NCBI GenBank assembly: GCA_002796325.1
Contig: PCXA01000001.1
Location: 260,838 to 324,837 of the forward strand
Origin: Deltaproteobacteria bacterium CG11_big_fil_rev_8_21_14_0_20_47_16
Lineage (GTDB): Bacteria > UBA10199 > GCA-002796325 > 1-14-0-20-47-16
Direction: 5' to 3'
Length of the DNA: 64,000 bases
Shown: positions 1 to 64,000 of the stretch, piece by piece
How positions within the stretch are numbered: position 1 is the first letter of the stretch
How the letters are laid out: each line of letters starts with the position of its first letter
Made by a program: the position numbers and the translations under genes
The notes under the pieces: generated by a model
What the model was told of the DNA's origin: nothing
Databases searched by the model: none
Seen by the model: the letters and a program-made list of their open reading frames with translations, nothing else

Positions 1-386
1 TCAAACGGCCCGCAGTCAGACCATGTAGAAGGATCCCAACTGTCGCCTTGCATTAATCTGGGGGTGACGTTGGGAGAGAATTTATGGGATTTTGCATCAG
101 CAATCTGGTCGCTATTAATATCAATGCCGCAGTAATCAAAATGCCGATCAGGAAAGGCCTTCATAAGTGCGCTTGGCACAATGGGTAGTCCGCCACACGC
201 CAGATCAAGAATTCGAAGCATAGCAGGTTGTTGGTCTGATTTGAGCCAGTTGCTTAACGAGGAAATTGCTGTGGCGATGACTTCTTTATGGAGCAGCATG
301 TCGCTATCGACGATCTCTTGATAACTGCCGCCCTTGCTAAACACCCTCGCGTGTTGCATGGGCTTGCCAGTTGAAGTTCGCGTCAT
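1..386 (-). CDS. class I SAM-dependent methyltransferase, partial (start codon ~384-386, continues past window start)
   Basis: Minus-strand translation from ATG 386-384 reads MTRTSTGKPMQHARVFSKGG...ILDLACGGLPIVPSAL, a glycine-rich SAM-binding motif I. The ORF runs off the window edge, so it is absent from the complete-ORF track. Confidence 0.55.
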   Translation of the reverse strand, partial: MTRTSTGKPMQHARVFSKGGSYQEIVDSDMLLHKEVIATAISSLSNWLKSDQQPAMLRILDLACGGLPIVPSALMKAFPDRHFDYCGIDINSDQIADAKSHKFSPNVTPRLMQGDSWDPSTWSDCGPF

Positions 387-491
387 GATCCCCTCTCGTT
401 TCTAGATCTATTATTGTGACGGAAACAGATCTGTGATGCAAGTGGCTTGCCTAATAAGTCATGACTGTGTAGGTATGAAATTACCAAGGAG

Positions 492-740
492 GTGGGTATG
501 AATTACCGAGTACATTACGAAGGGTCGTGGTTTTGGGTAATCTTTTGGGCCATTTTCTTTTTCCCTGTGGCATTGGTATTGCTCCTGACCAAGTGGAGTG
601 CCGAGGGTAGCGGCAAACGAATTGTTTGCGAGTACAACGGTAGCCGTTTTTGGTTGGGGTTTTGGGTGCTTCTATTTTTCCCAATTGCCATTATCTTACT
701 CATTAATTGTGGGTTGCGGGTGGATACGAGTGCGGTATGA
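492..740 (+). CDS. small membrane protein with internal tandem duplication
   Basis: AAGGAGG lies 6 nt upstream of the ATG. Two ~35-aa repeats each carry a hydrophobic segment: [24 protein letters not shown] and [24 protein letters not shown]. The stop overlaps the msrA start as ATGA. Confidence 0.5.
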
Positions 741-1213
741 CAACTGAGCTTGCAACATTTGGAGCAGGCTGTTTCTGGGGCGTCGAAGAGGCGTTTCGGA
801 ATGTGCCTGGTGTTGTTTCGACTTCTGTGGGCTACACTGGGGGAACAACAGAGAATCCCACTTATGAAGACGTGTGCGGAAAGAAGACCGGACATGCTGA
901 AGTGGTGCAGATTGTGTTTGATCCCGCAAAGATCACCTATGAGCAATTGTTGAATATTTTTTGGGAATGCCATGATCCCACAACGCTAAATCGACAGGGT
1001 CCAGATGTAGGGTCTCAATACCGATCAGCAATTTTTTATCATTCGCCCAACCAACAAAAAATTGCGGAACATTCCAAGGCCGTGTTGGCCAAAAGTGGGC
1101 TTCACGCCTTACCCATTGTTACCGAAATCGTGCCCGCCCAAGCGTATTGGCAGGCAGAGGATTACCATCAGCAGTATTTCGCCAAGCGGGGCGGAGGGAG
1201 TTGTCATTTATAG
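737..1213 (+). CDS. msrA: peptide-methionine (S)-S-oxide reductase MsrA
   Basis: GCFWG active-site motif near the N-terminus ([15 protein letters not shown]) and MsrA-like length. Confidence 0.9.
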
Positions 1214-1288
1214 GGTTTTTAGGAATTTGCTTGAGACTGGACGCGTCCTTAGTTACCATGTTGGTCCACATTCCAAAGGGGGAATCGT

Positions 1289-1678
1289 ATGAAGAAGGTA
1301 ATAGTTGGTTTGGCCATGGTTGCCATGGTCTTAAGTTTTGCGGCAAGCAGCGCTCGTGCTGAAGATGCCGTGTATCAAAATGAAGATGCAGGCGAAACAC
1401 ATTGCAAAGCAGATGAAGCTAACTTCTGTCCATTTGCAGTGAAAGACAGAGGGCATCGCATCGAATGTTTGAAAGCGCGTCAGTCTGAATTGTCAAAAGA
1501 GTGCGCCAAATGGGTTGATCGTCATCATGAAGTTTACAAAGCCCGCAACAAAGCTTGTAAAGACGATCAAAAGAAATTTTGTCCAAAAGATGGACATGAC
1601 TATGGTGCGCTTGTTCCATGTTTGAAATCCAACATGGATAAGTTGAGCGGCGATTGTAAGGCGACATTTACAATGTAA
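1289..1678 (+). CDS. secreted cysteine-rich repeat protein
   Basis: Signal peptide MKKVIVGLAMVAMVLSFAASSARA, RBS AAAGGGGGA, and repeated C-x(n)-FCP-x(n)-C-x(n)-C units. Confidence 0.65.
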   Translation: MKKVIVGLAMVAMVLSFAASSARAEDAVYQNEDAGETHCKADEANFCPFAVKDRGHRIECLKARQSELSKECAKWVDRHHEVYKARNKACKDDQKKFCPKDGHDYGALVPCLKSNMDKLSGDCKATFTM

Positions 1679-1702
1679 TTGAGTTATATGTGTTTATGTT
1701 CA

Positions 1703-1740
1703 AACAGCCCGCACTGTTTCCAGCGCGGGCTGTTTTATTT
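1703..1740. terminator. bidirectional rho-independent terminator between convergent genes
   Basis: Stem cagcccgc / gcgggctg followed by TTTTATTTT. Confidence 0.7.
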
Positions 1741-2379
1741 TGCAGTGGATAGTGCAACCTTGATGCCGAGGGCAATAAGAACAACACCCAGGACACGTTC
1801 TACATGATGTTGAATGCGGGTGAAGCGCTGTTTGATATGATGGTGTGAAAGAATGAGCGCCACAATTGTGAACCATACTGCAGTGGCGATCGCCATATAG
1901 GTACCATAGATGATTTGGATGGTAATAGGCGTCTGTGCGCTGATGACTTGAGTAAAGAGCGCAAAGAAGAAGAGTGTTGCTTTTGGATTTAGCACGTTTG
2001 TGAAAAAACCCATTCGGATTGCGCTGAGTGTGCTGGGATCTGGTTGACGGACCTCGTGGTGATTCTGCTGATGATGCGATTTGGACGTAATGGATTTCCA
2101 CCCAATATATAAAAGGTAGGCCGCACCCAGATATTTCATAATTGAAAAAAGCACGATGGATTTGGAAATGATTAGGCCAATTCCCAATAGACAATAGGTG
2201 ATATGCACCAATATGCCCAAGCCGAGTCCAATTGCTGAGCAGATTCCTGTTTTGCGCGAATAGACTAAGCTGTTGCGACTGATCATCACAAAGTCGGGCC
2301 CTGGACTCATGACTGCTAGTAGGTGGACTGTTGCAACCGTGAGAAATTCAGGAAGATAGGTGGTGAAGAGGATGGACAT
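1735..2379 (-). CDS. LysE/RhtB family amino-acid exporter
   Basis: Six predicted TM helices and the N-terminal MSPGPDF motif typical of the LysE/RhtB family. Confidence 0.85.
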   Translation of the reverse strand: MSILFTTYLPEFLTVATVHLLAVMSPGPDFVMISRNSLVYSRKTGICSAIGLGLGILVHITYCLLGIGLIISKSIVLFSIMKYLGAAYLLYIGWKSITSKSHHQQNHHEVRQPDPSTLSAIRMGFFTNVLNPKATLFFFALFTQVISAQTPITIQIIYGTYMAIATAVWFTIVALILSHHHIKQRFTRIQHHVERVLGVVLIALGIKVALSTAK

Positions 2380-2437
2380 GGCCTAGTAGATAAGGCGATC
2401 GAGTCGCATCGTCAATGTCCAATTATAAGGAGCCTAT

Positions 2438-2938
2438 ATGATGCCATTAATGTTGGGAGTAATGCTCACTACATCAACCATGCCTCAAGTTGGCCAAGTG
2501 GCACCGAATCTTCATGCAATGTCTACATCCGACAAAGTGATAACACTTTCAGAGCTGAAGGGCTCCTGGGTGGTGCTGTATTTTTACCCCAAAGCCTTTA
2601 CACCGGGTTGCACCAAAGAAGCGTGTTCGTTGCGCGACGGCTATTTTGGAATTCAAAAATTGGGTGCCGTAATTTTGGGTGTGAGTTTTGATAAAATCGC
2701 GACGCTTAAAAAGTTCAAAGCCGAATATCATCTGCCATTTGAATTGCTGAGTGACTCCGACAAAAGAATCGCCAAGGCTTACGATGTGGTTGGGTTGTTG
2801 GGTCTTTATGCAAAACGTAAAACCTTTATTATTGATCCCGATGGCAAAATCGCCTTCGTTTTTGATTCCGTTGATAGCGCGCATCATAATGCGGAAGTGA
2901 CCGAGAAGTTGAAGGCGTTAGTTGCAGCTTGGCAGTGA
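2438..2938 (+). CDS. bcp: thiol peroxidase Bcp (peroxiredoxin)
   Basis: YFYPKAFTPGCTKEAC motif and RBS AAGGAG. The catalytic domain may start at the internal MPQVGQ. Confidence 0.9.
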   Translation: MMPLMLGVMLTTSTMPQVGQVAPNLHAMSTSDKVITLSELKGSWVVLYFYPKAFTPGCTKEACSLRDGYFGIQKLGAVILGVSFDKIATLKKFKAEYHLPFELLSDSDKRIAKAYDVVGLLGLYAKRKTFIIDPDGKIAFVFDSVDSAHHNAEVTEKLKALVAAWQ

Positions 2939-3811
2939 TTGTGGCGATGTCCATTTTGTCAGTGCAACCCCACCAATAATAATGGCGGTGCCAACAAATG
3001 ATTGCCAATAGGGGATGCGATGTAAAAAGAGGGCATCAAGCACAATGGCGACAATGGGATAAAAAAAAGCAGCAGACGCAGTTGTTACGGTGCCCAATGT
3101 TTTAATGAGCTGGAACCAAATGATGTATCCCAAAACGATTACAACTAATGCCAGATATCCCATTGCAACCAGTGTTTGTGTGTCGCTGATTATAGTGGTC
3201 CACGTGGGCCACTTTTCGATGGCACGTGATAATATTGCAAGCATTAAAAATGCCGGGATCCCCTGATAAACAAGCAGTACCGAGCTGCTGACACGTTTTG
3301 TGATGGGATGCAAGATGGGTATGACAATACCAAAACTGATTGACGCACCCAGAATGGCGAGTAATCCCCATAGTTTGGTGTGAGAGTCCACCATTAATCG
3401 TGGTGATAGCACAAAAAGAATGCCGCAAAATCCCAATACGATGCCGATCCACTGTTGAAGGGTGGGTGAGGATGGTCGATCAAATAGTGGTTCAGCGAGT
3501 GTTGCAAAAATAGGGCTTGAGCAAAGAATGATTGCAGCGGGTGCTGGGGCCACTACGGTTTGTCCCCAAAAGATAAGTGCAGAGGGAATGGTTAAACAGA
3601 AAAATCCGGTCATCATGCATCGCATGGCCAGGTGTCCGCGGGGCCAATTGTTGCGATTGGTTTTCCATGCGTAGGGCAAAATCAAGAGTGTGGCGAGGCC
3701 AACGCGAATCATTGCACCAAAAATGGGTGGATAGGCGAGCACGACATAGTGAATGGCGAGAAAGCTGCTTCCTGTGATGAGTATGAGAAGAATGTAGAGG
3801 AGCGTGTTCAT
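2918..3811 (-). CDS. EamA/DMT family transporter
   Basis: Ten TM segments and a duplicated EamA architecture. The longer ORF extension to 3994 is non-membrane and overlaps the upstream gene. ATG at 3811-3809 overlaps the upstream stop as ATGA. Confidence 0.8.
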   Translation of the reverse strand: MNTLLYILLILITGSSFLAIHYVVLAYPPIFGAMIRVGLATLLILPYAWKTNRNNWPRGHLAMRCMMTGFFCLTIPSALIFWGQTVVAPAPAAIILCSSPIFATLAEPLFDRPSSPTLQQWIGIVLGFCGILFVLSPRLMVDSHTKLWGLLAILGASISFGIVIPILHPITKRVSSSVLLVYQGIPAFLMLAILSRAIEKWPTWTTIISDTQTLVAMGYLALVVIVLGYIIWFQLIKTLGTVTTASAAFFYPIVAIVLDALFLHRIPYWQSFVGTAIIIGGVALTKWTSPQSLPSCN

Positions 3812-4173
3812 AGTGATTGCACTCTTTTTGCCAGAGCCAGTTTCTGCTTGAGTTGCTTTGTTGTATATCTGCCATTTCTTGGTGTTAGTCGTTTGTAGTC
3901 TCTTAGAATTAGTTTTGCTCTTTTGTCTTTGATGAGGAGCCAAGGTAAAATTGATTCCATGAGGGCTAGAGCGGAGTTGCTTCTCAGTGTCCAAACATAA
4001 GAAGGAGTGTGATGGTTCTTATATACTTTCTTTAGATGTTGAAGTAGTCGAAGGCTGGTGTCGGCGACAGATATTTCGGGTGAGGGTGTTTGATTGCTAT
4101 GGTGACGTGATAAGGTGATTGTTCCTTCCCCATCAATAATGCCTGCAATGTAAGCAAGATCAGTCTTTGTCAT
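3808..4173 (-). CDS. LAGLIDADG-type homing-endonuclease-like protein (single-motif, 121 aa)
   Basis: N-terminal LAYIAGIIDGEGTI matches the LAGLIDADG/I-CreI motif LLYLAGFVDGDGSI, and the following alpha/beta pattern aligns with I-CreI. Translationally coupled to the EamA gene. Confidence 0.65.
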   Translation of the reverse strand: MTKTDLAYIAGIIDGEGTITLSRHHSNQTPSPEISVADTSLRLLQHLKKVYKNHHTPSYVWTLRSNSALALMESILPWLLIKDKRAKLILRDYKRLTPRNGRYTTKQLKQKLALAKRVQSL

Positions 4174-4210
4174 AAGTAATGCCTATTACACTGGCATTTA
4201 TTCGTCAAAA

Positions 4211-4247
4211 TCAAAAGCCCCTGCAACATAGGTTGCAGGGGCTTTTT
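4211..4247 (-). terminator. rho-independent terminator following ssrA exon 2
   Basis: gcccctgcaac / gttgcaggggc stem followed by a U-run on the minus strand. Confidence 0.7.
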
Positions 4248-4841
4248 GTGGAGGTGGGGGGACATGTGTTCCCGCGACTTTCGTTGCGGCATGGACTATC
4301 TCTTCATCCCAAAATCTGGGAGCTCAGCGTATTATGATGGACATAAATTTGCGTTGTCGCAGCATCCATCATCTTACAGTCTCTGCAGGGCTTTTGAATT
4401 TCATTACCCCTCAGGATTGCCCGTCTCTATTGAGGTGTGGGTTTCCCTGATATAAGCCGAGTTTTGCAATGGAAGTTGCCTTCCATGTCGACCAACTGAT
4501 CGAACCCCCGTCCGAAGACCTTTCATGCAATCATCTACGCAAGTAGTCCGTATTTTGTTTGGCAGTTGTAAGCTTCTACGAACAAAATTTTACAACCGCG
4601 AGCCCCGGCATATTCTCGCCAACACGCCCCGAGACAGAACGTGAAAGCCAACCCGCTGTCGGCGGTTCACATCTCCTAGCAGGTGGTCAGAGAGGAACCG
4701 TTAGCAGGGTTTTAGGCTGCTAAGGCAAAGTCAACGTTATCGTTGGCATTTGTGTTTTTTCCCGGCCAGTTTTGCGACTTGATTGGGTTGGTCGTTGCGC
4801 CGATTACACTACGGTGCCCCCGTCGAAACCGGTGCACCCCC
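4248..4841 (-). ncRNA. ssrA: tmRNA (ssrA) interrupted by an intron: exon 1 4499-4841, exon 2 4248-4262
   Basis: 5' end GGGGGUGCACCGGUUUCGACGGGGG resembles the tmRNA tRNA-like 5' end. Tag ORF ...GCC AAC GAT AAC GTT GAC TTT GCC TTA GCA GCC TAA encodes ANDNVDFALAA. Pseudoknot-rich body. The 3' T-arm GGACGGGGGUUCGAU is completed only by exon 2 UCCCCCCACCUCCAC. The spliced product has a 7-nt T-loop UUCGAUU, a 5-bp T-stem, an acceptor pairing with G3:U70, and is 357 nt. Confidence 0.85.
4263..4498 (-). other. group I intron (236 nt) in the tmRNA T-loop
   Basis: Exon U before the 5' splice site pairs as U·G with IGS GGUCGA (P1). The intron ends in G. P2 is a 7-bp hairpin with a GCAA tetraloop. The R-like element CAGAGACUG and S-like element AAGAGAUAGUCC (consensus AAGAUAUAGUCC) form P7. 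Confidence 0.75.
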
Positions 4842-4891
4842 GTCATCTCAATGAACTTCCTCCAGTATAGGATTGACAAGTGTTTCCGGGC

Positions 4892-4920
4892 AAGCAACTT
4901 CTGCTAAGAATTGCCGATAA
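4892..4920 (+). promoter_or_regulatory. sigma-28/FliA-like promoter motif AGCAACTTCT-N10-GCCGATAA
   Basis: -10-like GCCGATAA at 4913-4920, 17 nt before the ATG at 4938. Same bipartite motif as five other sites in the window. Confidence 0.5.
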
Positions 4921-4937
4921 TAGTATGTGGAGGAATT

Positions 4938-6221
4938 ATGTTAAGTGGTGAATTTGGGGATCCAAGATTATTCTTAGAATTCATGAAGTTAGGTGTTGGT
5001 TTGCTTGCGGATCGGAGTGGTGCCTTCCTACCCAAAAGCCGTACCCGTCCCGTGGTACAGGCCTGGCTTGCGCCACACCTGGATTCCTATAAGCAAGACT
5101 CACGGGCTAAGGCAGAGGGAGCTCCCTTTTTGCGTCGTGCGGAAATTGCGCTTTGCACCGGTACGGTGGGCTTCTTTGCACAATCTGCTGCTGCGTTAAT
5201 CGATTCGGTGGGACAGGCACTCACACAAGAAACGCCTGCAAAAGCATTACTGCGTACGGTTGAAGATATTGCGAATAGCACAGTTCATTTAACAGCTGGT
5301 GGTATCCGACTTGTGGTGCATCCCTCCCAAAATGACTATGACAATATGCTTGCCGCGACAGAAATTGCATGGTCGGTCGGTGCAGCTTACTACACAGCTA
5401 AGTCTGCTGGGAATGGAATGAATCAATTTAAAATGCCTGACTTGTCTCCAATGCCTGTCACCACAGATGGTGTGGCAATGGCTTCTACAGGTTTCTTTGC
5501 TGGTGAGAGACCCAATATATTTGCTGGCCCTTTGCTCATGGCCGCAGATGGCTCTGCTCCAAACGCAGTTGACCTTTTAGGAGAAGAGCTAGAGCACTTG
5601 GATCGCACAACTGTAGGACCATCAACTGAAGTTGGTTCGCATATTGTGGGTCCATGGAAAGTGCGTCTGGAAGCGTTACATGAAAGATTAATCTCATTTT
5701 TGGGATTGCGCCCTGATCAAGCCATTGTTGTTGAAATGGGTCCAGGTCCACAACACCGCATGATCAAGACGCTTGCACCAAGGGTGAGAAAATATATTGC
5801 TGTTGAGCCCCAACTATATTGTGCAAAGGCACTCGAGAGGTTGACTAGCAATTTAGAATGGGGAGATCGTCTCATTGTTTTTGGATCAGAGCTTTGGGAT
5901 ATACCCATAAGGACGTTTGCGGAAGGTGGCGCTGATATTGTGTATGCGTCTCATCCGCATCATGCAACCTCCAACAGTTGGGTGGGAATGGGTGTTGCGC
6001 CCCATAATCCCGTAAAATTAATTGATGCCTTAGGTGAAGGTGTTCGTGATGGCGGATTTTTAGTCATTCAAACAGATGATGCGGCATATGCTGCTGCTGT
6101 AACAAGTGGTGCTTCCCGTTGGCGCCCAGTGTTTGTGAAGCAGATCACCGAACCGTTCATGCCATCCATTCATTTTATAGAAACGGATCATATCATCGTG
6201 CTGCAGCGCATGGCTGAGTAG
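4938..6221 (+). CDS. hypothetical protein with C-terminal Rossmann/methyltransferase-like region
   Basis: RBS GGAGG is 7 nt upstream. VVEMGPGPQ...AVEP resembles SAM-MTase motifs I and II. No confident family assignment. Confidence 0.55.
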   Translation: MLSGEFGDPRLFLEFMKLGVGLLADRSGAFLPKSRTRPVVQAWLAPHLDSYKQDSRAKAEGAPFLRRAEIALCTGTVGFFAQSAAALIDSVGQALTQETPAKALLRTVEDIANSTVHLTAGGIRLVVHPSQNDYDNMLAATEIAWSVGAAYYTAKSAGNGMNQFKMPDLSPMPVTTDGVAMASTGFFAGERPNIFAGPLLMAADGSAPNAVDLLGEELEHLDRTTVGPSTEVGSHIVGPWKVRLEALHERLISFLGLRPDQAIVVEMGPGPQHRMIKTLAPRVRKYIAVEPQLYCAKALERLTSNLEWGDRLIVFGSELWDIPIRTFAEGGADIVYASHPHHATSNSWVGMGVAPHNPVKLIDALGEGVRDGGFLVIQTDDAAYAAAVTSGASRWRPVFVKQITEPFMPSIHFIETDHIIVLQRMAE

Positions 6222-6222
6222 T

Positions 6223-6675
6223 TCACCCTCTTTTACGCACAACCCGTGCCATTTCCCGATTGGTCTCACGCTTCTTGATGTCGTCGCGCTTGTCGTGCGT
6301 CTTTTTGCCTGCACCCAATGCCATTTCAATTTTGACACGACCATTTTTAAAATACATCTTGGTGGGAACGAGGGAGAGGCCCTTTTGTTGAAGTTGACCA
6401 ATGAGGCGCTGCAATTCGCGTTTGTGCACAAGCAGCTTTCGCATGCGCATGGGCTCATGGCCGGTGTAGCTGGCAGCCTTGTATTCACCAATGTGGCAAT
6501 TCACCAACCAGAGCTCACCCTTGTGCAACATGCCATAGGCATCGCCTAGGTTGGCTTTGCCGTCACGCAGTGATTTGACTTCGCTTCCCATAAGCACAAG
6601 CCCCGCTTCAAATTTGTCGCTTAAATGAAAGTTAAATCCGGCCTTGCGGTTCAATGAAATGATTTTTTCAGCCAT
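6223..6675 (-). CDS. smpB: SsrA-binding protein SmpB
   Basis: MAEKIISLNRKAGFNFHL...GSEVKSLR...ELWLVNCHIGEYK...LLVHKRE signature and the KKRD-rich tail. Confidence 0.9.
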   Translation of the reverse strand: MAEKIISLNRKAGFNFHLSDKFEAGLVLMGSEVKSLRDGKANLGDAYGMLHKGELWLVNCHIGEYKAASYTGHEPMRMRKLLVHKRELQRLIGQLQQKGLSLVPTKMYFKNGRVKIEMALGAGKKTHDKRDDIKKRETNREMARVVRKRG

Positions 6676-7297
6676 GGGACTTACCAGATACCAAGCCACC
6701 GCTAATAATGAGTTTGGATGCTTCGTCGACAGTGAGTGATGTGGGGATGACATCCTCTTCTTTCACCATCAACAAGTAGCCCGATGTGGGGTTGGGTGCC
6801 GTGGGAATGTAAACGCGAATGAAATGATCATCTGCCATTGCCTCGGGCATTTCGGTTGATTCCCCTGTGACAAACGCAATGGCGTATTGATTTTTGGATG
6901 GAAATTCGACGAGTACGACGCGCGAATATTTGGCGCTCTCTTGGCCAAACAAAGTTTGTAGGAGTTGCTTTAAACCTTTGTAGACTGCATTGCCCACTGG
7001 AATTTGGGAGAGCAGCCAATCACCCGCACGTAGTAGCTGTTTGCCCAGGTAGACGCGGGTTAGAACGCCAACAAACAAAATAATGGGAATAGTGAGGACG
7101 AGCCCCATGCCAGGAACGCTAAATCCAAACCACGCCTTGGGTTGCAGCGCATGAGGAATAAATTGAAAGAACATGTCATCTACGCCGACAACGATTGTTT
7201 TTAAAATCCAAAACGTACCATAGAGCGGCATAATAACGAGCAGCCCTGCGATAAAATATTTTCGAAACAGAAGTTTGAGTGTGCTCCAGAAACTCAT
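6668..7297 (-). CDS. DUF502 family membrane protein
   Basis: Two N-terminal TM helices followed by a conserved soluble domain; overlaps the smpB start. Confidence 0.7.
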   Translation of the reverse strand: MSFWSTLKLLFRKYFIAGLLVIMPLYGTFWILKTIVVGVDDMFFQFIPHALQPKAWFGFSVPGMGLVLTIPIILFVGVLTRVYLGKQLLRAGDWLLSQIPVGNAVYKGLKQLLQTLFGQESAKYSRVVLVEFPSKNQYAIAFVTGESTEMPEAMADDHFIRVYIPTAPNPTSGYLLMVKEEDVIPTSLTVDEASKLIISGGLVSGKSHG

Positions 7298-8562
7298 GGC
7301 GTTTGGTTTTTGAGAATATGGCCATTGACCATGCTGAGGCGCACATGGAGTGGCGTGGTTTGGCGGATGAGTGCATCGTATAGGAAATGTGCATCAGCCA
7401 TTTGAGGGGCATCAACGACAATAACGTCAGCGGACTTACCAACCGTTAAACTACCAATGCGGTGCTCTAGGCCCAATGCGCGTGCACCGCCCATCGTTGC
7501 CATATGCATCAAGTCCTTTGCTGTGGGAGTATCGGTTGAGAGTGTGCCTTCCAAAGCGGTTTTCATTTCCTGCCACAAATTAAAGTCGGGTGGTTGTGTA
7601 GTCGCTTCGGTGCCAAGTGCAACTGGGATGCCGTTGTCGTGGAGTTTGTTCCATGGGAACTTGCCATGACTGAACAGCTGGTTGGCGCGAGGGCAGAATA
7701 CGACGCGACACATGTGGCGCGCCAAGAGTGTAAAGTCACGTGCACCCAAGTGAATGCCACCAATAATCGTTGGGGATGCATCTAAGAAGCCAATGTCATT
7801 TAAATATTGAATCGGTGTCTTACGAAATGCAGGTGGTAAATCGTTGCCCCAGCCAATGCTTGGGAAAAGTTCTGTGCCGATGGCCCCTTGTGAATCAAAA
7901 AAGAACTCCATTTCAGAGAAAGATTCTGTGGCGTGAACCATCAGCGGTACACCCAACTCTTTGGCGTGCTGGCTGGTAACGCGTAGTAAGTGGCGTGAGA
8001 GAAGGTAGGGCGCAAATGGACCCAATCCTGCGTGAATAGTCGGGTCGTGTTCATCTAGATATTTTTCAACGAGCGCCAATGCACTTTCATAGCGGTCCTG
8101 AGACAGTGTGCCAGGTCCCCCTGCAATTGAAGGGAAAATAACAGTGCGAATACCCATTTCCTTAGCCAGTTGGAAGGTGGCTTCACTGCTGGCAAAATCC
8201 CCAACGCATGTGGTTCCCGAATCAATGACCTGTTTCATGCCACGCTGAATGGCGGGAATGAGTTGCGCCATTTGGGTACCGCGTTGGTACTTGAGCATGG
8301 AGACCAGCCAATTGACAAAATTACTATCATCGCCCAAAAAGTGAGTCAGGTCCAAGTGGGCATGAGCATTCACTAGCCCTGGCATCAGAACATGATTGTC
8401 GAAGTTGCGAATGGTGGCGTTGGGGTACTGAGTCTTGAGTTTTTCGGCGGTGCCCACGGCAGCAATGGTGCTGCCATCAATGGCAACTGCACCATCGGCA
8501 ATGGGATCATGATCAATGGTGATGACGTGTTTGGCAGTAATGAGTTCCATGTGGACAAGCAA
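7294..8562 (-). CDS. amidohydrolase family protein (nucleoside/aminofutalosine deaminase-like)
   Basis: Metal-binding motifs HAHLD and HATE, and amidohydrolase-family length. Confidence 0.8.
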   Translation of the reverse strand: MLVHMELITAKHVITIDHDPIADGAVAIDGSTIAAVGTAEKLKTQYPNATIRNFDNHVLMPGLVNAHAHLDLTHFLGDDSNFVNWLVSMLKYQRGTQMAQLIPAIQRGMKQVIDSGTTCVGDFASSEATFQLAKEMGIRTVIFPSIAGGPGTLSQDRYESALALVEKYLDEHDPTIHAGLGPFAPYLLSRHLLRVTSQHAKELGVPLMVHATESFSEMEFFFDSQGAIGTELFPSIGWGNDLPPAFRKTPIQYLNDIGFLDASPTIIGGIHLGARDFTLLARHMCRVVFCPRANQLFSHGKFPWNKLHDNGIPVALGTEATTQPPDFNLWQEMKTALEGTLSTDTPTAKDLMHMATMGGARALGLEHRIGSLTVGKSADVIVVDAPQMADAHFLYDALIRQTTPLHVRLSMVNGHILKNQTP

Positions 8563-8585
8563 TTACCAGAACTAATGCGGATTTC

Positions 8586-9470
8586 CTATGGAAAAATGAC
8601 GTTATCGATCAATCGAGTGGTGCCAATCCATGCCGCAATGGCCAGGACTGATGGGGCCTGCCACGTGTGAAGGGGGGTGAGTGTCTTGGCATCGCAGAGT
8701 GTGACATAGTCAATACGATCAGTAGCGCTTTGCACACATTCCATGGCGGCTTGGGTAATGCGTAGTGGATTGGTACACCCATTTGTAATTAATCTTTGGG
8801 CAGTCTGAATCGCCTGATATAGGCACAGTGCGCGTTTTCGGTCAGTTATCGATAAATAGGTATTGCGAGAACTCATTGCCAGGCCATCAGCTTCGCGAAC
8901 AATGGGACATCCTTTGATTTCCACAGGAACGTGAAGGTCGTCCACCATTCGGTGAATCACTTGCAGTTGTTGATAGTCCTTTTCACCAAAATAGGCGGTA
9001 TGGGGTTGGACCATATCAAAAAGTTTGGCCACAACAGTGGCCACACCCTGAAAATGTCCCGGCCGAAATTGTCCGCAGAGTTGATGGAGTAGGTCATGGC
9101 TGCCATTTGTATGGAGTGCGTTAATCCAAGTATGCACACGGTCTTCGATGGGGTTGGGTTTGTCAGATGTTGGATACATTCCCTCTGCATCAGGATGAAA
9201 GACAATATCGACGCCACACGTTTTGGCCCTGTCTAAGTCACCTTCCCAATTTTTGGGATAGCGATCAAAGTCTTCGTTGGGACCAAATTGCGTGGGATTT
9301 ACAAATATGCTGAGTACAAGTTGATCGCAATGCTGGCGAGCAGTCTTGAGGAGGCTGCAGTGACCTTCGTGCAAATATCCCATGGTGGGGACAAAGCCGA
9401 TGCGTTGATTTTGATTGCGAGCTGCTATTGCCCAGGATTGAATGTCATTTGGTGTTGTGATGATCTGCAT
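8586..9470 (-). CDS. panC: pantoate--beta-alanine ligase
   Basis: IGFVPTMGYLHEGH motif. Start taken at MQIITTP. Confidence 0.9.
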   Translation of the reverse strand: MQIITTPNDIQSWAIAARNQNQRIGFVPTMGYLHEGHCSLLKTARQHCDQLVLSIFVNPTQFGPNEDFDRYPKNWEGDLDRAKTCGVDIVFHPDAEGMYPTSDKPNPIEDRVHTWINALHTNGSHDLLHQLCGQFRPGHFQGVATVVAKLFDMVQPHTAYFGEKDYQQLQVIHRMVDDLHVPVEIKGCPIVREADGLAMSSRNTYLSITDRKRALCLYQAIQTAQRLITNGCTNPLRITQAAMECVQSATDRIDYVTLCDAKTLTPLHTWQAPSVLAIAAWIGTTRLIDNVIFP

Positions 9471-10305
9471 GGGATGAAGACTTTTCTTGGTGCACGGCAT
9501 TGGCATCGGTTGGGAAGTTTCCCATTTGAACATCAGCGATAAATTGTTGAGCAGCTTGAGTGATTATTCCGGCACCATCCACATATTTCTTGGCAAAGCG
9601 TGGATTCCAATCAGCCTGCATGCCTAAAATATCGTAACCCACGAGCACTTGTCCATTGCAATGGGGGCCAGAGCCAATACCAATGGTGGGAATTGAAACG
9701 GCATTGGTAATGTTGGCAGCTACCTCAAGGGCCACACCTTCTAAAAGCAATGCGTATGCGCCTGCAGTGGCCATGGTCATGGCGGTTTCCATGAGCTCTT
9801 CTTCGGCACTCACGGTTTTGCCTTGAATTTTATATCCACCCATTTGATGCACGCGTTGGGGACGTAGTCCAATGTGTGCCATCACTGGAATGCCCGCACG
9901 GACAAGGGCTGCAACAGTTGCGTCGTCTTCCAAACCCACTTCTAATTTTACAGATTCTGCCAGCCCTTCTTTGAGTAGGCGTGATGCATTAACAACAGCA
10001 TCGCGAATAGATGATTGATATGATCCAAATGGCATGTCTGCAATTAAGTGGGCACGTTCGGTGCCGCGGGCAACGCAACGGGTGTGGTAAATGATTTCAT
10101 CTAATGTAACTGGAATCGTATTGGCACGTCCTTGCACAACCATGCCCAAAGAATCACCCACTAAAATTGTATCCACCCCCGCTTGATCAAAGAGCTGCGC
10201 AAATGTAGCGTCATAGGCCGTGAGCATGCTGATCTTGCGGCCATCGCGTTTGGCACGTTGCAATTGTGGAATGGTGATTTTGCTGATTTCTCGATGAACG
10301 GACAT
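9445..10305 (-). CDS. panB: 3-methyl-2-oxobutanoate hydroxymethyltransferase
   Basis: MLTAYD...VGDSLGMV motifs. Confidence 0.9.
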   Translation of the reverse strand: MSVHREISKITIPQLQRAKRDGRKISMLTAYDATFAQLFDQAGVDTILVGDSLGMVVQGRANTIPVTLDEIIYHTRCVARGTERAHLIADMPFGSYQSSIRDAVVNASRLLKEGLAESVKLEVGLEDDATVAALVRAGIPVMAHIGLRPQRVHQMGGYKIQGKTVSAEEELMETAMTMATAGAYALLLEGVALEVAANITNAVSIPTIGIGSGPHCNGQVLVGYDILGMQADWNPRFAKKYVDGAGIITQAAQQFIADVQMGNFPTDANAVHQEKSSSHADHHNTK

Positions 10306-10306
10306 G

Positions 10307-10960
10307 TTAACCTCGGCTGACGTAGTGGTAGTGCGCAGTACCTTGCTTGTGTTCTAGAATGGCGCGCTTTAGATCTTCCCAGTCTTGTGCGTTTTTCACG
10401 TAATCCAAGTCACTAGAATTGACGACGAGTAATGGTGTTTCGTTGTAGTTAAAGAAATAATTGTTATAGGCTTCAGTGAGCATCTCTAAATAATCTTCGG
10501 TAATACCCTTTTCATAGGTTGCACCCCGCATCTTGATACGTTCGGTTAAGACTTTAGGATTGGCCTGCATATAAATGACGAAATCAGGCTTGGGCAGGCG
10601 TGCACTCAAGAGGGTGTAGATCATTTCATAGAGCTTCATTTCATCAGGGTTCAGATTGATTTGCGCAAAAATCAGATCCTTGGCGAATGTGTAATCGCAG
10701 AGGGTAATGTTGGAGAATAGATCTTGCTGAGCCAACTCAACTTGTTGCTGATAGCGGTTTAATAGGAAAAATAACTGGGTTTTGAAGGCATTTCGGGTTC
10801 GATCTTTGTAAAAATCACCCAAAAATGGGTTCTTTTCGGCTGGTTCGAAGATGGGTTGCCCCCCTAAATCTTCGGCCAGCATCTTGACCAGTGTCGTCTT
10901 ACCGGCACCAATAGGGCCATCGACAGCGATGTATCGGTGGTGGAGTTCAAGATCGGACAT
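10307..10960 (-). CDS. deoxynucleoside kinase (dAK/dGK family)
   Basis: P-loop VDGPIGAGKTTL and the dNK fold pattern. Confidence 0.85.
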   Translation of the reverse strand: MSDLELHHRYIAVDGPIGAGKTTLVKMLAEDLGGQPIFEPAEKNPFLGDFYKDRTRNAFKTQLFFLLNRYQQQVELAQQDLFSNITLCDYTFAKDLIFAQINLNPDEMKLYEMIYTLLSARLPKPDFVIYMQANPKVLTERIKMRGATYEKGITEDYLEMLTEAYNNYFFNYNETPLLVVNSSDLDYVKNAQDWEDLKRAILEHKQGTAHYHYVSRG

Positions 10961-10997
10961 GGCCGTATATAGCCACAGGGCCCAAAACTTGTCCAGC

Positions 10998-13826
10998 TTA
11001 AGAAGGGGTTACGAGTAGGCCATCAGGCAGTGTGAGAATGACGGTAGTGCCGTGGCCGGGTGTGCTATTAATGGTCCAGGTAATACCCAAGCTTGTTAGG
11101 TTTTGACGGATACTGGCCCAGCCGCGTCCCCTTGTTGTGGACGTGTCACTTTCCTCAATACGTTCGTCTTCACTGACACGTTGACCGGACCGAATGGCAT
11201 TAAGGGTGCTGCTCGGCATTCCAGCACCATCATCTTGGATGGTGATAATGTCACCTTGAATAGTAACATTAATGGTGCTCAGAGATTTGCCCGCAGTGGG
11301 ATGCATGGCAGCATTGCGTGCCAGGTTTTCAAAGACGGTGGCAAGGCGTTTTGCTTTTGCATGGTTTGTAATGGTGTAGTGGCCATTAAAATGGATGATC
11401 GCGCGGCCTTTAAGTTTTGAATGAAGCATTCTTAGGACACCATTTGAATGAGATAGGTTGGTATTTAATGTGTCGCGAACAGAAGCAACATCGTTACGTG
11501 CAAGGTCAAATGGCAGTGTAAATGTAAATGTCGTTAAGTCATGATTCAAGTCATGAATGAGATAGAAGTTGTTGGGATCGTTCTGTCTATATCGAATTGA
11601 CATGCTAGCTGTCGCCCAAGCATTGAATGTAGTAGATTTATCCTCAAGCCATAGTGCTACGACTGCGGGGTCTTCACCTGCATCAAGTTGTTGTAAAATT
11701 TCAGAACGCACACTCTCAAGTAGTTGAGATAGTGCGTTGTAGAATAGCTCTACGTCATTTCTATCAACAATCCGCTTGATGGTTTTGATGTGTTCGTCAG
11801 GTGTGAGTGTTGCCCAGTATTGGGCAAACAGCCCCTGTTCAATGATGCTTCGAAGTTGAGCTGCATTGATGGGTTTGTGTTTGTCTTCATGAAGTCTTGC
11901 GAGTGCTGTTGGCTGGCCATCATCTATCGCAGTCAGAACACCTGGAACGCGTACTGCCATATCTGGACTGTGAAGTTGTTGCCATAGGGTAAAGAGGCGT
12001 TGTCCATAAACGCTCGGATTACGTGGCGCCACTATAAATTGCCTACGAGTATGATAGCCCTCATTGGATAATGCCGCTGTAATAATGACGTAAACACGAC
12101 GATATAGTCGTGATGTCCATAGGGTTCTTATGGCTCTCGTGATGATGGTTGCAATATAGTGATCGGTCATTTCAAGTGTTACATGTCGGAGCGCATCTAA
12201 AAGTAGTTTAGTTGCCTTTTGGATGTTGTCTCCAGTTGGGCTTGAAAAAGCGGCAAGGTTTTCAATGGCCTCAATGGCAGCAATTTGAAGTGGAATATTG
12301 TCACGCTTAATTGCATCTTCAAATTGCACCAAAATGACATTAAGATGGCGCTCCGCGCGGCTGCCGATTCGTGACAGAGTATTTATGATAGCAACTTTGG
12401 CAACTAACGGTGTTTCTGGTTTGCTAAGTGCTTTGGCAAGTTGATCAATGTCTGAACCGTTGCTTTGATGAACGAGTGCAGATCTTGCAGAATCTCTAAT
12501 AGATTCATTTTGATCTGCAAGGTGGCGTTGTGTTGCTAGCATAAGATTATTTCGTAAATGAGAGTTTCTAATGCGGGGAATTATTGCCATCATACGTAGT
12601 GTGTTGATTACTACAGCCGGATTTGAATCTGTTAATCCACTCAGTAAGGTGGCTGTAAGTGATGGGCTATAACTAATGCGAGTATTGAAAATATATGCAT
12701 GGAGCAGGATTGCTGCTTGTGCCGTATTGCCAAGTACTGCTTCGCGAATGGCCATGCGCGCAATAAGGCTGCGGGCTGCATCTCGGACAGCCGGCTTTTG
12801 ACGAGATGATGCATTGGTTATTGTGAGTAGTAAATCGAGAATTCGGCCCGTCTCAGGGTGAGCAGCAATGCGAACTGCAGCAAGTAGTCGAACATCGTTG
12901 GAACCGTTTGATAGCGCCCAAATTAGTGTGGGAACAATGTCTTCACCGTCTTTGCCGCGTGCGCTTAATTCTTTCATTGCGCTTAGATGGGCACGTGTGC
13001 TGCGGCCTGAAAGCTTTTCTTTGATGTGTGCAAATGGATCTGGTGTGTCGTCATCATCACGTGCGCGAGATGCCGAGGTCCTGCTCCCTTTACTTGTTGT
13101 CTTGCCATTGCCATCAGCTGCGTTGGCACGGATTTCCAAACGACGTGTGCGCTCATAACGAAGCAGTTCACTTGCATCTTCAGCGCGTTCGCGAATGGAA
13201 ATTTCTCCATTCTTTTGCACATCCAATAGGCGTATATATCCAGTGCGTTGATGATCGCTCAGGGGGATATGAATTACACGGCCATCTTTGTCGCGGAGTT
13301 CAAGTATAGGATCTTCTTCAAATAGTGATCGTGGCTGAAAGCTTGCTTGTTTATTATAGATCCATTCATGAAGTGTGAGCTCTGTATCACTTAAATGACC
13401 AAAACGACTTTTTGCTTCCTTACGCATGGCATCTGGATTGGCTTGCGTGTCCGGTGACAACGCACGACCGGGCAACCATTCCACAATGCGGGGAGCTATT
13501 TTAATTTCCACATCTAGATCACGCTGCACTTCGTACATCATGATTGCAATACCCACCCATGGCAGACGTCGCATCAAAAGTGTGGCCCACGGTGAAGCGC
13601 TCGGTGTGCTTATTGGTAATGCTGGTGATTGCGGTTCTGTAGTAGGTGCGGGGAGACGCGGTTGTCGCATGGGGGATGCAGGTCTCTCAACGTACATGGC
13701 GCGTGGATTGGATCGAGGTGCGCGCGCAACACCTTGCGTGCTTCTGACTTTGACGTTGTCGTTGGCAGGGGCTATGTCCCAGGTTGTAGTTGGTGGTGCC
13801 GATGATTTATGGATTGGGTTTGTCAT
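10998..13826 (-). CDS. HEAT-repeat sensor histidine kinase
   Basis: Pro-rich disordered N-terminus, many HEAT/PBS-lyase-like repeats, an H-box-like LIHDLNHDL, and a C-terminal HATPase_c domain (IQDDGAGMP...GLGWA-like). Confidence 0.7.
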   Translation of the reverse strand: MTNPIHKSSAPPTTTWDIAPANDNVKVRSTQGVARAPRSNPRAMYVERPASPMRQPRLPAPTTEPQSPALPISTPSASPWATLLMRRLPWVGIAIMMYEVQRDLDVEIKIAPRIVEWLPGRALSPDTQANPDAMRKEAKSRFGHLSDTELTLHEWIYNKQASFQPRSLFEEDPILELRDKDGRVIHIPLSDHQRTGYIRLLDVQKNGEISIRERAEDASELLRYERTRRLEIRANAADGNGKTTSKGSRTSASRARDDDDTPDPFAHIKEKLSGRSTRAHLSAMKELSARGKDGEDIVPTLIWALSNGSNDVRLLAAVRIAAHPETGRILDLLLTITNASSRQKPAVRDAARSLIARMAIREAVLGNTAQAAILLHAYIFNTRISYSPSLTATLLSGLTDSNPAVVINTLRMMAIIPRIRNSHLRNNLMLATQRHLADQNESIRDSARSALVHQSNGSDIDQLAKALSKPETPLVAKVAIINTLSRIGSRAERHLNVILVQFEDAIKRDNIPLQIAAIEAIENLAAFSSPTGDNIQKATKLLLDALRHVTLEMTDHYIATIITRAIRTLWTSRLYRRVYVIITAALSNEGYHTRRQFIVAPRNPSVYGQRLFTLWQQLHSPDMAVRVPGVLTAIDDGQPTALARLHEDKHKPINAAQLRSIIEQGLFAQYWATLTPDEHIKTIKRIVDRNDVELFYNALSQLLESVRSEILQQLDAGEDPAVVALWLEDKSTTFNAWATASMSIRYRQNDPNNFYLIHDLNHDLTTFTFTLPFDLARNDVASVRDTLNTNLSHSNGVLRMLHSKLKGRAIIHFNGHYTITNHAKAKRLATVFENLARNAAMHPTAGKSLSTINVTIQGDIITIQDDGAGMPSSTLNAIRSGQRVSEDERIEESDTSTTRGRGWASIRQNLTSLGITWTINSTPGHGTTVILTLPDGLLVTPS

Positions 13827-13922
13827 ATCTGTGATGAAGGTATCGGTAGGTATTGAAATAAGTTGTGTATAATATTGTGACGACTGTGTGACAAGAATTG
13901 GTGCGCTGAAGTGGGAGTGTTG

Positions 13923-14738
13923 TTAGGAGGACTGCCTCAATTGTTGTCCGAGCGCAACCCAGTCGGCAAGGCTCAAGTTTTCGGGCCTCAACTTTGGGCT
14001 AATGGATAATAGTGTAAATACATTATCCACTGATTCAGCGGATGCGCCAACTCCTGACAGTGCATTCCTCAGTGTTTTTCGGCGCTGTTGAAAGGCCTTG
14101 CGTACAATTTTCATGGTTGGTGCATACACATCGGCAGGAAATGGTGTGGTCAGGCAGTCTAAAAATAATACGGCCGAATCCACTTTAGGTGGTGGCGTGA
14201 ATGATTTTCGGCCAACTGTAAAAAGGAGTTTGGGGGTGGTTGCTAATTGTACAGCAATCGACAGTACACCATAGGCCTTGTTATTATGCTTTGCTGCGAC
14301 ACGTTCAGCGACTTCCTTTTGCACCATAAACATGCCACACTCACAATGTTCACGTTGATCAATGAATCGAAAAAGTATTTCAGTTGAAATGTTGTAAGGA
14401 ATGTTACCCACTACTTGCCAGGGTTTATTACCAGTTAAAATTCTTGCCCAATCTTCTCGTAAGATATCGTTTTTAATGAGTGTGAGCTGACCGTCTGCAA
14501 GCTGGCTTTTGAAGCGGTTTTGCAGGTATGTAACCATATCTCGATCAGTTTCAATAGCAACGACCACGCAGCCATGGTTGAGCAAGGTCTGTGTGAGTTC
14601 GCCCGGGCCAGGGCCAATTTCCAAAACAGGCAAGTCGGCAGTAATTTTCCCCATGCGGATCATTTTTTCCAAAATGTTTTTATCGAAAAGAAAGTTTTGA
14701 CCGAGCGACTTTTTTGGCCGTGGGATGGATAGGCTCAT
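13923..14738 (-). CDS. rsmA: 16S rRNA (adenine1518/1519-N6)-dimethyltransferase
   Basis: LGQNFL motif and VLEIGPGPGELT SAM motif. Confidence 0.9.
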   Translation of the reverse strand: MSLSIPRPKKSLGQNFLFDKNILEKMIRMGKITADLPVLEIGPGPGELTQTLLNHGCVVVAIETDRDMVTYLQNRFKSQLADGQLTLIKNDILREDWARILTGNKPWQVVGNIPYNISTEILFRFIDQREHCECGMFMVQKEVAERVAAKHNNKAYGVLSIAVQLATTPKLLFTVGRKSFTPPPKVDSAVLFLDCLTTPFPADVYAPTMKIVRKAFQQRRKTLRNALSGVGASAESVDNVFTLLSISPKLRPENLSLADWVALGQQLRQSS

Positions 14739-15772
14739 GTGAGAATTCCGACAGCACCACTTGCAGTTGCATTTAAATCCCAATTACTTGTAACGCCACG
14801 TGCCAAGTATTGAGATCCAACATATGCAATCATTGCAGCGTTATCGACACAGAGTTTCATGGACGGAAAGTATGTCCGCACATTGTGTTGTATTCCCCAG
14901 TCCGTCATGGCTTTGCGTAGTGCGCTATTGGCGGCCACACCACCTGATACCACAACCGCTGGCAAGTTGTGGTCTGTAACGATTTGTGAAACAGAGCGCA
15001 TTAAAATTTCTACGGCGGTGTATTGAAAACTTGCTACCAAGTCGTTGATGGTATCAGCAGAGAGTGGCTGATCCGTTATGTCGTTTTGCTTTACCCATAA
15101 TGCAACGGCTGTTTTGAGTCCGCTAAAGCTGACATCATATTTTCCAATGCCAAATTTGCTACTCTCACTCATTTTGGGGAGTGAAAATCGAATGGCCTTT
15201 GGATTGCCAAGTGCGGCACGTTTGTCGACAATGGGACCACCAGGGTAGCCCAAATTTAAAAGCTTTGCGACTTTATCAAAGGCCTCCCCAGCCGCATCAT
15301 CACGTGTGGCGCCGAGTAATTGATAATCAGCAAAGCCTTTCACAATATAAAACTCAGTATGCCCTCCAGAAACAACCACACCCAAATGAGGGTAGGGTAC
15401 ATCATCGTGCTCCAAATGAACGGCGTTCAAGTGCCCTTCGATATGGTTGACACCAATGAATGGAAGATTGCGTCCCATCGCAAGCGATTTGGCAAAAGAG
15501 AGTCCAACAAGCAGTGCCCCAATCAATCCCGGTTTGCAGGTGGCGGCGATTCCAGTAACATCATCCAATGTAATGCCCGCTTCTACAAGTGCATCTTGAT
15601 AAAGCGGAACGATCACTTCCATGTGACGTCGCGCTGCAAGTTCGGGAACAACGCCACCAAAGGGGATGTGAATTTCATGTTGGGATGCCACAAGGCTGGC
15701 ACGCAATTGACGAGGTGGTGCCAATATAGCCACAGCGGTTTCGTCACACGACGATTCGAATGCAAGTATCAT
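14735..15772 (-). CDS. tsaD: tRNA N6-adenosine threonylcarbamoyltransferase
   Basis: MILAFESSCDETAVA...HIEGH motifs. Confidence 0.9.
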   Translation of the reverse strand: MILAFESSCDETAVAILAPPRQLRASLVASQHEIHIPFGGVVPELAARRHMEVIVPLYQDALVEAGITLDDVTGIAATCKPGLIGALLVGLSFAKSLAMGRNLPFIGVNHIEGHLNAVHLEHDDVPYPHLGVVVSGGHTEFYIVKGFADYQLLGATRDDAAGEAFDKVAKLLNLGYPGGPIVDKRAALGNPKAIRFSLPKMSESSKFGIGKYDVSFSGLKTAVALWVKQNDITDQPLSADTINDLVASFQYTAVEILMRSVSQIVTDHNLPAVVVSGGVAANSALRKAMTDWGIQHNVRTYFPSMKLCVDNAAMIAYVGSQYLARGVTSNWDLNATASGAVGILT

Positions 15773-16677
15773 TAGTATTTATCAGCAGAAGATGCCTTGC
15801 TCTGATTGAGTGGTTCGGGAGCACGACTAGCAGACGGTTTTTTAACACCTGGTGCAAGTGGGATATCATCCTTACTTGGAATTGGTTTCTTTTCAACAGA
15901 GGGTGGTGTTTTGCGGGTAAGATAGCGCAGTCGGTCCTGTGCCTTGTGGGCTTCAGGTGTGTTGGGATGATCCTTAACCAACTTCTCTAAAAAAAGTGTG
16001 GCTTCGCTGGTCATGCCAAGGTCAGCGAATGCCAAACCTTGTTTCAGTTTGGCACTTGGGATCTTGTCAAGACGAGGGTACTTGGTGATAACCGTTTGAT
16101 ATTCTTTGATGGCGCGCTGGTAATCCCGCTGGGCGTAGTAACATTCGGCCAGCCAATATTGGGAGTTACCAGCGAAGGTGCCGTTGGGATACTTTTGAAG
16201 GAGCTCCTTAAAAACCGTTGCACCTCGATTATAATCTGCATCACGAACAAATGTCAGACCGCGCTGATATAGAGCACCTTCTCCTTCGAGTTGTGCTGTT
16301 GGTGCGCCCGGCACAACGGGTGGTATAAGTGCAGTGCCACCACCTTGCTTATGCAGGATTTGTAGTTGCTCCTCTATGGTGCGTAGTCTTGAATCGGTGT
16401 CTTGCTGATATCGATCTAATGATTCCTGTAGGGTTTGAAGTTTGAACTGTAGTGAATCAAATGAACCCTGGAGCGTTTGAAATTCATGTCGCACTTTGTC
16501 GACATTGGCTGCGCCTTCTGCAGTCTGAATACCTTTTTCCATGCCTGCTTGCTGCATAGAACGTAAGGACTGCTGTAAGGCAGATACCTGCTGTTTAAGG
16601 CTGCTAATATCGTCCGCCTTGGCGGTTGGGGCCGCCAAGATTACGAAACAAGCTGCAAGTACAATGAGGGGTTTCAT
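15772..16677 (-). CDS. ybgF: Tol-Pal system protein YbgF/CpoB (coiled coil + TPR)
   Basis: Signal peptide, Q-rich coiled coil, C-terminal TPR repeats, and position adjacent to pal. Confidence 0.75.
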   Translation of the reverse strand: MKPLIVLAACFVILAAPTAKADDISSLKQQVSALQQSLRSMQQAGMEKGIQTAEGAANVDKVRHEFQTLQGSFDSLQFKLQTLQESLDRYQQDTDSRLRTIEEQLQILHKQGGGTALIPPVVPGAPTAQLEGEGALYQRGLTFVRDADYNRGATVFKELLQKYPNGTFAGNSQYWLAECYYAQRDYQRAIKEYQTVITKYPRLDKIPSAKLKQGLAFADLGMTSEATLFLEKLVKDHPNTPEAHKAQDRLRYLTRKTPPSVEKKPIPSKDDIPLAPGVKKPSASRAPEPLNQSKASSADKY

Positions 16678-16699
16678 GTCATACCTCCTGAAAGCAAAA

Positions 16700-16735
16700 G
16701 ACCCACCCCGTTTTACGAGGTGGGCCTTGATTTTG
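16700..16735 (-). terminator. stem-loop between pal and ybgF (attenuator or terminator)
   Basis: cccacc...ggtggg inverted repeat followed by a U-run on the minus strand. Confidence 0.4.
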
Positions 16736-16753
16736 CCAGAACTTTATCCAGAA

Positions 16754-17179
16754 TTACTTGTTTTTGAAATCATCGCGACGGTTTTGCTGCCAGCAGCTTT
16801 CGTTGTGCTGGGTGCAGACTGGCTTTTCTTTGCCATAGCTAATGGTCGAGATGCGGTCACCGGAGATTCCGAGGTTGACCAGGTAGCTCTTGGCTGATTT
16901 GGCACGACGATCACCAAGGGCGATGTTGTATTCTGAGCTGCCGCGTTCATCGCAATTTCCTTCAATCACAATTTTCTGGTTGGCGTTCGATTGAAGAACA
17001 GAGGCATTGGTCTTCATTGTGCCTTGTTGATCTGCGCGAACGTCATACTTGTCGAAATCAAAGTAGACACTGGAGATCTTCTTTGGTGATGTGGTCTGTT
17101 GTTGTGCGCATGCGCTGATCGCTACGGCTACGATAGCCACGGCTGCAACGGCGACAATTCGTCCCATTGATGTTTTCAT
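16754..17179 (-). CDS. pal: peptidoglycan-associated lipoprotein Pal (OmpA family)
   Basis: Lipoprotein signal ending ...ISAC, and an OmpA C-like domain (NIALGDRRAKSAKSYL). Confidence 0.85.
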   Translation of the reverse strand: MKTSMGRIVAVAAVAIVAVAISACAQQQTTSPKKISSVYFDFDKYDVRADQQGTMKTNASVLQSNANQKIVIEGNCDERGSSEYNIALGDRRAKSAKSYLVNLGISGDRISTISYGKEKPVCTQHNESCWQQNRRDDFKNK

Positions 17180-17349
17180 TTTACTGCCTCCTTTTATTTA
17201 CTAAAGTTTAGACGAAAGAGGAAAAAACACTTCTGACTTCAGACATTTATCCCCCATCGTGTTTGGTAATAGTCGCGGAATTATTTTACAAAGTCAAGAT
17301 TTTCTTCAATGACGTTGTTTTTTTGGAATTGTCTTGTTATGAGGAAGAC

Positions 17350-17733
17350 ATGCCAATCGTTGTCGTTGAACCATTGCCGTTAGTAAGTAATATCTTTAAA
17401 CTCTTGTGCGGTCGCTATCAGCGGCAACCAGTAGTTGCCTGTCAGGATTTTGACGAGGTTGATTCGGAATGGCTGAAGAAAACTCAAAAAAAAATAATGT
17501 GTATCATTGGTGGTTCAGCACTTCGTGGAGATGGAAAACGGTTTTTGCCACTTATTAGTGATTCGGATCTCTGGCAAACAATACCAAAGTTGGTAGTTGT
17601 GCCCCATGATGCAACTGCCGAAGAGTTAGCAAACTGGCAGAGATTGCCAATGGCCAAACTTATGGTGCGCCCATTTGCGCCAGATGATTTTTATGCATTA
17701 GTGGATCCTATGGTAAAGGGGCTTAAATTATGA
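17350..17733 (+). CDS. atypical receiver (REC)-like domain protein
   Basis: IVVVEP...VRPFAPDDFYALV resembles a degenerate CheY-like receiver. ATGA overlap with the downstream PilZ gene. Confidence 0.4.
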   Translation: MPIVVVEPLPLVSNIFKLLCGRYQRQPVVACQDFDEVDSEWLKKTQKKIMCIIGGSALRGDGKRFLPLISDSDLWQTIPKLVVVPHDATAEELANWQRLPMAKLMVRPFAPDDFYALVDPMVKGLKL

Positions 17734-18110
17734 ATGAGGTTGTTGTGGAGCCCTCTACTACGGGTAAGAATGGTTCAGAAAAGCGTCTTAATCCACGTAA
17801 GGACTGGGTGGGTAAGGTTGTTTTTGAAGATGAGCGTGGCGAGCCTCTCATTTATGTCTATTCAGAAAATATCAGTATTTCAGGAATTTATTTAGCCAGC
17901 GATATTCCGATGCAGCTTGGAAGTCGTGCCTTTTTGTCATTTACGCTGCCCAGCGGTGCTGAAATTCGAACAATTGGCGAGGTGGTACGGGTGAAGCGCG
18001 AAGAACGCAGCTCGTCACGGCAAGATCCGCCACGGATGGGAATGGGTATTCGATTTTTGGACTTAACTTTGGATCAGCGGCAACGGGTTACTTCTTTTTG
18101 TGAGTCTTAG
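17730..18110 (+). CDS. PilZ domain protein
   Basis: RKDWVGKVVF...ENISISGIYL...GIRFLDL pattern, consistent with RxxxR / DxSxxG motifs. Confidence 0.7.
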   Translation: MNEVVVEPSTTGKNGSEKRLNPRKDWVGKVVFEDERGEPLIYVYSENISISGIYLASDIPMQLGSRAFLSFTLPSGAEIRTIGEVVRVKREERSSSRQDPPRMGMGIRFLDLTLDQRQRVTSFCES

Positions 18111-18654
18111 AACGCTTTTGCTTAAATCCCTTCAGATGCTTTTCAATATGTGTCAACTTGGACTGGAGTTGTTTAATTTCGGATTTAACGGTTGGAATGT
18201 TTTGCACATTCTTAACGGTGGGCTTAATTTTCACTTCCACAAAATTTCGTATAATGGAGAGAAGATTGTGGCGATCATTGGCTGACAATTGGCCACGCGC
18301 ACTGATGCGATCAACAAAGTCCGTGACATCGTCGCGCACATGGCTGAATTCGCGGACGCTGTTTTCAACGGACTTTTGTACAAAATCTCGCAAGGTTTCC
18401 CCACTGCTTTGAATAATACCGCGTAAGGTTGTAAGTAATGCAGGGCTCTTTCTCTTCTTCTCTTCCTCAAAAATAATCTGTGCTAACGTCATGCTGGTAA
18501 GATCTTCATGAGTATTGTTGTCAATGACTTGAATATCTTCACCGGTTTTAATCATCTGGCCAATATCATCGAGGGTGACGTAACAGCTCTCGAGCGTGTC
18601 GTAGAGTTTGCGGTTGGGATAACGTTTGATAACACGTGTTGATTTTGTCGTCAT
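18088..18654 (-). CDS. phaR: polyhydroxyalkanoate synthesis repressor PhaR
   Basis: IKRYPNRKLYDT...YVTLDDI N-terminal PHB_acc_N signature. Confidence 0.75.
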   Translation of the reverse strand: MTTKSTRVIKRYPNRKLYDTLESCYVTLDDIGQMIKTGEDIQVIDNNTHEDLTSMTLAQIIFEEEKKRKSPALLTTLRGIIQSSGETLRDFVQKSVENSVREFSHVRDDVTDFVDRISARGQLSANDRHNLLSIIRNFVEVKIKPTVKNVQNIPTVKSEIKQLQSKLTHIEKHLKGFKQKRSKTHKKK

Positions 18655-18909
18655 GGGTGCAACTCCTTTGCAAAATAATGGTCCGAAGATCATTGTTCTG
18701 CAGCAATGTTGCCGCAGTTATGACGCGCTAACGGAATAGACGCTTGATATGGTGCCATTCCCGTGTTCCAGCGGTAATGCCCACAATGACGCACATCAGG
18801 ATTGTTTCTGTCCAGCCCCATTGCGTCAAAAAGTCGTTAATCGTTGGCATATGCGCACCATAGTAGAGTTTGGTTGCATTAATGTCTAGGGATAGTTTGC
18901 GAAGAGGGT

Positions 18910-19611
18910 TTAGAGAGAAAAGCCTGCCTTTTGAGCATCATTATAGAACATCTGCACAGTCTCTAGAGAGAACTGTGTCAAATCTTTCCCGAATGAGCTG
19001 GTGGCCTTTAGTATGTCCTGAGTAATGGTAATGATATGACAGCCACACTCGTCAGCCTGTATACAGTTGAAAGCTTCGCGTGGGCTGGCCCAAAGTACTT
19101 CACATTTTGGATTTACTTTTGCGATAGCAACGGACTCTTTCATGATTGGCATTGGATCAACGCCGGCGTTAGCAATGCGGCCTCCAAAGATGGAAATAAT
19201 AGAAGGTGTGTCTTTGGCAAGCGCTTCTACAACATGCTTTACCTGTTCAACTGTAAATATTGCAGTTACGTTTAGTGAAATACCCTTGTTGGATAGTCTT
19301 TGAATAATGGGAGCGGTTGACTGACCTTTCGTGTTGGTAACAGGAATTTTGACGTTTACGTTATTTCCCCATGTGGCGATCTTTTCAGCTTGGACTTCCA
19401 TCTCATTTAAATCATCTGAGAAAACTTCGAAAGAGATGGGGAGGTCTGAAATAGTTGCCAATACTTTCTTTGCAAACTCTTCATAGTTTGAAATGCCAGC
19501 TGCCCGCATTAAAGTTGGGTTTGTGGTGAAGCCTTTGACTTTGGGGTTGTTTTTGTAGCAATCAACCATTTGTTCATAGTTGGCACCATCTAAGAAATAT
19601 TTAACTGACAT
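18910..19611 (-). CDS. transaldolase/fructose-6-phosphate aldolase family protein (divergent)
   Basis: GFTTNPTLM motif and TIM-barrel length. Heads the sugar-oxidoreductase cluster. Confidence 0.7.
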   Translation of the reverse strand: MSVKYFLDGANYEQMVDCYKNNPKVKGFTTNPTLMRAAGISNYEEFAKKVLATISDLPISFEVFSDDLNEMEVQAEKIATWGNNVNVKIPVTNTKGQSTAPIIQRLSNKGISLNVTAIFTVEQVKHVVEALAKDTPSIISIFGGRIANAGVDPMPIMKESVAIAKVNPKCEVLWASPREAFNCIQADECGCHIITITQDILKATSSFGKDLTQFSLETVQMFYNDAQKAGFSL

Positions 19612-20539
19612 ATGTCCTCCGCGAGTTATTTTGGATTAAATTCACTGTTTGCATGACCTGTAATGCATGGGTATTCCAAGTCAAATCATTATTTGAGCAA
19701 AGATGCTCAAATGCCGTCCATTCATTGGCCCAGGATAAGTCACCTTCAAAAAATTCGGATTTCATAAGGGGAATTCCAGATGGGCGTACTCTTTGGCCAA
19801 TGCGAACCTCTTGTTTGCCCCATTTTGGTAAATTATGGATTTCAATGGATCCTTCGCTACCTGAGATTTCCAGATCAAAGTGGTTTCTCCATCGAATTAG
19901 GCTGCAGTGGGCTTGTCCAATGATGTTTTTGTGCTGAAATGAGAACATACAGTTATCGTCTTTGGAAAATTCGGCCTTTTGCATATGGCCAGTAACGTTT
20001 TCTGGATTGCCTACAAACCAATGGATGAGATCAATGACATGCGTTCCCATATCTAAAAGCGCGCCAACACCATTTGTGTTTACTAGGGCACAGCCATTAA
20101 CATAGTTGCACTTAAAAAAGTATGGGTCCCCAATGGCACCTTGTTTGACTAGCTCTGCAGCACGGTTGAGACCGGCATCATGACGCAGGTTGAAGCCACA
20201 TTTCAGAACACGTTTCCGCTCTTGAGATAGTCGTATTAGCGGTTCAATTTCCTCAGTCGAGTGTCCGATGGGTTTTTCACAAAGTACGTGCTTGTTATTT
20301 TCTAAACAGGCTTGGATTAGTTCAGTATGATTGTGGGGAGGAGTCGCAATGATAACAGCGTCAATTGTAGGATGGTTAATAATGTAGCCGGCATCATCAG
20401 TGATTTCGGTTTTAAATTTCTGTGTCAGTTCAGTCCACGCATCGCGATTGCTCTCTGCAATAGCAACAAGTTGATCTGTGGATGTTAACGCGGCTGCACG
20501 CTTCTTGCCAATATTGCCGCAGCCAATGATGCCAACTCT
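19601..20539 (-). CDS. Gfo/Idh/MocA family oxidoreductase
   Basis: MRVGIIGCGNIGKKR Rossmann N-terminus, then EKP motif. Confidence 0.8.
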   Translation of the reverse strand, partial: RVGIIGCGNIGKKRAAALTSTDQLVAIAESNRDAWTELTQKFKTEITDDAGYIINHPTIDAVIIATPPHNHTELIQACLENNKHVLCEKPIGHSTEEIEPLIRLSQERKRVLKCGFNLRHDAGLNRAAELVKQGAIGDPYFFKCNYVNGCALVNTNGVGALLDMGTHVIDLIHWFVGNPENVTGHMQKAEFSKDDNCMFSFQHKNIIGQAHCSLIRWRNHFDLEISGSEGSIEIHNLPKWGKQEVRIGQRVRPSGIPLMKSEFFEGDLSWANEWTAFEHLCSNNDLTWNTHALQVMQTVNLIQNNSRRTYVS

Positions 20540-20544
20540 CATGA

Positions 20545-21396
20545 TTACCAATCCAGCTTTCTATCCTGAGGCATAATGCGACGCATCGTATATACATCTG
20601 TGTCTGCAAACTCTTTGGATAATTCATCAAAAGATTTCCACTTGTCCCACTTTGCACTGATTACGCGACCTGTGATGGCAGCAATGGATGGGGTTTTTGC
20701 CAAGAAGCTGAGTAGTCCAACAACTGAATCCATTGAGTCCCCACCCGCATCTTTACGCTTCATGAAAGATTCCCAAATTTCTTTTGAGACAACATCTTGT
20801 CCTGGGGCCATCATATCATCAAACATGCGTGTGTTGACTCCGCCGGGGGCGATTGCGCAGACCATGATGTTTTTATCTTTCAATTCCAATGAGAGGTTTT
20901 CGGTTAATCGTACAATGGCTGCTTTTGTAAGGCTATAAGCATCGAAATAGGGAGAGGGCAACAAGGCTCCACCGCCCGAAAAATTGATAATGCGGCCAGA
21001 ATTGTTTTTGATCATGTTAGGCAAAATGCTTTTGATTGGAAATAATGTGCCATTTACGTTGATTTGAAATGTCCTATTCCACTCCTTCGTATCAACAGTA
21101 TGTAATGGACCAATGGGGCCAATAATTGCTGCGGCGTTAACAAGGATATCTACCTTTCCATACCGTTCTAAGACGAGGTCTGCGGCTTTTTGTACAGCAG
21201 CCTCATCACTTACATCAACAGACTGAAAGTCAGCCTTACCACCAGCAGCGCGAATTGATTGAGCTGTTTCTTCCAACTCAGTTTGCGAGCGAGACCAGAG
21301 TACAGTAGTGAAACCTTGTTGGGCATAGGCTTCAGCAATTGCTCTTCCAATGCCGCGCCCTCCGCCTGTAATAACAGCAACCTGAGTATTAGACAT
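20545..21396 (-). CDS. SDR family oxidoreductase
   Basis: VAVITGGGRGIGRAIA cofactor motif. Confidence 0.8.
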   Translation of the reverse strand: MSNTQVAVITGGGRGIGRAIAEAYAQQGFTTVLWSRSQTELEETAQSIRAAGGKADFQSVDVSDEAAVQKAADLVLERYGKVDILVNAAAIIGPIGPLHTVDTKEWNRTFQINVNGTLFPIKSILPNMIKNNSGRIINFSGGGALLPSPYFDAYSLTKAAIVRLTENLSLELKDKNIMVCAIAPGGVNTRMFDDMMAPGQDVVSKEIWESFMKRKDAGGDSMDSVVGLLSFLAKTPSIAAITGRVISAKWDKWKSFDELSKEFADTDVYTMRRIMPQDRKLDW

Positions 21397-22690
21397 GTTG
21401 TGGCACCCCCATACCGATGTATTTAACGGTATTGTCGCGTTGAATTGTTGTGCCCAGCATATGAACACCATCGATCAAAACTGGATCCTTCATGTTGTCG
21501 CGGAACGGTTTTGGATCATCTGTCTTAAATTCATCCCATTCAGTTAAGATGATTAGACCGTCCACATCTTTTAGTGCGTCAAATTTGTCATTGTAAACTT
21601 CAACGCCATTGAATGATTCTGGTAATTTGGCGACGGGATCGTAAACGCGAATATTGGCTTTTCCGATATAGTCACGAAACACTTTGAGACAATGGGAGTT
21701 GTGAAGGGAGTCGGTTCCCTTTTTATACGCCAATCCCCATAAACATATGGTTGGACGTTCCTTCTTAGAGAAAATGTGCTGATCCATGGCGGCTTTTAGC
21801 CACTGATAGCGCTGTTTGCTGTTGGTAATAATTGTGTCCAATAATTCCACTTTCATATCATTTTCGTTGGCAAGTTTTGTGAGGGACATAAGGTCGCGTT
21901 CTAGGTGGCCACCTGCAAATCCTAAGCCTGGACGCCAATATCCATATGGGCTGAAGCGTTTGTCGAGCTTCATGGCTGCAGTAATTTCTTGAATGTTAGC
22001 ACCCACTTTTTCGCAAAGATCAGAAATGGTATTCACAAAGGTGACCGATGTGGCCAAATAGATGTTGATTGCTGATTTTGCCAGCTCAGCACTTTCATAT
22101 GAACACATGGCTGCCGGACATTTGAATGGATCAATTAGCACGGACGTCATTCCGTTGCTAAGTGTGTCGCCGCTTTGTTTGGTTCCTACAATAATGCGAT
22201 CTGGGTGTAAAAAGTCGGGAACAGCCTGGCTGATGGTTAATGTTTCAACGCGGTAGATTAAATTAAATTTTAAGTCGGGACGTGCTTGATGAATGCGATT
22301 TTCGAGTTTTCGGGTGTATCCCACGGGCACCTGGCCCATGAAAATGATTTCAACTCCGGAGGATAGATGGGGAATGATGTTGTCCCAAAGAATTTCAATT
22401 TCAGTGAGATCAATACGTCCTTCTTCATCATATGGAACGTCGCGAGCAAAGAAAATATAGTTGCAACTAGCTAAATCTTCAGCATTTTTTGTAAAAGTTA
22501 GGCGTTCGCGAGCCCCCTGAAATTGTTCTTCTAGGCCGGGCTCAGGAATAAATACGTTACCTGCATTTAATAGGTCAACCGGGACAGGATCGCGATCATA
22601 TGCAACCACGTCAAATCCGAGTGAGGCATATCCTACACTCCAAATCACACCCAGGTGGGACAGTCCCACCACACCAATTGTAGTTTTCAT
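21389..22690 (-). CDS. nucleotide-sugar (UDP-glucose/GDP-mannose) dehydrogenase family protein
   Basis: N-terminal GLSHLG Rossmann and a central catalytic Cys region; 433 aa. Confidence 0.85.
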   Translation of the reverse strand: MKTTIGVVGLSHLGVIWSVGYASLGFDVVAYDRDPVPVDLLNAGNVFIPEPGLEEQFQGARERLTFTKNAEDLASCNYIFFARDVPYDEEGRIDLTEIEILWDNIIPHLSSGVEIIFMGQVPVGYTRKLENRIHQARPDLKFNLIYRVETLTISQAVPDFLHPDRIIVGTKQSGDTLSNGMTSVLIDPFKCPAAMCSYESAELAKSAINIYLATSVTFVNTISDLCEKVGANIQEITAAMKLDKRFSPYGYWRPGLGFAGGHLERDLMSLTKLANENDMKVELLDTIITNSKQRYQWLKAAMDQHIFSKKERPTICLWGLAYKKGTDSLHNSHCLKVFRDYIGKANIRVYDPVAKLPESFNGVEVYNDKFDALKDVDGLIILTEWDEFKTDDPKPFRDNMKDPVLIDGVHMLGTTIQRDNTVKYIGMGVPQHV

Positions 22691-22800
22691 AGGAGCTCCT
22701 TAAAAGTGAACGTGGGGTGGCACTAGTAGAGAATATGGAAGGCGTCAAGGACTGGGCCCTAGATTTTTGCGCGCCATCACGTGTTGGATGCTGCTTGGGT

Positions 22801-23244
22801 CTAAGTATCCTCGTTTATGAATTTACGATGGCTATAGAAGTTAACAGGTACGCGACTTGGGTCTTTATACCACAGGTATAGCAGTGTTGCGTTAATGGCA
22901 GAGACGGATGCCAACACGACTGCAATGGGATAAATTAGGAATGCCAAAATGTGGGATAGTGCTGCCAGGTTGGTTACTAGAAAGCCATAAATGGCTGCAA
23001 CGGCAACTTGTGTAAACTGTTGCTCAATACCTTCGCCACGTTTGGCTTGATGGTGCCAATGCCAGAGGCTGCAGAAGCGCATAAATAGGTAGCCTGCCCA
23101 GCTAATAATCAGAAAGATATGAGTGACAGTTGATAAGCCTATCCAACGATTCCAATAGAAGAAGGCAGCCAAGCTTAACCAGCCGACTAACTCACTGCTT
23201 CGGACGGTCCAACTCTGCGTGTTGAATGGGGTGGTGGGTTGCAT
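22801..23244 (-). CDS. hypothetical membrane protein (4 TM)
   Basis: Hydrophobicity pattern only. Confidence 0.45.
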   Translation of the reverse strand: MQPTTPFNTQSWTVRSSELVGWLSLAAFFYWNRWIGLSTVTHIFLIISWAGYLFMRFCSLWHWHHQAKRGEGIEQQFTQVAVAAIYGFLVTNLAALSHILAFLIYPIAVVLASVSAINATLLYLWYKDPSRVPVNFYSHRKFINEDT

Positions 23245-25129
23245 GGGTGATCTTGACTGGCTCCAATTGTTCTAAACGTTGAAGGTCCTCGTATGCGGTT
23301 TTAAGGGCCAGGTCAACCACTTCGCATGTGGATTCGCGCATTTTTTTGGGACGGTCGGGCTTGGTGAGTCGGTAGTCCACTTTTGTATTTTGGCAGCGGC
23401 TTACAATGGTTTGCAATTTTTGGATGCGGGCCTTTTCTTTTATAATTTGTGGTTTCAGATTAAAGTCGTGAGGTGGATCTGTTGCTTCAGTAGCATATTG
23501 AATTTCCAGTCGTGCAAGTGAAGCTTCCTTTGCTGTAGGAAGCGGGTCGGGCGCAAGTAGGTTCTGACCATCGCGATACGGGGTCGAACGATTATAAAAA
23601 GAGAGTATTGTAGGCATGACATCTACTGAACGTGCATAATTAATTTTTTGAGGCTTAATTCCTGGGCCATGCATCATGATGGGAATATGCATATCATCTT
23701 GCAATAACGTGCCATGCGTATTGGCTTTTTCGTGGCGGAACACCCAGTCGCGCTTAGCTACAATCACTATGTCGCCGATGCGTCCATCTGTAAATATCTG
23801 TCCAATCTGTACGATTGCATCACTATATGTCTTGTCGCTGGTGAGGGGGAGCCATTGCTGTGAAGTGAGTGGAATGTTCTTTGTAATGAGTGGCGCTAAT
23901 TTGGGATCTTCCATATAATGAATGGGATCCTTTCCCTTGAGCAGGTGATAACTGTACCAAAAGCGACCGCCACTCCATACTCGGACGACTTCGGATTCAC
24001 TGTCAGCATTGTAGACACGAACCTTGCTATTGCCGTCACGCACAAGGAGCAAGTCAGTTTCAGGCTGGCTGCGGAGATACTCAATCAAATCGACTTCGCC
24101 TTTTTTACGAACTGTTGGCACGTGATGTAAATCGTCAAGAGTGGGGCGTGATTTCCAACCATCTTTTCCTGCAACCGAAATGATGGCGGAGCTGACTCCT
24201 CGAGCATTAATAGACAATTTGTAAGGTGGGTGCATTTGGCGACTGCGAATGGCAATGCCGCGTTTGATTAGCCGTTCACGCAAAAAGCTACGATCTTTTA
24301 TGTCGTGATTCCCATGATCGCCTACCAACACTAGATATGTTTTGTCTGCAAGGCCACGTTTCTGTAGAAGTTCCCAAAAGTCACCAATAATACGGTCAAC
24401 TGTCTCGAATTGCTTGATGGTGCGTTGTGCAAAAGCACCCTCTTTGTGGGCAATTTCATCAACGGCTAAGAGGGCAGTGAGAGAGAGGTGTGGAATTTGG
24501 CTTATAGGTTTCTCGTATAATTTTTTGAGAGCCTTGTATGCTAAGATGTCCATATCCTCATAATTACCTAGAATAAAAGTGGCCCATGCCGCGCGCAGTG
24601 GCAGGCCTGGCTTCTGGATGGTTGCATCTCTGCGAAATGTGGAATACACCGATGCCGTTTTTAGGTCTGAGAGGTGATTAAATAACGACCCTTGGGCAAT
24701 GTCATAAGGATGGGTAGGGTCGTTCAATTGATACCAATTCAGAAGATCTGCATTGAGTATCTTGATTCCTTTAAGTGATAAATATTCAATCGACTCCTGA
24801 TCGGACCGAGAATAGCGGGCTAGGTAGGGTATGCCAGCATGTCCAGGATATAGGCCGGTCATAAAGCTTTGATAGGCGTTAGTGGAGGTCGTTGGAAATA
24901 CGGTTGTGGCTTGGACGACGTCCAAGCCTTGATCCATAAAAAGTGCTTTTATGTTCGGCAGTTTACCTTCATCGGCAAGTGTATGAATGAGGTCACCACG
25001 GGCGCCATCAATCAAAAACATGACGACATAAGGTGGGTCCTGCGTAGTGGGTAATTCAGCTGCTGCAAACGCAATTTTGTTATAAAAGGCGGCTAACCCA
25101 GCGATGAGGCAAAGCAAATAATAGCGCAT
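23192..25129 (-). CDS. alkaline-phosphatase-superfamily phosphodiesterase/nucleotide pyrophosphatase, secreted
   Basis: Signal peptide; FLIDGARGD...TTVFPTTSTNAYQSFMTGLYPGHAGIP and VLVGDHG motifs. Confidence 0.75.
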   Translation of the reverse strand: MRYYLLCLIAGLAAFYNKIAFAAAELPTTQDPPYVVMFLIDGARGDLIHTLADEGKLPNIKALFMDQGLDVVQATTVFPTTSTNAYQSFMTGLYPGHAGIPYLARYSRSDQESIEYLSLKGIKILNADLLNWYQLNDPTHPYDIAQGSLFNHLSDLKTASVYSTFRRDATIQKPGLPLRAAWATFILGNYEDMDILAYKALKKLYEKPISQIPHLSLTALLAVDEIAHKEGAFAQRTIKQFETVDRIIGDFWELLQKRGLADKTYLVLVGDHGNHDIKDRSFLRERLIKRGIAIRSRQMHPPYKLSINARGVSSAIISVAGKDGWKSRPTLDDLHHVPTVRKKGEVDLIEYLRSQPETDLLLVRDGNSKVRVYNADSESEVVRVWSGGRFWYSYHLLKGKDPIHYMEDPKLAPLITKNIPLTSQQWLPLTSDKTYSDAIVQIGQIFTDGRIGDIVIVAKRDWVFRHEKANTHGTLLQDDMHIPIMMHGPGIKPQKINYARSVDVMPTILSFYNRSTPYRDGQNLLAPDPLPTAKEASLARLEIQYATEATDPPHDFNLKPQIIKEKARIQKLQTIVSRCQNTKVDYRLTKPDRPKKMRESTCEVVDLALKTAYEDLQRLEQLEPVKITHATHHPIQHAELDRPKQ

Positions 25130-25233
25130 GGCCGTCGGCGACTAGCATGGGATTTGTATGGGCGCAATTTTTTCCTTGTCCTTTTAAGGGCCAAGTCCTA
25201 GTGCCCTATTATTAGGCAGAGGGTGATTATTTT

Positions 25234-26367
25234 ATGAGCTCCATTAATATTCAATTTGCAGAAACCACCACAACCTTGCCCCATTCCGCGGAGGCCCCCG
25301 TATTACGCCTTGCGGGTGGCGATGGGCATGTTGCGCAGGCCATTCGTCAGGTGACTAATGAATTTTTGCCGATCGTGAGTGAATCGCGCGCCATGCAAGA
25401 TGTGTTGCAGGCTCTGAAGGAAGAAGAAGGTCGAAGTGGCCCCGTTGTGTTTGTAGGAGAATCGGGTTCGGGTAAACAGTTTCTTGCACGCCATCTGCAT
25501 AGTCGTTGTTCTGGTGCTGCTGGTCCTTATCTTACAATCGATGCGCGGCGTATGGCAGTTGAAGCAATTGATCAAATTTTGTTGGGCTACTGGCACAAAC
25601 CACTTTTTGGTAAAGCGGAAGTCATCCCAGGAATGCTCGCAGAAGCTGCGGGTGGAACATTGGTGATTCGCGGTTTTGAAACAGTGCCGTGGCGTGTGCA
25701 AGAATTGTTGGTCCCGGTTGTGACGGATGGCCACTATCAGCCATTGAATGTTCAAGAGTCTTTACCAGTGCAATGTCGCATTGTTTTTGTGTTTGAATCG
25801 GCAGTATTTCCTCGTAGTAGCGAAAAAGTTTTGGCGCCACAGTTGTGGGAGGCATTGAAGGATCGCGTTGTGCAGGTTCCCACATTGCAAGCACGACGGG
25901 ATGACGTGTTGCCACTTGCTGAATATTTTTTGAATCGTCAGGCGCAAGAGTGGGGTCAACCCAGACGCGAACTGAGTACTGCTGCTCAGAAGGTCATTAA
26001 AAAATACCGATGGCCTGGTAATGTGAAAGAACTTCAGTGGGCTATGGCAACAGCGATGACATCGACGTCGCATGAAGTTTTGGATGTTCATCATTTTCCA
26101 CCACAGTTAGCCGCAGCAGGAGAGGTGCCATCACTCGACAATGTTGCTCTTGAGGATTTTGTAGAGCAAAAGCTGGCACAATTTCTGGAGCGTGTGGGGA
26201 GCTATGATGTGAGCGACTTGCATGATGCAATCGAAACGCAAATGGAGCGCCCACTATATAAATTGGTGCTGCAACACACCAATGGCAATCAAATCAAGGC
26301 AGCGCGTATTTTAGGAATTAATCGTAATACTCTTCGTACCAAACTTCGTAAGTATGGCCTCAAGTAA
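25234..26367 (+). CDS. sigma-54 activator-like AAA+ transcriptional regulator with Fis-type HTH (no receiver domain)
   Basis: Walker A GESGSGK, Walker B region, and C-terminal ILGINRNTLRTKLRKYGL. The GAFTGA position reads PLFGKA, a degenerate motif. Confidence 0.7.
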   Translation: MSSINIQFAETTTTLPHSAEAPVLRLAGGDGHVAQAIRQVTNEFLPIVSESRAMQDVLQALKEEEGRSGPVVFVGESGSGKQFLARHLHSRCSGAAGPYLTIDARRMAVEAIDQILLGYWHKPLFGKAEVIPGMLAEAAGGTLVIRGFETVPWRVQELLVPVVTDGHYQPLNVQESLPVQCRIVFVFESAVFPRSSEKVLAPQLWEALKDRVVQVPTLQARRDDVLPLAEYFLNRQAQEWGQPRRELSTAAQKVIKKYRWPGNVKELQWAMATAMTSTSHEVLDVHHFPPQLAAAGEVPSLDNVALEDFVEQKLAQFLERVGSYDVSDLHDAIETQMERPLYKLVLQHTNGNQIKAARILGINRNTLRTKLRKYGLK

Positions 26368-26986
26368 GTTATTCCCACAGGGATTATATGTTATTGTCGA
26401 CCCGCGGTTTTTGCCGCATGGCGTGGATTTGCTCGATTATGTGAGTGAGCTGGCCCATGCGCGTGCGCCCATTATTCAATTGCGTATGAAAGATGCATCT
26501 GCATCCCAAGTTTTGGAAGTCGCACGTCGAATGATCAAGATTCGTCGCAAACACAAGTTCTTCTTCGTTGTGAATGACTACCCCGAAATTGCCAAAGAAG
26601 TGGGTGCGGATGCGGTGCATGTGGGTAAGACAGATGCGGCAATTCGTGATGCGCGTGCTGTTGTGGGGCCCGATATGATGATTGGGTTTTCATCTCACTC
26701 ATTGTCAGAGGCGGTTGCGGCTGCTGAAAAGGGCGCGGATTACGTGGCTTTGGGGGCAATTTACCCAACTGCAACGAAAGGCCCTGGACATCCTGTGCAA
26801 GGCTTGGAAACGCTGCGCCAAGTGGTGGCGGCAGTTAGTAAACCCGTTGTGGCAATTGGTGGTATTAATCGCACGAATGCAGCAGATGTTAGGGCCTGTG
26901 GGCCAGCTGCAATTGCCATGATCACAGGGATTAGTCAGGCAGAGGACGTGGCGGCGGAGGTTCGGTGGTATCAGTCCTTACGATAG
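26354..26986 (+). CDS. thiE: thiamine-phosphate synthase
   Basis: LYVIVD...HVGKTD...ALGAIYPTATK motifs. Confidence 0.85.
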   Translation: MASSKLFPQGLYVIVDPRFLPHGVDLLDYVSELAHARAPIIQLRMKDASASQVLEVARRMIKIRRKHKFFFVVNDYPEIAKEVGADAVHVGKTDAAIRDARAVVGPDMMIGFSSHSLSEAVAAAEKGADYVALGAIYPTATKGPGHPVQGLETLRQVVAAVSKPVVAIGGINRTNAADVRACGPAAIAMITGISQAEDVAAEVRWYQSLR

Positions 26987-27687
26987 CGGGTTCTGACCCC
27001 AGTGGCTGTGCCGGGATCGAAGCCGATTTGGAAATGATTGCGCGTGCCGGTGTTGCGGCGCGCACAGCGATTACGGCGCTGACGGTGCAGGGTGTTACGT
27101 CAGGGCAAGCGGTGTATGCAACACCAAGAGATGTGCTGCGCGATATTTTGAAGCAGCATTCCCAAAATTTACCAAGCGTGGTGAAGATTGGTATGATTGC
27201 CACGCGCGATAATCTTGAAGTGATCTGTGATTTTTTAGAGCGCTATCCAAAATTGCCAGTGGTTTTAGACCCAGTGTTGCGTGCCACAAGTGGTCTTCAA
27301 TTATTGGAAATGTCTGCAATTCCCCTCTTAAAGGAACGGCTTCTGCCACGTGCAACAATAGTGACACCTAACCTGGACGAAGTTGAAATGTTGTTGGGCA
27401 AACGTCCGGCCACTGTTTCTGAAATGGAAACAGCTGCACGTGAATTGCAACGCGGTACGCAAGTGATGATGGTGAAGGGTGGGCACTTGCAAGGCGATCC
27501 CGTGGATGTCATTTGGGATGGCACGCAAATGAATCACTTATCATCACCACGCATTGGTACAACGTCGCCGCGCGGTACCGGGTGCCGACTGGCATCTGGT
27601 ATTGCCGCACAGATGGCGCTGGGAAAGTCCGCTATTCAAGCATGCGCTGAAGGGAAACAAATGCTGCTGCAATGGATTCGTTATTAA
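26965..27687 (+). CDS. thiD: hydroxymethylpyrimidine/phosphomethylpyrimidine kinase
   Basis: VLTIAGSDPSGCAGIEADL...KIGM motifs. Confidence 0.85.
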   Translation: MVSVLTIAGSDPSGCAGIEADLEMIARAGVAARTAITALTVQGVTSGQAVYATPRDVLRDILKQHSQNLPSVVKIGMIATRDNLEVICDFLERYPKLPVVLDPVLRATSGLQLLEMSAIPLLKERLLPRATIVTPNLDEVEMLLGKRPATVSEMETAARELQRGTQVMMVKGGHLQGDPVDVIWDGTQMNHLSSPRIGTTSPRGTGCRLASGIAAQMALGKSAIQACAEGKQMLLQWIRY

Positions 27688-28880
27688 CCTGGTGGTAAGA
27701 GTGGGTGTAGTTGTATCAATCTATTAAGTAAGTGTTTTTCTCGTGGATGAACCGTCAGTGAGTTAAGATTTTCAGGATCAATGTCAAACCGTGATCGATG
27801 GACTTCACCCCGTTTATAGTAAATAAGTGTCCTTATATAAATAGTTGAGACGCTTGTTCGAGCCACTAGATCAAACAGCTGCTTGTCACTTTCTGAACAG
27901 TCAAGGCACTTAATAATGCGGAATGCTTCATCGAATTGACCCCAGTGAAATGCATCAACGCTGCGTTGTAGTGTTTGGCTAGTAAACGAATCGAGACCAA
28001 TATCAACATTTTCTGGAAGTGGTGCATTCTCCATCCATTGTGCCAATTTTCTTCGACGCTCGCTGTCAGTATTTCCCGCAGCCAGAATATCATTCGATGA
28101 TGGGAATGAAGTATATTGAGGTCTTGGTGGAAGGCATTGGTAAGGGTTGCCGGTAGATAGTCGATATTGAATACGTTTACCCCTTAGTGCAATGGCTGCA
28201 TACTTGCGACTTTGTTTGAGTTCCAAGTCGGGTAGATCGTCAGTGATCTCTGGATTATCCGGGATTGCTGCATTGGCAAGATAGGTAATTTTGTGAGAAC
28301 CTGCTTTTCTAAAGAGCTCAGATGCAGATTTCCAGTAATAGCGAATTTGAGAGTTACAAATGCCGTAAAGACTGCTTGTGACATCAGTTTGTAGTTGAGG
28401 GTCTGATTGAAGAAGTGCAGCGCCAATTAACCCATTTTTTTCTACTGACGCGAGGCCATAGAATAGGAAATTAAGATCGTTGGTCATGTGATGTTGTTTA
28501 TAGAATTCTGCAATTGCAACATGGTGGCGAGTATCCAAAAAGAGTAATAGGCCGTTGGCAATTGGGGGCGGAAGGTATGAAAAGTGTGTGACCCATTCGG
28601 ATTGGCTGTTGCCGTTATCAATTCCCACGCGAAATAAAAGAGCGGCAGCGTTACGTGCAGAATTTGTTGTAGTGATGCGCTGGCCCGCGGTAGGTTTCTG
28701 TCCATTCGGATAACCTTGGAGTAGAGCAATTAATATATGATGTGAGATTTCATTGTTGGATAATATGCCGTCGTGACTTTTATCTAATAGTTGGATTTGA
28801 AGCCATGTTTCACCATCAGCACGTTGCTGATTGGCTTCCTTTTGGAGTGATTTTAGTGAAATTGGCGACATAGTCTCCAT
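27684..28880 (-). CDS. hypothetical protein, paralogue of 30963-31919
   Basis: Shares blocks LLFRVGIDNG/LLWRVSLNDP, FLFYGL/VIYGIP and IRYYWKSASELF/VRQYWCKAEF with the paralogue. No recognisable domain. Confidence 0.6.
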   Translation of the reverse strand: METMSPISLKSLQKEANQQRADGETWLQIQLLDKSHDGILSNNEISHHILIALLQGYPNGQKPTAGQRITTTNSARNAAALLFRVGIDNGNSQSEWVTHFSYLPPPIANGLLLFLDTRHHVAIAEFYKQHHMTNDLNFLFYGLASVEKNGLIGAALLQSDPQLQTDVTSSLYGICNSQIRYYWKSASELFRKAGSHKITYLANAAIPDNPEITDDLPDLELKQSRKYAAIALRGKRIQYRLSTGNPYQCLPPRPQYTSFPSSNDILAAGNTDSERRRKLAQWMENAPLPENVDIGLDSFTSQTLQRSVDAFHWGQFDEAFRIIKCLDCSESDKQLFDLVARTSVSTIYIRTLIYYKRGEVHRSRFDIDPENLNSLTVHPREKHLLNRLIQLHPLLPPG

Positions 28881-28897
28881 ACGCTATACTCATACTA

Positions 28898-28926
28898 TCA
28901 TCGGCAAATAACCAAAAAAGTTGCGG
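28898..28926 (-). promoter_or_regulatory. sigma-28-like motif GCAACTTTTTT-N-GCCGATGA
   Basis: Read in gene direction: cgccGCAACTTTTTTggttatttGCCGATGA, then 33 nt to the ATG at 28880. Confidence 0.5.
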
Positions 28927-29059
28927 CGATTGTAAGGTGAAGTGTTCTCATTTTGATAGAGCCGGTATGTTTTGACGCCAAAATTTGCCATATTCATTAA
29001 ATTTAACCAAATAGGGAATCCAATATTCATATAAATCAAGTGGTTATCGCCAAGTTGCC

Positions 29060-29075
29060 TGGTATGAATTTTGCT
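29060..29075 (+). promoter_or_regulatory. sigma-54-type -24/-12 element TGGTAT-N5-TTGCT
   Basis: GG-N10-GC spacing matching the TGGCAC-N5-TTGCA consensus, about 70 nt upstream of the secreted-protein gene. Confidence 0.4.
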
Positions 29076-29145
29076 CGTTTAAAGTCCATTCAGGTCGGGC
29101 ATGTATCCGTACCGGAACCATTGATAAGGAGTGCTTATGACGAAG

Positions 29146-30960
29146 CGTTATCTTCATATGGGAATTGCCGTTTCAGTTACTACTCTCATGATTTCATATG
29201 GGGCATTTGGGCAGGGGCGTCCGGCGGTGCCTGCACCTTCCTATTCCAACTCTGCACGGTCAACTTATGCGGCACCAAAACCAAACACTTCCACAACACG
29301 GGTTATTACCATTACCAATAAGCCGTCTGCGCGGTCTTCCGCCAATCAGCGCCCCACACAAGCGGAACAAAGGAAGAGTGTGAGTGTGTTTGATCGATTC
29401 TTCAATCTTCTCAATTCATTGGAAGTTCAACATGGGCGCTACCATGGTAAGCAAGAGGTGGCGGACATGCTGCACAATAGTTCCATCTTTGCGAGTGATG
29501 TGGGCCGTTATGCGGATGAGTTTGGCAATCCCGGCAACCTGGATAATTCAGATTCCGTCATGAACACAATTTATAAAGATGCATCTGATGCAGAGCTGGC
29601 ATCTTTTGCGATGGGATTAATCGCAGAACAGTCTGTGCAAAATAATCTGAAAAGTCAGTTTGAAAAGTATCAAGGTCAAGAAGCAGCCAATCTTCAGAAG
29701 CAACTCGCCATTGAAATGAATCCTACCTTGGCAATTCAAAAGTGGATTGAAATGGGGAAGAAGACCGAAGACGAAAACAAAAAGAAGGATGGCTCCGATC
29801 TGCCGGGATCTGTGCCAACATCCGTCGCAGGATTCAACAAATCACAACTGCCCCTTTCGGGTGGTGGCGCATCATTTATTTCTGGCAGTTGCCTCAAGAA
29901 ATTTGGTGCGGCGCTGCCATCTGGTATTAAGGGTGGTTCCGGAGGAAGTTCGTTTGCGGGTGATGTGCCGCCAGACTCCGGTGGTGCTGCGCCTGGTGGT
30001 ATGGGGCCCGACGGCAAGCCTGTAACGTTGGGACAGTCTGTAAAACAGGGAACCTTTAAAGCGGATTGTGGGGGATTCGATTATTCAAAAGCAGACAGCG
30101 ATGGTGCGGTGGGTAAGCCCCCTGAAGGTGCAAACGTATATAAGACATCAAACCATATATTTAAAGGCGAAGATGGCATGGGTAGACCCTATGCGACAAA
30201 AGTGGAGTTAACATCATACGAGCATTATTATCCAAGTGACCCTGCTACGAAACGTATCCAGATTGCTATGACAGTAACGGTGACGGACTTAAGTACAGGT
30301 AAAACCGCATTTTCAGATGGAAAAATCAGTCAGACGGTAGCTGGTGGGCCGGCAGCTGTGTCGGGTGAATGGAATATCGATACAGCGAGTGGAACCTTGC
30401 CAGTTAATATCCAAGTAAAACTTAATAATGATAATTACTTCGAGTATACGGCGAAAGGACTCATTTATGCGAGTGGTGGTTGGGGAAAAATTGAGAAGTG
30501 GTCATATTCCTCTTACGGCGAAAAGGGCAGTGGTTATCAGTGGATAAATGCGTCAAACAAGACTGAGAATCCCATGGATGAAAAAACATCCGGTGCCAAT
30601 GCGAAGCAACAATGTTTGAATGCTGCATTTCAAACGGCTGGTGACTGCGCCATGAGTTTTATTGCAGGTATTAAGGATGGGGTGACTGCCATACAGAGTT
30701 TGAATTGTATGGGGGTTGGTGGCGGGGGCGCTGCCGGCATGCCCGTGGATGGCAGTAATCCGGTGTTGGCATGTGCCAAGAAGATGGGTATTGAGGGATT
30801 GGACCAAATGAAGATGTTTATGAAGATGGGTGGTGGTTTTTCAGACCCTATTATTATGCAGCAGGTTCAGACCAACACCCCTTATAACAATACACGGGTC
30901 CAAACACCTCAGCAGAATCAGATGCGCAATCAACCCAGTAATGTTTGGTATAAACGCTAA
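29146..30960 (+). CDS. secreted Gly/Ser-rich low-complexity protein
   Basis: RBS AAGGAG, signal peptide MTKRYLHMGIAVSVTTLMISYGAFGQ, long GG/GS tracts and a Cys-containing C-terminal region. No known domain. Confidence 0.65.
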   Translation, partial: RYLHMGIAVSVTTLMISYGAFGQGRPAVPAPSYSNSARSTYAAPKPNTSTTRVITITNKPSARSSANQRPTQAEQRKSVSVFDRFFNLLNSLEVQHGRYHGKQEVADMLHNSSIFASDVGRYADEFGNPGNLDNSDSVMNTIYKDASDAELASFAMGLIAEQSVQNNLKSQFEKYQGQEAANLQKQLAIEMNPTLAIQKWIEMGKKTEDENKKKDGSDLPGSVPTSVAGFNKSQLPLSGGGASFISGSCLKKFGAALPSGIKGGSGGSSFAGDVPPDSGGAAPGGMGPDGKPVTLGQSVKQGTFKADCGGFDYSKADSDGAVGKPPEGANVYKTSNHIFKGEDGMGRPYATKVELTSYEHYYPSDPATKRIQIAMTVTVTDLSTGKTAFSDGKISQTVAGGPAAVSGEWNIDTASGTLPVNIQVKLNNDNYFEYTAKGLIYASGGWGKIEKWSYSSYGEKGSGYQWINASNKTENPMDEKTSGANAKQQCLNAAFQTAGDCAMSFIAGIKDGVTAIQSLNCMGVGGGGAAGMPVDGSNPVLACAKKMGIEGLDQMKMFMKMGGGFSDPIIMQQVQTNTPYNNTRVQTPQQNQMRNQPSNVWYKR

Positions 30961-30962
30961 GA

Positions 30963-31919
30963 TTATTCTTTGGGGAGGTCCTTCATGATTCTTCGAAGCA
31001 CTTCGATTCGATTCATCAAAGCTTGATTCTGGGCGTTGGGTGTAATGAATTCGATGCCGTCTTCATCACGAATTGAATCAATCTCATTTGGCACATACTC
31101 ATACTCCCCTTTGCCAATCCGAATGCGCATCATTAGGTAGTGATATTCGATAGTCCTATTTAATTCATTTGCAGTTTCATCGTCATATGCAGGGCTCAAA
31201 TGGATCGCTTGTCGCGCGGCTTCGTAACCGTCTGTATAATACGCTGCAAGTGCATTTCGTAAAAGGGCGTATGCCGTTTTGGATATTTGCATGCTACCGA
31301 TGTTGGGATCGGGAGAATCGACCAGCCACTGGTGAATGCGTGCTTTGAATGAGGCTATATTGTCGACTGCTGCAACACCGTGATTCGCCTTTTCGAGAGG
31401 ACAAATGTTGGGTTGGGTGCCAGTCGGATCAAATTCGGCCTTACACCAGTACTGGCGAACTTGCGGATCTCTGTTGTAACCATTGAGTGCATTATGAATG
31501 GCTGCTTTCATTTTGCGATTATTGAGAAATTGTGCCCCATATAAAAATGACAAGCCTGTTTGAGGAATGCCATAAATCACATGATTAAAATCGTTCGTTC
31601 TCTTGTTAACAAAATAATAATTGGCCAATGTCTTGATGTGTTCAACATCAAAGTAGGCCATGATGCCATTTGCCATATGAAGTGGTAGGAAGGCAAAGCG
31701 GTTCGCCCAATAGTTTAGACTCTTGGGGTCGTTGAGGCTGACCCGCCATAAAAGTGCTGCTGCGCGAGGCGATAATTTTAAAAGGGATTGAAACCCCAAT
31801 TCATCTTCATCAAGTTGGCGGTTATGACCTGCAAGCGTAAAGAGTGTTTGGCGATCCTTGTTGCTGAGGAATCCCCACTCGGCTGTGCGTTGAAGTGTAT
31901 TGAGGTTGATTGGTCTCAT
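30963..31919 (-). CDS. hypothetical protein, paralogue of 27684-28880
   Basis: See the paralogue. Convergent with the secreted-protein gene, 2 nt gap. Confidence 0.6.
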   Translation of the reverse strand: MRPINLNTLQRTAEWGFLSNKDRQTLFTLAGHNRQLDEDELGFQSLLKLSPRAAALLWRVSLNDPKSLNYWANRFAFLPLHMANGIMAYFDVEHIKTLANYYFVNKRTNDFNHVIYGIPQTGLSFLYGAQFLNNRKMKAAIHNALNGYNRDPQVRQYWCKAEFDPTGTQPNICPLEKANHGVAAVDNIASFKARIHQWLVDSPDPNIGSMQISKTAYALLRNALAAYYTDGYEAARQAIHLSPAYDDETANELNRTIEYHYLMMRIRIGKGEYEYVPNEIDSIRDEDGIEFITPNAQNQALMNRIEVLRRIMKDLPKE

Positions 31920-31946
31920 AATCTCCCATTGCTATATCTCTATTAT

Positions 31947-31973
31947 TATCGGGAAATCAGTAAAAAAGTTGCT
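31947..31973 (-). promoter_or_regulatory. sigma-28-like motif AGCAACTTTTTT-N-CCCGATAA
   Basis: Read in gene direction: catAGCAACTTTTTTactgatttCCCGATAA, 27 nt upstream of the ATG at 31919. Confidence 0.5.
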
Positions 31974-31992
31974 ATGGGGCCGTAAATGCTGA

Positions 31993-32844
31993 TTATCCGC
32001 GGGCCAGATGGGAGTAGGCAGTCATTAATTCTTTAGTGACGAGGCCTGGGGCCTTCTTTTTGCAAATTCCGGAAATCTCGGCGATGGGTAGGACTTCGCT
32101 GGTTGATCCTGTTATGAAAATCTCGTCTGCATCTTTAAGCGTTTTGACGGTGAAGTGGGTTTCCTTCCAGGGGATTTCGAGGGTGTCGGCGGCGCCAAGT
32201 ACGGCGCTTCGGGTGACCCCAGGCAAAATGCCATCCGAGATGGGTGGGGTCAAAAGGCGACCATTCTTAATAACGAATAAATTGGATGCACTGCCTTCCA
32301 AAATTTGTCCCGTATCATTGGTGAGTAAGGCGTCAGCGGCTTTAGCGGCATTGGCTTCGCGGCGTGCAAGCATCTTGGTTAAATAGTTGGTGGTTTTGAT
32401 GTTGGAAAGTCGTGGCTGATCGGCAACAACTGTTTCGGCAATCACCAGTTTTGCACCATGTGTATACCACCGTTGTGGTTTTCCTTCGAACGCTTTGCAA
32501 AATGCAACAACTTGCATCTTCATATGCTTGGGCATTTCCATGCCAGTGGATGCACCTACTGCGCTTATCGTGACGCGAATGTAGGCATTAGGTGTTTTGT
32601 TACGGTTGATGAGTTGTTTTAACATGCGGCCAAATGCGTATTCATCGAGAGGCATGTCGAGTCCAAGTGCTGAACAGTTTTCCAACAGACGATAATAGTG
32701 TAGTTTTAGAAATGAAATGTGCCCATCGTACGAACGCAATGTTTCGAAGCATCCTTCACCATACAAGTAGCTGCGATCAAATACGGAAATTTTGGCATCC
32801 TTCTCAGAAACAAAACGACCATTGAGATAAATTACTGTGGGCAT
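31993..32844 (-). CDS. class IV aminotransferase (aminodeoxychorismate lyase/BCAT-like)
   Basis: Fold-type IV PLP enzyme pattern (EGCFET...NLFVIKNGRLLTP); 283 aa. Confidence 0.8.
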   Translation of the reverse strand: MPTVIYLNGRFVSEKDAKISVFDRSYLYGEGCFETLRSYDGHISFLKLHYYRLLENCSALGLDMPLDEYAFGRMLKQLINRNKTPNAYIRVTISAVGASTGMEMPKHMKMQVVAFCKAFEGKPQRWYTHGAKLVIAETVVADQPRLSNIKTTNYLTKMLARREANAAKAADALLTNDTGQILEGSASNLFVIKNGRLLTPPISDGILPGVTRSAVLGAADTLEIPWKETHFTVKTLKDADEIFITGSTSEVLPIAEISGICKKKAPGLVTKELMTAYSHLARG

Positions 32845-33434
32845 AGCTGGTTTTGAATGTCCTCGATTGGCATAAACTGAATGGGGGATTCGTGATGGTT
32901 TTCTTCAGCGGATTTGTTGCGTGCAGCGTTGTATCGCACCATCTTTTGTGCCAGCTCTGTGGCCCGCTCTTCTGCCAGCGCTGCATTGGGGCGCAATTCC
33001 TTGTCCAATCCCATAGAGATAATTGTTAGTCGGCCTTCGATGGTATCGAAAACCAAAACAGGATCATACACACCAAACCAAGCATCTGGCTTATCTCCAT
33101 GATTGGGCGATTTGTCATTCGATGCGGCGCTAAATTCGGGCAGCATGTACCCCACGAGACCTGAATAAAATGGAAAGTACGGGTCCTTGGGCAGCTCTTT
33201 GAGCGGCGCCATAAATTTTTGTAGCGCATCAGACGGTGTATCAATGCGTGTGTGATCGTCGATGGATACAAACGCACCAGTAGACGAGAACTTTTTGAGT
33301 GGGTTCCATCCGATGAGTGTGTAGCGCTTGTCAATTTGAACCATGAATGCACCAGGTTGGCTTGCGAAAGGAGCATACGCATCCATTGCATCGCCATACC
33401 AGTGAATTGGAAATGTGTAGGGAAGTTCACTCAT
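32832..33434 (-). CDS. anthranilate/aminodeoxychorismate synthase component I N-terminal-domain-only protein
   Basis: Aligns to the first ~190 aa of PabB/TrpE (FPFYSGLVGYMLPEF ~ LPFQGGALGLFGYDLGRRFE; DAWFGVYDPVLVFD ~ DMAVGIYDWALIVD). It stops where the chorismate-binding domain should begin. Confidence 0.5.
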   Translation of the reverse strand: MSELPYTFPIHWYGDAMDAYAPFASQPGAFMVQIDKRYTLIGWNPLKKFSSTGAFVSIDDHTRIDTPSDALQKFMAPLKELPKDPYFPFYSGLVGYMLPEFSAASNDKSPNHGDKPDAWFGVYDPVLVFDTIEGRLTIISMGLDKELRPNAALAEERATELAQKMVRYNAARNKSAEENHHESPIQFMPIEDIQNQLCPQ

Positions 33435-34414
33435 ACGAGCACCTCACGATACCATTCAAAGATACGATCCCATGAATGGGTTTCAAATGCTGTTTGCAGT
33501 TTTTGAATGAGTGTAGAGAGCTCTTCGGGTTCGGAGAATTCGTATTGCAGTTTCATCTTGGAATCCTCAAAGTAAGGATCGGTTGCAATGCGTGCTGTTT
33601 CGGGGAGTCCCAAGCTCTTGATCAAATTGCTGAATTCTTGTTTGCGTTGAATCATCTGTGGCAAACGCACGCCCTTCAAGGTTTGGCGGAGGGCAGCAAT
33701 CTTTTCGGATGCGCTGACGCGGTTGTCGACCACGACCGACAGAAGTTGATAGCGTTGTAAGACTTCTTCGACGGTGATGGCGTCACGAGAAGCGATTTCG
33801 CGAATCAAGCAAAGCAGTTCGTTCAGTTTTGTTGAGTTGGGTTTAATGTGTTTGACCACATCCATCAATGCTTGTTGTGTGGACGGTGAAAATTCAGCAA
33901 TGCGTGCAGCGCATGTTAAGTTGATGCCCGTGGCTACAACGTGTTGCTTCATGGGTTCAATGAGGTGCTGAAGCCCTGATAGTAAATGAAGTGTTTTGTA
34001 GCTGGTGGATTCCCCCATGAGTGGCATGTATTGGCGGACAAAGTCATCTTCGTTAACACCATAGGTTTGGGTAAGGCGCACACAGACTATGCTCTTTTCC
34101 AAAAGGTTGAGTGAGCGGGTCAATACATTATCGTGCAGCGCTGTAATAAACGCCTGCATGGGGCTCATGTCGGTATGGGGTACGACTAAAACAGGAATGG
34201 TTTGGCGCCCCAATGCCTGACAGGCCAAAATGCGTTTGTAACCACAGACCACCTGATAGGCACCATCGACCGTATGACGTGCCAAAATGGGTTGGATGAC
34301 GCCGATCGATTTGATCGATTTTTTCAAGGCCTCGATATTGGGAGCAAAGGTAACGCGGAAGCTGTCATCCGCAACATTTAATTGTGTAAGCGGGAGATAT
34401 TGAAGTAGCATGTG
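33431..34414 (-). CDS. ParB/Srx-like N-terminal domain protein
   Basis: IQPILARHTVDGAYQVVCGYKRILACQALGRQTIPVLVV ParB-box region plus an HTH-like segment. No adjacent parA. ATGA-coupled to the downstream gene. Confidence 0.6.
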   Translation of the reverse strand, partial: HMLLQYLPLTQLNVADDSFRVTFAPNIEALKKSIKSIGVIQPILARHTVDGAYQVVCGYKRILACQALGRQTIPVLVVPHTDMSPMQAFITALHDNVLTRSLNLLEKSIVCVRLTQTYGVNEDDFVRQYMPLMGESTSYKTLHLLSGLQHLIEPMKQHVVATGINLTCAARIAEFSPSTQQALMDVVKHIKPNSTKLNELLCLIREIASRDAITVEEVLQRYQLLSVVVDNRVSASEKIAALRQTLKGVRLPQMIQRKQEFSNLIKSLGLPETARIATDPYFEDSKMKLQYEFSEPEELSTLIQKLQTAFETHSWDRIFEWYREVLV

Positions 34415-34897
34415 GGCGCTATGACAAATTTGACAAAAGATGGCAAGGCAAAGGATGTGGACTTCATGATTTTGGCGATGGATGAGGCTCAGCGGGCTGC
34501 TGACCTTGGTGAAGTCCCAATTGGCGCAGTCGCTGTGGTGGATGGGCAGGTTGTGGCGCGTGCGCACAATTTGCGCGAAGCCACGCATGACCCCTTGGGA
34601 CATGCAGAGTTGTTGCTCGTCCAGCAGCTTTCCAAAGAGGGAAAGCGGTGGCGTTTGTCAGATGTAACCATCTATGTCACCTGCGAACCCTGTCTGATGT
34701 GTATGGGGGCCATGTTGCAGGCGCGTATTGCGCGAATTGTATATGGTTGTCGCGACCCAAAAGCGGGGGCTTGCGGGTCGTTATATGATGTATCGAATGA
34801 TCCCCGCCTCAATCACAATATTCAAGTCACCCCGGATATTTTGGGAGTAGAATGTGGTCGACTGCTAAGCAATTTCTTCCGCGCACGCCGCAAATAA
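34412..34897 (+). CDS. tadA: tRNA adenosine(34) deaminase
   Basis: HAELLL and CEPCLMCMGAM zinc-binding motifs. Confidence 0.85.
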   Translation: MGAMTNLTKDGKAKDVDFMILAMDEAQRAADLGEVPIGAVAVVDGQVVARAHNLREATHDPLGHAELLLVQQLSKEGKRWRLSDVTIYVTCEPCLMCMGAMLQARIARIVYGCRDPKAGACGSLYDVSNDPRLNHNIQVTPDILGVECGRLLSNFFRARRK

Positions 34898-34936
34898 TGC
34901 GTTGCATCTTTTAATTCTCCCCACTAGGAAGGGCCC

Positions 34937-35599
34937 ATGCACGGACACGATATCGCGCGCACTGAGCGCATGGAAATGTACCTAAAAGCAGTGTATCAAC
35001 TGCAATCTGCGGGCACTCCCCCCACTGTTTCGCGCGTAGCAGAATATCTGGGGCTGTCTGCAGCATCGGCCTCCGAAATGCTCAAGCGTTTGGATCAGCA
35101 GAAGTTGATTGTGAGTGATAACGATGGTTGGCATCTATCCAAGCAGGGGTTGAAGGTCGCTAATCAAGTGGTACGGCGTCTGCGATTGGCGGAATGCATG
35201 TTGGTTAACTTGTTGGAAATACCATTGCCCCATGCGTACACCGAGGCTTGCAAATGGGAGCATGTCATTAGCCCCGAGGTTGAAGCGCGCTTGGCGGTGG
35301 TTTTGAAACGTCCTAAAATCTGCCCCCACGGATATCCCATTCCATACGATGACAACGAAGATCCGGTTCATTCACAGACCTTTCTGCACGAAGCCAAGGA
35401 TAACCAGAAAGTCACGGTTTGTCAGATCCCCGAGGCTGATGAGAAATTGGTGTCGTATTTGGAAGGTATTGGTGTGTTGCCTGGGGTGAGTTTGACGATT
35501 AAGTCGGTGGGCCCATTCAAGGGGCCGATTATGTTTTCATCGAAGACTGGTGACCATGCCATTGGTCAAGAGCTTGCCTCGCAAATTGCGATTAAATAA
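34937..35599 (+). CDS. DtxR/MntR family metal-dependent repressor with C-terminal FeoA/SH3-like domain
   Basis: MEMYLKAVYQL...VSRVAEYLGLSAASASEMLKRL HTH and a C-terminal SH3-like region. Confidence 0.85.
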   Translation: MHGHDIARTERMEMYLKAVYQLQSAGTPPTVSRVAEYLGLSAASASEMLKRLDQQKLIVSDNDGWHLSKQGLKVANQVVRRLRLAECMLVNLLEIPLPHAYTEACKWEHVISPEVEARLAVVLKRPKICPHGYPIPYDDNEDPVHSQTFLHEAKDNQKVTVCQIPEADEKLVSYLEGIGVLPGVSLTIKSVGPFKGPIMFSSKTGDHAIGQELASQIAIK

Positions 35600-35648
35600 G
35601 TCCTTGCGGCTTTGAGGTTGCTGATTTAGGCAGAGCCTCCGATTTTAT

Positions 35649-35735
35649 GGAAAGATGGCCGAGTGGCTGAAGGCGCACGCTTGGAAAGCGTGTATACGGT
35701 AAAACGTATCGAGGGTTCGAATCCCTCTCTTTCCG
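35649..35735 (+). tRNA. tRNA-Ser (anticodon GGA)
   Basis: Cloverleaf with acceptor GGAAAGA/UCUUUCC, anticodon loop UUGGAAA, long variable arm, T-loop UUCGAAU and discriminator G. Confidence 0.85.
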
Positions 35736-35775
35736 CAAATACTGTTAACTTTTTGAGGGGAAAAGGAGATGTGTC

Positions 35776-36495
35776 ATGTCCTCGCCAAGACGAACAGATT
35801 CTTCGGGTGGTTTTGCTGTTGATCCTAGGGTTGCCCAGCTTGAAGCCTTGAATGCTCAGACGCGCGCTGATAAACAGGCGGTGGTACCACATAGTGCTGT
35901 AGACCCCGCCCCATCGGTTCGCCCGACAGCGCCACAGTTGGATATCGAGACTCGCATTGTGAGACCTGTGCCACAAGTTCGCGTCGGTGAGGCTGGAGAA
36001 GTTAGCGATGAGAGGGATACTGAGCCAATGCGGGGTGGCTCAACGCCAGTTCCTCATGACCCCCAACCTTTAGACATTGAGCCTATTGAGCCAAAGACAT
36101 CTGTTGTTGGCCCACGCACGCGACCCTCACAAACAAAATATGGGTTGGCTGGATCTAATGTTCCGATACCAAAAGATGATATTAGCCCGTTTGGCTCACG
36201 TACAAAGTTTGAGTTTGTTGCAGTGGATCTGCCAGAAACAGGGTTTGAAGCTGATTGGCAAAGTGTGGGAATTTTTAGTTTGCCGCCGACTATTTCTGCA
36301 GCTCCTCTGGATTTGGTACTCATAAATAAGGGTGTACAATCAGTAGGGTTCGTTGCTGCGTTTGGTGCTGTGTGTGTATATGCAACATCTGTGGTAGAGT
36401 CGTTGGCTGGTAGTGTTGTGGGTATGGCAGCCATTCTTACGCCACCATCAGTGTGGGATTCTTTGTTGGCGCCACAATCTCCAATAATAAGCTAG
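35776..36495 (+). CDS. hypothetical Pro-rich protein with C-terminal hydrophobic region
   Basis: RBS AAAAGGAGA. Compositional evidence only. Confidence 0.45.
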   Translation: MSSPRRTDSSGGFAVDPRVAQLEALNAQTRADKQAVVPHSAVDPAPSVRPTAPQLDIETRIVRPVPQVRVGEAGEVSDERDTEPMRGGSTPVPHDPQPLDIEPIEPKTSVVGPRTRPSQTKYGLAGSNVPIPKDDISPFGSRTKFEFVAVDLPETGFEADWQSVGIFSLPPTISAAPLDLVLINKGVQSVGFVAAFGAVCVYATSVVESLAGSVVGMAAILTPPSVWDSLLAPQSPIIS

Positions 36496-36510
36496 CGTTA
36501 ATCTGACTCA

Positions 36511-36729
36511 ATGAAATACATACTCCAAGTCAAACCCAATTCCCGTCATGAAAAAGTAGAATTGTTGCCGGATGGCAGCTTGAAGGTTCATGTGAATGCG
36601 CCGGCTCATGAGGGGCGTGCGAATGACGCCGTTATCGCGCTTTTGGCTCGGCATTTCAAAGTACCCAAATCATCGATTACCATTTTGCATGGTTCTGCAG
36701 GGCGACGTAAAGTTGTTGAAATTATCTGA
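36511..36729 (+). CDS. DUF167 (YggU) family protein
   Basis: LQVKPNSRHEKV...VNAPAHEGRANDAVIALLARHFKV pattern; 72 aa. Confidence 0.75.
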   Translation: MKYILQVKPNSRHEKVELLPDGSLKVHVNAPAHEGRANDAVIALLARHFKVPKSSITILHGSAGRRKVVEII

Positions 36730-36738
36730 ATCATTTTA

Positions 36739-36766
36739 AGCAACTTTTTGGGCATATATCCGATAG
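36739..36766 (+). promoter_or_regulatory. sigma-28-like motif AGCAACTTTTT-N10-TCCGATAG
   Basis: Same bipartite motif, 22 nt upstream of the ATG at 36789. Confidence 0.45.
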
Positions 36767-36788
36767 TAGCCTATAAGGAGTATCGCCT

Positions 36789-37301
36789 ATGGTTATTATC
36801 CTACCACTATTGTTATTGGCTGCTGCGGGGTGTTCAGCCTCTGTTCGGCGCGAAGAAAAGAAAGCCAAACCTCCAAAGGTAAGTGAAAGTGCTGACCAAA
36901 AAGATTCAGTAACGGTTCAAGAGATGGTTGCACGTTACCAAAAGAAATTTCCTGTTCCAGATTGGGCAAAAAAATCATCATCGCTACTCACGGTTGGCAA
37001 AGGTCACTGTCTTGCAATTCAGTCAACGTCTCAAAACGAGGTTAAGTTGAAAATGATTGTAAGTGCTCAAATGGCACTTGTTAATGCCATTACGGAAAGG
37101 TGCTTTCAGTCACCTGGATATTCCAGTGATCCCATTGGTCGTTTTCAAAGTAAGGCTGTTCATGATGTAGAGTCTTGGAACACCAAGTGGGAGAAAACAA
37201 TGTTGTATGGTCGGATGTGTGAAACGTTTGATCATCAAATTGGTATTGAAGCGTTTGTGGGTCTGCCCCAAAATCTTATTCCGTGCATTATCTTTATATA
37301 G
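36789..37301 (+). CDS. hypothetical lipoprotein
   Basis: Lipobox LLLAAAGC. Confidence 0.6.
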   Translation: MVIILPLLLLAAAGCSASVRREEKKAKPPKVSESADQKDSVTVQEMVARYQKKFPVPDWAKKSSSLLTVGKGHCLAIQSTSQNEVKLKMIVSAQMALVNAITERCFQSPGYSSDPIGRFQSKAVHDVESWNTKWEKTMLYGRMCETFDHQIGIEAFVGLPQNLIPCIIFI

Positions 37302-37318
37302 AATAGGATAGAATGTTG

Positions 37319-40300
37319 TTACCAAGTTATATTAACAAAGTTAGAAATGTATTCAGCATCACCATCAGGCAAAAACCCAAGTACCCATAGAGATCCATCA
37401 TTCTTGATGAATGAGCTGAGTCCAACACTACTCACGTTGCTCAAGTATCCCGAACCTTCTGGGTTTGGAATCAACTGAGGATCCCAAATCGCAATTGTAT
37501 TGCCAATCCCCAATTCACCAATGGCGTTGCTACCCCAAGTCCAGGCCTGACCATCATTCGTTAGTGCCAAGTAACTGCGTCCGCTGTCACAACCCAGTTG
37601 AACGGCATTGGTGATCTGGTGAACTGGCATGATGATGTTGAGTGGGTTTGCAGTTGATGAAACACCCAAGGGTTGGATGGAAGCGTTGACACCCCAGCCC
37701 AGAACAGTACCATTGCTCAAAAGTACTAATGTATCTGCAGCACCTGTACAGGTATCAATTGCTGTATCAATAGTGCCACCATCATAGCTTGTAATCTGGG
37801 TGGGCTTATTGACGTGGTTTGTATTAGCGAGATTGCCTGCACGATATGCGGAGTTGTTGCCCCAACCAAATAGGGTGCCAGATTCTGTGATGACCATATA
37901 TTGTGCAGAGCCACTGGAGATCTTTTTAACATTGGTGGGCAGGTCAGGTATGAGTGTGGGCGTCGCTGTGCTTGTGAAAGAACCAATGCCCAATTGACCG
38001 TCGCCGTTATATCCGGCTGCATAGCCTGTTGTCACACTGGTCGCAGGATCCTTTTTGATAAATACAGAACTTTCAAAGCCAGCCGATATGGATGTCACAC
38101 CTGACATTTCTCCAGAGCCGCTGGGGTCGATGACTTTCACAGGGTCACAAGTCGGTGTGGAAGATGCGCTGCCGTTACCCAGTTGGCCAGAAGAATTTTT
38201 CCCCCATGCCCACACCGTTCCATCGTCTGCCAGTGCTAGAGAATGGAAACCGCCGCGCGAAATGGCGACAATGTTTTTCAATTTTGTGGGCGCAACTTGT
38301 ACTGGTGAATTGAAGAGAAGCTTCGTGCCAGATTTGTCAGACATTCCCATTTCACATTGATAGTTGCTGCCCCATGCCCACACCGTTCCATCGTCTGCCA
38401 AAAGCAGGTAGCTGTTTTTCCCAGCGTATCCGGTGTTGGCCAATGAGACGCTAATGGCGGCTGCAGGGGGCACTGAAAGCATGTGATAGGGGTTGTAAGT
38501 TGCAAATGAAGCACTGCCATTGCCAAGTTGACCATTCAAATTGTATCCGGCGGTGATAATGCTGCCGTCCGTTTTAAGAATGGCCGTTCCTTGTGCAGAG
38601 CCGACGACAGATGCAATGTCTTTAATGGCACCCATTTTGAGCGGGGACTTCTGGACCGCATTAGCATTGGTGTTGGCAATGCCCAACTGACCAAAGCTAT
38701 CATCTCCCCACATCCATAGGTTGCCATCTGCCTTGATTGTATAGATCTGACGTGAATAACTACCCATGAATGCCTTAACGACATTTTCCATGGCCAAATA
38801 GGGTGTATTTGTAAAGCTGCTGCCAGAGCCAACCGATAGAGATTGATTGCCCGTTTGCCCATATCGATTATCTCCCCACGTGTAGAGTTTTCTATCGTTG
38901 GTCAATGCAGCAAATGTATTGCTGCCGGAAATAATCGTTTTGATGTCAGTCAGAGGGTTTCCCGATACCATTAACTGAACCGGGAGGCTGCGAATTGTTG
39001 TGGTACCATCACCAATTTGTCCTGAGTTATTGTTGCCCCACAACCATGCAGTGGTTGTGGTTGGATCCTGTGGGTCTGTTTGTGTAAGGACAATTGCTGT
39101 GCCAACACCCGCTGCAATTTGTTTGATGGTACCACTCAGGCCCTGTACTTGTACGGGTGTTGGATTGGGGTTAACGCTCGATGTGGTGCCATTGCCCAGG
39201 TTCCCCTGCAAATTTAGGCCCCACGCCCAGAGTGTGCCATCGGATTTAAGTGCATAGACTGTATATGAGGCTGCTGCAATTTGAGCGACATCGCTTATTG
39301 TAGTAATTTGCGTTGGTACCAACCGAAGGCTATTAGAGCCATCTCCCTGTTGGCCGAATCGATTATCTCCCCATCCCCACACAGTGCCATCATTTTTAAG
39401 AGCGAAAGTGGATGTTGCACCCTGTGCAACATCTTTGACATCGCTGATGTTGATTCGAACAGGGAGGCTGCGAATTGTTGTGGTACCATCACCAATTTGA
39501 CCAGAATGATTTTTGCCCCATCCCCAGAGCGTTCCATTTTCTTTGAGTGCATAGAAGGTGTAAGGCCCAGTAATGACTTGAACCACTTTTGAACTATTTG
39601 TCTTGAATGTGTAGGAATAATTGTGCGTCATGGCGTTGCCAGCACTGTCTTTGATGCCTGTCGTTGCGACAACCAAATACGCTTCACTATCCAATAGTGA
39701 ACTGTCTGGCGTAAAGGTAATGCTGGTGCCGCTGACGTCTAATGCGATGCTACCGCTTACGCTGTTGCCAAGGCTGTCTGTAACGGTCAATGTTTGTGTG
39801 TTGGCGGTATCTGCCGCAATCGCCTCGCTGAATTGAATTTGGATGGTTGATGTAAGTGGTGTGGCCGCATTGCCAAGTGCGGGTGATGTACTCGTTACAT
39901 AAGGTGGTGTTAAATCCGTTGTGCTCGGGATGGGATTCCCAATGACGAAGCTCCATATATAGGGTGCCGCCAATGCGTTTCCAGCAAGATCGGTTACGGT
40001 TGCTTTAAGTGAAGCGGTATATATTTCAGCCTGCTTTAATGATGATGTGGGTGTGAAAATAATATTAAGTTGCAGTGCATCCAGGCTCACCGTGCCGGCA
40101 ATGGCGGCACCTGCGCTGTCGACAACTGAAATGCTGTCGGTCGCAATTGAATTGATATCCATGGATTCACTAAATTGAACCGAAATGGAGGAACTTGCGA
40201 GTGCGCCCTTGCTTCCGAGGGTAGGGGTGGTGGAGGTAATGTAGGGTGCCACCTTGTCGCTTTTATTGGAAGTGGATGCGGTGTTTGAAGAGTTACCGCT

Positions 40301-40435
40301 ATTGCCTGTACTGTCTGTGGTGCTCAATGGAGTATCAGACGCGCCGTCCGCGCCAGAAGGGGAAGAGGAGCACCCACAGAAGAGGAGTGCTGTACAGAGG
40401 CCGAGTGTGATGGAGTTTTGTATAATTTTAAACAT
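37319..40435 (-). CDS. large lipoprotein with Ig-like (Big) domains and RCC1/alpha-tubulin-suppressor-like beta-propeller repeats
   Basis: Lipobox LLFCGC, Ser/Thr linker, Ig-like repeats (SESMD..., IQFSEAI...), and more than ten WGxNxxGQLG repeats. Confidence 0.8.
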   Translation of the reverse strand: MFKIIQNSITLGLCTALLFCGCSSSPSGADGASDTPLSTTDSTGNSGNSSNTASTSNKSDKVAPYITSTTPTLGSKGALASSSISVQFSESMDINSIATDSISVVDSAGAAIAGTVSLDALQLNIIFTPTSSLKQAEIYTASLKATVTDLAGNALAAPYIWSFVIGNPIPSTTDLTPPYVTSTSPALGNAATPLTSTIQIQFSEAIAADTANTQTLTVTDSLGNSVSGSIALDVSGTSITFTPDSSLLDSEAYLVVATTGIKDSAGNAMTHNYSYTFKTNSSKVVQVITGPYTFYALKENGTLWGWGKNHSGQIGDGTTTIRSLPVRINISDVKDVAQGATSTFALKNDGTVWGWGDNRFGQQGDGSNSLRLVPTQITTISDVAQIAAASYTVYALKSDGTLWAWGLNLQGNLGNGTTSSVNPNPTPVQVQGLSGTIKQIAAGVGTAIVLTQTDPQDPTTTTAWLWGNNNSGQIGDGTTTIRSLPVQLMVSGNPLTDIKTIISGSNTFAALTNDRKLYTWGDNRYGQTGNQSLSVGSGSSFTNTPYLAMENVVKAFMGSYSRQIYTIKADGNLWMWGDDSFGQLGIANTNANAVQKSPLKMGAIKDIASVVGSAQGTAILKTDGSIITAGYNLNGQLGNGSASFATYNPYHMLSVPPAAAISVSLANTGYAGKNSYLLLADDGTVWAWGSNYQCEMGMSDKSGTKLLFNSPVQVAPTKLKNIVAISRGGFHSLALADDGTVWAWGKNSSGQLGNGSASSTPTCDPVKVIDPSGSGEMSGVTSISAGFESSVFIKKDPATSVTTGYAAGYNGDGQLGIGSFTSTATPTLIPDLPTNVKKISSGSAQYMVITESGTLFGWGNNSAYRAGNLANTNHVNKPTQITSYDGGTIDTAIDTCTGAADTLVLLSNGTVLGWGVNASIQPLGVSSTANPLNIIMPVHQITNAVQLGCDSGRSYLALTNDGQAWTWGSNAIGELGIGNTIAIWDPQLIPNPEGSGYLSNVSSVGLSSFIKNDGSLWVLGFLPDGDAEYISNFVNITW

Positions 40436-40595
40436 ACCTATATAGGCGTAAGCAAATTAGGTGCCATGACGTCAAGGATGTAAATGAAAAAACGCCTTGT
40501 TTTTTGAGTGCTTACATTAATCTAAATAAACCATTTTACAGTCGTTTTGAGAATAACGGGTATTTGAGTGGATTTCAGGGTGTTTTTCACCCATT

Positions 40596-41198
40596 TTAGT
40601 CGCGTTTGAGGCTAAATCGCTCGGTGGTTCGACAGTAATCTAAGCCCCCCATGCGGCCAATAGCATCCAATAGGTCAGAGTCCACCTTACCCTCTTTCAG
40701 AATGGAATCACTGAGGTGCATGGCCACAATTTCACCAATCACAATGTTGCCGGCGCTGGGGCCCTCTGCCAGGTGAATCACTTTGAGCACTTTACACTCC
40801 AAAGCAGCAGGTGCATTTTTGACGCGGGGTGGTTGAACGACGTGACTTTTTTCAGATGCAATGCCCACTTCTGAAAATTCACTCACTTCCGCTGGGAAGT
40901 GATGTGCACTGCCGATCATTTTTTGTCGCTGCGCAAATGACACCACGTTGCAGACATATTCCCCTGTTTCCATCGCGTTGCGTAGAGAGTCTTTGTAGCT
41001 ACCGTCTTCGTGATTGGCTGGGCAAAATAAATGTGCTGGTGGGCGAGATGAAACGGCGTTGGCAAAGCTGTACGGTGCCAAGTTGGTGACGCCATCTTTT
41101 GAAATGGTGGAGACCCATGCAATGGGACGTGGCACAATGATGCGTAAGAGATGTTTGTAGAAGTCGCCGATGTCTTTCGGGTCGGGCGTTAAGATCAT
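40596..41198 (-). CDS. flavin reductase-like (FMN-binding split barrel) protein
   Basis: VPRPIAWVST...TNLAPYSF pattern. Confidence 0.75.
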   Translation of the reverse strand: MILTPDPKDIGDFYKHLLRIIVPRPIAWVSTISKDGVTNLAPYSFANAVSSRPPAHLFCPANHEDGSYKDSLRNAMETGEYVCNVVSFAQRQKMIGSAHHFPAEVSEFSEVGIASEKSHVVQPPRVKNAPAALECKVLKVIHLAEGPSAGNIVIGEIVAMHLSDSILKEGKVDSDLLDAIGRMGGLDYCRTTERFSLKRD

Positions 41199-41200
41199 GG

Positions 41201-42292
41201 TTAAATCCCAAATGAGGTACCCACAGCCATGGCGGCACGGACCTCATCCCCTTTGGGGCTTACGCGGTGAAGTTTATGAACCGCTTGCGCCAATGGAATC
41301 GTGATGATGTTGCCATGCTGCACTGCCACCATGCGTCCTGATTGTCCGGAAGCCAGTGTTTCAACTGCTTTGACGCCAAATTGTGTGGCAATCCATCGAT
41401 CAAATGCAGTGGGGGTGCCGCCACGTTGGAGATGCCCTAGAACAGTAACGCGACTTTCATAACCTGCAGTTTCCAGTTGGTTGGCCACATATTTTCCAAT
41501 ACCACCCAGGCGGATGGGGTCCGGTGACTTTTTGTCGATATGATCCACAACCATCTTTCCTTTTTTGGGATGCGCACCTTCGGCAACCACCACAATACTG
41601 AAGCGACGATTATGGTGGAGACGTCGCTCGATGGTCGCAGCGACACATTTGGGATCATACGGAATTTCCGGAATTAAAATCACATCACCGCCGCCCGCAA
41701 TGCCAGAGCGCAGCGCAATCCAACCCGCATAACGGCCCATGACTTCGACTACCATGACCCGGTGATGGGCTTCGGCTGTTGTGTGCAGACGATCGATTGA
41801 GTCGGTGGCAATGGTGAGTGCAGAATTAAATCCAATGGTGACATCAGTGCCACGTAAATCGTTATCAATTGTTTTGGGAATGGCAACGACAGGTACACCC
41901 AGCTTGTGAAGTTTTGCAGCAGATGTAAGTGTTCCATCGCCGCCAATGATCACCAGGCCATCCAGGCCGTGGCGTTTGATGGTTTGTAGCAAGTCTTTCA
42001 CATGGTTGCTGGTCTTTTTGCTGTTGTGAAGATGGTAGTGAAAGGGGTCGGCACGATTGGATGTGCCCAGCATTGTGCCTCCGCGCGAAATGATGCCTGA
42101 GACGCGATCTGATGTGAGCGGTGTCCAGCGATCTTCTACAAGGCCTTCGTAGCCATCTAAAAAGCCAAACACCTCCCATCGATGTTCGTTGATAGCCGCC
42201 CGTGTCACTGCGCGGATGGCAGCGTTGAGTCCTGGGCAGTCGCCGCCACCGGTGATGAGTCCAATGCGTTGAATTTTATGTTTGCGAGTCAT
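41201..42292 (-). CDS. pfkA: 6-phosphofructokinase
   Basis: GLITGGGDCPGLNAAIRAV and IIGGDGT motifs. Confidence 0.9.
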   Translation of the reverse strand: MTRKHKIQRIGLITGGGDCPGLNAAIRAVTRAAINEHRWEVFGFLDGYEGLVEDRWTPLTSDRVSGIISRGGTMLGTSNRADPFHYHLHNSKKTSNHVKDLLQTIKRHGLDGLVIIGGDGTLTSAAKLHKLGVPVVAIPKTIDNDLRGTDVTIGFNSALTIATDSIDRLHTTAEAHHRVMVVEVMGRYAGWIALRSGIAGGGDVILIPEIPYDPKCVAATIERRLHHNRRFSIVVVAEGAHPKKGKMVVDHIDKKSPDPIRLGGIGKYVANQLETAGYESRVTVLGHLQRGGTPTAFDRWIATQFGVKAVETLASGQSGRMVAVQHGNIITIPLAQAVHKLHRVSPKGDEVRAAMAVGTSFGI

Positions 42293-42298
42293 AGAGTT

Positions 42299-43432
42299 TT
42301 ATAGCGCAGGTGCGCCCCAATGTTCAGGATTGAGATGTTCTAGTTCTGGTACAACAAACTGGCCATCTTTGCGAATCAACTTATCATCGAAGTAAAGCTC
42401 ACCACCGCCATAATCTTTGCGTTGGATTAATACAAGATCCCAGTGAACAGCGGAGTCGTTGCCGTTGGATGCGTCGTCGTAACATTTGCCGGGTGTGAAA
42501 TGGATGCTGCCGGCAATTTTTTCATCAAACAAGATGTCCTTCATGGGTTTGCGAATCCATGGATGGAATCCAATCGCAAACTCACCCACGTAACGTGCGC
42601 CCTCATCGGTATCGAAGATTTTGTTAAGCGCATCATTATCACCATCGCATTTGGCTTCTACAATTTTGCCATCACGGAATGTGAGGCAGACATTGTTGTA
42701 AAGTCCACCCATGTAAGGTGATGGTGTGTTGTATTGAATGGTGCCATTAACAGAGTTGCGAACTGGTGCTGTAAATACTTCGCCATCTGGAATGTTTACT
42801 TTTCCATCGCACGGAATTGCAGGGATTCCCTTAATTGAAAAACGCAAGTCAGTGCCAGGCGCGGTAATGCGAACCGTGTCTGTTTTTTCCATTAAATCCT
42901 TTAATGGGCGCATTGCTTTTTGGAACGCTTTGTAATCCAAAAGACAGGTTTTAAAATAAAAGTCAGTGAATGCTTCAACTGAAGTTTCGGCGAGTTGCGC
43001 CATGGAGTTGTTGGGGTAGCGCATGATGCACCAACGGGTTTTTTTGACCCGCTGTTCCATGTGAACCGGTGTCATGTAATGTTGCATGTACCACTTGCGA
43101 CGTTCAGCGGGGACATCATTCATTTCAAAAATATTGTCTTGGCCTCGAATCGCAACATAGGCTTGTACACGCGCCATTTCTTCGCGATGCAATTTGCCCA
43201 ACTCAATCATTTGCTGTTCTGTGCCGTTTAATAAAATTTGCCGCATGAAGCTGTCTTCATTGTGCCACCACACGGGTGTAGCACCAATTTTTGCGGCCCC
43301 GCCAATGAGTGCGGATACGAGAGGTTGGGGTGCATCACCTGCCCAGTGAATCATGAAGCGTTCGCCAGGTTTGAGTTCGATGGAATAGTTGAGAATTAAA
43401 TCAGCTAACTGTTGCACGTGTGGATTTGTCAT
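42299..43432 (-). CDS. M29 family aminopeptidase (AmpS/PepS-like)
   Basis: Length and conserved blocks of thermophilic metalloprotease M29. Confidence 0.8.
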   Translation of the reverse strand: MTNPHVQQLADLILNYSIELKPGERFMIHWAGDAPQPLVSALIGGAAKIGATPVWWHNEDSFMRQILLNGTEQQMIELGKLHREEMARVQAYVAIRGQDNIFEMNDVPAERRKWYMQHYMTPVHMEQRVKKTRWCIMRYPNNSMAQLAETSVEAFTDFYFKTCLLDYKAFQKAMRPLKDLMEKTDTVRITAPGTDLRFSIKGIPAIPCDGKVNIPDGEVFTAPVRNSVNGTIQYNTPSPYMGGLYNNVCLTFRDGKIVEAKCDGDNDALNKIFDTDEGARYVGEFAIGFHPWIRKPMKDILFDEKIAGSIHFTPGKCYDDASNGNDSAVHWDLVLIQRKDYGGGELYFDDKLIRKDGQFVVPELEHLNPEHWGAPAL

Positions 43433-43441
43433 GCCCCAGCT

Positions 43442-44038
43442 CTACTTTTGCTCGGGGAGTGATGCAAGGTATTTTGCGCGCAGTCGTTTGAAATGCGCAG
43501 TGCTGGTGTGAATGCGTTTGTGTCGTAGTTTGATCAGATAGTTTTGTACGGCCCAGATATTCCCTTTGGCGAATCGCCAGTCGGTGCGTGGGATGTCATC
43601 GAGACTTGCGGTCCCATAACCGGTGATGCGTCCTGTTTTATCAATGAACGGCGTATAGTAACTCATGACCAAGTGATACAAACTGCGGTAGCGTGCCGGG
43701 CGCCCATAGAGACCTGTGCAGCGGGAAAAACCGATAGTGCCGTAGCGGCCATTTTTCTTATAAAGGAAGAGCACATGATCCAGGTGGTCCTTTGAGGTAA
43801 TATCCAAAACCGTTGGCGGATAGCCGTGCTCGCCTAAGATAGTGGCCGCAATAAAGACAGCTTCGAGGCAGTGGGCGCTTTGGTGTTTGAGGGATTGGCG
43901 AAAAGAACGGAGCGTTTCGCCGCGGGATTCCTTGTTATAGCGAAAATGGGAAATAATGAATTTCTGGACCTGCGCGGGTGTCTTAAGGTGACGGATTAGG
44001 CGTTTTTCGGTGGGGGTAAAGGGGTGGTTAAACCGCAT
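43442..44038 (-). CDS. hypothetical protein (possible Cys/His hydrolase fold)
   Basis: ORF only. Conserved-looking SAHCLEAVFIAATIL. Translationally coupled to the upstream small ORF. Confidence 0.45.
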   Translation of the reverse strand: MRFNHPFTPTEKRLIRHLKTPAQVQKFIISHFRYNKESRGETLRSFRQSLKHQSAHCLEAVFIAATILGEHGYPPTVLDITSKDHLDHVLFLYKKNGRYGTIGFSRCTGLYGRPARYRSLYHLVMSYYTPFIDKTGRITGYGTASLDDIPRTDWRFAKGNIWAVQNYLIKLRHKRIHTSTAHFKRLRAKYLASLPEQK

Positions 44039-44041
44039 GGC

Positions 44042-44221
44042 TTAGGCCACTTGAATCTCAATAACTGTCGGGGGTTCACTTTTTGAACTATCTGATTTTT
44101 CAGGAGATTTTCTTGGTTTTTCGGAGTGTGGCAGGTCCCGAATGGCCGGTAGCCGTTCCCCTTCGGGCTGGGTCTTTTCTTGGCGCTTATCCTGGATCTT
44201 TTTAATCATGCTTGGATCCAT
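44042..44221 (-). CDS. small Lys/Glu-rich protein (59 aa)
   Basis: RBS GGAGGGG 5 nt upstream, a sigma-28-like motif upstream, and stop-start coupling to the downstream gene. No homology recognised. Confidence 0.35.
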   Translation of the reverse strand: MDPSMIKKIQDKRQEKTQPEGERLPAIRDLPHSEKPRKSPEKSDSSKSEPPTVIEIQVA

Positions 44222-44252
44222 AACCCCTCCAAGTCTCTAGTTTCTATTATTA

Positions 44253-44280
44253 TTATCGGCAAAACAACTGAAAAGTTGCT
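44253..44280 (-). promoter_or_regulatory. sigma-28-like motif AAGCAACTTTT-N10-GCCGATAA
   Basis: Exact GCCGATAA box, 32 nt upstream of the ATG at 44221. Confidence 0.5.
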
Positions 44281-44333
44281 TGGGGGCTATTTAATTTTGA
44301 GGATGTTGGCAGATCGTTTGCGAACATCTCTGG

Positions 44334-44891
44334 TTACTTCCTACAAAAGTTGCCTTCCTTTTGACCAGCGGGAATTTCGCGTGATGGGGCTTTGTCTGCA
44401 AAAGCCTGCTTAGGATTGTGAAAGGGAAGTTCTGTTGCATCAAGATCGGTAGCCCTTAAGCGTTCGCTAACTGTTCTGCATATGATGTTGCCACTTGCAT
44501 CATACTCGATAGTTGCTCCGTCTTCATTGCCATGCACATCATTGATCTTTATGTAAAGTGATCGCAGCTCTCCATGTTCATCATAGTAACCTGTTTTACG
44601 CTCAGCATGATCGTCGGAACCCCCTTCGCTCGTATAAACGCGTGGATGTCCTGCCGAATCGCTCCACAATGTGCGGGTTGTTTCCTGTGGCTGTTCATAA
44701 CAGAATTGTCGTTGCTCTTGGCTTAACGCATGCTTACGCATCGCAGCTTGGAGTTGTTTCACTAGTGTTTGGTTAGTCTTTATGGTTGAGCTGCCACGCA
44801 AGGAAGCGCATGATGGAAGTGGTTTGTCATTTGCCCAAAGAGAAGTGCTTACTAGTATCAATATAATAAGGATTGTGTTTTTCATCATAGT
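44334..44891 (-). CDS. secreted hypothetical protein
   Basis: RBS AAGGAG and signal peptide MMKNTILIILILVSTSLWA. The longer ORF extension is not supported. Confidence 0.55.
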   Translation of the reverse strand, partial: TMMKNTILIILILVSTSLWANDKPLPSCASLRGSSTIKTNQTLVKQLQAAMRKHALSQEQRQFCYEQPQETTRTLWSDSAGHPRVYTSEGGSDDHAERKTGYYDEHGELRSLYIKINDVHGNEDGATIEYDASGNIICRTVSERLRATDLDATELPFHNPKQAFADKAPSREIPAGQKEGNFCRK

Positions 44892-45011
44892 TGTACTCCT
44901 TGGGGTGCTAGGCAAAGGCCAAAGAGAAGGTAATGATACTACATAATAACCAGAGAATAAATAGGCGAATCCCGTACAAAATTGCCACGCAATGCGACGC
45001 AACAGGATTTT

Positions 45012-45064
45012 TATCCCCCAAATAACAGAAACGGGAAACCAAATGGCTTCCCGTTTCTGTTATG
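45012..45064. repeat. 53-bp hairpin repeat, copy 1 (atcccccaaataacagaaacgggaaaccaaaTggcttcccgtttctgttatgc)
   Basis: Matches copy 2 at 52/53 positions. Contains a 14-bp inverted repeat, aacagaaacgggaa / ttcccgtttctgtt. Confidence 0.8.
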
Positions 45065-45107
45065 CGGACGTTAGCGGATAATTTTCGAATCTATAATTGT
45101 GGCCCCT

Positions 45108-46046
45108 TCATAACGTCGCCCGACCTTCAATAATTGTGGGATATTCTAGAGTGGGTAACAGCTCAGCTCGCATTCGTGTGGTATCACCATAATAGGACAC
45201 TCGCCCAATATCGATAAAGTCTTTGGTAAGGGGGGCGCGGGTGTTGAAACACTTGGAAAACAATTCAAAAAAATTGGCAGCCATATAAATCAGGCCGAGT
45301 GGCATTTTCCACGGTGGTCGAACGCCCCACTGCTGGCAGGCAATTGATAGGAATTCTTGCAAGGTAATCTTGCCCTCGTCACCCAGGTGATAAATTCCAT
45401 GAATGTTCGGTTTTGAGATCGCGGCTGCTACTGCCCTGCAAAAGTCAATTTTGGATATCAGATGGATCTGAGTAGGTTGCCGCCACACGCCCAGCATATG
45501 GTGTTTGGCGAACCAGTGGGCCGCATCGACCATCAAAACACCCTTTCCATAGACCATGCCCACACGCAGGACAATTGAGCTTGGCATTTGCGATAGAAGG
45601 TATTTTTCCTCTGCGAGTCGGGTTTGCGCATGAACGGATATCGGATGGCCATCTAGTGTGCCCCTGGCCGGATGATCAAAGCTGGTAGGGCCTTCGACGT
45701 GGGGAAAACTGATCAGGATAATCTTTTTCACACCGCATTCTTTGGCAACATCCACCAGATTCTGAAAATATTTTACATTGGTCGTTGGTAAAAATGTTTC
45801 GGGATTGGCCTTAAAAAGTACGCCTGCAAAATGCACAATGGTATCTACCCCATCCACGGCATTGCGCAGTGTATTGGGTTGGGCAAGATCCGCCTTAACT
45901 ACCTCAGTTCGTCCATCGACTTTAAGTGTAGATAACACATCCTTCTGATGGACCATCAGCCGCAAAGGAACGTCCGAGTGTGTCAGTAAATGAGCCGCCA
46001 ACAGTGCCCCTAAATTGCCTGCAGCTCCAGTAATGAGTGTTGTCAT
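45108..46046 (-). CDS. NAD-dependent epimerase/dehydratase family protein
   Basis: MTTLITGAAGNLGALLAAHLL Rossmann motif and the extended SDR pattern. Confidence 0.8.
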   Translation of the reverse strand: MTTLITGAAGNLGALLAAHLLTHSDVPLRLMVHQKDVLSTLKVDGRTEVVKADLAQPNTLRNAVDGVDTIVHFAGVLFKANPETFLPTTNVKYFQNLVDVAKECGVKKIILISFPHVEGPTSFDHPARGTLDGHPISVHAQTRLAEEKYLLSQMPSSIVLRVGMVYGKGVLMVDAAHWFAKHHMLGVWRQPTQIHLISKIDFCRAVAAAISKPNIHGIYHLGDEGKITLQEFLSIACQQWGVRPPWKMPLGLIYMAANFFELFSKCFNTRAPLTKDFIDIGRVSYYGDTTRMRAELLPTLEYPTIIEGRATL

Positions 46047-46243
46047 GCTGAACCCTCTGTATATCAACATTAAATGACAGACAAGATGGATCCTTCACTT
46101 CCCTCCGGGTGTCATATCCTGATAACTCGCTTCCCACTTAAACTTTCTGTCTCAATAAACACAAAACCCCCGTCCTTGACTCACCAGAACGAGGGTTCTA
46201 CCCGTTGTGCGTTTGCGAATCTTGTTTCAGAACAAACGGTTTG

Positions 46244-47227
46244 TTAAAGTGTTGGACCGCCGATTTGATAGTGCAGAAAATACATCATAGAGCTCCAAGT
46301 TTCTTCCATCATGCGACATGTGGCTGCAATACTGGGTTGCGTTTGAATGCCCAGGTTTTGAGCAGTATAAGATGCCACTTCGCGGGTACGTTCGTGTTGA
46401 TCTTCTATGCCCTGTTGTAGAATCGCCGCTTGATCCTTCTTCTTTAGATAGTGGACTTGTTCCAAAACGCAAGCGCGCACGAAACCATTAGAATCATTCA
46501 TGCCACGTTGGGCGATAGCTAAGCGGTCTTCAGGTTTCAGGTACTTGAGTTGTCGAACTGCGGTGCTGCGAGTTGCCGCATTCTCAGAGTCTAGCCCTTG
46601 TTGCACGAATGCCCGTCGGTCTTCCAGTTTTAAGCAAAACGTTTGTGCTGCCGCCACTTCTGTAATTCTGCCATCCCAGCTGGCAGTGAATTTTGTGCCC
46701 TCTTCAAGAAATTCGAGGTGGTTCGCAATTGGCAAGTATTGCACTGCAGTTATTGCGGATATCATGAGTTCAACACTATAAGGATGATCAAACCGATTCT
46801 GGGTAACTGCTGCTTTATAATAGTCAAATATCTGTCGAATAACTGTGATGCGTTCTGTAATTGGTAAATATTGTATGTTCTGCCCAAGCATATAAAGATG
46901 ACTAGGGGTACAGAAAAGAAGTGCCGAATCGAGAGTGGATGAGTTTGCACAAATTGCTTCAGCTGGACGATCCTCGTGCTTAGCTATGCGAAATAATTGT
47001 TTGGCTTCAGCTTGCGAAAAGAGCTTTTGGAGTTGCGCCACGCTTGGCCACCGCTCACCTGTAAGGGCTGGCGATATTTCTTCATAAGTTAGAAAGCCGT
47101 CACCGTTTTTGTCGGCGACAAGGAGTGATTCCAGCCACGCCCGTTCATCGGCAGATATCAAAGGATTGTTGAGCCATTTCGCAGCGGAAGCAATATCTAC
47201 GCTATCACTATTAAGTGGTTTAACCAT
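46244..47227 (-). CDS. HEAT-repeat protein
   Basis: C-terminal HEAT/PBS-lyase-like repeats (DSENAATRSTAVRQL..., DSNGFVRACVLEQV...). Confidence 0.6.
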   Translation of the reverse strand: MVKPLNSDSVDIASAAKWLNNPLISADERAWLESLLVADKNGDGFLTYEEISPALTGERWPSVAQLQKLFSQAEAKQLFRIAKHEDRPAEAICANSSTLDSALLFCTPSHLYMLGQNIQYLPITERITVIRQIFDYYKAAVTQNRFDHPYSVELMISAITAVQYLPIANHLEFLEEGTKFTASWDGRITEVAAAQTFCLKLEDRRAFVQQGLDSENAATRSTAVRQLKYLKPEDRLAIAQRGMNDSNGFVRACVLEQVHYLKKKDQAAILQQGIEDQHERTREVASYTAQNLGIQTQPSIAATCRMMEETWSSMMYFLHYQIGGPTL

Positions 47228-47268
47228 AAGAACAGCCTCCTAGGGCGGTATTTGAACTACTCATAATG

Positions 47269-47296
47269 TTATCGGCTATCCATTAAAAAGGTTGCT
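47269..47296 (-). promoter_or_regulatory. sigma-28-like motif AGCAACCTTTTT-N-GCCGATAA
   Basis: Exact GCCGATAA box, 41 nt upstream of the ATG at 47227. Confidence 0.5.
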
Positions 47297-47446
47297 TATT
47301 ATTATTTTGCCAAGGCGTACCACCATCCTTGGTTCACCAGAGCGAGGAGGCTACCGCTTTTGTACGGTTCCGCCATTTATTCTAACGGCCTCCGCATGTG
47401 CTCTGGCACGCGGTCGAACCTGTGGGGTCTTTGACCTCAGGTTCTC

Positions 47447-47499
47447 ATCCCCCAAATAACAGAAACGGGAAACCAAAGGGCTTCCCGTTTCTGTTATGC
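47447..47499. repeat. 53-bp hairpin repeat, copy 2
   Basis: Direct repeat of copy 1 at 45012-45064, 2.38 kb away. Confidence 0.8.
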
Positions 47500-47658
47500 T
47501 GAGAGGGGGATTGATGTGCTGCGCACATCGTTCCGCAATGTGCCTTGTGACCACCCGCTTCGCGGGTTCCCGGTCACTTCGGATCATTATGGTTTTTGCG
47601 TAATCGAACCCAATGAAGCCTTTGGCTTCATTGGGTTCGCATCCGCGCACTAGACAGA

Positions 47659-47692
47659 AATAAAAATGCCCCTTTTGGGGCATTTTTATTTC
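47659..47692 (-). terminator. rho-independent terminator after tRNA-Ser
   Basis: aaatgcccc tttt ggggcattt hairpin with flanking T/A runs, so it can act bidirectionally. Confidence 0.7.
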
Positions 47693-47694
47693 TG

Positions 47695-47781
47695 CGGAGA
47701 GGGGGGGATTCGAACCCCCGATACCCGTAAGGGTACGCCTGATTTCGAGTCAGGTACATTCAACCACTCTGCCACCTCTCC
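47695..47781 (-). tRNA. tRNA-Ser (anticodon CGA)
   Basis: Acceptor GGAGAGG/CCUCUCC, anticodon stem-loop CCUGA-CUCGAAA-UCAGG, long variable arm, T-arm GGGGGUUCGAAUCCCCC and discriminator G. Confidence 0.85.
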
Positions 47782-47889
47782 AAACTGCAGGTGGGGCACT
47801 AGCAGGGACGGGTCGTGGTGGGCAACGAATTTTCGCGCTTGTGATTTTTAGCCATACCTCTATAGGAACGCCATCAATAGGAGGGGATT

Positions 47890-48210
47890 ATGAAAATACC
47901 TACAGCGTTGGGGCTACTTTTACTATCGACAACGGCGTTGGCCTCAGGTGTGGGCGAACCCTGTGCCACCAACAAGGATTGCGACAGTCATATTTGCTTG
48001 GATTTGGCTGCCACCAAAGACACCTGCAAAGGCATCAAAGTGTGTGCAACCGCGTGCAATGAAAAGACCAATAATGTCTGCACACGCGCACTTCCCGATG
48101 GCAAAACCGAAAAGGGCGATTGCGACCCCGTCAAAATGAATGGCAAAAGGAAAGACTATTGCCTGTACCGCTCCTTTCTTGCATTGTGCCACCATGAAGA
48201 CCGAAATTGA
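47890..48210 (+). CDS. small secreted cysteine-rich protein
   Basis: RBS GGAGGGG, signal peptide MKIPTALGLLLLSTTALA, and 12 Cys in 87 aa. Confidence 0.55.
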   Translation: MKIPTALGLLLLSTTALASGVGEPCATNKDCDSHICLDLAATKDTCKGIKVCATACNEKTNNVCTRALPDGKTEKGDCDPVKMNGKRKDYCLYRSFLALCHHEDRN

Positions 48211-48427
48211 CCTGCATGGATTAAAGCTGGATGAAGCAGAGCGCGAAGTGATGCGTTTCATCGATCAACTTTACTACAACGGTGAAACCAGTGGGCGCAT
48301 TATTCATGGCATGGGCGTCATTGCCGAGCACCTTCCGCATTGGTTGGAAAGTTACCCATTTATTGCACGCTTTGAACGTTCAACATTCAATGCAGGTGCC
48401 ACAATGGTTTATATGGACATTGCCTAG
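48194..48427 (+). CDS. Smr domain protein
   Basis: MKTEIDLHGLKLDEAEREV...GRIIHGMG Smr signature. Confidence 0.7.
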   Translation: MKTEIDLHGLKLDEAEREVMRFIDQLYYNGETSGRIIHGMGVIAEHLPHWLESYPFIARFERSTFNAGATMVYMDIA

Positions 48428-48450
48428 TAAGTTGTGTTTGAACCAGTTCC

Positions 48451-50244
48451 ATGGATCTGGCCCTTCAAACTATTATCTTTGCAGTTGGTGCTGGAATTTT
48501 TTGCCAACTCATTTCTGAAAAAGTCAAAATCCCCAGCATCTTCTTTTTGTTGATTGCCGGTGTTTTGTTGGGCCCTATGTACGCAGGTTTGGTACGGCCA
48601 GAAACAATTCGTGGTGGGCTTCCAATTGTAATTGAAATTGGTGTCGCCATTATTTTGTTTGAAGGTGGCCTCTCGCTACGTTTCAATCAAATACAGGCGG
48701 TGACTCGTCCGATTCAAAAGTTACTCACTGTGGGCGCCCTTATTACTTTTATTGGGGTGTTTCTTTCTTGTCGCTGGATAGTCGGTCTCAGTTGGAACTA
48801 TTGTTTTATGATCGGTGCGCTCATGGTGGTTACGGGCCCCACGGTGATTGGGCCCATTATCAAGCGGCTTCCCTTGCGTCGGGATTTGGCGACCATCATG
48901 AACTGGGAATCCCTTTTGTTGGATCCCATCGGTGTGATTTTAGTGGTGCTCATTGCTGATTTTATTATGGCAGAAGACGCTAATCTCTTTCTGACGTTCG
49001 TTCAGTTTTTCAAAATTATTTTAGTGGGCGCTGTGGTGGGTGCAGCCTTTGGTGGTATCCTGTATTTGTTTTTGCGATTTGTTGTGGATGTTTCACGCGA
49101 AACGGTAAACTTGTTTGTTTTAGCAGGCGCGCTACTTTCATTTGAATGCGCTGAAATGGTGGCGAATAATTCCGGGTTGCTTGCAGTTGTATGCACCGGA
49201 GTTTTTTTGGCAAACGTGCGGTTTCCAAGGCAGCATCGCAAAACGATTTTGGAATTTAAAGGAACGTTGGCGTCACTTTGGATCGCATTTATCTTTGTCT
49301 TGTTGGCGGCACGCCTGGATGTGCATCGTGTGTTTGGTTGGGGTAATGCGGGTTGGATGTTCTTAGGCGTATTGATTTTTGTAATTCGTCCACTCGATGT
49401 GTTTGTTTCAACGTGGAAAAGTGCCATTACATTTAAGGAGAAAATCTTTCTGTCGTGGGTAGCCCCACGGGGCATTATTGCTGCATCTGCTGCATCATTC
49501 TTCGCAATCACATTTGAAGAAAAGGGTTTTATCAATGCGTCTGCACTTGAAAATTTAAGTTACCTTGTGATTGCAACAACGGTTGCGCTGCAAGGTCTTA
49601 CCGCTGGAATATTCGCATGGATGTTGGGGTTACTCGAGGTTAAGAAGTCAGGTACTTTGATTGTGGGCGCCCATTCCTTGGCGCGGCACGTGGCAAGGGC
49701 ACTCAAAAAACAGAATGTTGATGTAAGACTTGTTGATACTGATTATTTCAACGTGGAGGCAGCCATTCAAGAGGGGCATGAGGCGTTTTGCGGTGATGCC
49801 CTTGATCAATCATTTTTGGAAGAGCTGCAATTAAAGCAGATGGGCAATTTTGTTGCGCTGACCCCCAATAACAAGGTGAACATTTTAGCATGTCAGTTGG
49901 CCCAAAAAATCATACCATCCAAATCAGTGTATCAGTTGTTGCCACAACAAGCCAAGTCAGGCGTTGCGCTGGCCCAAAAAATTGGTGGCGTTACCATTTT
50001 GCCGTTACTGCCATATCTAGATGTTGTGAATATTGGTTTGGAAGATGGAACATTTGAGTTTGTTGAACGCACGATTCCAAAGGGTACCATTTATAGAGGT
50101 GCAATAGTAGTGTCAGATAGTGAGTTTTGGCCGCTGCTGCAAATCCATAAAAATAATACTGTGTCGTGGATACCCCAAGATCATCACTTTCAATCAGAGA
50201 CCGTTGTGTTGGGTGTGCGACATGCTCGGAGTAGTATTGCATGA
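48451..50244 (+). CDS. cation:proton antiporter (CPA family) with C-terminal TrkA-N/RCK domain
   Basis: About 12 TM helices and a C-terminal GTLIVGAHSLARHVARALKKQNVDVRLVD Rossmann. Confidence 0.85.
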   Translation: MDLALQTIIFAVGAGIFCQLISEKVKIPSIFFLLIAGVLLGPMYAGLVRPETIRGGLPIVIEIGVAIILFEGGLSLRFNQIQAVTRPIQKLLTVGALITFIGVFLSCRWIVGLSWNYCFMIGALMVVTGPTVIGPIIKRLPLRRDLATIMNWESLLLDPIGVILVVLIADFIMAEDANLFLTFVQFFKIILVGAVVGAAFGGILYLFLRFVVDVSRETVNLFVLAGALLSFECAEMVANNSGLLAVVCTGVFLANVRFPRQHRKTILEFKGTLASLWIAFIFVLLAARLDVHRVFGWGNAGWMFLGVLIFVIRPLDVFVSTWKSAITFKEKIFLSWVAPRGIIAASAASFFAITFEEKGFINASALENLSYLVIATTVALQGLTAGIFAWMLGLLEVKKSGTLIVGAHSLARHVARALKKQNVDVRLVDTDYFNVEAAIQEGHEAFCGDALDQSFLEELQLKQMGNFVALTPNNKVNILACQLAQKIIPSKSVYQLLPQQAKSGVALAQKIGGVTILPLLPYLDVVNIGLEDGTFEFVERTIPKGTIYRGAIVVSDSEFWPLLQIHKNNTVSWIPQDHHFQSETVVLGVRHARSSIA

Positions 50245-50957
50245 TTGTGGTGGCGATCATTACTGCTTTTGCAGCGTCACTTCTCACATTCTTTTCAGGT
50301 TTTGGTCTGGGCACCATTTTAATGCCGGTCATGGCGATATTCTTCCCTGTGGAAGTGGCAATTGCATTAACGGCAATCGTACATTTTCTTAATAACCTGT
50401 TTAAATTAATTTTGATTGGTCGGCATGCACGATGGATGGTGGTATTCCGGTTTGGGATCCCGGCAATGCTTGCTGCCTACTTGGGTGCGAAGTTGCTATT
50501 CGACCTGCCACACATCAAACAAGTGGTAGCAGTGTTGATGATTATTTTTGTGCTGCTTGAACTCTTGCCACAATTTAAAAAAGTGACGCTGGGTCTTAAG
50601 TGGATGCCATTGGGTGGTTTGCTCAGTGGCTTTTTTGGTGGATTGTCCGGGCATCAAGGTGCGTTACGTAGTATGTTCCTGATCCGAGCGGGCCTTTCCA
50701 AAGAAATGTTTATTGCAACAGGTGTGGTGATTGCGTGTGTGATAGATGTGACGCGTCTCTCTGTTTACACCGCACAATTTTCCCACGATGGGTTGTATCG
50801 GGAATGGCCACTCATTGCATCTGCAACAGTCAGCGCTTTTGTTGGCAGCTATGTGGGTAGTCGTTTGTTAAAGAAGGTCACCATTTCCACACTTCAAGTG
50901 GGTGTTGCGATTGCCATTATGATCTTTGCGATTCTGCTTGCTTTGAACGTTGTCTGA
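50241..50957 (+). CDS. TauE/SafE (DUF81) family membrane transporter
   Basis: Gly-rich TM pattern with an internal repeat. Confidence 0.75.
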   Translation: MIVVAIITAFAASLLTFFSGFGLGTILMPVMAIFFPVEVAIALTAIVHFLNNLFKLILIGRHARWMVVFRFGIPAMLAAYLGAKLLFDLPHIKQVVAVLMIIFVLLELLPQFKKVTLGLKWMPLGGLLSGFFGGLSGHQGALRSMFLIRAGLSKEMFIATGVVIACVIDVTRLSVYTAQFSHDGLYREWPLIASATVSAFVGSYVGSRLLKKVTISTLQVGVAIAIMIFAILLALNVV

Positions 50958-51032
50958 GAATTGTGGGGCACGCACTTTATACTTGCTGTTTGTGCTGGGA
51001 GTGGTTTAGAGCAAGCTTGGAGGTTTTCAATA

Positions 51033-51458
51033 ATGTCTGTTCCGATCTTAATTTGGGTGGTGCTCGGTCTAGTCTTGCTTGCCGCTGAAATGATGACGTT
51101 GACCTTTGTCCTTGTTTTTTTTGGGGTGGGGGCGTTGGTTGTGGCCATTCTCAAATGGCTTTTGGGATTAGAATCCATCCCGTTTGAAATTCTGATTTTT
51201 TCAGGCATTAGTGTTGGTGGTCTGTTGTGCTTTCGTCGAAAATTTCGGGAAAGCTGGTCACATAAAGAAGGTGCTGCAATTGATGTGGGCAAGGTCATTA
51301 TTCTCAATCGTGATGTGCCTGCTTGTGGTCGGGCCCAAGTTGAATATCAGGGAACAACATGGACAGCCGAAAATGAATCTGACGTTCTTTTATCTAAAGG
51401 GTCGCGTGCTGTTATTGTGCGTGTCGATGGGCTAACGCTCATTGTTAAGGGGGTTTAA
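51033..51458 (+). CDS. NfeD-like membrane protein
   Basis: RBS GGAGG, N-terminal TM helices, a C-terminal OB-like domain, and position adjacent to the SPFH gene. Confidence 0.7.
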   Translation: MSVPILIWVVLGLVLLAAEMMTLTFVLVFFGVGALVVAILKWLLGLESIPFEILIFSGISVGGLLCFRRKFRESWSHKEGAAIDVGKVIILNRDVPACGRAQVEYQGTTWTAENESDVLLSKGSRAVIVRVDGLTLIVKGV

Positions 51459-52390
51459 TGGGAATCACGACGTCACTTGTTATTATAGGGTTTGCATTGA
51501 TTTTTTTGCTGCGGACTGTGCGTATTGTCCCTCAGCAAAATGCCTTTGTGGTGGAGAGGCTGGGGAAATATCATAGGACCTTAAATGCTGGTTTGCATAT
51601 TGTGGTGCCATTTATTGATGCGATCCGATATAAACATAATCTGAAAGAGGTCGTCCTTGATATTCCAGAGCAAATTTGTATTACAAAAGATAACGTACAG
51701 GTCGGTGTAGATGGTGTGCTTTTCTTTCGTGTTACCGATCCTGCTAAGGCGTCATATGGTGTTGCCAATTATGCGCCAGCGATTGTGCAGCTTGCACAGA
51801 CAACACTTCGTTCTGAAATTGGCAAACTGGATCTTGATCGTACCTTCGAAGAGCGTCAACATATTAACAACTCAATCGTTTTGGAAATTGACAAGGCCAC
51901 AGATCCTTGGGGTGTAAAGGTGTTACGTTACGAAATTAAATCAATTACACCGCCGCATGATGTGATTGCTGCCATGGAAAAGCAGATGCGCGCAGAGCGT
52001 GAAAAGCGCGCAAAAATTTTGGAATCAGAAGGAGATCGTGATTCTAAGATCAATCGTGCAGAAGGTGAAAAGCAGCAGGTTATCAAAAATTCAGAAGCTT
52101 CGCGTCAGCAGAAAATTAACGAAGCAGAAGGTCAGGCATCTGCCATTTTAGCTGTGGCCAAGGCAACCTCTGATGGTCTTAAAATGGTTTCCTCTGTGCT
52201 GGCTGCTCCAGGTGGTCAGGATGCTGCACGACTCCGCGTGGCAGAAGAATATGTAAAGCAGTTTGGTGAGTTGGCTAAGGAATCCAATACTATGATCATT
52301 CCAGCGAGTGTCTCTGAAGTCAGTGGCATGATCGCAACTGCCATGTCTGTTTTTGAAAAAACACGTATTGATCGTAACGCTACTGAATAA
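51458..52390 (+). CDS. SPFH/band-7 (stomatin-like) protein
   Basis: N-terminal TM helix, SPFH core (VRIVPQQNAFVVERLGKY...), and a coiled-coil tail. Confidence 0.85.
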   Translation: MGITTSLVIIGFALIFLLRTVRIVPQQNAFVVERLGKYHRTLNAGLHIVVPFIDAIRYKHNLKEVVLDIPEQICITKDNVQVGVDGVLFFRVTDPAKASYGVANYAPAIVQLAQTTLRSEIGKLDLDRTFEERQHINNSIVLEIDKATDPWGVKVLRYEIKSITPPHDVIAAMEKQMRAEREKRAKILESEGDRDSKINRAEGEKQQVIKNSEASRQQKINEAEGQASAILAVAKATSDGLKMVSSVLAAPGGQDAARLRVAEEYVKQFGELAKESNTMIIPASVSEVSGMIATAMSVFEKTRIDRNATE

Positions 52391-52394
52391 TTCT

Positions 52395-53135
52395 ATGCCT
52401 GGATCCGACAAAATCCTCGTCGCTTTAGATGTCCCTGACATTCCCGCTGCCCAATCGTTGGTAAAGCAGTTGGCGCCGCACGTGGGCGGATTCAAGGTGG
52501 GGTTGGAACTCATGAACCATGTGGGTGCCCCGCAAATTGTCGAGGCAGTGCGTGATGCGGGTGGCATGTTATTCTTCGATGGAAAATTTCACGACATTCC
52601 CAATACAGTTGCAGGTGCGGTGCGCGGCGCCATACTGCCGGGCATCGGTTTGTTGAATGTGCATTGTTTGGGTGGGCCGGCCATGATGAAGGGTGCAAAA
52701 GAGGCCGCTATTACTGAAGCCTCTGCACAAAAAATTCCAGTGCCCAAAGTAATTGGGGTGACCATTCTCACAAGTATGAATGTTGCAGAACTGCAAGCGA
52801 TTGGGATGCAACAAATCAAAGAGTCGCGCGACATCACTATTTTAGTGGGACATCTGGCACTTGAGGCCAAAAAAGCGGGGCTTGATGGTGTGGTGTCTTC
52901 GCCGCAAGAAATTTCACTGATCCGTGAGTTGTGTGGACCTGATTTCTTAATTGTAACACCCGGTGTGCGTCCGACCTGGGCCGCTACTGGTGACCAAAAA
53001 CGTGTTATGACCCCCAAGGATGCGGTGGCTGCGGGCGCGGATTATTTGGTAATTGGTCGCCCTATTACCAATCCCCCCAAAGAGATCGGCAGCCCCGCAG
53101 ATGCAGCACAAAAAATCATCGCAGAATTGCAGTAA
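52395..53135 (+). CDS. pyrF: orotidine-5'-phosphate decarboxylase
   Basis: ILVALDV...DGKFHDIPNTV motifs. Confidence 0.85.
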   Translation: MPGSDKILVALDVPDIPAAQSLVKQLAPHVGGFKVGLELMNHVGAPQIVEAVRDAGGMLFFDGKFHDIPNTVAGAVRGAILPGIGLLNVHCLGGPAMMKGAKEAAITEASAQKIPVPKVIGVTILTSMNVAELQAIGMQQIKESRDITILVGHLALEAKKAGLDGVVSSPQEISLIRELCGPDFLIVTPGVRPTWAATGDQKRVMTPKDAVAAGADYLVIGRPITNPPKEIGSPADAAQKIIAELQ

Positions 53136-53191
53136 ATCCGCTTTTTCTAATTGGGTTGCGCCAGAGCGAATGGCCTGTTAGAGCGCCCGGC

Positions 53192-53806
53192 ATGGAACCC
53201 AAGCAATTATTCGAGTCCTGCGGGGCAATCATTACCAACTCCCATTTTGTCTACACCTCCGGTAAGCATGGTGAGAACTATATCAATAAAGATGCGGTTT
53301 ATCCCCATACTGCGATTGTCAAACAGCTCTGCGAGGAAATTGCACGCCAGTGCCCTTGGCAGGTGGACGTAGTGGCTGGTCCAACAATGGGGGCGGTCAT
53401 TCTGTCCCAATGGGTGGCGCATGCGTTATCTGAAATGACGGGTCGCGAAATTTTGGGCGTTTATGCCGAAGAGGATGCCGACAAAAACCGTGCTTTTCGC
53501 CGAGGCTATGATGCACTGATTCGCGGTAAACGGGTTTTGGTGGTGGAAGATATCTTAACCACAGGAGGCTCAGCACTCAAGGTGGTAGAGGCTGTGAAGA
53601 AAGCGGGCGGAAAGCTTGCAGGGGTCTTTGGTCTGTGTAATCGAGGGGGGATTGGCGAGGACGCGGTTGGTGGTGTTCCTCTCATGAGTCTTTTGAATTT
53701 GAATTTCCAAATGTGGGAAGCGAGTGATTGTCCGCTCTGCGCAAAAGGTGTTCCTGTGAATACCACAGTTGGCAAAGGCCGCGAATTTCTGGCTGCAAAA
53801 AAGTAG
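53192..53806 (+). CDS. pyrE: orotate phosphoribosyltransferase
   Basis: PRPP-binding loop VLVVEDILTTGGS. Confidence 0.8.
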   Translation: MEPKQLFESCGAIITNSHFVYTSGKHGENYINKDAVYPHTAIVKQLCEEIARQCPWQVDVVAGPTMGAVILSQWVAHALSEMTGREILGVYAEEDADKNRAFRRGYDALIRGKRVLVVEDILTTGGSALKVVEAVKKAGGKLAGVFGLCNRGGIGEDAVGGVPLMSLLNLNFQMWEASDCPLCAKGVPVNTTVGKGREFLAAKK

Positions 53807-53815
53807 TGTTACTTG

Positions 53816-53925
53816 AATGGGTGGTCGGGCCCTGTGCAATGAACGGGTGGCGAACCCCGCCAGGCCCGGAAGGGAGCAACGGTACCCGCTTTGGTCATGT
53901 GCCGCAGTCAGCCTGGCTATCCATT
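53816..53925 (+). ncRNA. ffs: signal recognition particle RNA (4.5S/ffs)
   Basis: Domain IV motif CCGCCAGGCCCGGAAGGGAGCAACGGUA, 5'/3' complementarity (AAUGG...CCAUU), and the conserved position immediately upstream of dnaX. Confidence 0.75.
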
Positions 53926-53936
53926 GAGGTAACACA

Positions 53937-55589
53937 ATGACATATCAAGCATTTGCCCGAAAATATCGCCCACAAACCTGGGCAGCGGTGATGGGTCAAG
54001 ACCATGTCACACGCACTCTTGCCAACGCAATCCAGTTGGGACGCGTGCATCATGCCTACTTGCTTTGCGGTGCGCGTGGGATTGGTAAAACCACTATTGC
54101 GCGTCTATTGGCCAAGACAGTCAACTGTACCAATCGTGATGCCAAAACGATGGAGCCGTGCAACACGTGCCCGTCCTGTCTGGAAATTACTGAAGGGCGT
54201 TCGCTGGATGTGCAGGAAATCGACGGTGCATCCAATACCAGTGTGGATGATGTTCGCGAAATTCGAGAACGCGTCAAGTTTTTGCCTGCATCAGGAACAT
54301 ACAAAGTTTATATCATCGACGAAGTGCACATGCTCTCGACGAGCGCATTCAACGCTCTGCTCAAAACGCTCGAAGAACCACCGCCACACGTGATTTTTGT
54401 ATTTGCCACAACAGAAGTACATAAAATTCCAGCTACGATTTTGTCACGTTGTCAGCGGTTTGATCTGCGTCGCTTGTCGCCTGCTGCAGTTATTCAAGAG
54501 TTGGATCGTATTGCCACAAATGAAAATGTAAAATTGGATCCTGTCGCTGCAGCAATCATATCGAGGGAATCCGAAGGCAGTATGCGCGATGCAGAATCAC
54601 TATTTGATCAGGCGGTAGCCTGTGGCGGTAAAGAAGTTTCAGCCGAGACAATTGAGCAGTTGTTGGGGTTGTGTGATCGGGCATCTGTGTTACGCGTTGT
54701 TGCAGCTATTTTGGCGCGTGATGGATCAACGCTGTTGGATCATGCCGGGCAATTATTTGAACGTGGGGTGCAGTTGCCACGCTATGTGCAAGAAGTGCTC
54801 ACTATTTTTCGTCATATGTGGGTTGTTTTGGCCAGTGGCAAGCCGGTTGGCATGGAAGATTTGACTGCTGATGAAGTGGCACAGATTGAAGCGATGGCCA
54901 AGCAGGTAAAGCCGGAAGAACTGTTACAGTATATTCGTATTCTATCCGATGGTGTGGAGCGCCTTGCACGATCCCGTACGCCACGCATTACATTTGAAAC
55001 ACTTCTGTTGCAAACCACATTGGTTCAGCCTGTGATTCCCATTGCATCACTCATTGATCGGCTTGAAAAAATGGAATCAACAAGCGCGTCGCGCCAACAG
55101 GTTGAGACCCATACTCAAGTGGCTCCGACCCGCACTGAAATGGCTGGCGTTGCGGCGCCGGTGCGTTCGTCAGTAACACCCGTAGCGGTTGACGCCTCAT
55201 GGGAAACACTCCTGTCACGTTTAAGTCAGGATAAACCACAGATGGCGTCGATTCTGTCGCATAGTTTGAGTCATTCGGTGTCAGCCAATGGGATCTCCGT
55301 CGTTTTTCCAAAGGGCTCCGTGTATGCTGACATGTTGAAAGAGAGTGATCGACAGACGCTACTCAAGGGCTTGATAAGCACCTACTTTGGAAAGCCAATG
55401 GCATTGAATGTGGGTGTGGATGATGCTCAGTCCGTGGATCGCAATGCCGAGGTGCGTGCCCAAGTGCGTGAAGAAAAGCGCGAACAAAATCGACAAATTA
55501 AAACAGATGCTGTGCAGCATTCATTGGTTAAAGATGCCATGAATATTCTGCAGGCAGAAATTAAAGAAATCAAACCCCTTAAGGAGTAG
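53937..55589 (+). CDS. dnaX: DNA polymerase III subunits gamma/tau
   Basis: AAA+ motifs GARGIGKTT, the zinc module CNTCPSC, and DEVHML. Confidence 0.9.
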   Translation: MTYQAFARKYRPQTWAAVMGQDHVTRTLANAIQLGRVHHAYLLCGARGIGKTTIARLLAKTVNCTNRDAKTMEPCNTCPSCLEITEGRSLDVQEIDGASNTSVDDVREIRERVKFLPASGTYKVYIIDEVHMLSTSAFNALLKTLEEPPPHVIFVFATTEVHKIPATILSRCQRFDLRRLSPAAVIQELDRIATNENVKLDPVAAAIISRESEGSMRDAESLFDQAVACGGKEVSAETIEQLLGLCDRASVLRVVAAILARDGSTLLDHAGQLFERGVQLPRYVQEVLTIFRHMWVVLASGKPVGMEDLTADEVAQIEAMAKQVKPEELLQYIRILSDGVERLARSRTPRITFETLLLQTTLVQPVIPIASLIDRLEKMESTSASRQQVETHTQVAPTRTEMAGVAAPVRSSVTPVAVDASWETLLSRLSQDKPQMASILSHSLSHSVSANGISVVFPKGSVYADMLKESDRQTLLKGLISTYFGKPMALNVGVDDAQSVDRNAEVRAQVREEKREQNRQIKTDAVQHSLVKDAMNILQAEIKEIKPLKE

Positions 55590-55591
55590 TT

Positions 55592-55906
55592 ATGGATATT
55601 CAAAAAATGATGAAGGAAGCGCGCAAGCTACAAGCCCAAATGGCGGCCAAACAAGAAGAACTCGCCAGCCAAAATTTTGAAGCCTCCAGTGGTGGTGGCA
55701 TGGTAACAGTCACTGTTTCCGGAAAAATGGAAGTGAAGGGCGTCAAAATTGATCCCACGATTTTAAAACCTGAAGACGTTGATATGGTGCAAGACTTGGT
55801 AATGGCGGCGACTAATGAAGCTGTGAACAAGGCACAAGAGGCTGCCCAAAATTTGATGGGTGGTATGTTGGGTGGAATGGGTGGCGGAATTCCAGGTCTG
55901 TTCTAG
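55592..55906 (+). CDS. ybaB: nucleoid-associated protein YbaB/EbfC
   Basis: 104 aa with MMKEARKLQAQM...GGGMVTVTVSG pattern, in dnaX-ybaB-recR synteny. Confidence 0.85.
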   Translation: MDIQKMMKEARKLQAQMAAKQEELASQNFEASSGGGMVTVTVSGKMEVKGVKIDPTILKPEDVDMVQDLVMAATNEAVNKAQEAAQNLMGGMLGGMGGGIPGLF

Positions 55907-55962
55907 TTCATCTTGTGCAAAGTGCGCTTTAACGTAACCCAAAGTTGTGATAGAAGACACGT

Positions 55963-56556
55963 ATGCCCACAAATCCCATTGATCGATTAACACATGCATT
56001 TTCAAAATTGCCCGGCATTGGCGAAAAATCCGCGGCGCGTTTGGCCTTTCATGTATTTAAAGGGGATCCCAAAATTGCGGAAGAATTGGCGCAGGCCCTG
56101 TTGGCCATCAAGTGCACAACCGCGCTGTGTGCCCATTGTTTTGGTATTACCGCAGACGATGTGTGCACTATTTGCAGTGATGATCGTCGCAATCGCCAGA
56201 CCATCTGTGTGGTAGAAGAACCCAAGGATATGGCCGCCATTGAAAAAACGCGGGCATTTCAGGGAATTTATCATGTGCTTCATGGGGTGCTGTCACCATT
56301 GGATGGTGTGGGTCCCAGCGACTTGCGCATTGCCGAACTGGTTAATCGGTTAGAGGCATCTCCAGCTGTTGAAATCATTCTGGCCACTAATCCAACGGTG
56401 GAGGGTGAGGCCACCTCTCATTATATAGCCGATATTTTGCGTCCGCGGGGGATGCGCATTACCCGCTTGGCCAGCGGTATTCCGATGGGCGCATTTCTGG
56501 AGTACACCGATCAACAAACCCTGGCACTTGCCATCAATCGTCGCCGCGAGCTGTAA
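55963..56556 (+). CDS. recR: recombination protein RecR
   Basis: HhH KLPGIGEKSAARLAFH, a C4 zinc finger, and a Toprim domain. Confidence 0.9.
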   Translation: MPTNPIDRLTHAFSKLPGIGEKSAARLAFHVFKGDPKIAEELAQALLAIKCTTALCAHCFGITADDVCTICSDDRRNRQTICVVEEPKDMAAIEKTRAFQGIYHVLHGVLSPLDGVGPSDLRIAELVNRLEASPAVEIILATNPTVEGEATSHYIADILRPRGMRITRLASGIPMGAFLEYTDQQTLALAINRRREL

Positions 56557-56561
56557 TTGTA

Positions 56562-56591
56562 TTGACACATCGGCGGCAAGCCCCCTAGAAT
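56562..56591 (+). promoter_or_regulatory. sigma-70-type promoter TTGACA-N18-TAGAAT upstream of mglA
   Basis: Consensus-like -35 and -10 hexamers. The ATG is 8 nt after the -10, which may give a leaderless or short-leader transcript. Confidence 0.4.
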
Positions 56592-56598
56592 CCCGCAC

Positions 56599-57192
56599 AT
56601 GTCATTTATCAACGAACAAACCAAAGAAGTGAATTTCAAAATTGTGTATTTTGGGCCAGCCCGCAGTGGCAAGTCCACCAGTCTGCGCCAGATTTATACG
56701 GCAGCTCGCGGTAACGCCAAATCCAAGACCAAGTCGCCAGAACCGCTTTCTCTGACCAGCGAAAGTGACAGTACACTGTATTTTGACTTCATTCCGCTCT
56801 CGTTGGGGGAAGTGAAGGGCTATAAGATCCGCCTCCATATATATACGGTGCCGGGAGAGGTGGCTTATGAGGCCAATCGCAAGATTATCTCCAAGGGTGT
56901 GGATGGTGTGGTCTTTGTGGCAGACTCTCAATTGGAAAAATTAGACCACAATTTGCAAAGTTTGAATGATTTAGGCCGAATTTTGGCCCAAGAAGGGGTT
57001 GAATTGCAGGAAATCCCCCATGTTATTCAATATAATAAGCGTGATCTCAAAACTGCAGTGCCAACTGAGCAGCTGCAATCAATCCTCAATAAGCACGATG
57101 CCCCCTGGTTTGAGACGACTGCCACCAACGGTGATGGGGTGATGGATGCCTTGCGTGCTATTGGTGCTCAAGTACTCGCCAAAAATGACTAA
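56599..57192 (+). CDS. mglA: Ras-like small GTPase MglA (motility/polarity regulator)
   Basis: P-loop GPARSGKST; switch regions and length (197 aa) typical of MglA. No mglB (roadblock/LC7) gene is adjacent. Confidence 0.8.
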   Translation: MSFINEQTKEVNFKIVYFGPARSGKSTSLRQIYTAARGNAKSKTKSPEPLSLTSESDSTLYFDFIPLSLGEVKGYKIRLHIYTVPGEVAYEANRKIISKGVDGVVFVADSQLEKLDHNLQSLNDLGRILAQEGVELQEIPHVIQYNKRDLKTAVPTEQLQSILNKHDAPWFETTATNGDGVMDALRAIGAQVLAKND

Positions 57193-57313
57193 GTTTTGAC
57201 GTTTCTTTATTCCAAATACCCACCTTCTCATTTTTGAATTGTTCAGCTGCCTAAAAAGTTGAAGCCCATTGACTTAATTTTTGGCATGGATGTTGCTTTG
57301 TAATTGGGCAACC

Positions 57314-57964
57314 ATGATACGCACTACACTTGTTGTACTTGGCACTTTGGTTGGATTAATGGCCCATGCAGAACAAGCTGTCCCTGCAAATCCAACGCCA
57401 CCACCCCAGTTAAATGATGCAACTACTGAGCAACCCGACCCACAAAAAATGTCACCTGGTGAACAATACGTGCTGGCTTGCGCTACTGAGCTTGCAAAGT
57501 TGGGGCGGCCCAATGCCGCAACAGATTGTGAACAATTAATTCGCCACAGCCATTTGATTCAGAGTGATGCCATCCGATATCTGACAGCTGCCTCTGATAA
57601 GGAGCGTCAGGCGTTTGCAGAACTTTCGACACTGGGGCGATTTGAAGTTTTGGAGCCAGATGTGGATCCCAGCAAGATAACCCTATTAATCCTGTCGGAG
57701 CATAAGGCACCTGGTTCGCGTATGGCTGTTCAGCTCGCTAAAGATGTGATGCAGCCTGGTTGTGGCTATTATCAGATTGAGTTGATGCTTAAGGCGCTCG
57801 ACAATGCGCATGCGTTGCCACAAGTGAAAGTGGCGCGCGTCGGTAAGGGTAAAGATCGTCAAGTCGCGTATGAAAGTTGTGTGAGTAAATCACAAGATGC
57901 AGCGCAAGAATGTCTCAACCCTGTCTTTCAAGTTGTTACTTCGGAACCTTCTCCCAATCCTTAA
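57314..57964 (+). CDS. secreted hypothetical protein
   Basis: Signal peptide [19 protein letters not shown]. No recognisable domain. Confidence 0.45.
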
Positions 57965-58580
57965 GAAATTTGGAAAGTCCGCTGTCAGTGAGTGGATGCT
58001 TAGCGAGCTGTTGAATGACGCTAAATGGAATGGTGCATACGTCTGCGCCAATGAGAGCAGCGTCACGTACGTGAACAGGATTGCGTACGCTGGCTACAAG
58101 CACCTCAGTTTTGAAATTGTAATTGCGATAGATCGTGACGATGTCTTGAATCAAACGCATGCCTTCTTCAGAAATGTCATCTAGGCGTCCAATAAATGGG
58201 CTGATGTAAGTAGCGCCCGCTTTTGCAGCCAGGAGTGCCTGATTGGGTGAAAAGCAAAGTGTGACGTTTGTTTTGATGCCCATTTCAGAGAACTTTTTGG
58301 TGGCTTTGAGGCCTTCTTCAATCAATGGGACTTTGACAACGACGTTGGGTCCAAATTCGGCAAGCTTTTTTCCTTCAGCAACAATTTCATCGCAGGTGGT
58401 GCTAACAACTTCCAGGCTTACAGGCCCTTTGACTTCGCCCAAAACCTCTTTAATGACAGTTTTAAAATCTTTACCTGTTTTGGCAACTAGTGAGGGGTTG
58501 GTGGTGACGCCATCCAAAACGCCCATGGCGTTGGCGGCACGGATTTCATTGATATCAGCGCTATCGATAAAGAATTTCAT
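57936..58580 (-). CDS. tal: transaldolase (short, Fsa/TalC type)
   Basis: [13 protein letters not shown]...GVTTNPSL motifs; 214 aa. Confidence 0.9.
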
Positions 58581-58588
58581 AAAGCCTC

Positions 58589-58828
58589 CTAGGATTTAAA
58601 TTTTGCTGCACAGGTTTCACTGCAAAAATAATTACCGCTGCGAAATATGGCGGTCGTTTTTTCTATATACATATCACATACGGGATCACGAACCAGTTCT
58701 GTCATGGCCTGTGACGTGCCAGTTGTTGCATGGGGCGGTGCATAGTGGTGTCGTGTGGGTTGGTTCATTTTTCGTAAAAACTTAAATGTCCAGTAGACAC
58801 ACAGGATAATAAGTAATGTTCTTAGCAT
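58589..58828 (-). CDS. small membrane-anchored protein with YHS/TRASH-like Cys motif
   Basis: N-terminal TM helix and a C-terminal DPVCDM...FCSETC motif. Confidence 0.45.
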
Positions 58829-59322
58829 GATATTTTTTCAATCTGTAATGCATGCTCTCTTTGGCATGTGTGAATCAATTGATCAATGGTTTCACCACTC
58901 TTTGGATGAATCCATGTGGGGGCTATATCACGCAAGGGTAGGAGCACAAACAGTCTTTTTGGTATTTCGGGGTGTGGCAATGTGAGAGTGGGAGTGGTTT
59001 TGAGGGTATCTCCATAACTTAGGATATCCAGGTCAATACAACGCGGGGACCATTTTGCATGGTGTTCGGGACGTCCCATTTGCTGTTCAATGGATTGTAG
59101 TGAGAGTAATAACATTTCGGCATCGAGCGCTGTTTCCAATTCAACCACACCATTAATATAGTCATCTTGCTGTTCACCTAAAGTGACTGCTGCTGACTGA
59201 TACCATGGTGATTGTTGTGTCACGGTTGTGTGTAGCAAGGTGCCGAGTTTTTCCACTGCAGCTTGGCACTGGTGTAATGGTTGGCCTTGGTTACTGCCAA
59301 TAGCAATCAACGCAGTCGTCAT
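58822..59322 (-). CDS. folK: 2-amino-4-hydroxy-6-hydroxymethyldihydropteridine diphosphokinase
   Basis: IAIGSNQG...RCIDLDIL motifs. Confidence 0.85.
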   Translation of the reverse strand: MTTALIAIGSNQGQPLHQCQAAVEKLGTLLHTTVTQQSPWYQSAAVTLGEQQDDYINGVVELETALDAEMLLLSLQSIEQQMGRPEHHAKWSPRCIDLDILSYGDTLKTTPTLTLPHPEIPKRLFVLLPLRDIAPTWIHPKSGETIDQLIHTCQREHALQIEKISC

Positions 59323-59324
59323 GT

Positions 59325-60488
59325 TTATAACTTTTGCAACCGATGCACCGCTTCTTCCAACTTTTCAGGTGGTGCTGTGAGGGAAAAGCGCACATAGCCT
59401 TCACCGTAATCACCAAATCCAGTGCCAGGGGTAATGACGACACCGGTTTGCTCCATGACTTTGACAGCAAAGTCTTTTGCCTTAACGCCCTTGGGGGTGG
59501 CTGCCCATACATAGAACGTAGCTTCGGGAACCATAATGTCCCAACCGTGGGCTTTCAGAACGCTTACCAACTTGTCGCGGCGTTGTTGGTAGATATTGCG
59601 AATTTCGGTGAGTACAGATTCTGGAGATTGTAATGCGGCAACGCCCGCATCTTGAATGGCAACAAAGGCGCCGGAATCCAAATGAGTTTTCATTTTGGCC
59701 AGGCTTTGCACAATAGCTTTATTGCCAACTGCAAATCCAAGTCGCCATCCGGTCATGTTAAATGTTTTGGAAAGTGAGTGCATTTCAATGGCCACGTCTT
59801 TGGCGCCTTCAACTTGAAAAATTGAAAGAGGACGTTTACCGTCATAGAAAATTTCCATATAGGCGGCGTCGTGGCAGATGATAAAATTGTATTTTTTGGC
59901 AAGTGCAACCACGTCCTGGAAAAATTCACGCGTGGCAACTGCAGATGTGGGATTGTTGGGGTAGTTCAAGAACATGATCTTTGTTTTCTTTAAAATGTCT
60001 TCAGGAATCTTTTTCAAATCCGGCAAGAACTTGTTTTCACGTGTGAGTGGCATGAAATGTGGAATACCGCCGCAAAAAGTTGTGGCGCTGGAATAGACGG
60101 GGTATCCAGGTGATGGTACTAGAACCGCATCACCGGGATTTACAAACGTCCATGGAATGTGAGCGATACCTTCTTTGGAACCAATGAGTGTGAGGCATTC
60201 GGTGCTGGGATCAAACTCCACATTGTAATATTTTTTCATCCACGCGCATGCCGCCTTCTTAAATTGGGGGGCGCCATCGTATGGTGGATAGGGATGGGTC
60301 TCTGGATTTGCAGCGGCCTTTTGCATGGCTTCGACAATATGCTTGGGTGTGGGCATGTCAGGGTCGCCAATGCCAAGGCTAATTAAATCCATTCCCTTGG
60401 CGCGCAATTCGGCCTTCTTTTTGTCAATTTCGGCAAATAGATATGGTGGCAATTCTTGCAGTCGTGCCGCTTCTTTAAATGTAGTCAT
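59325..60488 (-). CDS. class I aminotransferase, probable LL-diaminopimelate aminotransferase (DapL-type)
   Basis: PLP fold type I; N-terminus LPPYLFAEIDKKK...LGIGDPDMPTP. Immediately upstream of dapB, dapA and dapF. No dapD/dapE-type genes are seen nearby. Confidence 0.7.
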   Translation of the reverse strand: MTTFKEAARLQELPPYLFAEIDKKKAELRAKGMDLISLGIGDPDMPTPKHIVEAMQKAAANPETHPYPPYDGAPQFKKAACAWMKKYYNVEFDPSTECLTLIGSKEGIAHIPWTFVNPGDAVLVPSPGYPVYSSATTFCGGIPHFMPLTRENKFLPDLKKIPEDILKKTKIMFLNYPNNPTSAVATREFFQDVVALAKKYNFIICHDAAYMEIFYDGKRPLSIFQVEGAKDVAIEMHSLSKTFNMTGWRLGFAVGNKAIVQSLAKMKTHLDSGAFVAIQDAGVAALQSPESVLTEIRNIYQQRRDKLVSVLKAHGWDIMVPEATFYVWAATPKGVKAKDFAVKVMEQTGVVITPGTGFGDYGEGYVRFSLTAPPEKLEEAVHRLQKL

Positions 60489-60500
60489 GGTGTCTCCAAT

Positions 60501-61163
60501 TTATTTTTTGAGATTTAATACGTCTTGCATGTCGTAGAGCCCTGCAGGTTTGTTGCAAGTCCAGCGTGCTGCTTGCAGTGCGCCTTCAGCGAACAGCTTC
60601 TGATCCAACGCTTCATGTCGTACCGTAATTTTTTCAAACGGTCCTTCAAACGTAATAGTGTGAATACCCACAACATCACCTTCACGAATGGATTCAATGG
60701 GCATTTCTTTGCCGAACGCCTTGGCAAGTCGGGCTGCAGTACCGCTGGGTGCATCCTTTTTGCGCGTGTGATGTACTTCGATCATACTTGCTTTATAGTC
60801 TGGTCCCAGAACGGCTGCCGCTTGTGCCATCCAGTTAAGGAGCATGTTGACGCCCAAGCTTGTATTGGGTGTGAAAACGACAGCAGATTTTTTGGAGGCT
60901 TCCTGAATTTTTGTCTCTTGGTCTTTTGTAAAGCCAGTGGTGGCAATAATGATGGGTACGCCATGCTGCGCACACACTTCAGCGTTATGCACGCTCGCCT
61001 CAGGTGTTGAAAAGTCAATCACCACGACGCCGGATTGAATGCATTTTTCAATCGGCATGCCACTATGGACTTCTCCCATAATCTCACATTGCTTGGATGC
61101 ACGTGCAAGTTCCAACACCTTCTGCCCATATTTTCCAGTGGAGCCACAGACGATTAGTTTTAA
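60501..61163 (-). CDS. dapB: 4-hydroxy-tetrahydrodipicolinate reductase
   Basis: MLKLIVCGSTGKYGQ Rossmann N-terminus and the DapB C-terminal pattern. Confidence 0.85.
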   Translation of the reverse strand, partial: LKLIVCGSTGKYGQKVLELARASKQCEIMGEVHSGMPIEKCIQSGVVVIDFSTPEASVHNAEVCAQHGVPIIIATTGFTKDQETKIQEASKKSAVVFTPNTSLGVNMLLNWMAQAAAVLGPDYKASMIEVHHTRKKDAPSGTAARLAKAFGKEMPIESIREGDVVGIHTITFEGPFEKITVRHEALDQKLFAEGALQAARWTCNKPAGLYDMQDVLNLKK

Positions 61164-62029
61164 CATAATTTGTATTGTTGGAGACACTGCTGTAGTTGCG
61201 CGCGGTTAGCAGGTTGCATTTCACACAATGGCAGGCGAAATTCTTCGCGCATTCGTCCCATTATGGCGAGCGCGGTCTTGACGGGGATGGGGTTGCTTTC
61301 AATAAATAAAATTTTGTTCAGTGGCTGCAATTTTTCTTGAACGGTTGCCGCGTCCTGTAGCTTACCCTCTGCAAACAGATCCCAAACTTGTGAGAGCATC
61401 TGGGGTGCGACATTTCCGGTCACAGAAATGCATCCCTTGGCACCTGCTTGGTACATGTCGTAGTTCAATCCATCTTCACCTGAGATAACAGTTAGATCGG
61501 GAATCATTTTGCAGAGTGTTTTGCAGCGCTCCACACCCATGCACTCCTTGATGGCAACAATATTTGAAATCTTGGCCAGGCGTGCTGCTGTTTCGGGTAG
61601 CAGGTCCACGCCTGTACGCCCCGGTACATTGTACAAAATAATGGGCAGCGCTGTGGCTTTGGCAATGGCTTCAAAGTGTAAATACAGTCCTTGTTGCGTG
61701 GGCTTGTTGTAATAAGGGGTAACGTGAAGAAGGGCATCTACACCAACTGTTTCCAGCTTTTTGGATAATTCAATTGCGTGATGAGTGTCATTGCTGCCTG
61801 CGCCACCTGTTACGGGAACGCGACCAGCAACATGTTTGACGCAGAGTTCAACGGCATGGATGTGTTCTTCGTCGTTGAGAGTGGATGCTTCACCGGTAGT
61901 GCCACATGCAACAATACCATCGATGCCATTTTCAATCAGGAAATCAATTTGTCGATTCAGTGCGGTTTCATCAACTTTGCCATGATTGAATGGCGTTACA
62001 ATTGCGACATGTGCCCCTGAAAGTCTCAT
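61160..62029 (-). CDS. dapA: 4-hydroxy-tetrahydrodipicolinate synthase
   Basis: GTTGE motif and the Lys-containing IVAIKE block. Confidence 0.9.
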   Translation of the reverse strand: MRLSGAHVAIVTPFNHGKVDETALNRQIDFLIENGIDGIVACGTTGEASTLNDEEHIHAVELCVKHVAGRVPVTGGAGSNDTHHAIELSKKLETVGVDALLHVTPYYNKPTQQGLYLHFEAIAKATALPIILYNVPGRTGVDLLPETAARLAKISNIVAIKECMGVERCKTLCKMIPDLTVISGEDGLNYDMYQAGAKGCISVTGNVAPQMLSQVWDLFAEGKLQDAATVQEKLQPLNKILFIESNPIPVKTALAIMGRMREEFRLPLCEMQPANRAQLQQCLQQYKLC

Positions 62030-62032
62030 AAG

Positions 62033-62869
62033 TTACATTGAAAATGTGCCGGTATAGACTGTTTCCGCCGGTCCGGTCATGTAAACGTGATTATCGTCCT
62101 TGTCCCACACCACTTCAACTTTACCGCCCGGTTGTGCAACAGTTACTTTGCGTCCAGTGAATCCATTGAGCACGCTAGCAAGCGCTACTGCACAAGCGCC
62201 TGTGCCACATCCATCCGTTTCGCCGGTACCACGCTCCCAAACACGCATAGACACTTCTTTGTCTGATGTGGCGTTGGCAAATTCCACGTTAATCTTACGA
62301 GGGAAAAGATGGAATGTCTCAATGATGGGGCCGTATTTGGTGAGTGGAAAGTTTGCTAAATCTTCAACAAAAATAACAGCATGCGGATTACCCATCGATA
62401 AACAGGTCATGCGCAATTCTTTATTTTCCAATTTAAGTGGGCGATTGATGATGCGGCCGCTTAGGTTAACCGGGATTTCTTTGCCCTTCATTTTGGGTTC
62501 GCCCATGTCGACTGTGAATGTCTTGCTGGTACCCTTTAGGGTTTTAATACCTGCCAAAGTTTCAACTGTGATTTCTTTTTTACGGGTGAGGCCTGCGGTG
62601 GCCACATAGCGGGCCACACATCGAATGCCGTTGCCGCACATTTCTGCTTCAGACCCATCGGGGTTGAATGCCTGCATGCGAAAATCTGCCTTGCGGGATT
62701 TGTGAACCAAGAGCAGTTGGTCACCACCAACGCCATATCGGCGGCTGAGAATCTGGCGTGCAAGTGATGCGGGCTTCTCGGGTTTCCACTTCAAACAGTC
62801 AATGAGCACGAAATCATTGCCAGTGGCGGTCATTTTGACGAATGGACGTTCTTTGGTTTTTGCTGCCAT
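62033..62869 (-). CDS. dapF: diaminopimelate epimerase
   Basis: Catalytic-Cys motifs MCGNGIRC and GCGTGACA. Confidence 0.9.
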   Translation of the reverse strand: MAAKTKERPFVKMTATGNDFVLIDCLKWKPEKPASLARQILSRRYGVGGDQLLLVHKSRKADFRMQAFNPDGSEAEMCGNGIRCVARYVATAGLTRKKEITVETLAGIKTLKGTSKTFTVDMGEPKMKGKEIPVNLSGRIINRPLKLENKELRMTCLSMGNPHAVIFVEDLANFPLTKYGPIIETFHLFPRKINVEFANATSDKEVSMRVWERGTGETDGCGTGACAVALASVLNGFTGRKVTVAQPGGKVEVVWDKDDNHVYMTGPAETVYTGTFSM

Positions 62870-63050
62870 ATCGACTCCTTTTTACGCGATCTGTGGATAA
62901 AGTCCTGTAACTGCTTGATTTTTATAGCCTAAAATTCGCGCGACTTTATCAGGCAGGGTGGGTTTCTGTCAACATATTTACGTTTGAGCCCCCATATTAG
63001 ATGCTTGGGGCTGTATTTTATATGATGATTGTTTGGCAATTGGGAAAAAT

Positions 63051-64000
63051 ATGCTAAGTCGGGCCTCAAAAGGGGGCAAAGTGCCTGAAAAAATCATTAA
63101 AGCACTCGTAATATTGCTATTTATGACCAGAATTGCCTCTGCGGAGGCTTATGCCCCTTTCTTTTTATCGGGCGATGGGTGTCTCTATTTTCAAAAGGCA
63201 AAGGGGGTAGAGAAACAATGCTTCATGTCCCCAGATGGTGGCATCAACGATGTAGGACTGAAGCGAATCAATCAAATCTTTGGTGCACATTATGGGGATG
63301 GTGTGCGCTCACAAAACATGTCGCTGCGATTCCTAACATTCTTGAGTTTTCTGCAAGGCCACTATGATCGCGCGCCGATTAAGCTATTGTCTGGTTTTCG
63401 TCCGCCGAAATACAATCAATCGCTGCGCGACAAAGGTCGTCTCGCCGCACAAACCAGCATGCACATTGAAGGTGCTGCAGCGGACATTATATTGGCTGGG
63501 GTGCCATCATCTGAGGTGTATGCATTTGTAAAATCCTTAAACTGCTGTGGTGTCGGGTACTATCATGGCAACGCCGTGCATGTGGATACGGGACCCGCAC
63601 GCTACTGGGATGAAACCACATCGGGCACAGAGAGCAAAGAGCCACAGCTCAATGAAAAGATTATCGTCCAATCCACATTTGATCGTTACTACCCAGGTTC
63701 TGATATTGTATTTCAATTGATGCGCGTGACCAATTACCCCGTGGATATGCCAGTTAAGTGGTTCCTGGTTCATGAAAATGATGGGAAACTATATCCGATT
63801 ATTGTGCAAGATGAGCTGGCTGGCGAAGTTGTGAAGGGATGTCGGTTAATACCAAATCGTGTTGCCGCCCGGCAGATTTTGGCGGCAATTCCGGAGACAG
63901 TGCCTGCCGGAAAATACCATGCCACCCTTAAATTCTGCTCCCGAATCAGCGACAAAATGCCCGAGTCCATTGATAGTAACGTGATTGAGGTGTTGGAGTA
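63051..64000 (+). CDS. peptidase M15A/DUF882 (YcbK-like) family protein, partial (runs off window end)
   Basis: Own translation of the open frame gives SGFRPPKYNQSLRDKGRLAAQTSMHIEGAAADI...GVGYYHGNAVHVDTGP, a Hedgehog/DD-peptidase-fold signature, after a signal peptide. Confidence 0.6.
   Translation, partial: MLSRASKGGKVPEKIIKALVILLFMTRIASAEAYAPFFLSGDGCLYFQKAKGVEKQCFMSPDGGINDVGLKRINQIFGAHYGDGVRSQNMSLRFLTFLSFLQGHYDRAPIKLLSGFRPPKYNQSLRDKGRLAAQTSMHIEGAAADIILAGVPSSEVYAFVKSLNCCGVGYYHGNAVHVDTGPARYWDETTSGTESKEPQLNEKIIVQSTFDRYYPGSDIVFQLMRVTNYPVDMPVKWFLVHENDGKLYPIIVQDELAGEVVKGCRLIPNRVAARQILAAIPETVPAGKYHATLKFCSRISDKMPESIDSNVIEVLE

Follow-up and report, generated by a model that had tools for sequence, protein, structure and literature searches.

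Three orphan genes of a narrow lineage, designated A, M and B, were found between a class-IV aminotransferase gene and thiD in the 64-kb window, the window being the whole stretch of 64,000 nucleotides that was analysed. We interpret them as lineage-restricted genes inserted at this site, with A and B encoding cytoplasmic paralogues that would be expressed from sigma-28-type promoters and M encoding an exported protein that would be transcribed independently. As a whole, this reading is put forward tentatively, with slightly less than an even chance of being correct. A, M and B are most likely independently regulated lineage-specific genes. The features of the locus are the following.

26965..27687, plus strand: thiD, left edge of the insertion; in relatives it and the aminotransferase gene are immediate convergent neighbours
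27684..28880, minus strand: A, ORF of 398 aa, all-alpha, without signal peptide or TM segment
28323..28649, minus strand: part of A that is best conserved in the A/B family (core), aa 78-186
28746..28784, minus strand: EF-hand-type Ca2+-binding loop in A, aa 33-45, DKSHDGILSNNEI, PROSITE PS00018
28900..28924, minus strand: sigma-28-type promoter candidate of A, GCAACTTT-N11-GCCGATGA, CCGAT ending 28 nt before ATG 28871
29034..29046, plus strand: perfect IHF consensus, AATCAAGTGGTTA = WATCAANNNNTTR, 13 nt upstream of the -24 element
29060..29075, plus strand: candidate sigma-54 -24/-12 element TGGTATGAATTTTGCT, 61 nt before the M start codon
29137..30960, plus strand: M, 607 aa, start ATG 29137, RBS AAGGAG at 29127-29132
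30963..31919, minus strand: B, 318 aa, shortened, faster-diverged copy without EF-hand loop
31948..31972, minus strand: sigma-28-type promoter candidate of B, GCAACTTT-N11-CCCGATAA, CCGAT ending 28 nt before the ATG
31993..32844, minus strand: class-IV aminotransferase gene, right edge of the insertion

All three ORFs are present, and the dicodon coding score was positive for A, M and B in the annotated frame only. A and B had been predicted to be diverged paralogues with collinear sequence blocks, and this was borne out over their full length: they share 33% identity across 110 aa (BLASTP E=3e-17), the alignment is collinear end to end, and two insertions account for the extra length of A. 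P0002, the A-like protein of the relative L003, aligns with A over the full length at 45% identity and bridges the C-terminal halves of A and B (B vs P0002, 24% across 130 aa, E=7e-5). No further A/B paralogues were detected by tblastn within the window. The true start of A is most likely the second ATG (28871), giving 395 aa, since B and P0002 begin at the corresponding alignment position, with GGAG at the same distance from the start. A and B (36-45 kDa) have neither signal peptides nor TM segments and are thus predicted to be cytoplasmic, in agreement with the original prediction. Structure prediction, which had been proposed as a follow-up, gave an all-alpha model of A with 21 helices at moderate confidence (AF2, pLDDT 63) and residues 199-269 disordered, whereas single-sequence AF2 of M had a pLDDT of 36 and the model is therefore unusable beyond its secondary-structure layout. 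Foldseek searches with A against PDB and BFVD gave no significant structural match (best E=0.44, TM<0.25).

The A/B family is an extreme orphan. Nothing significant was obtained from Pfam, NCBIfam, PADLOC, PHROGs or PDB sequences, and with the Foldseek searches also negative, the claim that A and B match no known domain was upheld. Word-index searches recovered only the query genes themselves and P0002, and when 1.84 billion representatives were scanned exhaustively with a HMMER profile, the three inputs, A, B and P0002, were the only matches. Among about 15 billion proteins the A/B family has three members and M has no homologues, and therefore no co-occurrence evidence is possible. In L003, the only relative, the A-like gene directly adjoins the aminotransferase gene, in the slot that is occupied here by B, and the 1.4-kb contig extends no further than the stop codon of this A-like gene. 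A, M and B are hypothetical proteins, without evidence for a new mechanism. At an insertion site that can be dated, the A/B family offers a clear example of the birth of orphan genes and of their asymmetric divergence.

In three relatives (L004, L022 and L023) the aminotransferase gene and thiD are neighbours without an intervening gene, 12-144 nt apart, and the A-M-B block is therefore a lineage-specific insertion of ~4.3 kb. The joint absence of A, M and B from relatives is a pattern that a functional module would show too. GC content and codon usage of the block are native and resemble those of the neighbouring genes, and no direct or inverted repeats were found flanking it, so a recent horizontal transfer or mobile-element origin was rejected. 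The stop codon of A overlaps that of thiD within TTAA, and the divergent promoter candidates of A and M lie within one 256-bp region. The stops of M (30958-30960) and B (30963-30965) are convergent and 2 nt apart, as had been noted before, with no terminator-like hairpin found between them, so that the expression of M and B could interfere mutually. The host is an uncultured 'Deltaproteobacteria' MAG of the CG11 groundwater set. The A-M-B sequence was identical across assemblies of several independent sequencing datasets, and a search for strain variation found the contigs from other assemblies to be 100% identical. A hypervariable spot in the Gly-rich region of M was considered and rejected, as the assembly breaks were Illumina adapter and fold-back chimeras.

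The sigma-28-like motif that had been reported upstream of both A and B was found at both genes. In the window, GCAACTTT-N11-sCCGATrA has 7 matches compared to 1.34 expected, and none of 100 shuffles reached 7. CCGAT is common to all seven sites, each of which is intergenic (intergenic fraction of the window 0.14) and points to a start codon that follows after 15-43 nt. Upstream of P0002 the motif and the RBS layout are kept as well, though P0002 has diverged to 45% identity with A. The motif is thus a putative window-wide promoter class, and the genes behind it are mostly lineage-specific, including the EF-hand/HEAT protein at 46244-47227. The E. coli sigma-28 promoter is TAAAGTTT-N11-GCCGATAA. 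The -10 octamers of A (GCCGATGA), B (CCCGATAA) and L003 (GCCGATAC) match GCCGATAA with its CGA core; the -35 half agrees at the 'AA.TTT' positions and lies exactly 11 nt away, but it reads GCAACTTT as compared to TAAAGTTT. We infer that the motif is read by sigma-28 (FliA), in which case A and B would each form their own transcription unit, with the class driving at least 7 units in the window.

As the -35 half, GCAAC, is unlike TAAAG/TTAAG, another sigma factor could read the motif. ECF -35 elements have an 'AAC' motif, and GCAAC/AACTTT is closer to this than to TAAAG. In addition, the motif was not enriched in the loci of more distant relatives, and no flagellar gene was found in the 64-kb window, where none carries the motif, or in its +/-10 kb flanks. 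The motif could thus be regarded as AACTTT-N12-CCGAT and be read by an ECF-type or other lineage-specific sigma factor, the genes being ordinary lineage-specific orphans; the framing of the locus by two alternative sigma signals would then be wrong in detail. However, the -10 half sCCGATAA and the 11-nt octamer spacing match the sigma-28 consensus exactly, whereas ECF -10 elements are usually CGTC/TCTRA-like. We consider this explanation unlikely, and FliA remains the preferred reader.

A second property of A is its EF-hand-type loop. The P0002 loop (DKDRDGSISKNEI, aa 30-42) also matches PS00018 and is found in the same alignment column, and a match was seen in about 0.0007 of shuffles. In B the loop is degenerate and gave no PS00018 match. 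The A loop gave weak alignments to the parvalbumin and calmodulin EF loops, and in the AF2 model it is preceded by helix 23-34 and followed by helices 39-42 and 47-54 (pLDDT about 58-72). No second (paired) loop was found with PS00018 in A or P0002, and the Pfam EF-hand model did not match A at E<=1. The only other PS00018 match in a real ORF of the window is in the protein at 46244-47227, which combines an N-terminal EF-hand with Pfam HEAT repeats behind a sigma-28-like promoter; when the A/B profile was compared to this protein by hhalign, the EF-hand segment alone matched. These loops suggest that A may bind or respond to Ca2+, and the single unpaired loop may also fail to bind. We propose that the orphan genes entered an otherwise conserved convergent aminotransferase/thiD junction, that the ancestral long form (A, P0002) would have been an all-alpha cytoplasmic protein with one canonical EF-hand loop near the N-terminus, and that B would be a shortened, faster-evolving copy after loss of this loop.

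The exported protein M was found to be 607 aa long from ATG 29137 behind AAGGAG, and not 605 aa as originally given. It had been described as secreted, Gly-rich and of low complexity. Secretion is consistent with the Sec-type signal peptide (aa 1-25, predicted cleavage AFG|QG), but Gly, at 11.7% overall, is enriched only at about aa 215-345 with an ordinary composition elsewhere, and no internal repeats were found. The signal peptide is followed by a P/S/T-rich disordered stretch, a helical region (about 84-214), the Gly-rich linker (about 215-345), a beta-rich region (about 332-471) and a Q/N-rich tail; M has 6 Cys. M is probably a Sec-exported envelope or surface protein that is independently transcribed.

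Upstream of M, the TGGTAT-N5-TTGCT element that had been taken as a sigma-54-like promoter is present with the correct spacing, but it is not significant alone. It agrees with TGGCACG-N4-TTGCW at 10/12 positions and has the GG-N10-GC spacing. Matches with <=2 mismatches were not enriched in the window (23 vs 15.9 expected, with 6 of 100 shuffles reaching 23), nor was the loose -24/-12 pattern (12 vs 10.2 expected), and the chance of such a match within the 256-nt region upstream of M is about 0.03. The element is made plausible by the perfect IHF consensus upstream; this consensus has 10 matches in the window compared to 4.4 expected, and the chance of finding one <=100 nt upstream of a -24/-12 site is roughly 0.7%. 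Sigma-54 promoters with IHF bending are known from nif, Pu and the Caulobacter flagellar class III genes. No inverted repeat or upstream activator-site repeat was found before the element, and rpoN is not in the 64-kb window. The neighbouring EBP-like protein (25234-26367), when aligned to PspF, has KPLFGK in place of GAFTGA and LVIRGF in place of LFLDEL, with loss of the Walker B DE, and in L023, where the A-M-B block is absent, its gene keeps the synteny with thiED; the protein was rejected as a regulator of M for its degeneration and its ancestral synteny. The support for sigma-54 is weaker than first appeared, because the site is not significant alone and the EBP-like gene is degenerate with an inherited thiED synteny. 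The -24/-12 element with its IHF site would still be the best promoter candidate of M, and the coupling within A-M-B that the sequence supports would be transcriptional only.

The original prediction regarded A-M-B as a self-contained module. This holds in that the block is discrete and lineage-specific, but a functional partnership is unsupported, given the separate strands and promoter classes. In such a module the secreted M would serve as an effector or at the cell surface, and A and B would be its dedicated cytoplasmic chaperones, immunity proteins or assembly factors. In favour of a module, none of the three genes occurs in the three relatives whose flanks are conserved, the packing is tight, with 256 bp of divergent control region common to A and M and 2 nt between the convergent M and B, and each gene is an orphan confined to the one narrow lineage. 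However, A and B are transcribed separately from M, on the opposite strand and with a different promoter class, and at 36-45 kDa they are far above the usual size of secretion chaperones or immunity proteins, which are typically far smaller. As M has a Sec signal peptide, a dedicated chaperone would be unneeded, and as M would act outside the compartment of A and B it would not meet a cytoplasmic immunity protein. No toxin, effector, chaperone or immunity domain and no defence-system model was found with Pfam, NCBIfam, PADLOC, PHROGs, PDB sequences or Foldseek, and hhalign found no relation between the A/B profile and M. The same promoter motif would drive unrelated genes elsewhere in the window, and in L003 an A-like gene stands in the slot of B directly after the aminotransferase gene. 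The chaperone or immunity idea for A and B is without support, and we regard the functional module in general as improbable. A and B would rather be cytoplasmic, without physical partnership with M, and act as scaffold- or sensor-type proteins of the host sigma-28 regulon, with A possibly responsive to Ca2+.

It is also conceivable that A and B are exported by a non-Sec route, e.g. the flagellar export apparatus, and act extracellularly or in another cell. Sigma-28-dependent non-flagellar secreted proteins exist in Campylobacter, and bacterial EF-hand loops are often found in extracytoplasmic proteins; A and B have sigma-28-type promoter candidates, and the EF-hand loop of A would see high Ca2+ outside the cell. 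The divergence is also very fast, as A and P0002 are 45% identical and the adjacent aminotransferase fragment is 89% identical, which is typical of interaction-interface proteins; P0002 may, however, be a different paralogue and not an orthologue, and the rate argument would then fall. No secretion system or flagellar gene was found within the window and no recognisable export signal in A or B, and this route appears distinctly improbable. Comparably low is the probability that A, B and the EF-hand/HEAT protein form an unseen class of Ca2+-sensing alpha-solenoids in a sigma-54 to sigma-28 developmental or motility cascade, with A, B and M acting jointly as a new module of the envelope or surface that would, for example, couple Ca2+ signals to the deployment of surface structures. 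That the three ORFs are spurious or decaying and without function, as their lack of homologues and domains and the shortening of B with loss of its loop might indicate, is very unlikely, since the reading frames are long, uninterrupted and preceded by good RBSs, are coding in the annotated frame solely, are identical in the assemblies of several independent datasets, and A and P0002 are 45% identical over the full length with promoter and RBS layout conserved.

Returning to the reading of A, M and B as independently regulated genes, its parts can be compared to known systems. With effectors or toxins that have adjacent chaperone or immunity genes, A-M-B shares its layout, a lineage-specific island in which cytoplasmic proteins are encoded on either side of an exported one, but it differs in the opposite strands, separate promoters, large partners and Sec export. 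Like alpha-solenoid scaffolds of the TPR, HEAT or 14-3-3 type, A is all-helical with ~21 helices, and its top Foldseek matches were generic TPR/HEAT/14-3-3 folds, although no structure or sequence match was significant and Pfam detects no repeat family. A and P0002 have the canonical 12-residue loop of calmodulin and parvalbumin (DxSxDGxLxxxE or DxDxDGxIxxxE) with predicted flanking helices, whereas in A it is a single unpaired loop at the N-terminus of an all-alpha protein of ~395 aa. The M element resembles sigma-54 promoters with an IHF site in its TGG-N9-TGC at 10/12 consensus positions and in WATCAANNNNTTR 13 nt upstream; it differs in that the match alone is no better than chance, that there is no upstream activator repeat, and that the only EBP-like gene near M lacks GAFTGA and the Walker B DE.

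The promoter motif of A and B differs from FliA promoters in its -35 half, which is GCAAC(TTT) and not TAAAG/TTAAG, but it has the octamer spacing (N11) of E. coli FliA promoters. It also has the CCGATA(A) -10 element of FliA class-3/late promoters and of the Bdellovibrio regulon, and the predicted 5' UTRs are short. If the sigma-28 assignment is right, the FliA-type sigma factor of this uncultured lineage would have an altered -35 preference and drive many lineage-specific genes, and the function of that programme could be approached through A, B and the EF-hand/HEAT protein. The FliA consensus of Bdellovibrio is TTAAG-N16-CCGATA, with the same -10 element (PMC3627812), and in Bdellovibrio bacteriovorus numerous genes that are uncharacterised and non-flagellar belong to an expanded FliA 'attack-phase' regulon (Karunker et al. 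2013, PMC3627812). The genes behind the window motif likewise include many of this kind, and under the sigma-28 assignment they would form a parallel to this expanded regulon.

The block of A and B, two minus-strand paralogues, and M, the plus-strand exported protein encoded between them, is an orphan insertion that is both genuine and discrete, and its regulatory signals are real. An ORF scan found the three reading frames where the original prediction had placed them. M, described there as 605 aa, was corrected to 607 aa, as its ATG follows a clear ribosome-binding site, and the NCBI model agrees:

27684-28880, minus strand: A, 398 aa (ORF scan)
29127-29132, plus strand: AAGGAG, ribosome-binding site of M (sequence inspection)
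29137 (ATG) to 30960, plus strand: M, 607 aa (ORF scan and sequence inspection)
30963-31919, minus strand: B, 318 aa (ORF scan)

For A, the second ATG (28871, giving 395 aa) is most likely the start; in the alignment it falls level with the first residues of B and P0002, the latter an A-like protein from the close relative L003, and all three have the layout GGAG-N3-ATG. The MAG annotation lists the block as COV45_01520/25/30.

Across 5.8 billion clusters, word-index searches recovered A, M and B themselves and a single other protein, P0002 (390 aa, 45% identical), encoded on a Logan contig of 1.4 kb. When 1.84 billion representatives were scanned exhaustively with an HMMER profile, nothing but the three input sequences matched. 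The proteins of the block had no match in Pfam, NCBIfam, PADLOC or PHROGs, and PDB sequence searches were negative. Together with the negative Foldseek search of the A model, this bears out the earlier claim that A and B contain no known domain. In sparsely sampled lineages, orphan genes are no rarity.

Using the right-hand neighbour, a class-IV aminotransferase gene (31993-32844, minus strand), as the anchor for searching related genomes, we found three relatives that keep the surrounding synteny (L004, L022 and L023, with 38%, 52% and 43% identity, respectively), in the order pabB - aminotransferase -> <- thiD - thiE. In each, the aminotransferase and thiD genes converge directly, with an otherwise empty gap of 12-144 nt; A-M-B is therefore an insertion of ~4.3 kb found in a narrow clade only. 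The block is flanked by neither repeats nor remnants of mobile elements. The stop codons of thiD (26965-27687, plus strand) and A overlap in the palindrome TTAA (27684-27687), and those of M and B are 2 nt apart, as predicted; no terminator-like hairpin was found at either convergent junction. The neighbouring 'PabB' (32832-33434, minus strand) consists of a 200-aa Anth_synt_I_N domain only. As PabB of L004 (492 aa) and L022 keeps a chorismate-binding domain between Anth_synt_I_N and the aminotransferase, it seems that the lineage of the window no longer has the catalytic domain.

In L003, where the aminotransferase fragment is 89% identical, the P0002 gene directly follows the aminotransferase, the slot held by B in the window. 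Its promoter resembles that of B (GCAACTTTTTTACTG) and its coding sequence that of A, including the insertions and the EF-hand of A. The simplest history would start from one long-form gene adjoining the aminotransferase, which was duplicated; the proximal copy, B, would have diverged fast and shrunk, and M would have been acquired between the copies. As the L003 contig ends 5 nt past the P0002 stop, loss of B and M in the L003 lineage is an alternative history.

A and B were 33% identical over 110 aa (BLASTP, E=3e-17), and their alignment with P0002 was collinear from the first residues (M-x-P-I-x-L-x-x-L) through the C-terminus, with the ~80 extra residues of A forming two insertions. The C-terminal half of B matched that of P0002 (E=7e-5), so the paralogy proposed from shared blocks is full-length. 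A and B both lack a signal peptide and hydrophobic segments. The AF2 model of A was all-alpha (21 helices, pLDDT 63) with a disordered insert at 199-269, and Foldseek of this model against PDB and BFVD gave nothing significant (best E=0.44, generic TPR/HEAT/14-3-3 folds). Residues 33-45 of A (DKSHDGILSNNEI) and 30-42 of P0002 (DKDRDGSISKNEI), which share an alignment column, both fit the EF-hand pattern PROSITE PS00018 (fraction of shuffled sequences fitting it, about 0.0007); this position is degenerate in B. Helices are predicted on either side of the A loop in the AF2 model, and the loop aligns weakly with parvalbumin and calmodulin EF loops. Among the real ORFs of the window, the only other match was DKNGDGFLTYEEI at aa 39 of a 327-aa HEAT-repeat protein (46244-47227, minus strand), which lies behind a sigma-28-like promoter and whose N-terminal ~70 aa gave E=0.012 against A in hhalign and 48% over 27 aa in BLASTP. 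This suggests that an N-terminal EF-hand with a helical-repeat body is a recurring theme in the regulon of this promoter motif; homology beyond the loop is tentative.

The single-sequence model of M had a pLDDT of 36, and only its secondary-structure layout is usable:

N-terminal: signal peptide
after the signal peptide: disordered P/S/T-rich stretch
about aa 84-214: helical region
about aa 215-345: Gly-rich linker
about aa 332-471: beta-rich region
after the beta-rich region: helix and Q/N-rich tail

M contains six Cys residues. Since Gly makes up 11.7% of the whole protein and no internal repeats were found, the description of M as low-complexity and glycine-rich holds for about a fifth of it and not for the rest. 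Two independent public assemblies break within the Gly-rich region (ends of contigs L019 and L020, window ~29983-30064). Strain variation was rejected here: the unaligned ends consist of Illumina adapter and a fold-back copy of downstream sequence, and are therefore assembly artefacts.

The -24/-12 element predicted before M, TGGTATGAATTTTGCT (29060-29075, plus strand, 61 nt before the start), has the invariant GG and GC, correct spacing and 10 of 12 consensus positions, but matches of this quality occur at chance level in the window (23 vs 15.9 expected; 12 vs 10.2), the chance of one in the M upstream region being ~0.03. Sigma-54 promoters usually have an upstream IHF site, and a perfect IHF consensus (AATCAAGTGGTTA, 29034-29046, plus strand; 10 matches in the window vs 4.4 expected) lies 13 nt upstream of the element. 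No sigma-70-like promoter was detected upstream of M. Judged on these features, TGGTATGAATTTTGCT has roughly even odds of being a sigma-54 promoter. The 'Sigma54_activat' gene (25234-26367, plus strand) encodes AAA+ and Fis-type HTH domains and no receiver domain; aligned with PspF, its product has KPLFGK for GAFTGA and LVIRGF for the Walker B LFLDEL, and probably does not work as a sigma-54 activator. The L004 counterpart is only a 117-aa Fis-like HTH. With these motifs lost, and with the gene travelling with thiE/thiD in L023, which is without the block, we rejected it as support for the M site. The best sigma-54 match of the window, TGGCACCTAATTTGCT (40451-40466, minus strand, 1 mismatch), is directly upstream of the gene of a 1038-aa RCC1-repeat/Big_5 protein (37319-40435); with only ~16 nt between it and the annotated ATG, translation may really begin further downstream.

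The sigma-28-like motif predicted upstream of A and B proved real. AACTTT-N12-CCGAT at <=1 mismatch occurred 7 times in the window (1.34 expected; 0 of 100 shuffles reached 7), each time in intergenic sequence (14% of the window) and facing a start codon 15-43 nt downstream. GC precedes it in five of the seven sites (GCAACTTT), and the layout is GCAACTTT-N11-sCCGATrA:

4896-4918, plus strand: upstream of a 436-aa domain-less protein
13842-13864, minus strand: upstream of a 942-aa histidine kinase
36742-36764, plus strand: upstream of a 170-aa probable lipoprotein
44255-44277, minus strand: upstream of a 59-aa ORF, then a vasohibin-like protease
47271-47293, minus strand: upstream of the HEAT-repeat protein
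two remaining sites, minus strand: upstream of A and of B

The genes behind the motif are mostly lineage-specific, two of their proteins being without domains, and the housekeeping genes of the window are without it. The motif is also kept upstream of the P0002 gene, though P0002 and A share only 45% identity. We infer that the motif is a regulon signal; taken together, the five sites outside the block give the impression of a fairly large regulon made up of lineage-specific genes. A CCGAT element without the AACTTT half was seen at 35625-35648 (plus strand), 5-10 nt before the mature 5' end of tRNA-Ser(GGA) (35649), which could be chance or hint at wider use of CCGAT-type -10 elements.

Our tentative reading is that A, M and B are lineage-specific genes, each under its own regulation. 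A and B would belong to a sigma-28-type regulon and encode cytoplasmic EF-hand/alpha-helical proteins, and M, perhaps dependent on sigma-54, would encode a protein exported to the envelope or surface. Any coupling would be transcriptional, through the divergent promoters of A and M and the convergent transcription of M and B without a terminator; nothing in the block indicates a new mechanism. The three genes are missing together from relatives, as a true functional module would be, but such a module is unlikely, and strand, promoter class, size and location argue against the chaperone or immunity role first proposed for A and B: they lie opposite to M under a different promoter class that also drives unrelated genes of the window, are 36-45 kDa, and are predicted to be cytoplasmic whereas M is Sec-exported. 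Export of A and B by a non-Sec route is very improbable. That the genes are spurious is scarcely credible: all three are real and native-looking, with a dicodon score (trained on the window's housekeeping genes) above 0 in the annotated frame only, GC, GC3 and codon adaptation like those of their neighbours, and a locus 100% identical across assemblies from several independent sequencing datasets.

Of all these results, the variant sigma-28-type promoter class, the EF-hand loop and the insertion, which is datable and shows asymmetric divergence of the paralogues, lend themselves best to reuse. As the -35 half of the motif differs from known sigma-28 sites, its reading by sigma-28 is only probable; a different sigma factor, which would concern this one part only, seems improbable. 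The enterobacterial FliA consensus is TAAAGTTT-N11-GCCGATAA, and the motif has the same octamer spacing and -10 sequence. It also shares its -10 with the Bdellovibrio FliA consensus, TTAAG-N16-CCGATA, which accounts for two-thirds of the attack-phase promoters mapped in that organism, including those of many uncharacterised non-flagellar genes (PMC3627812).
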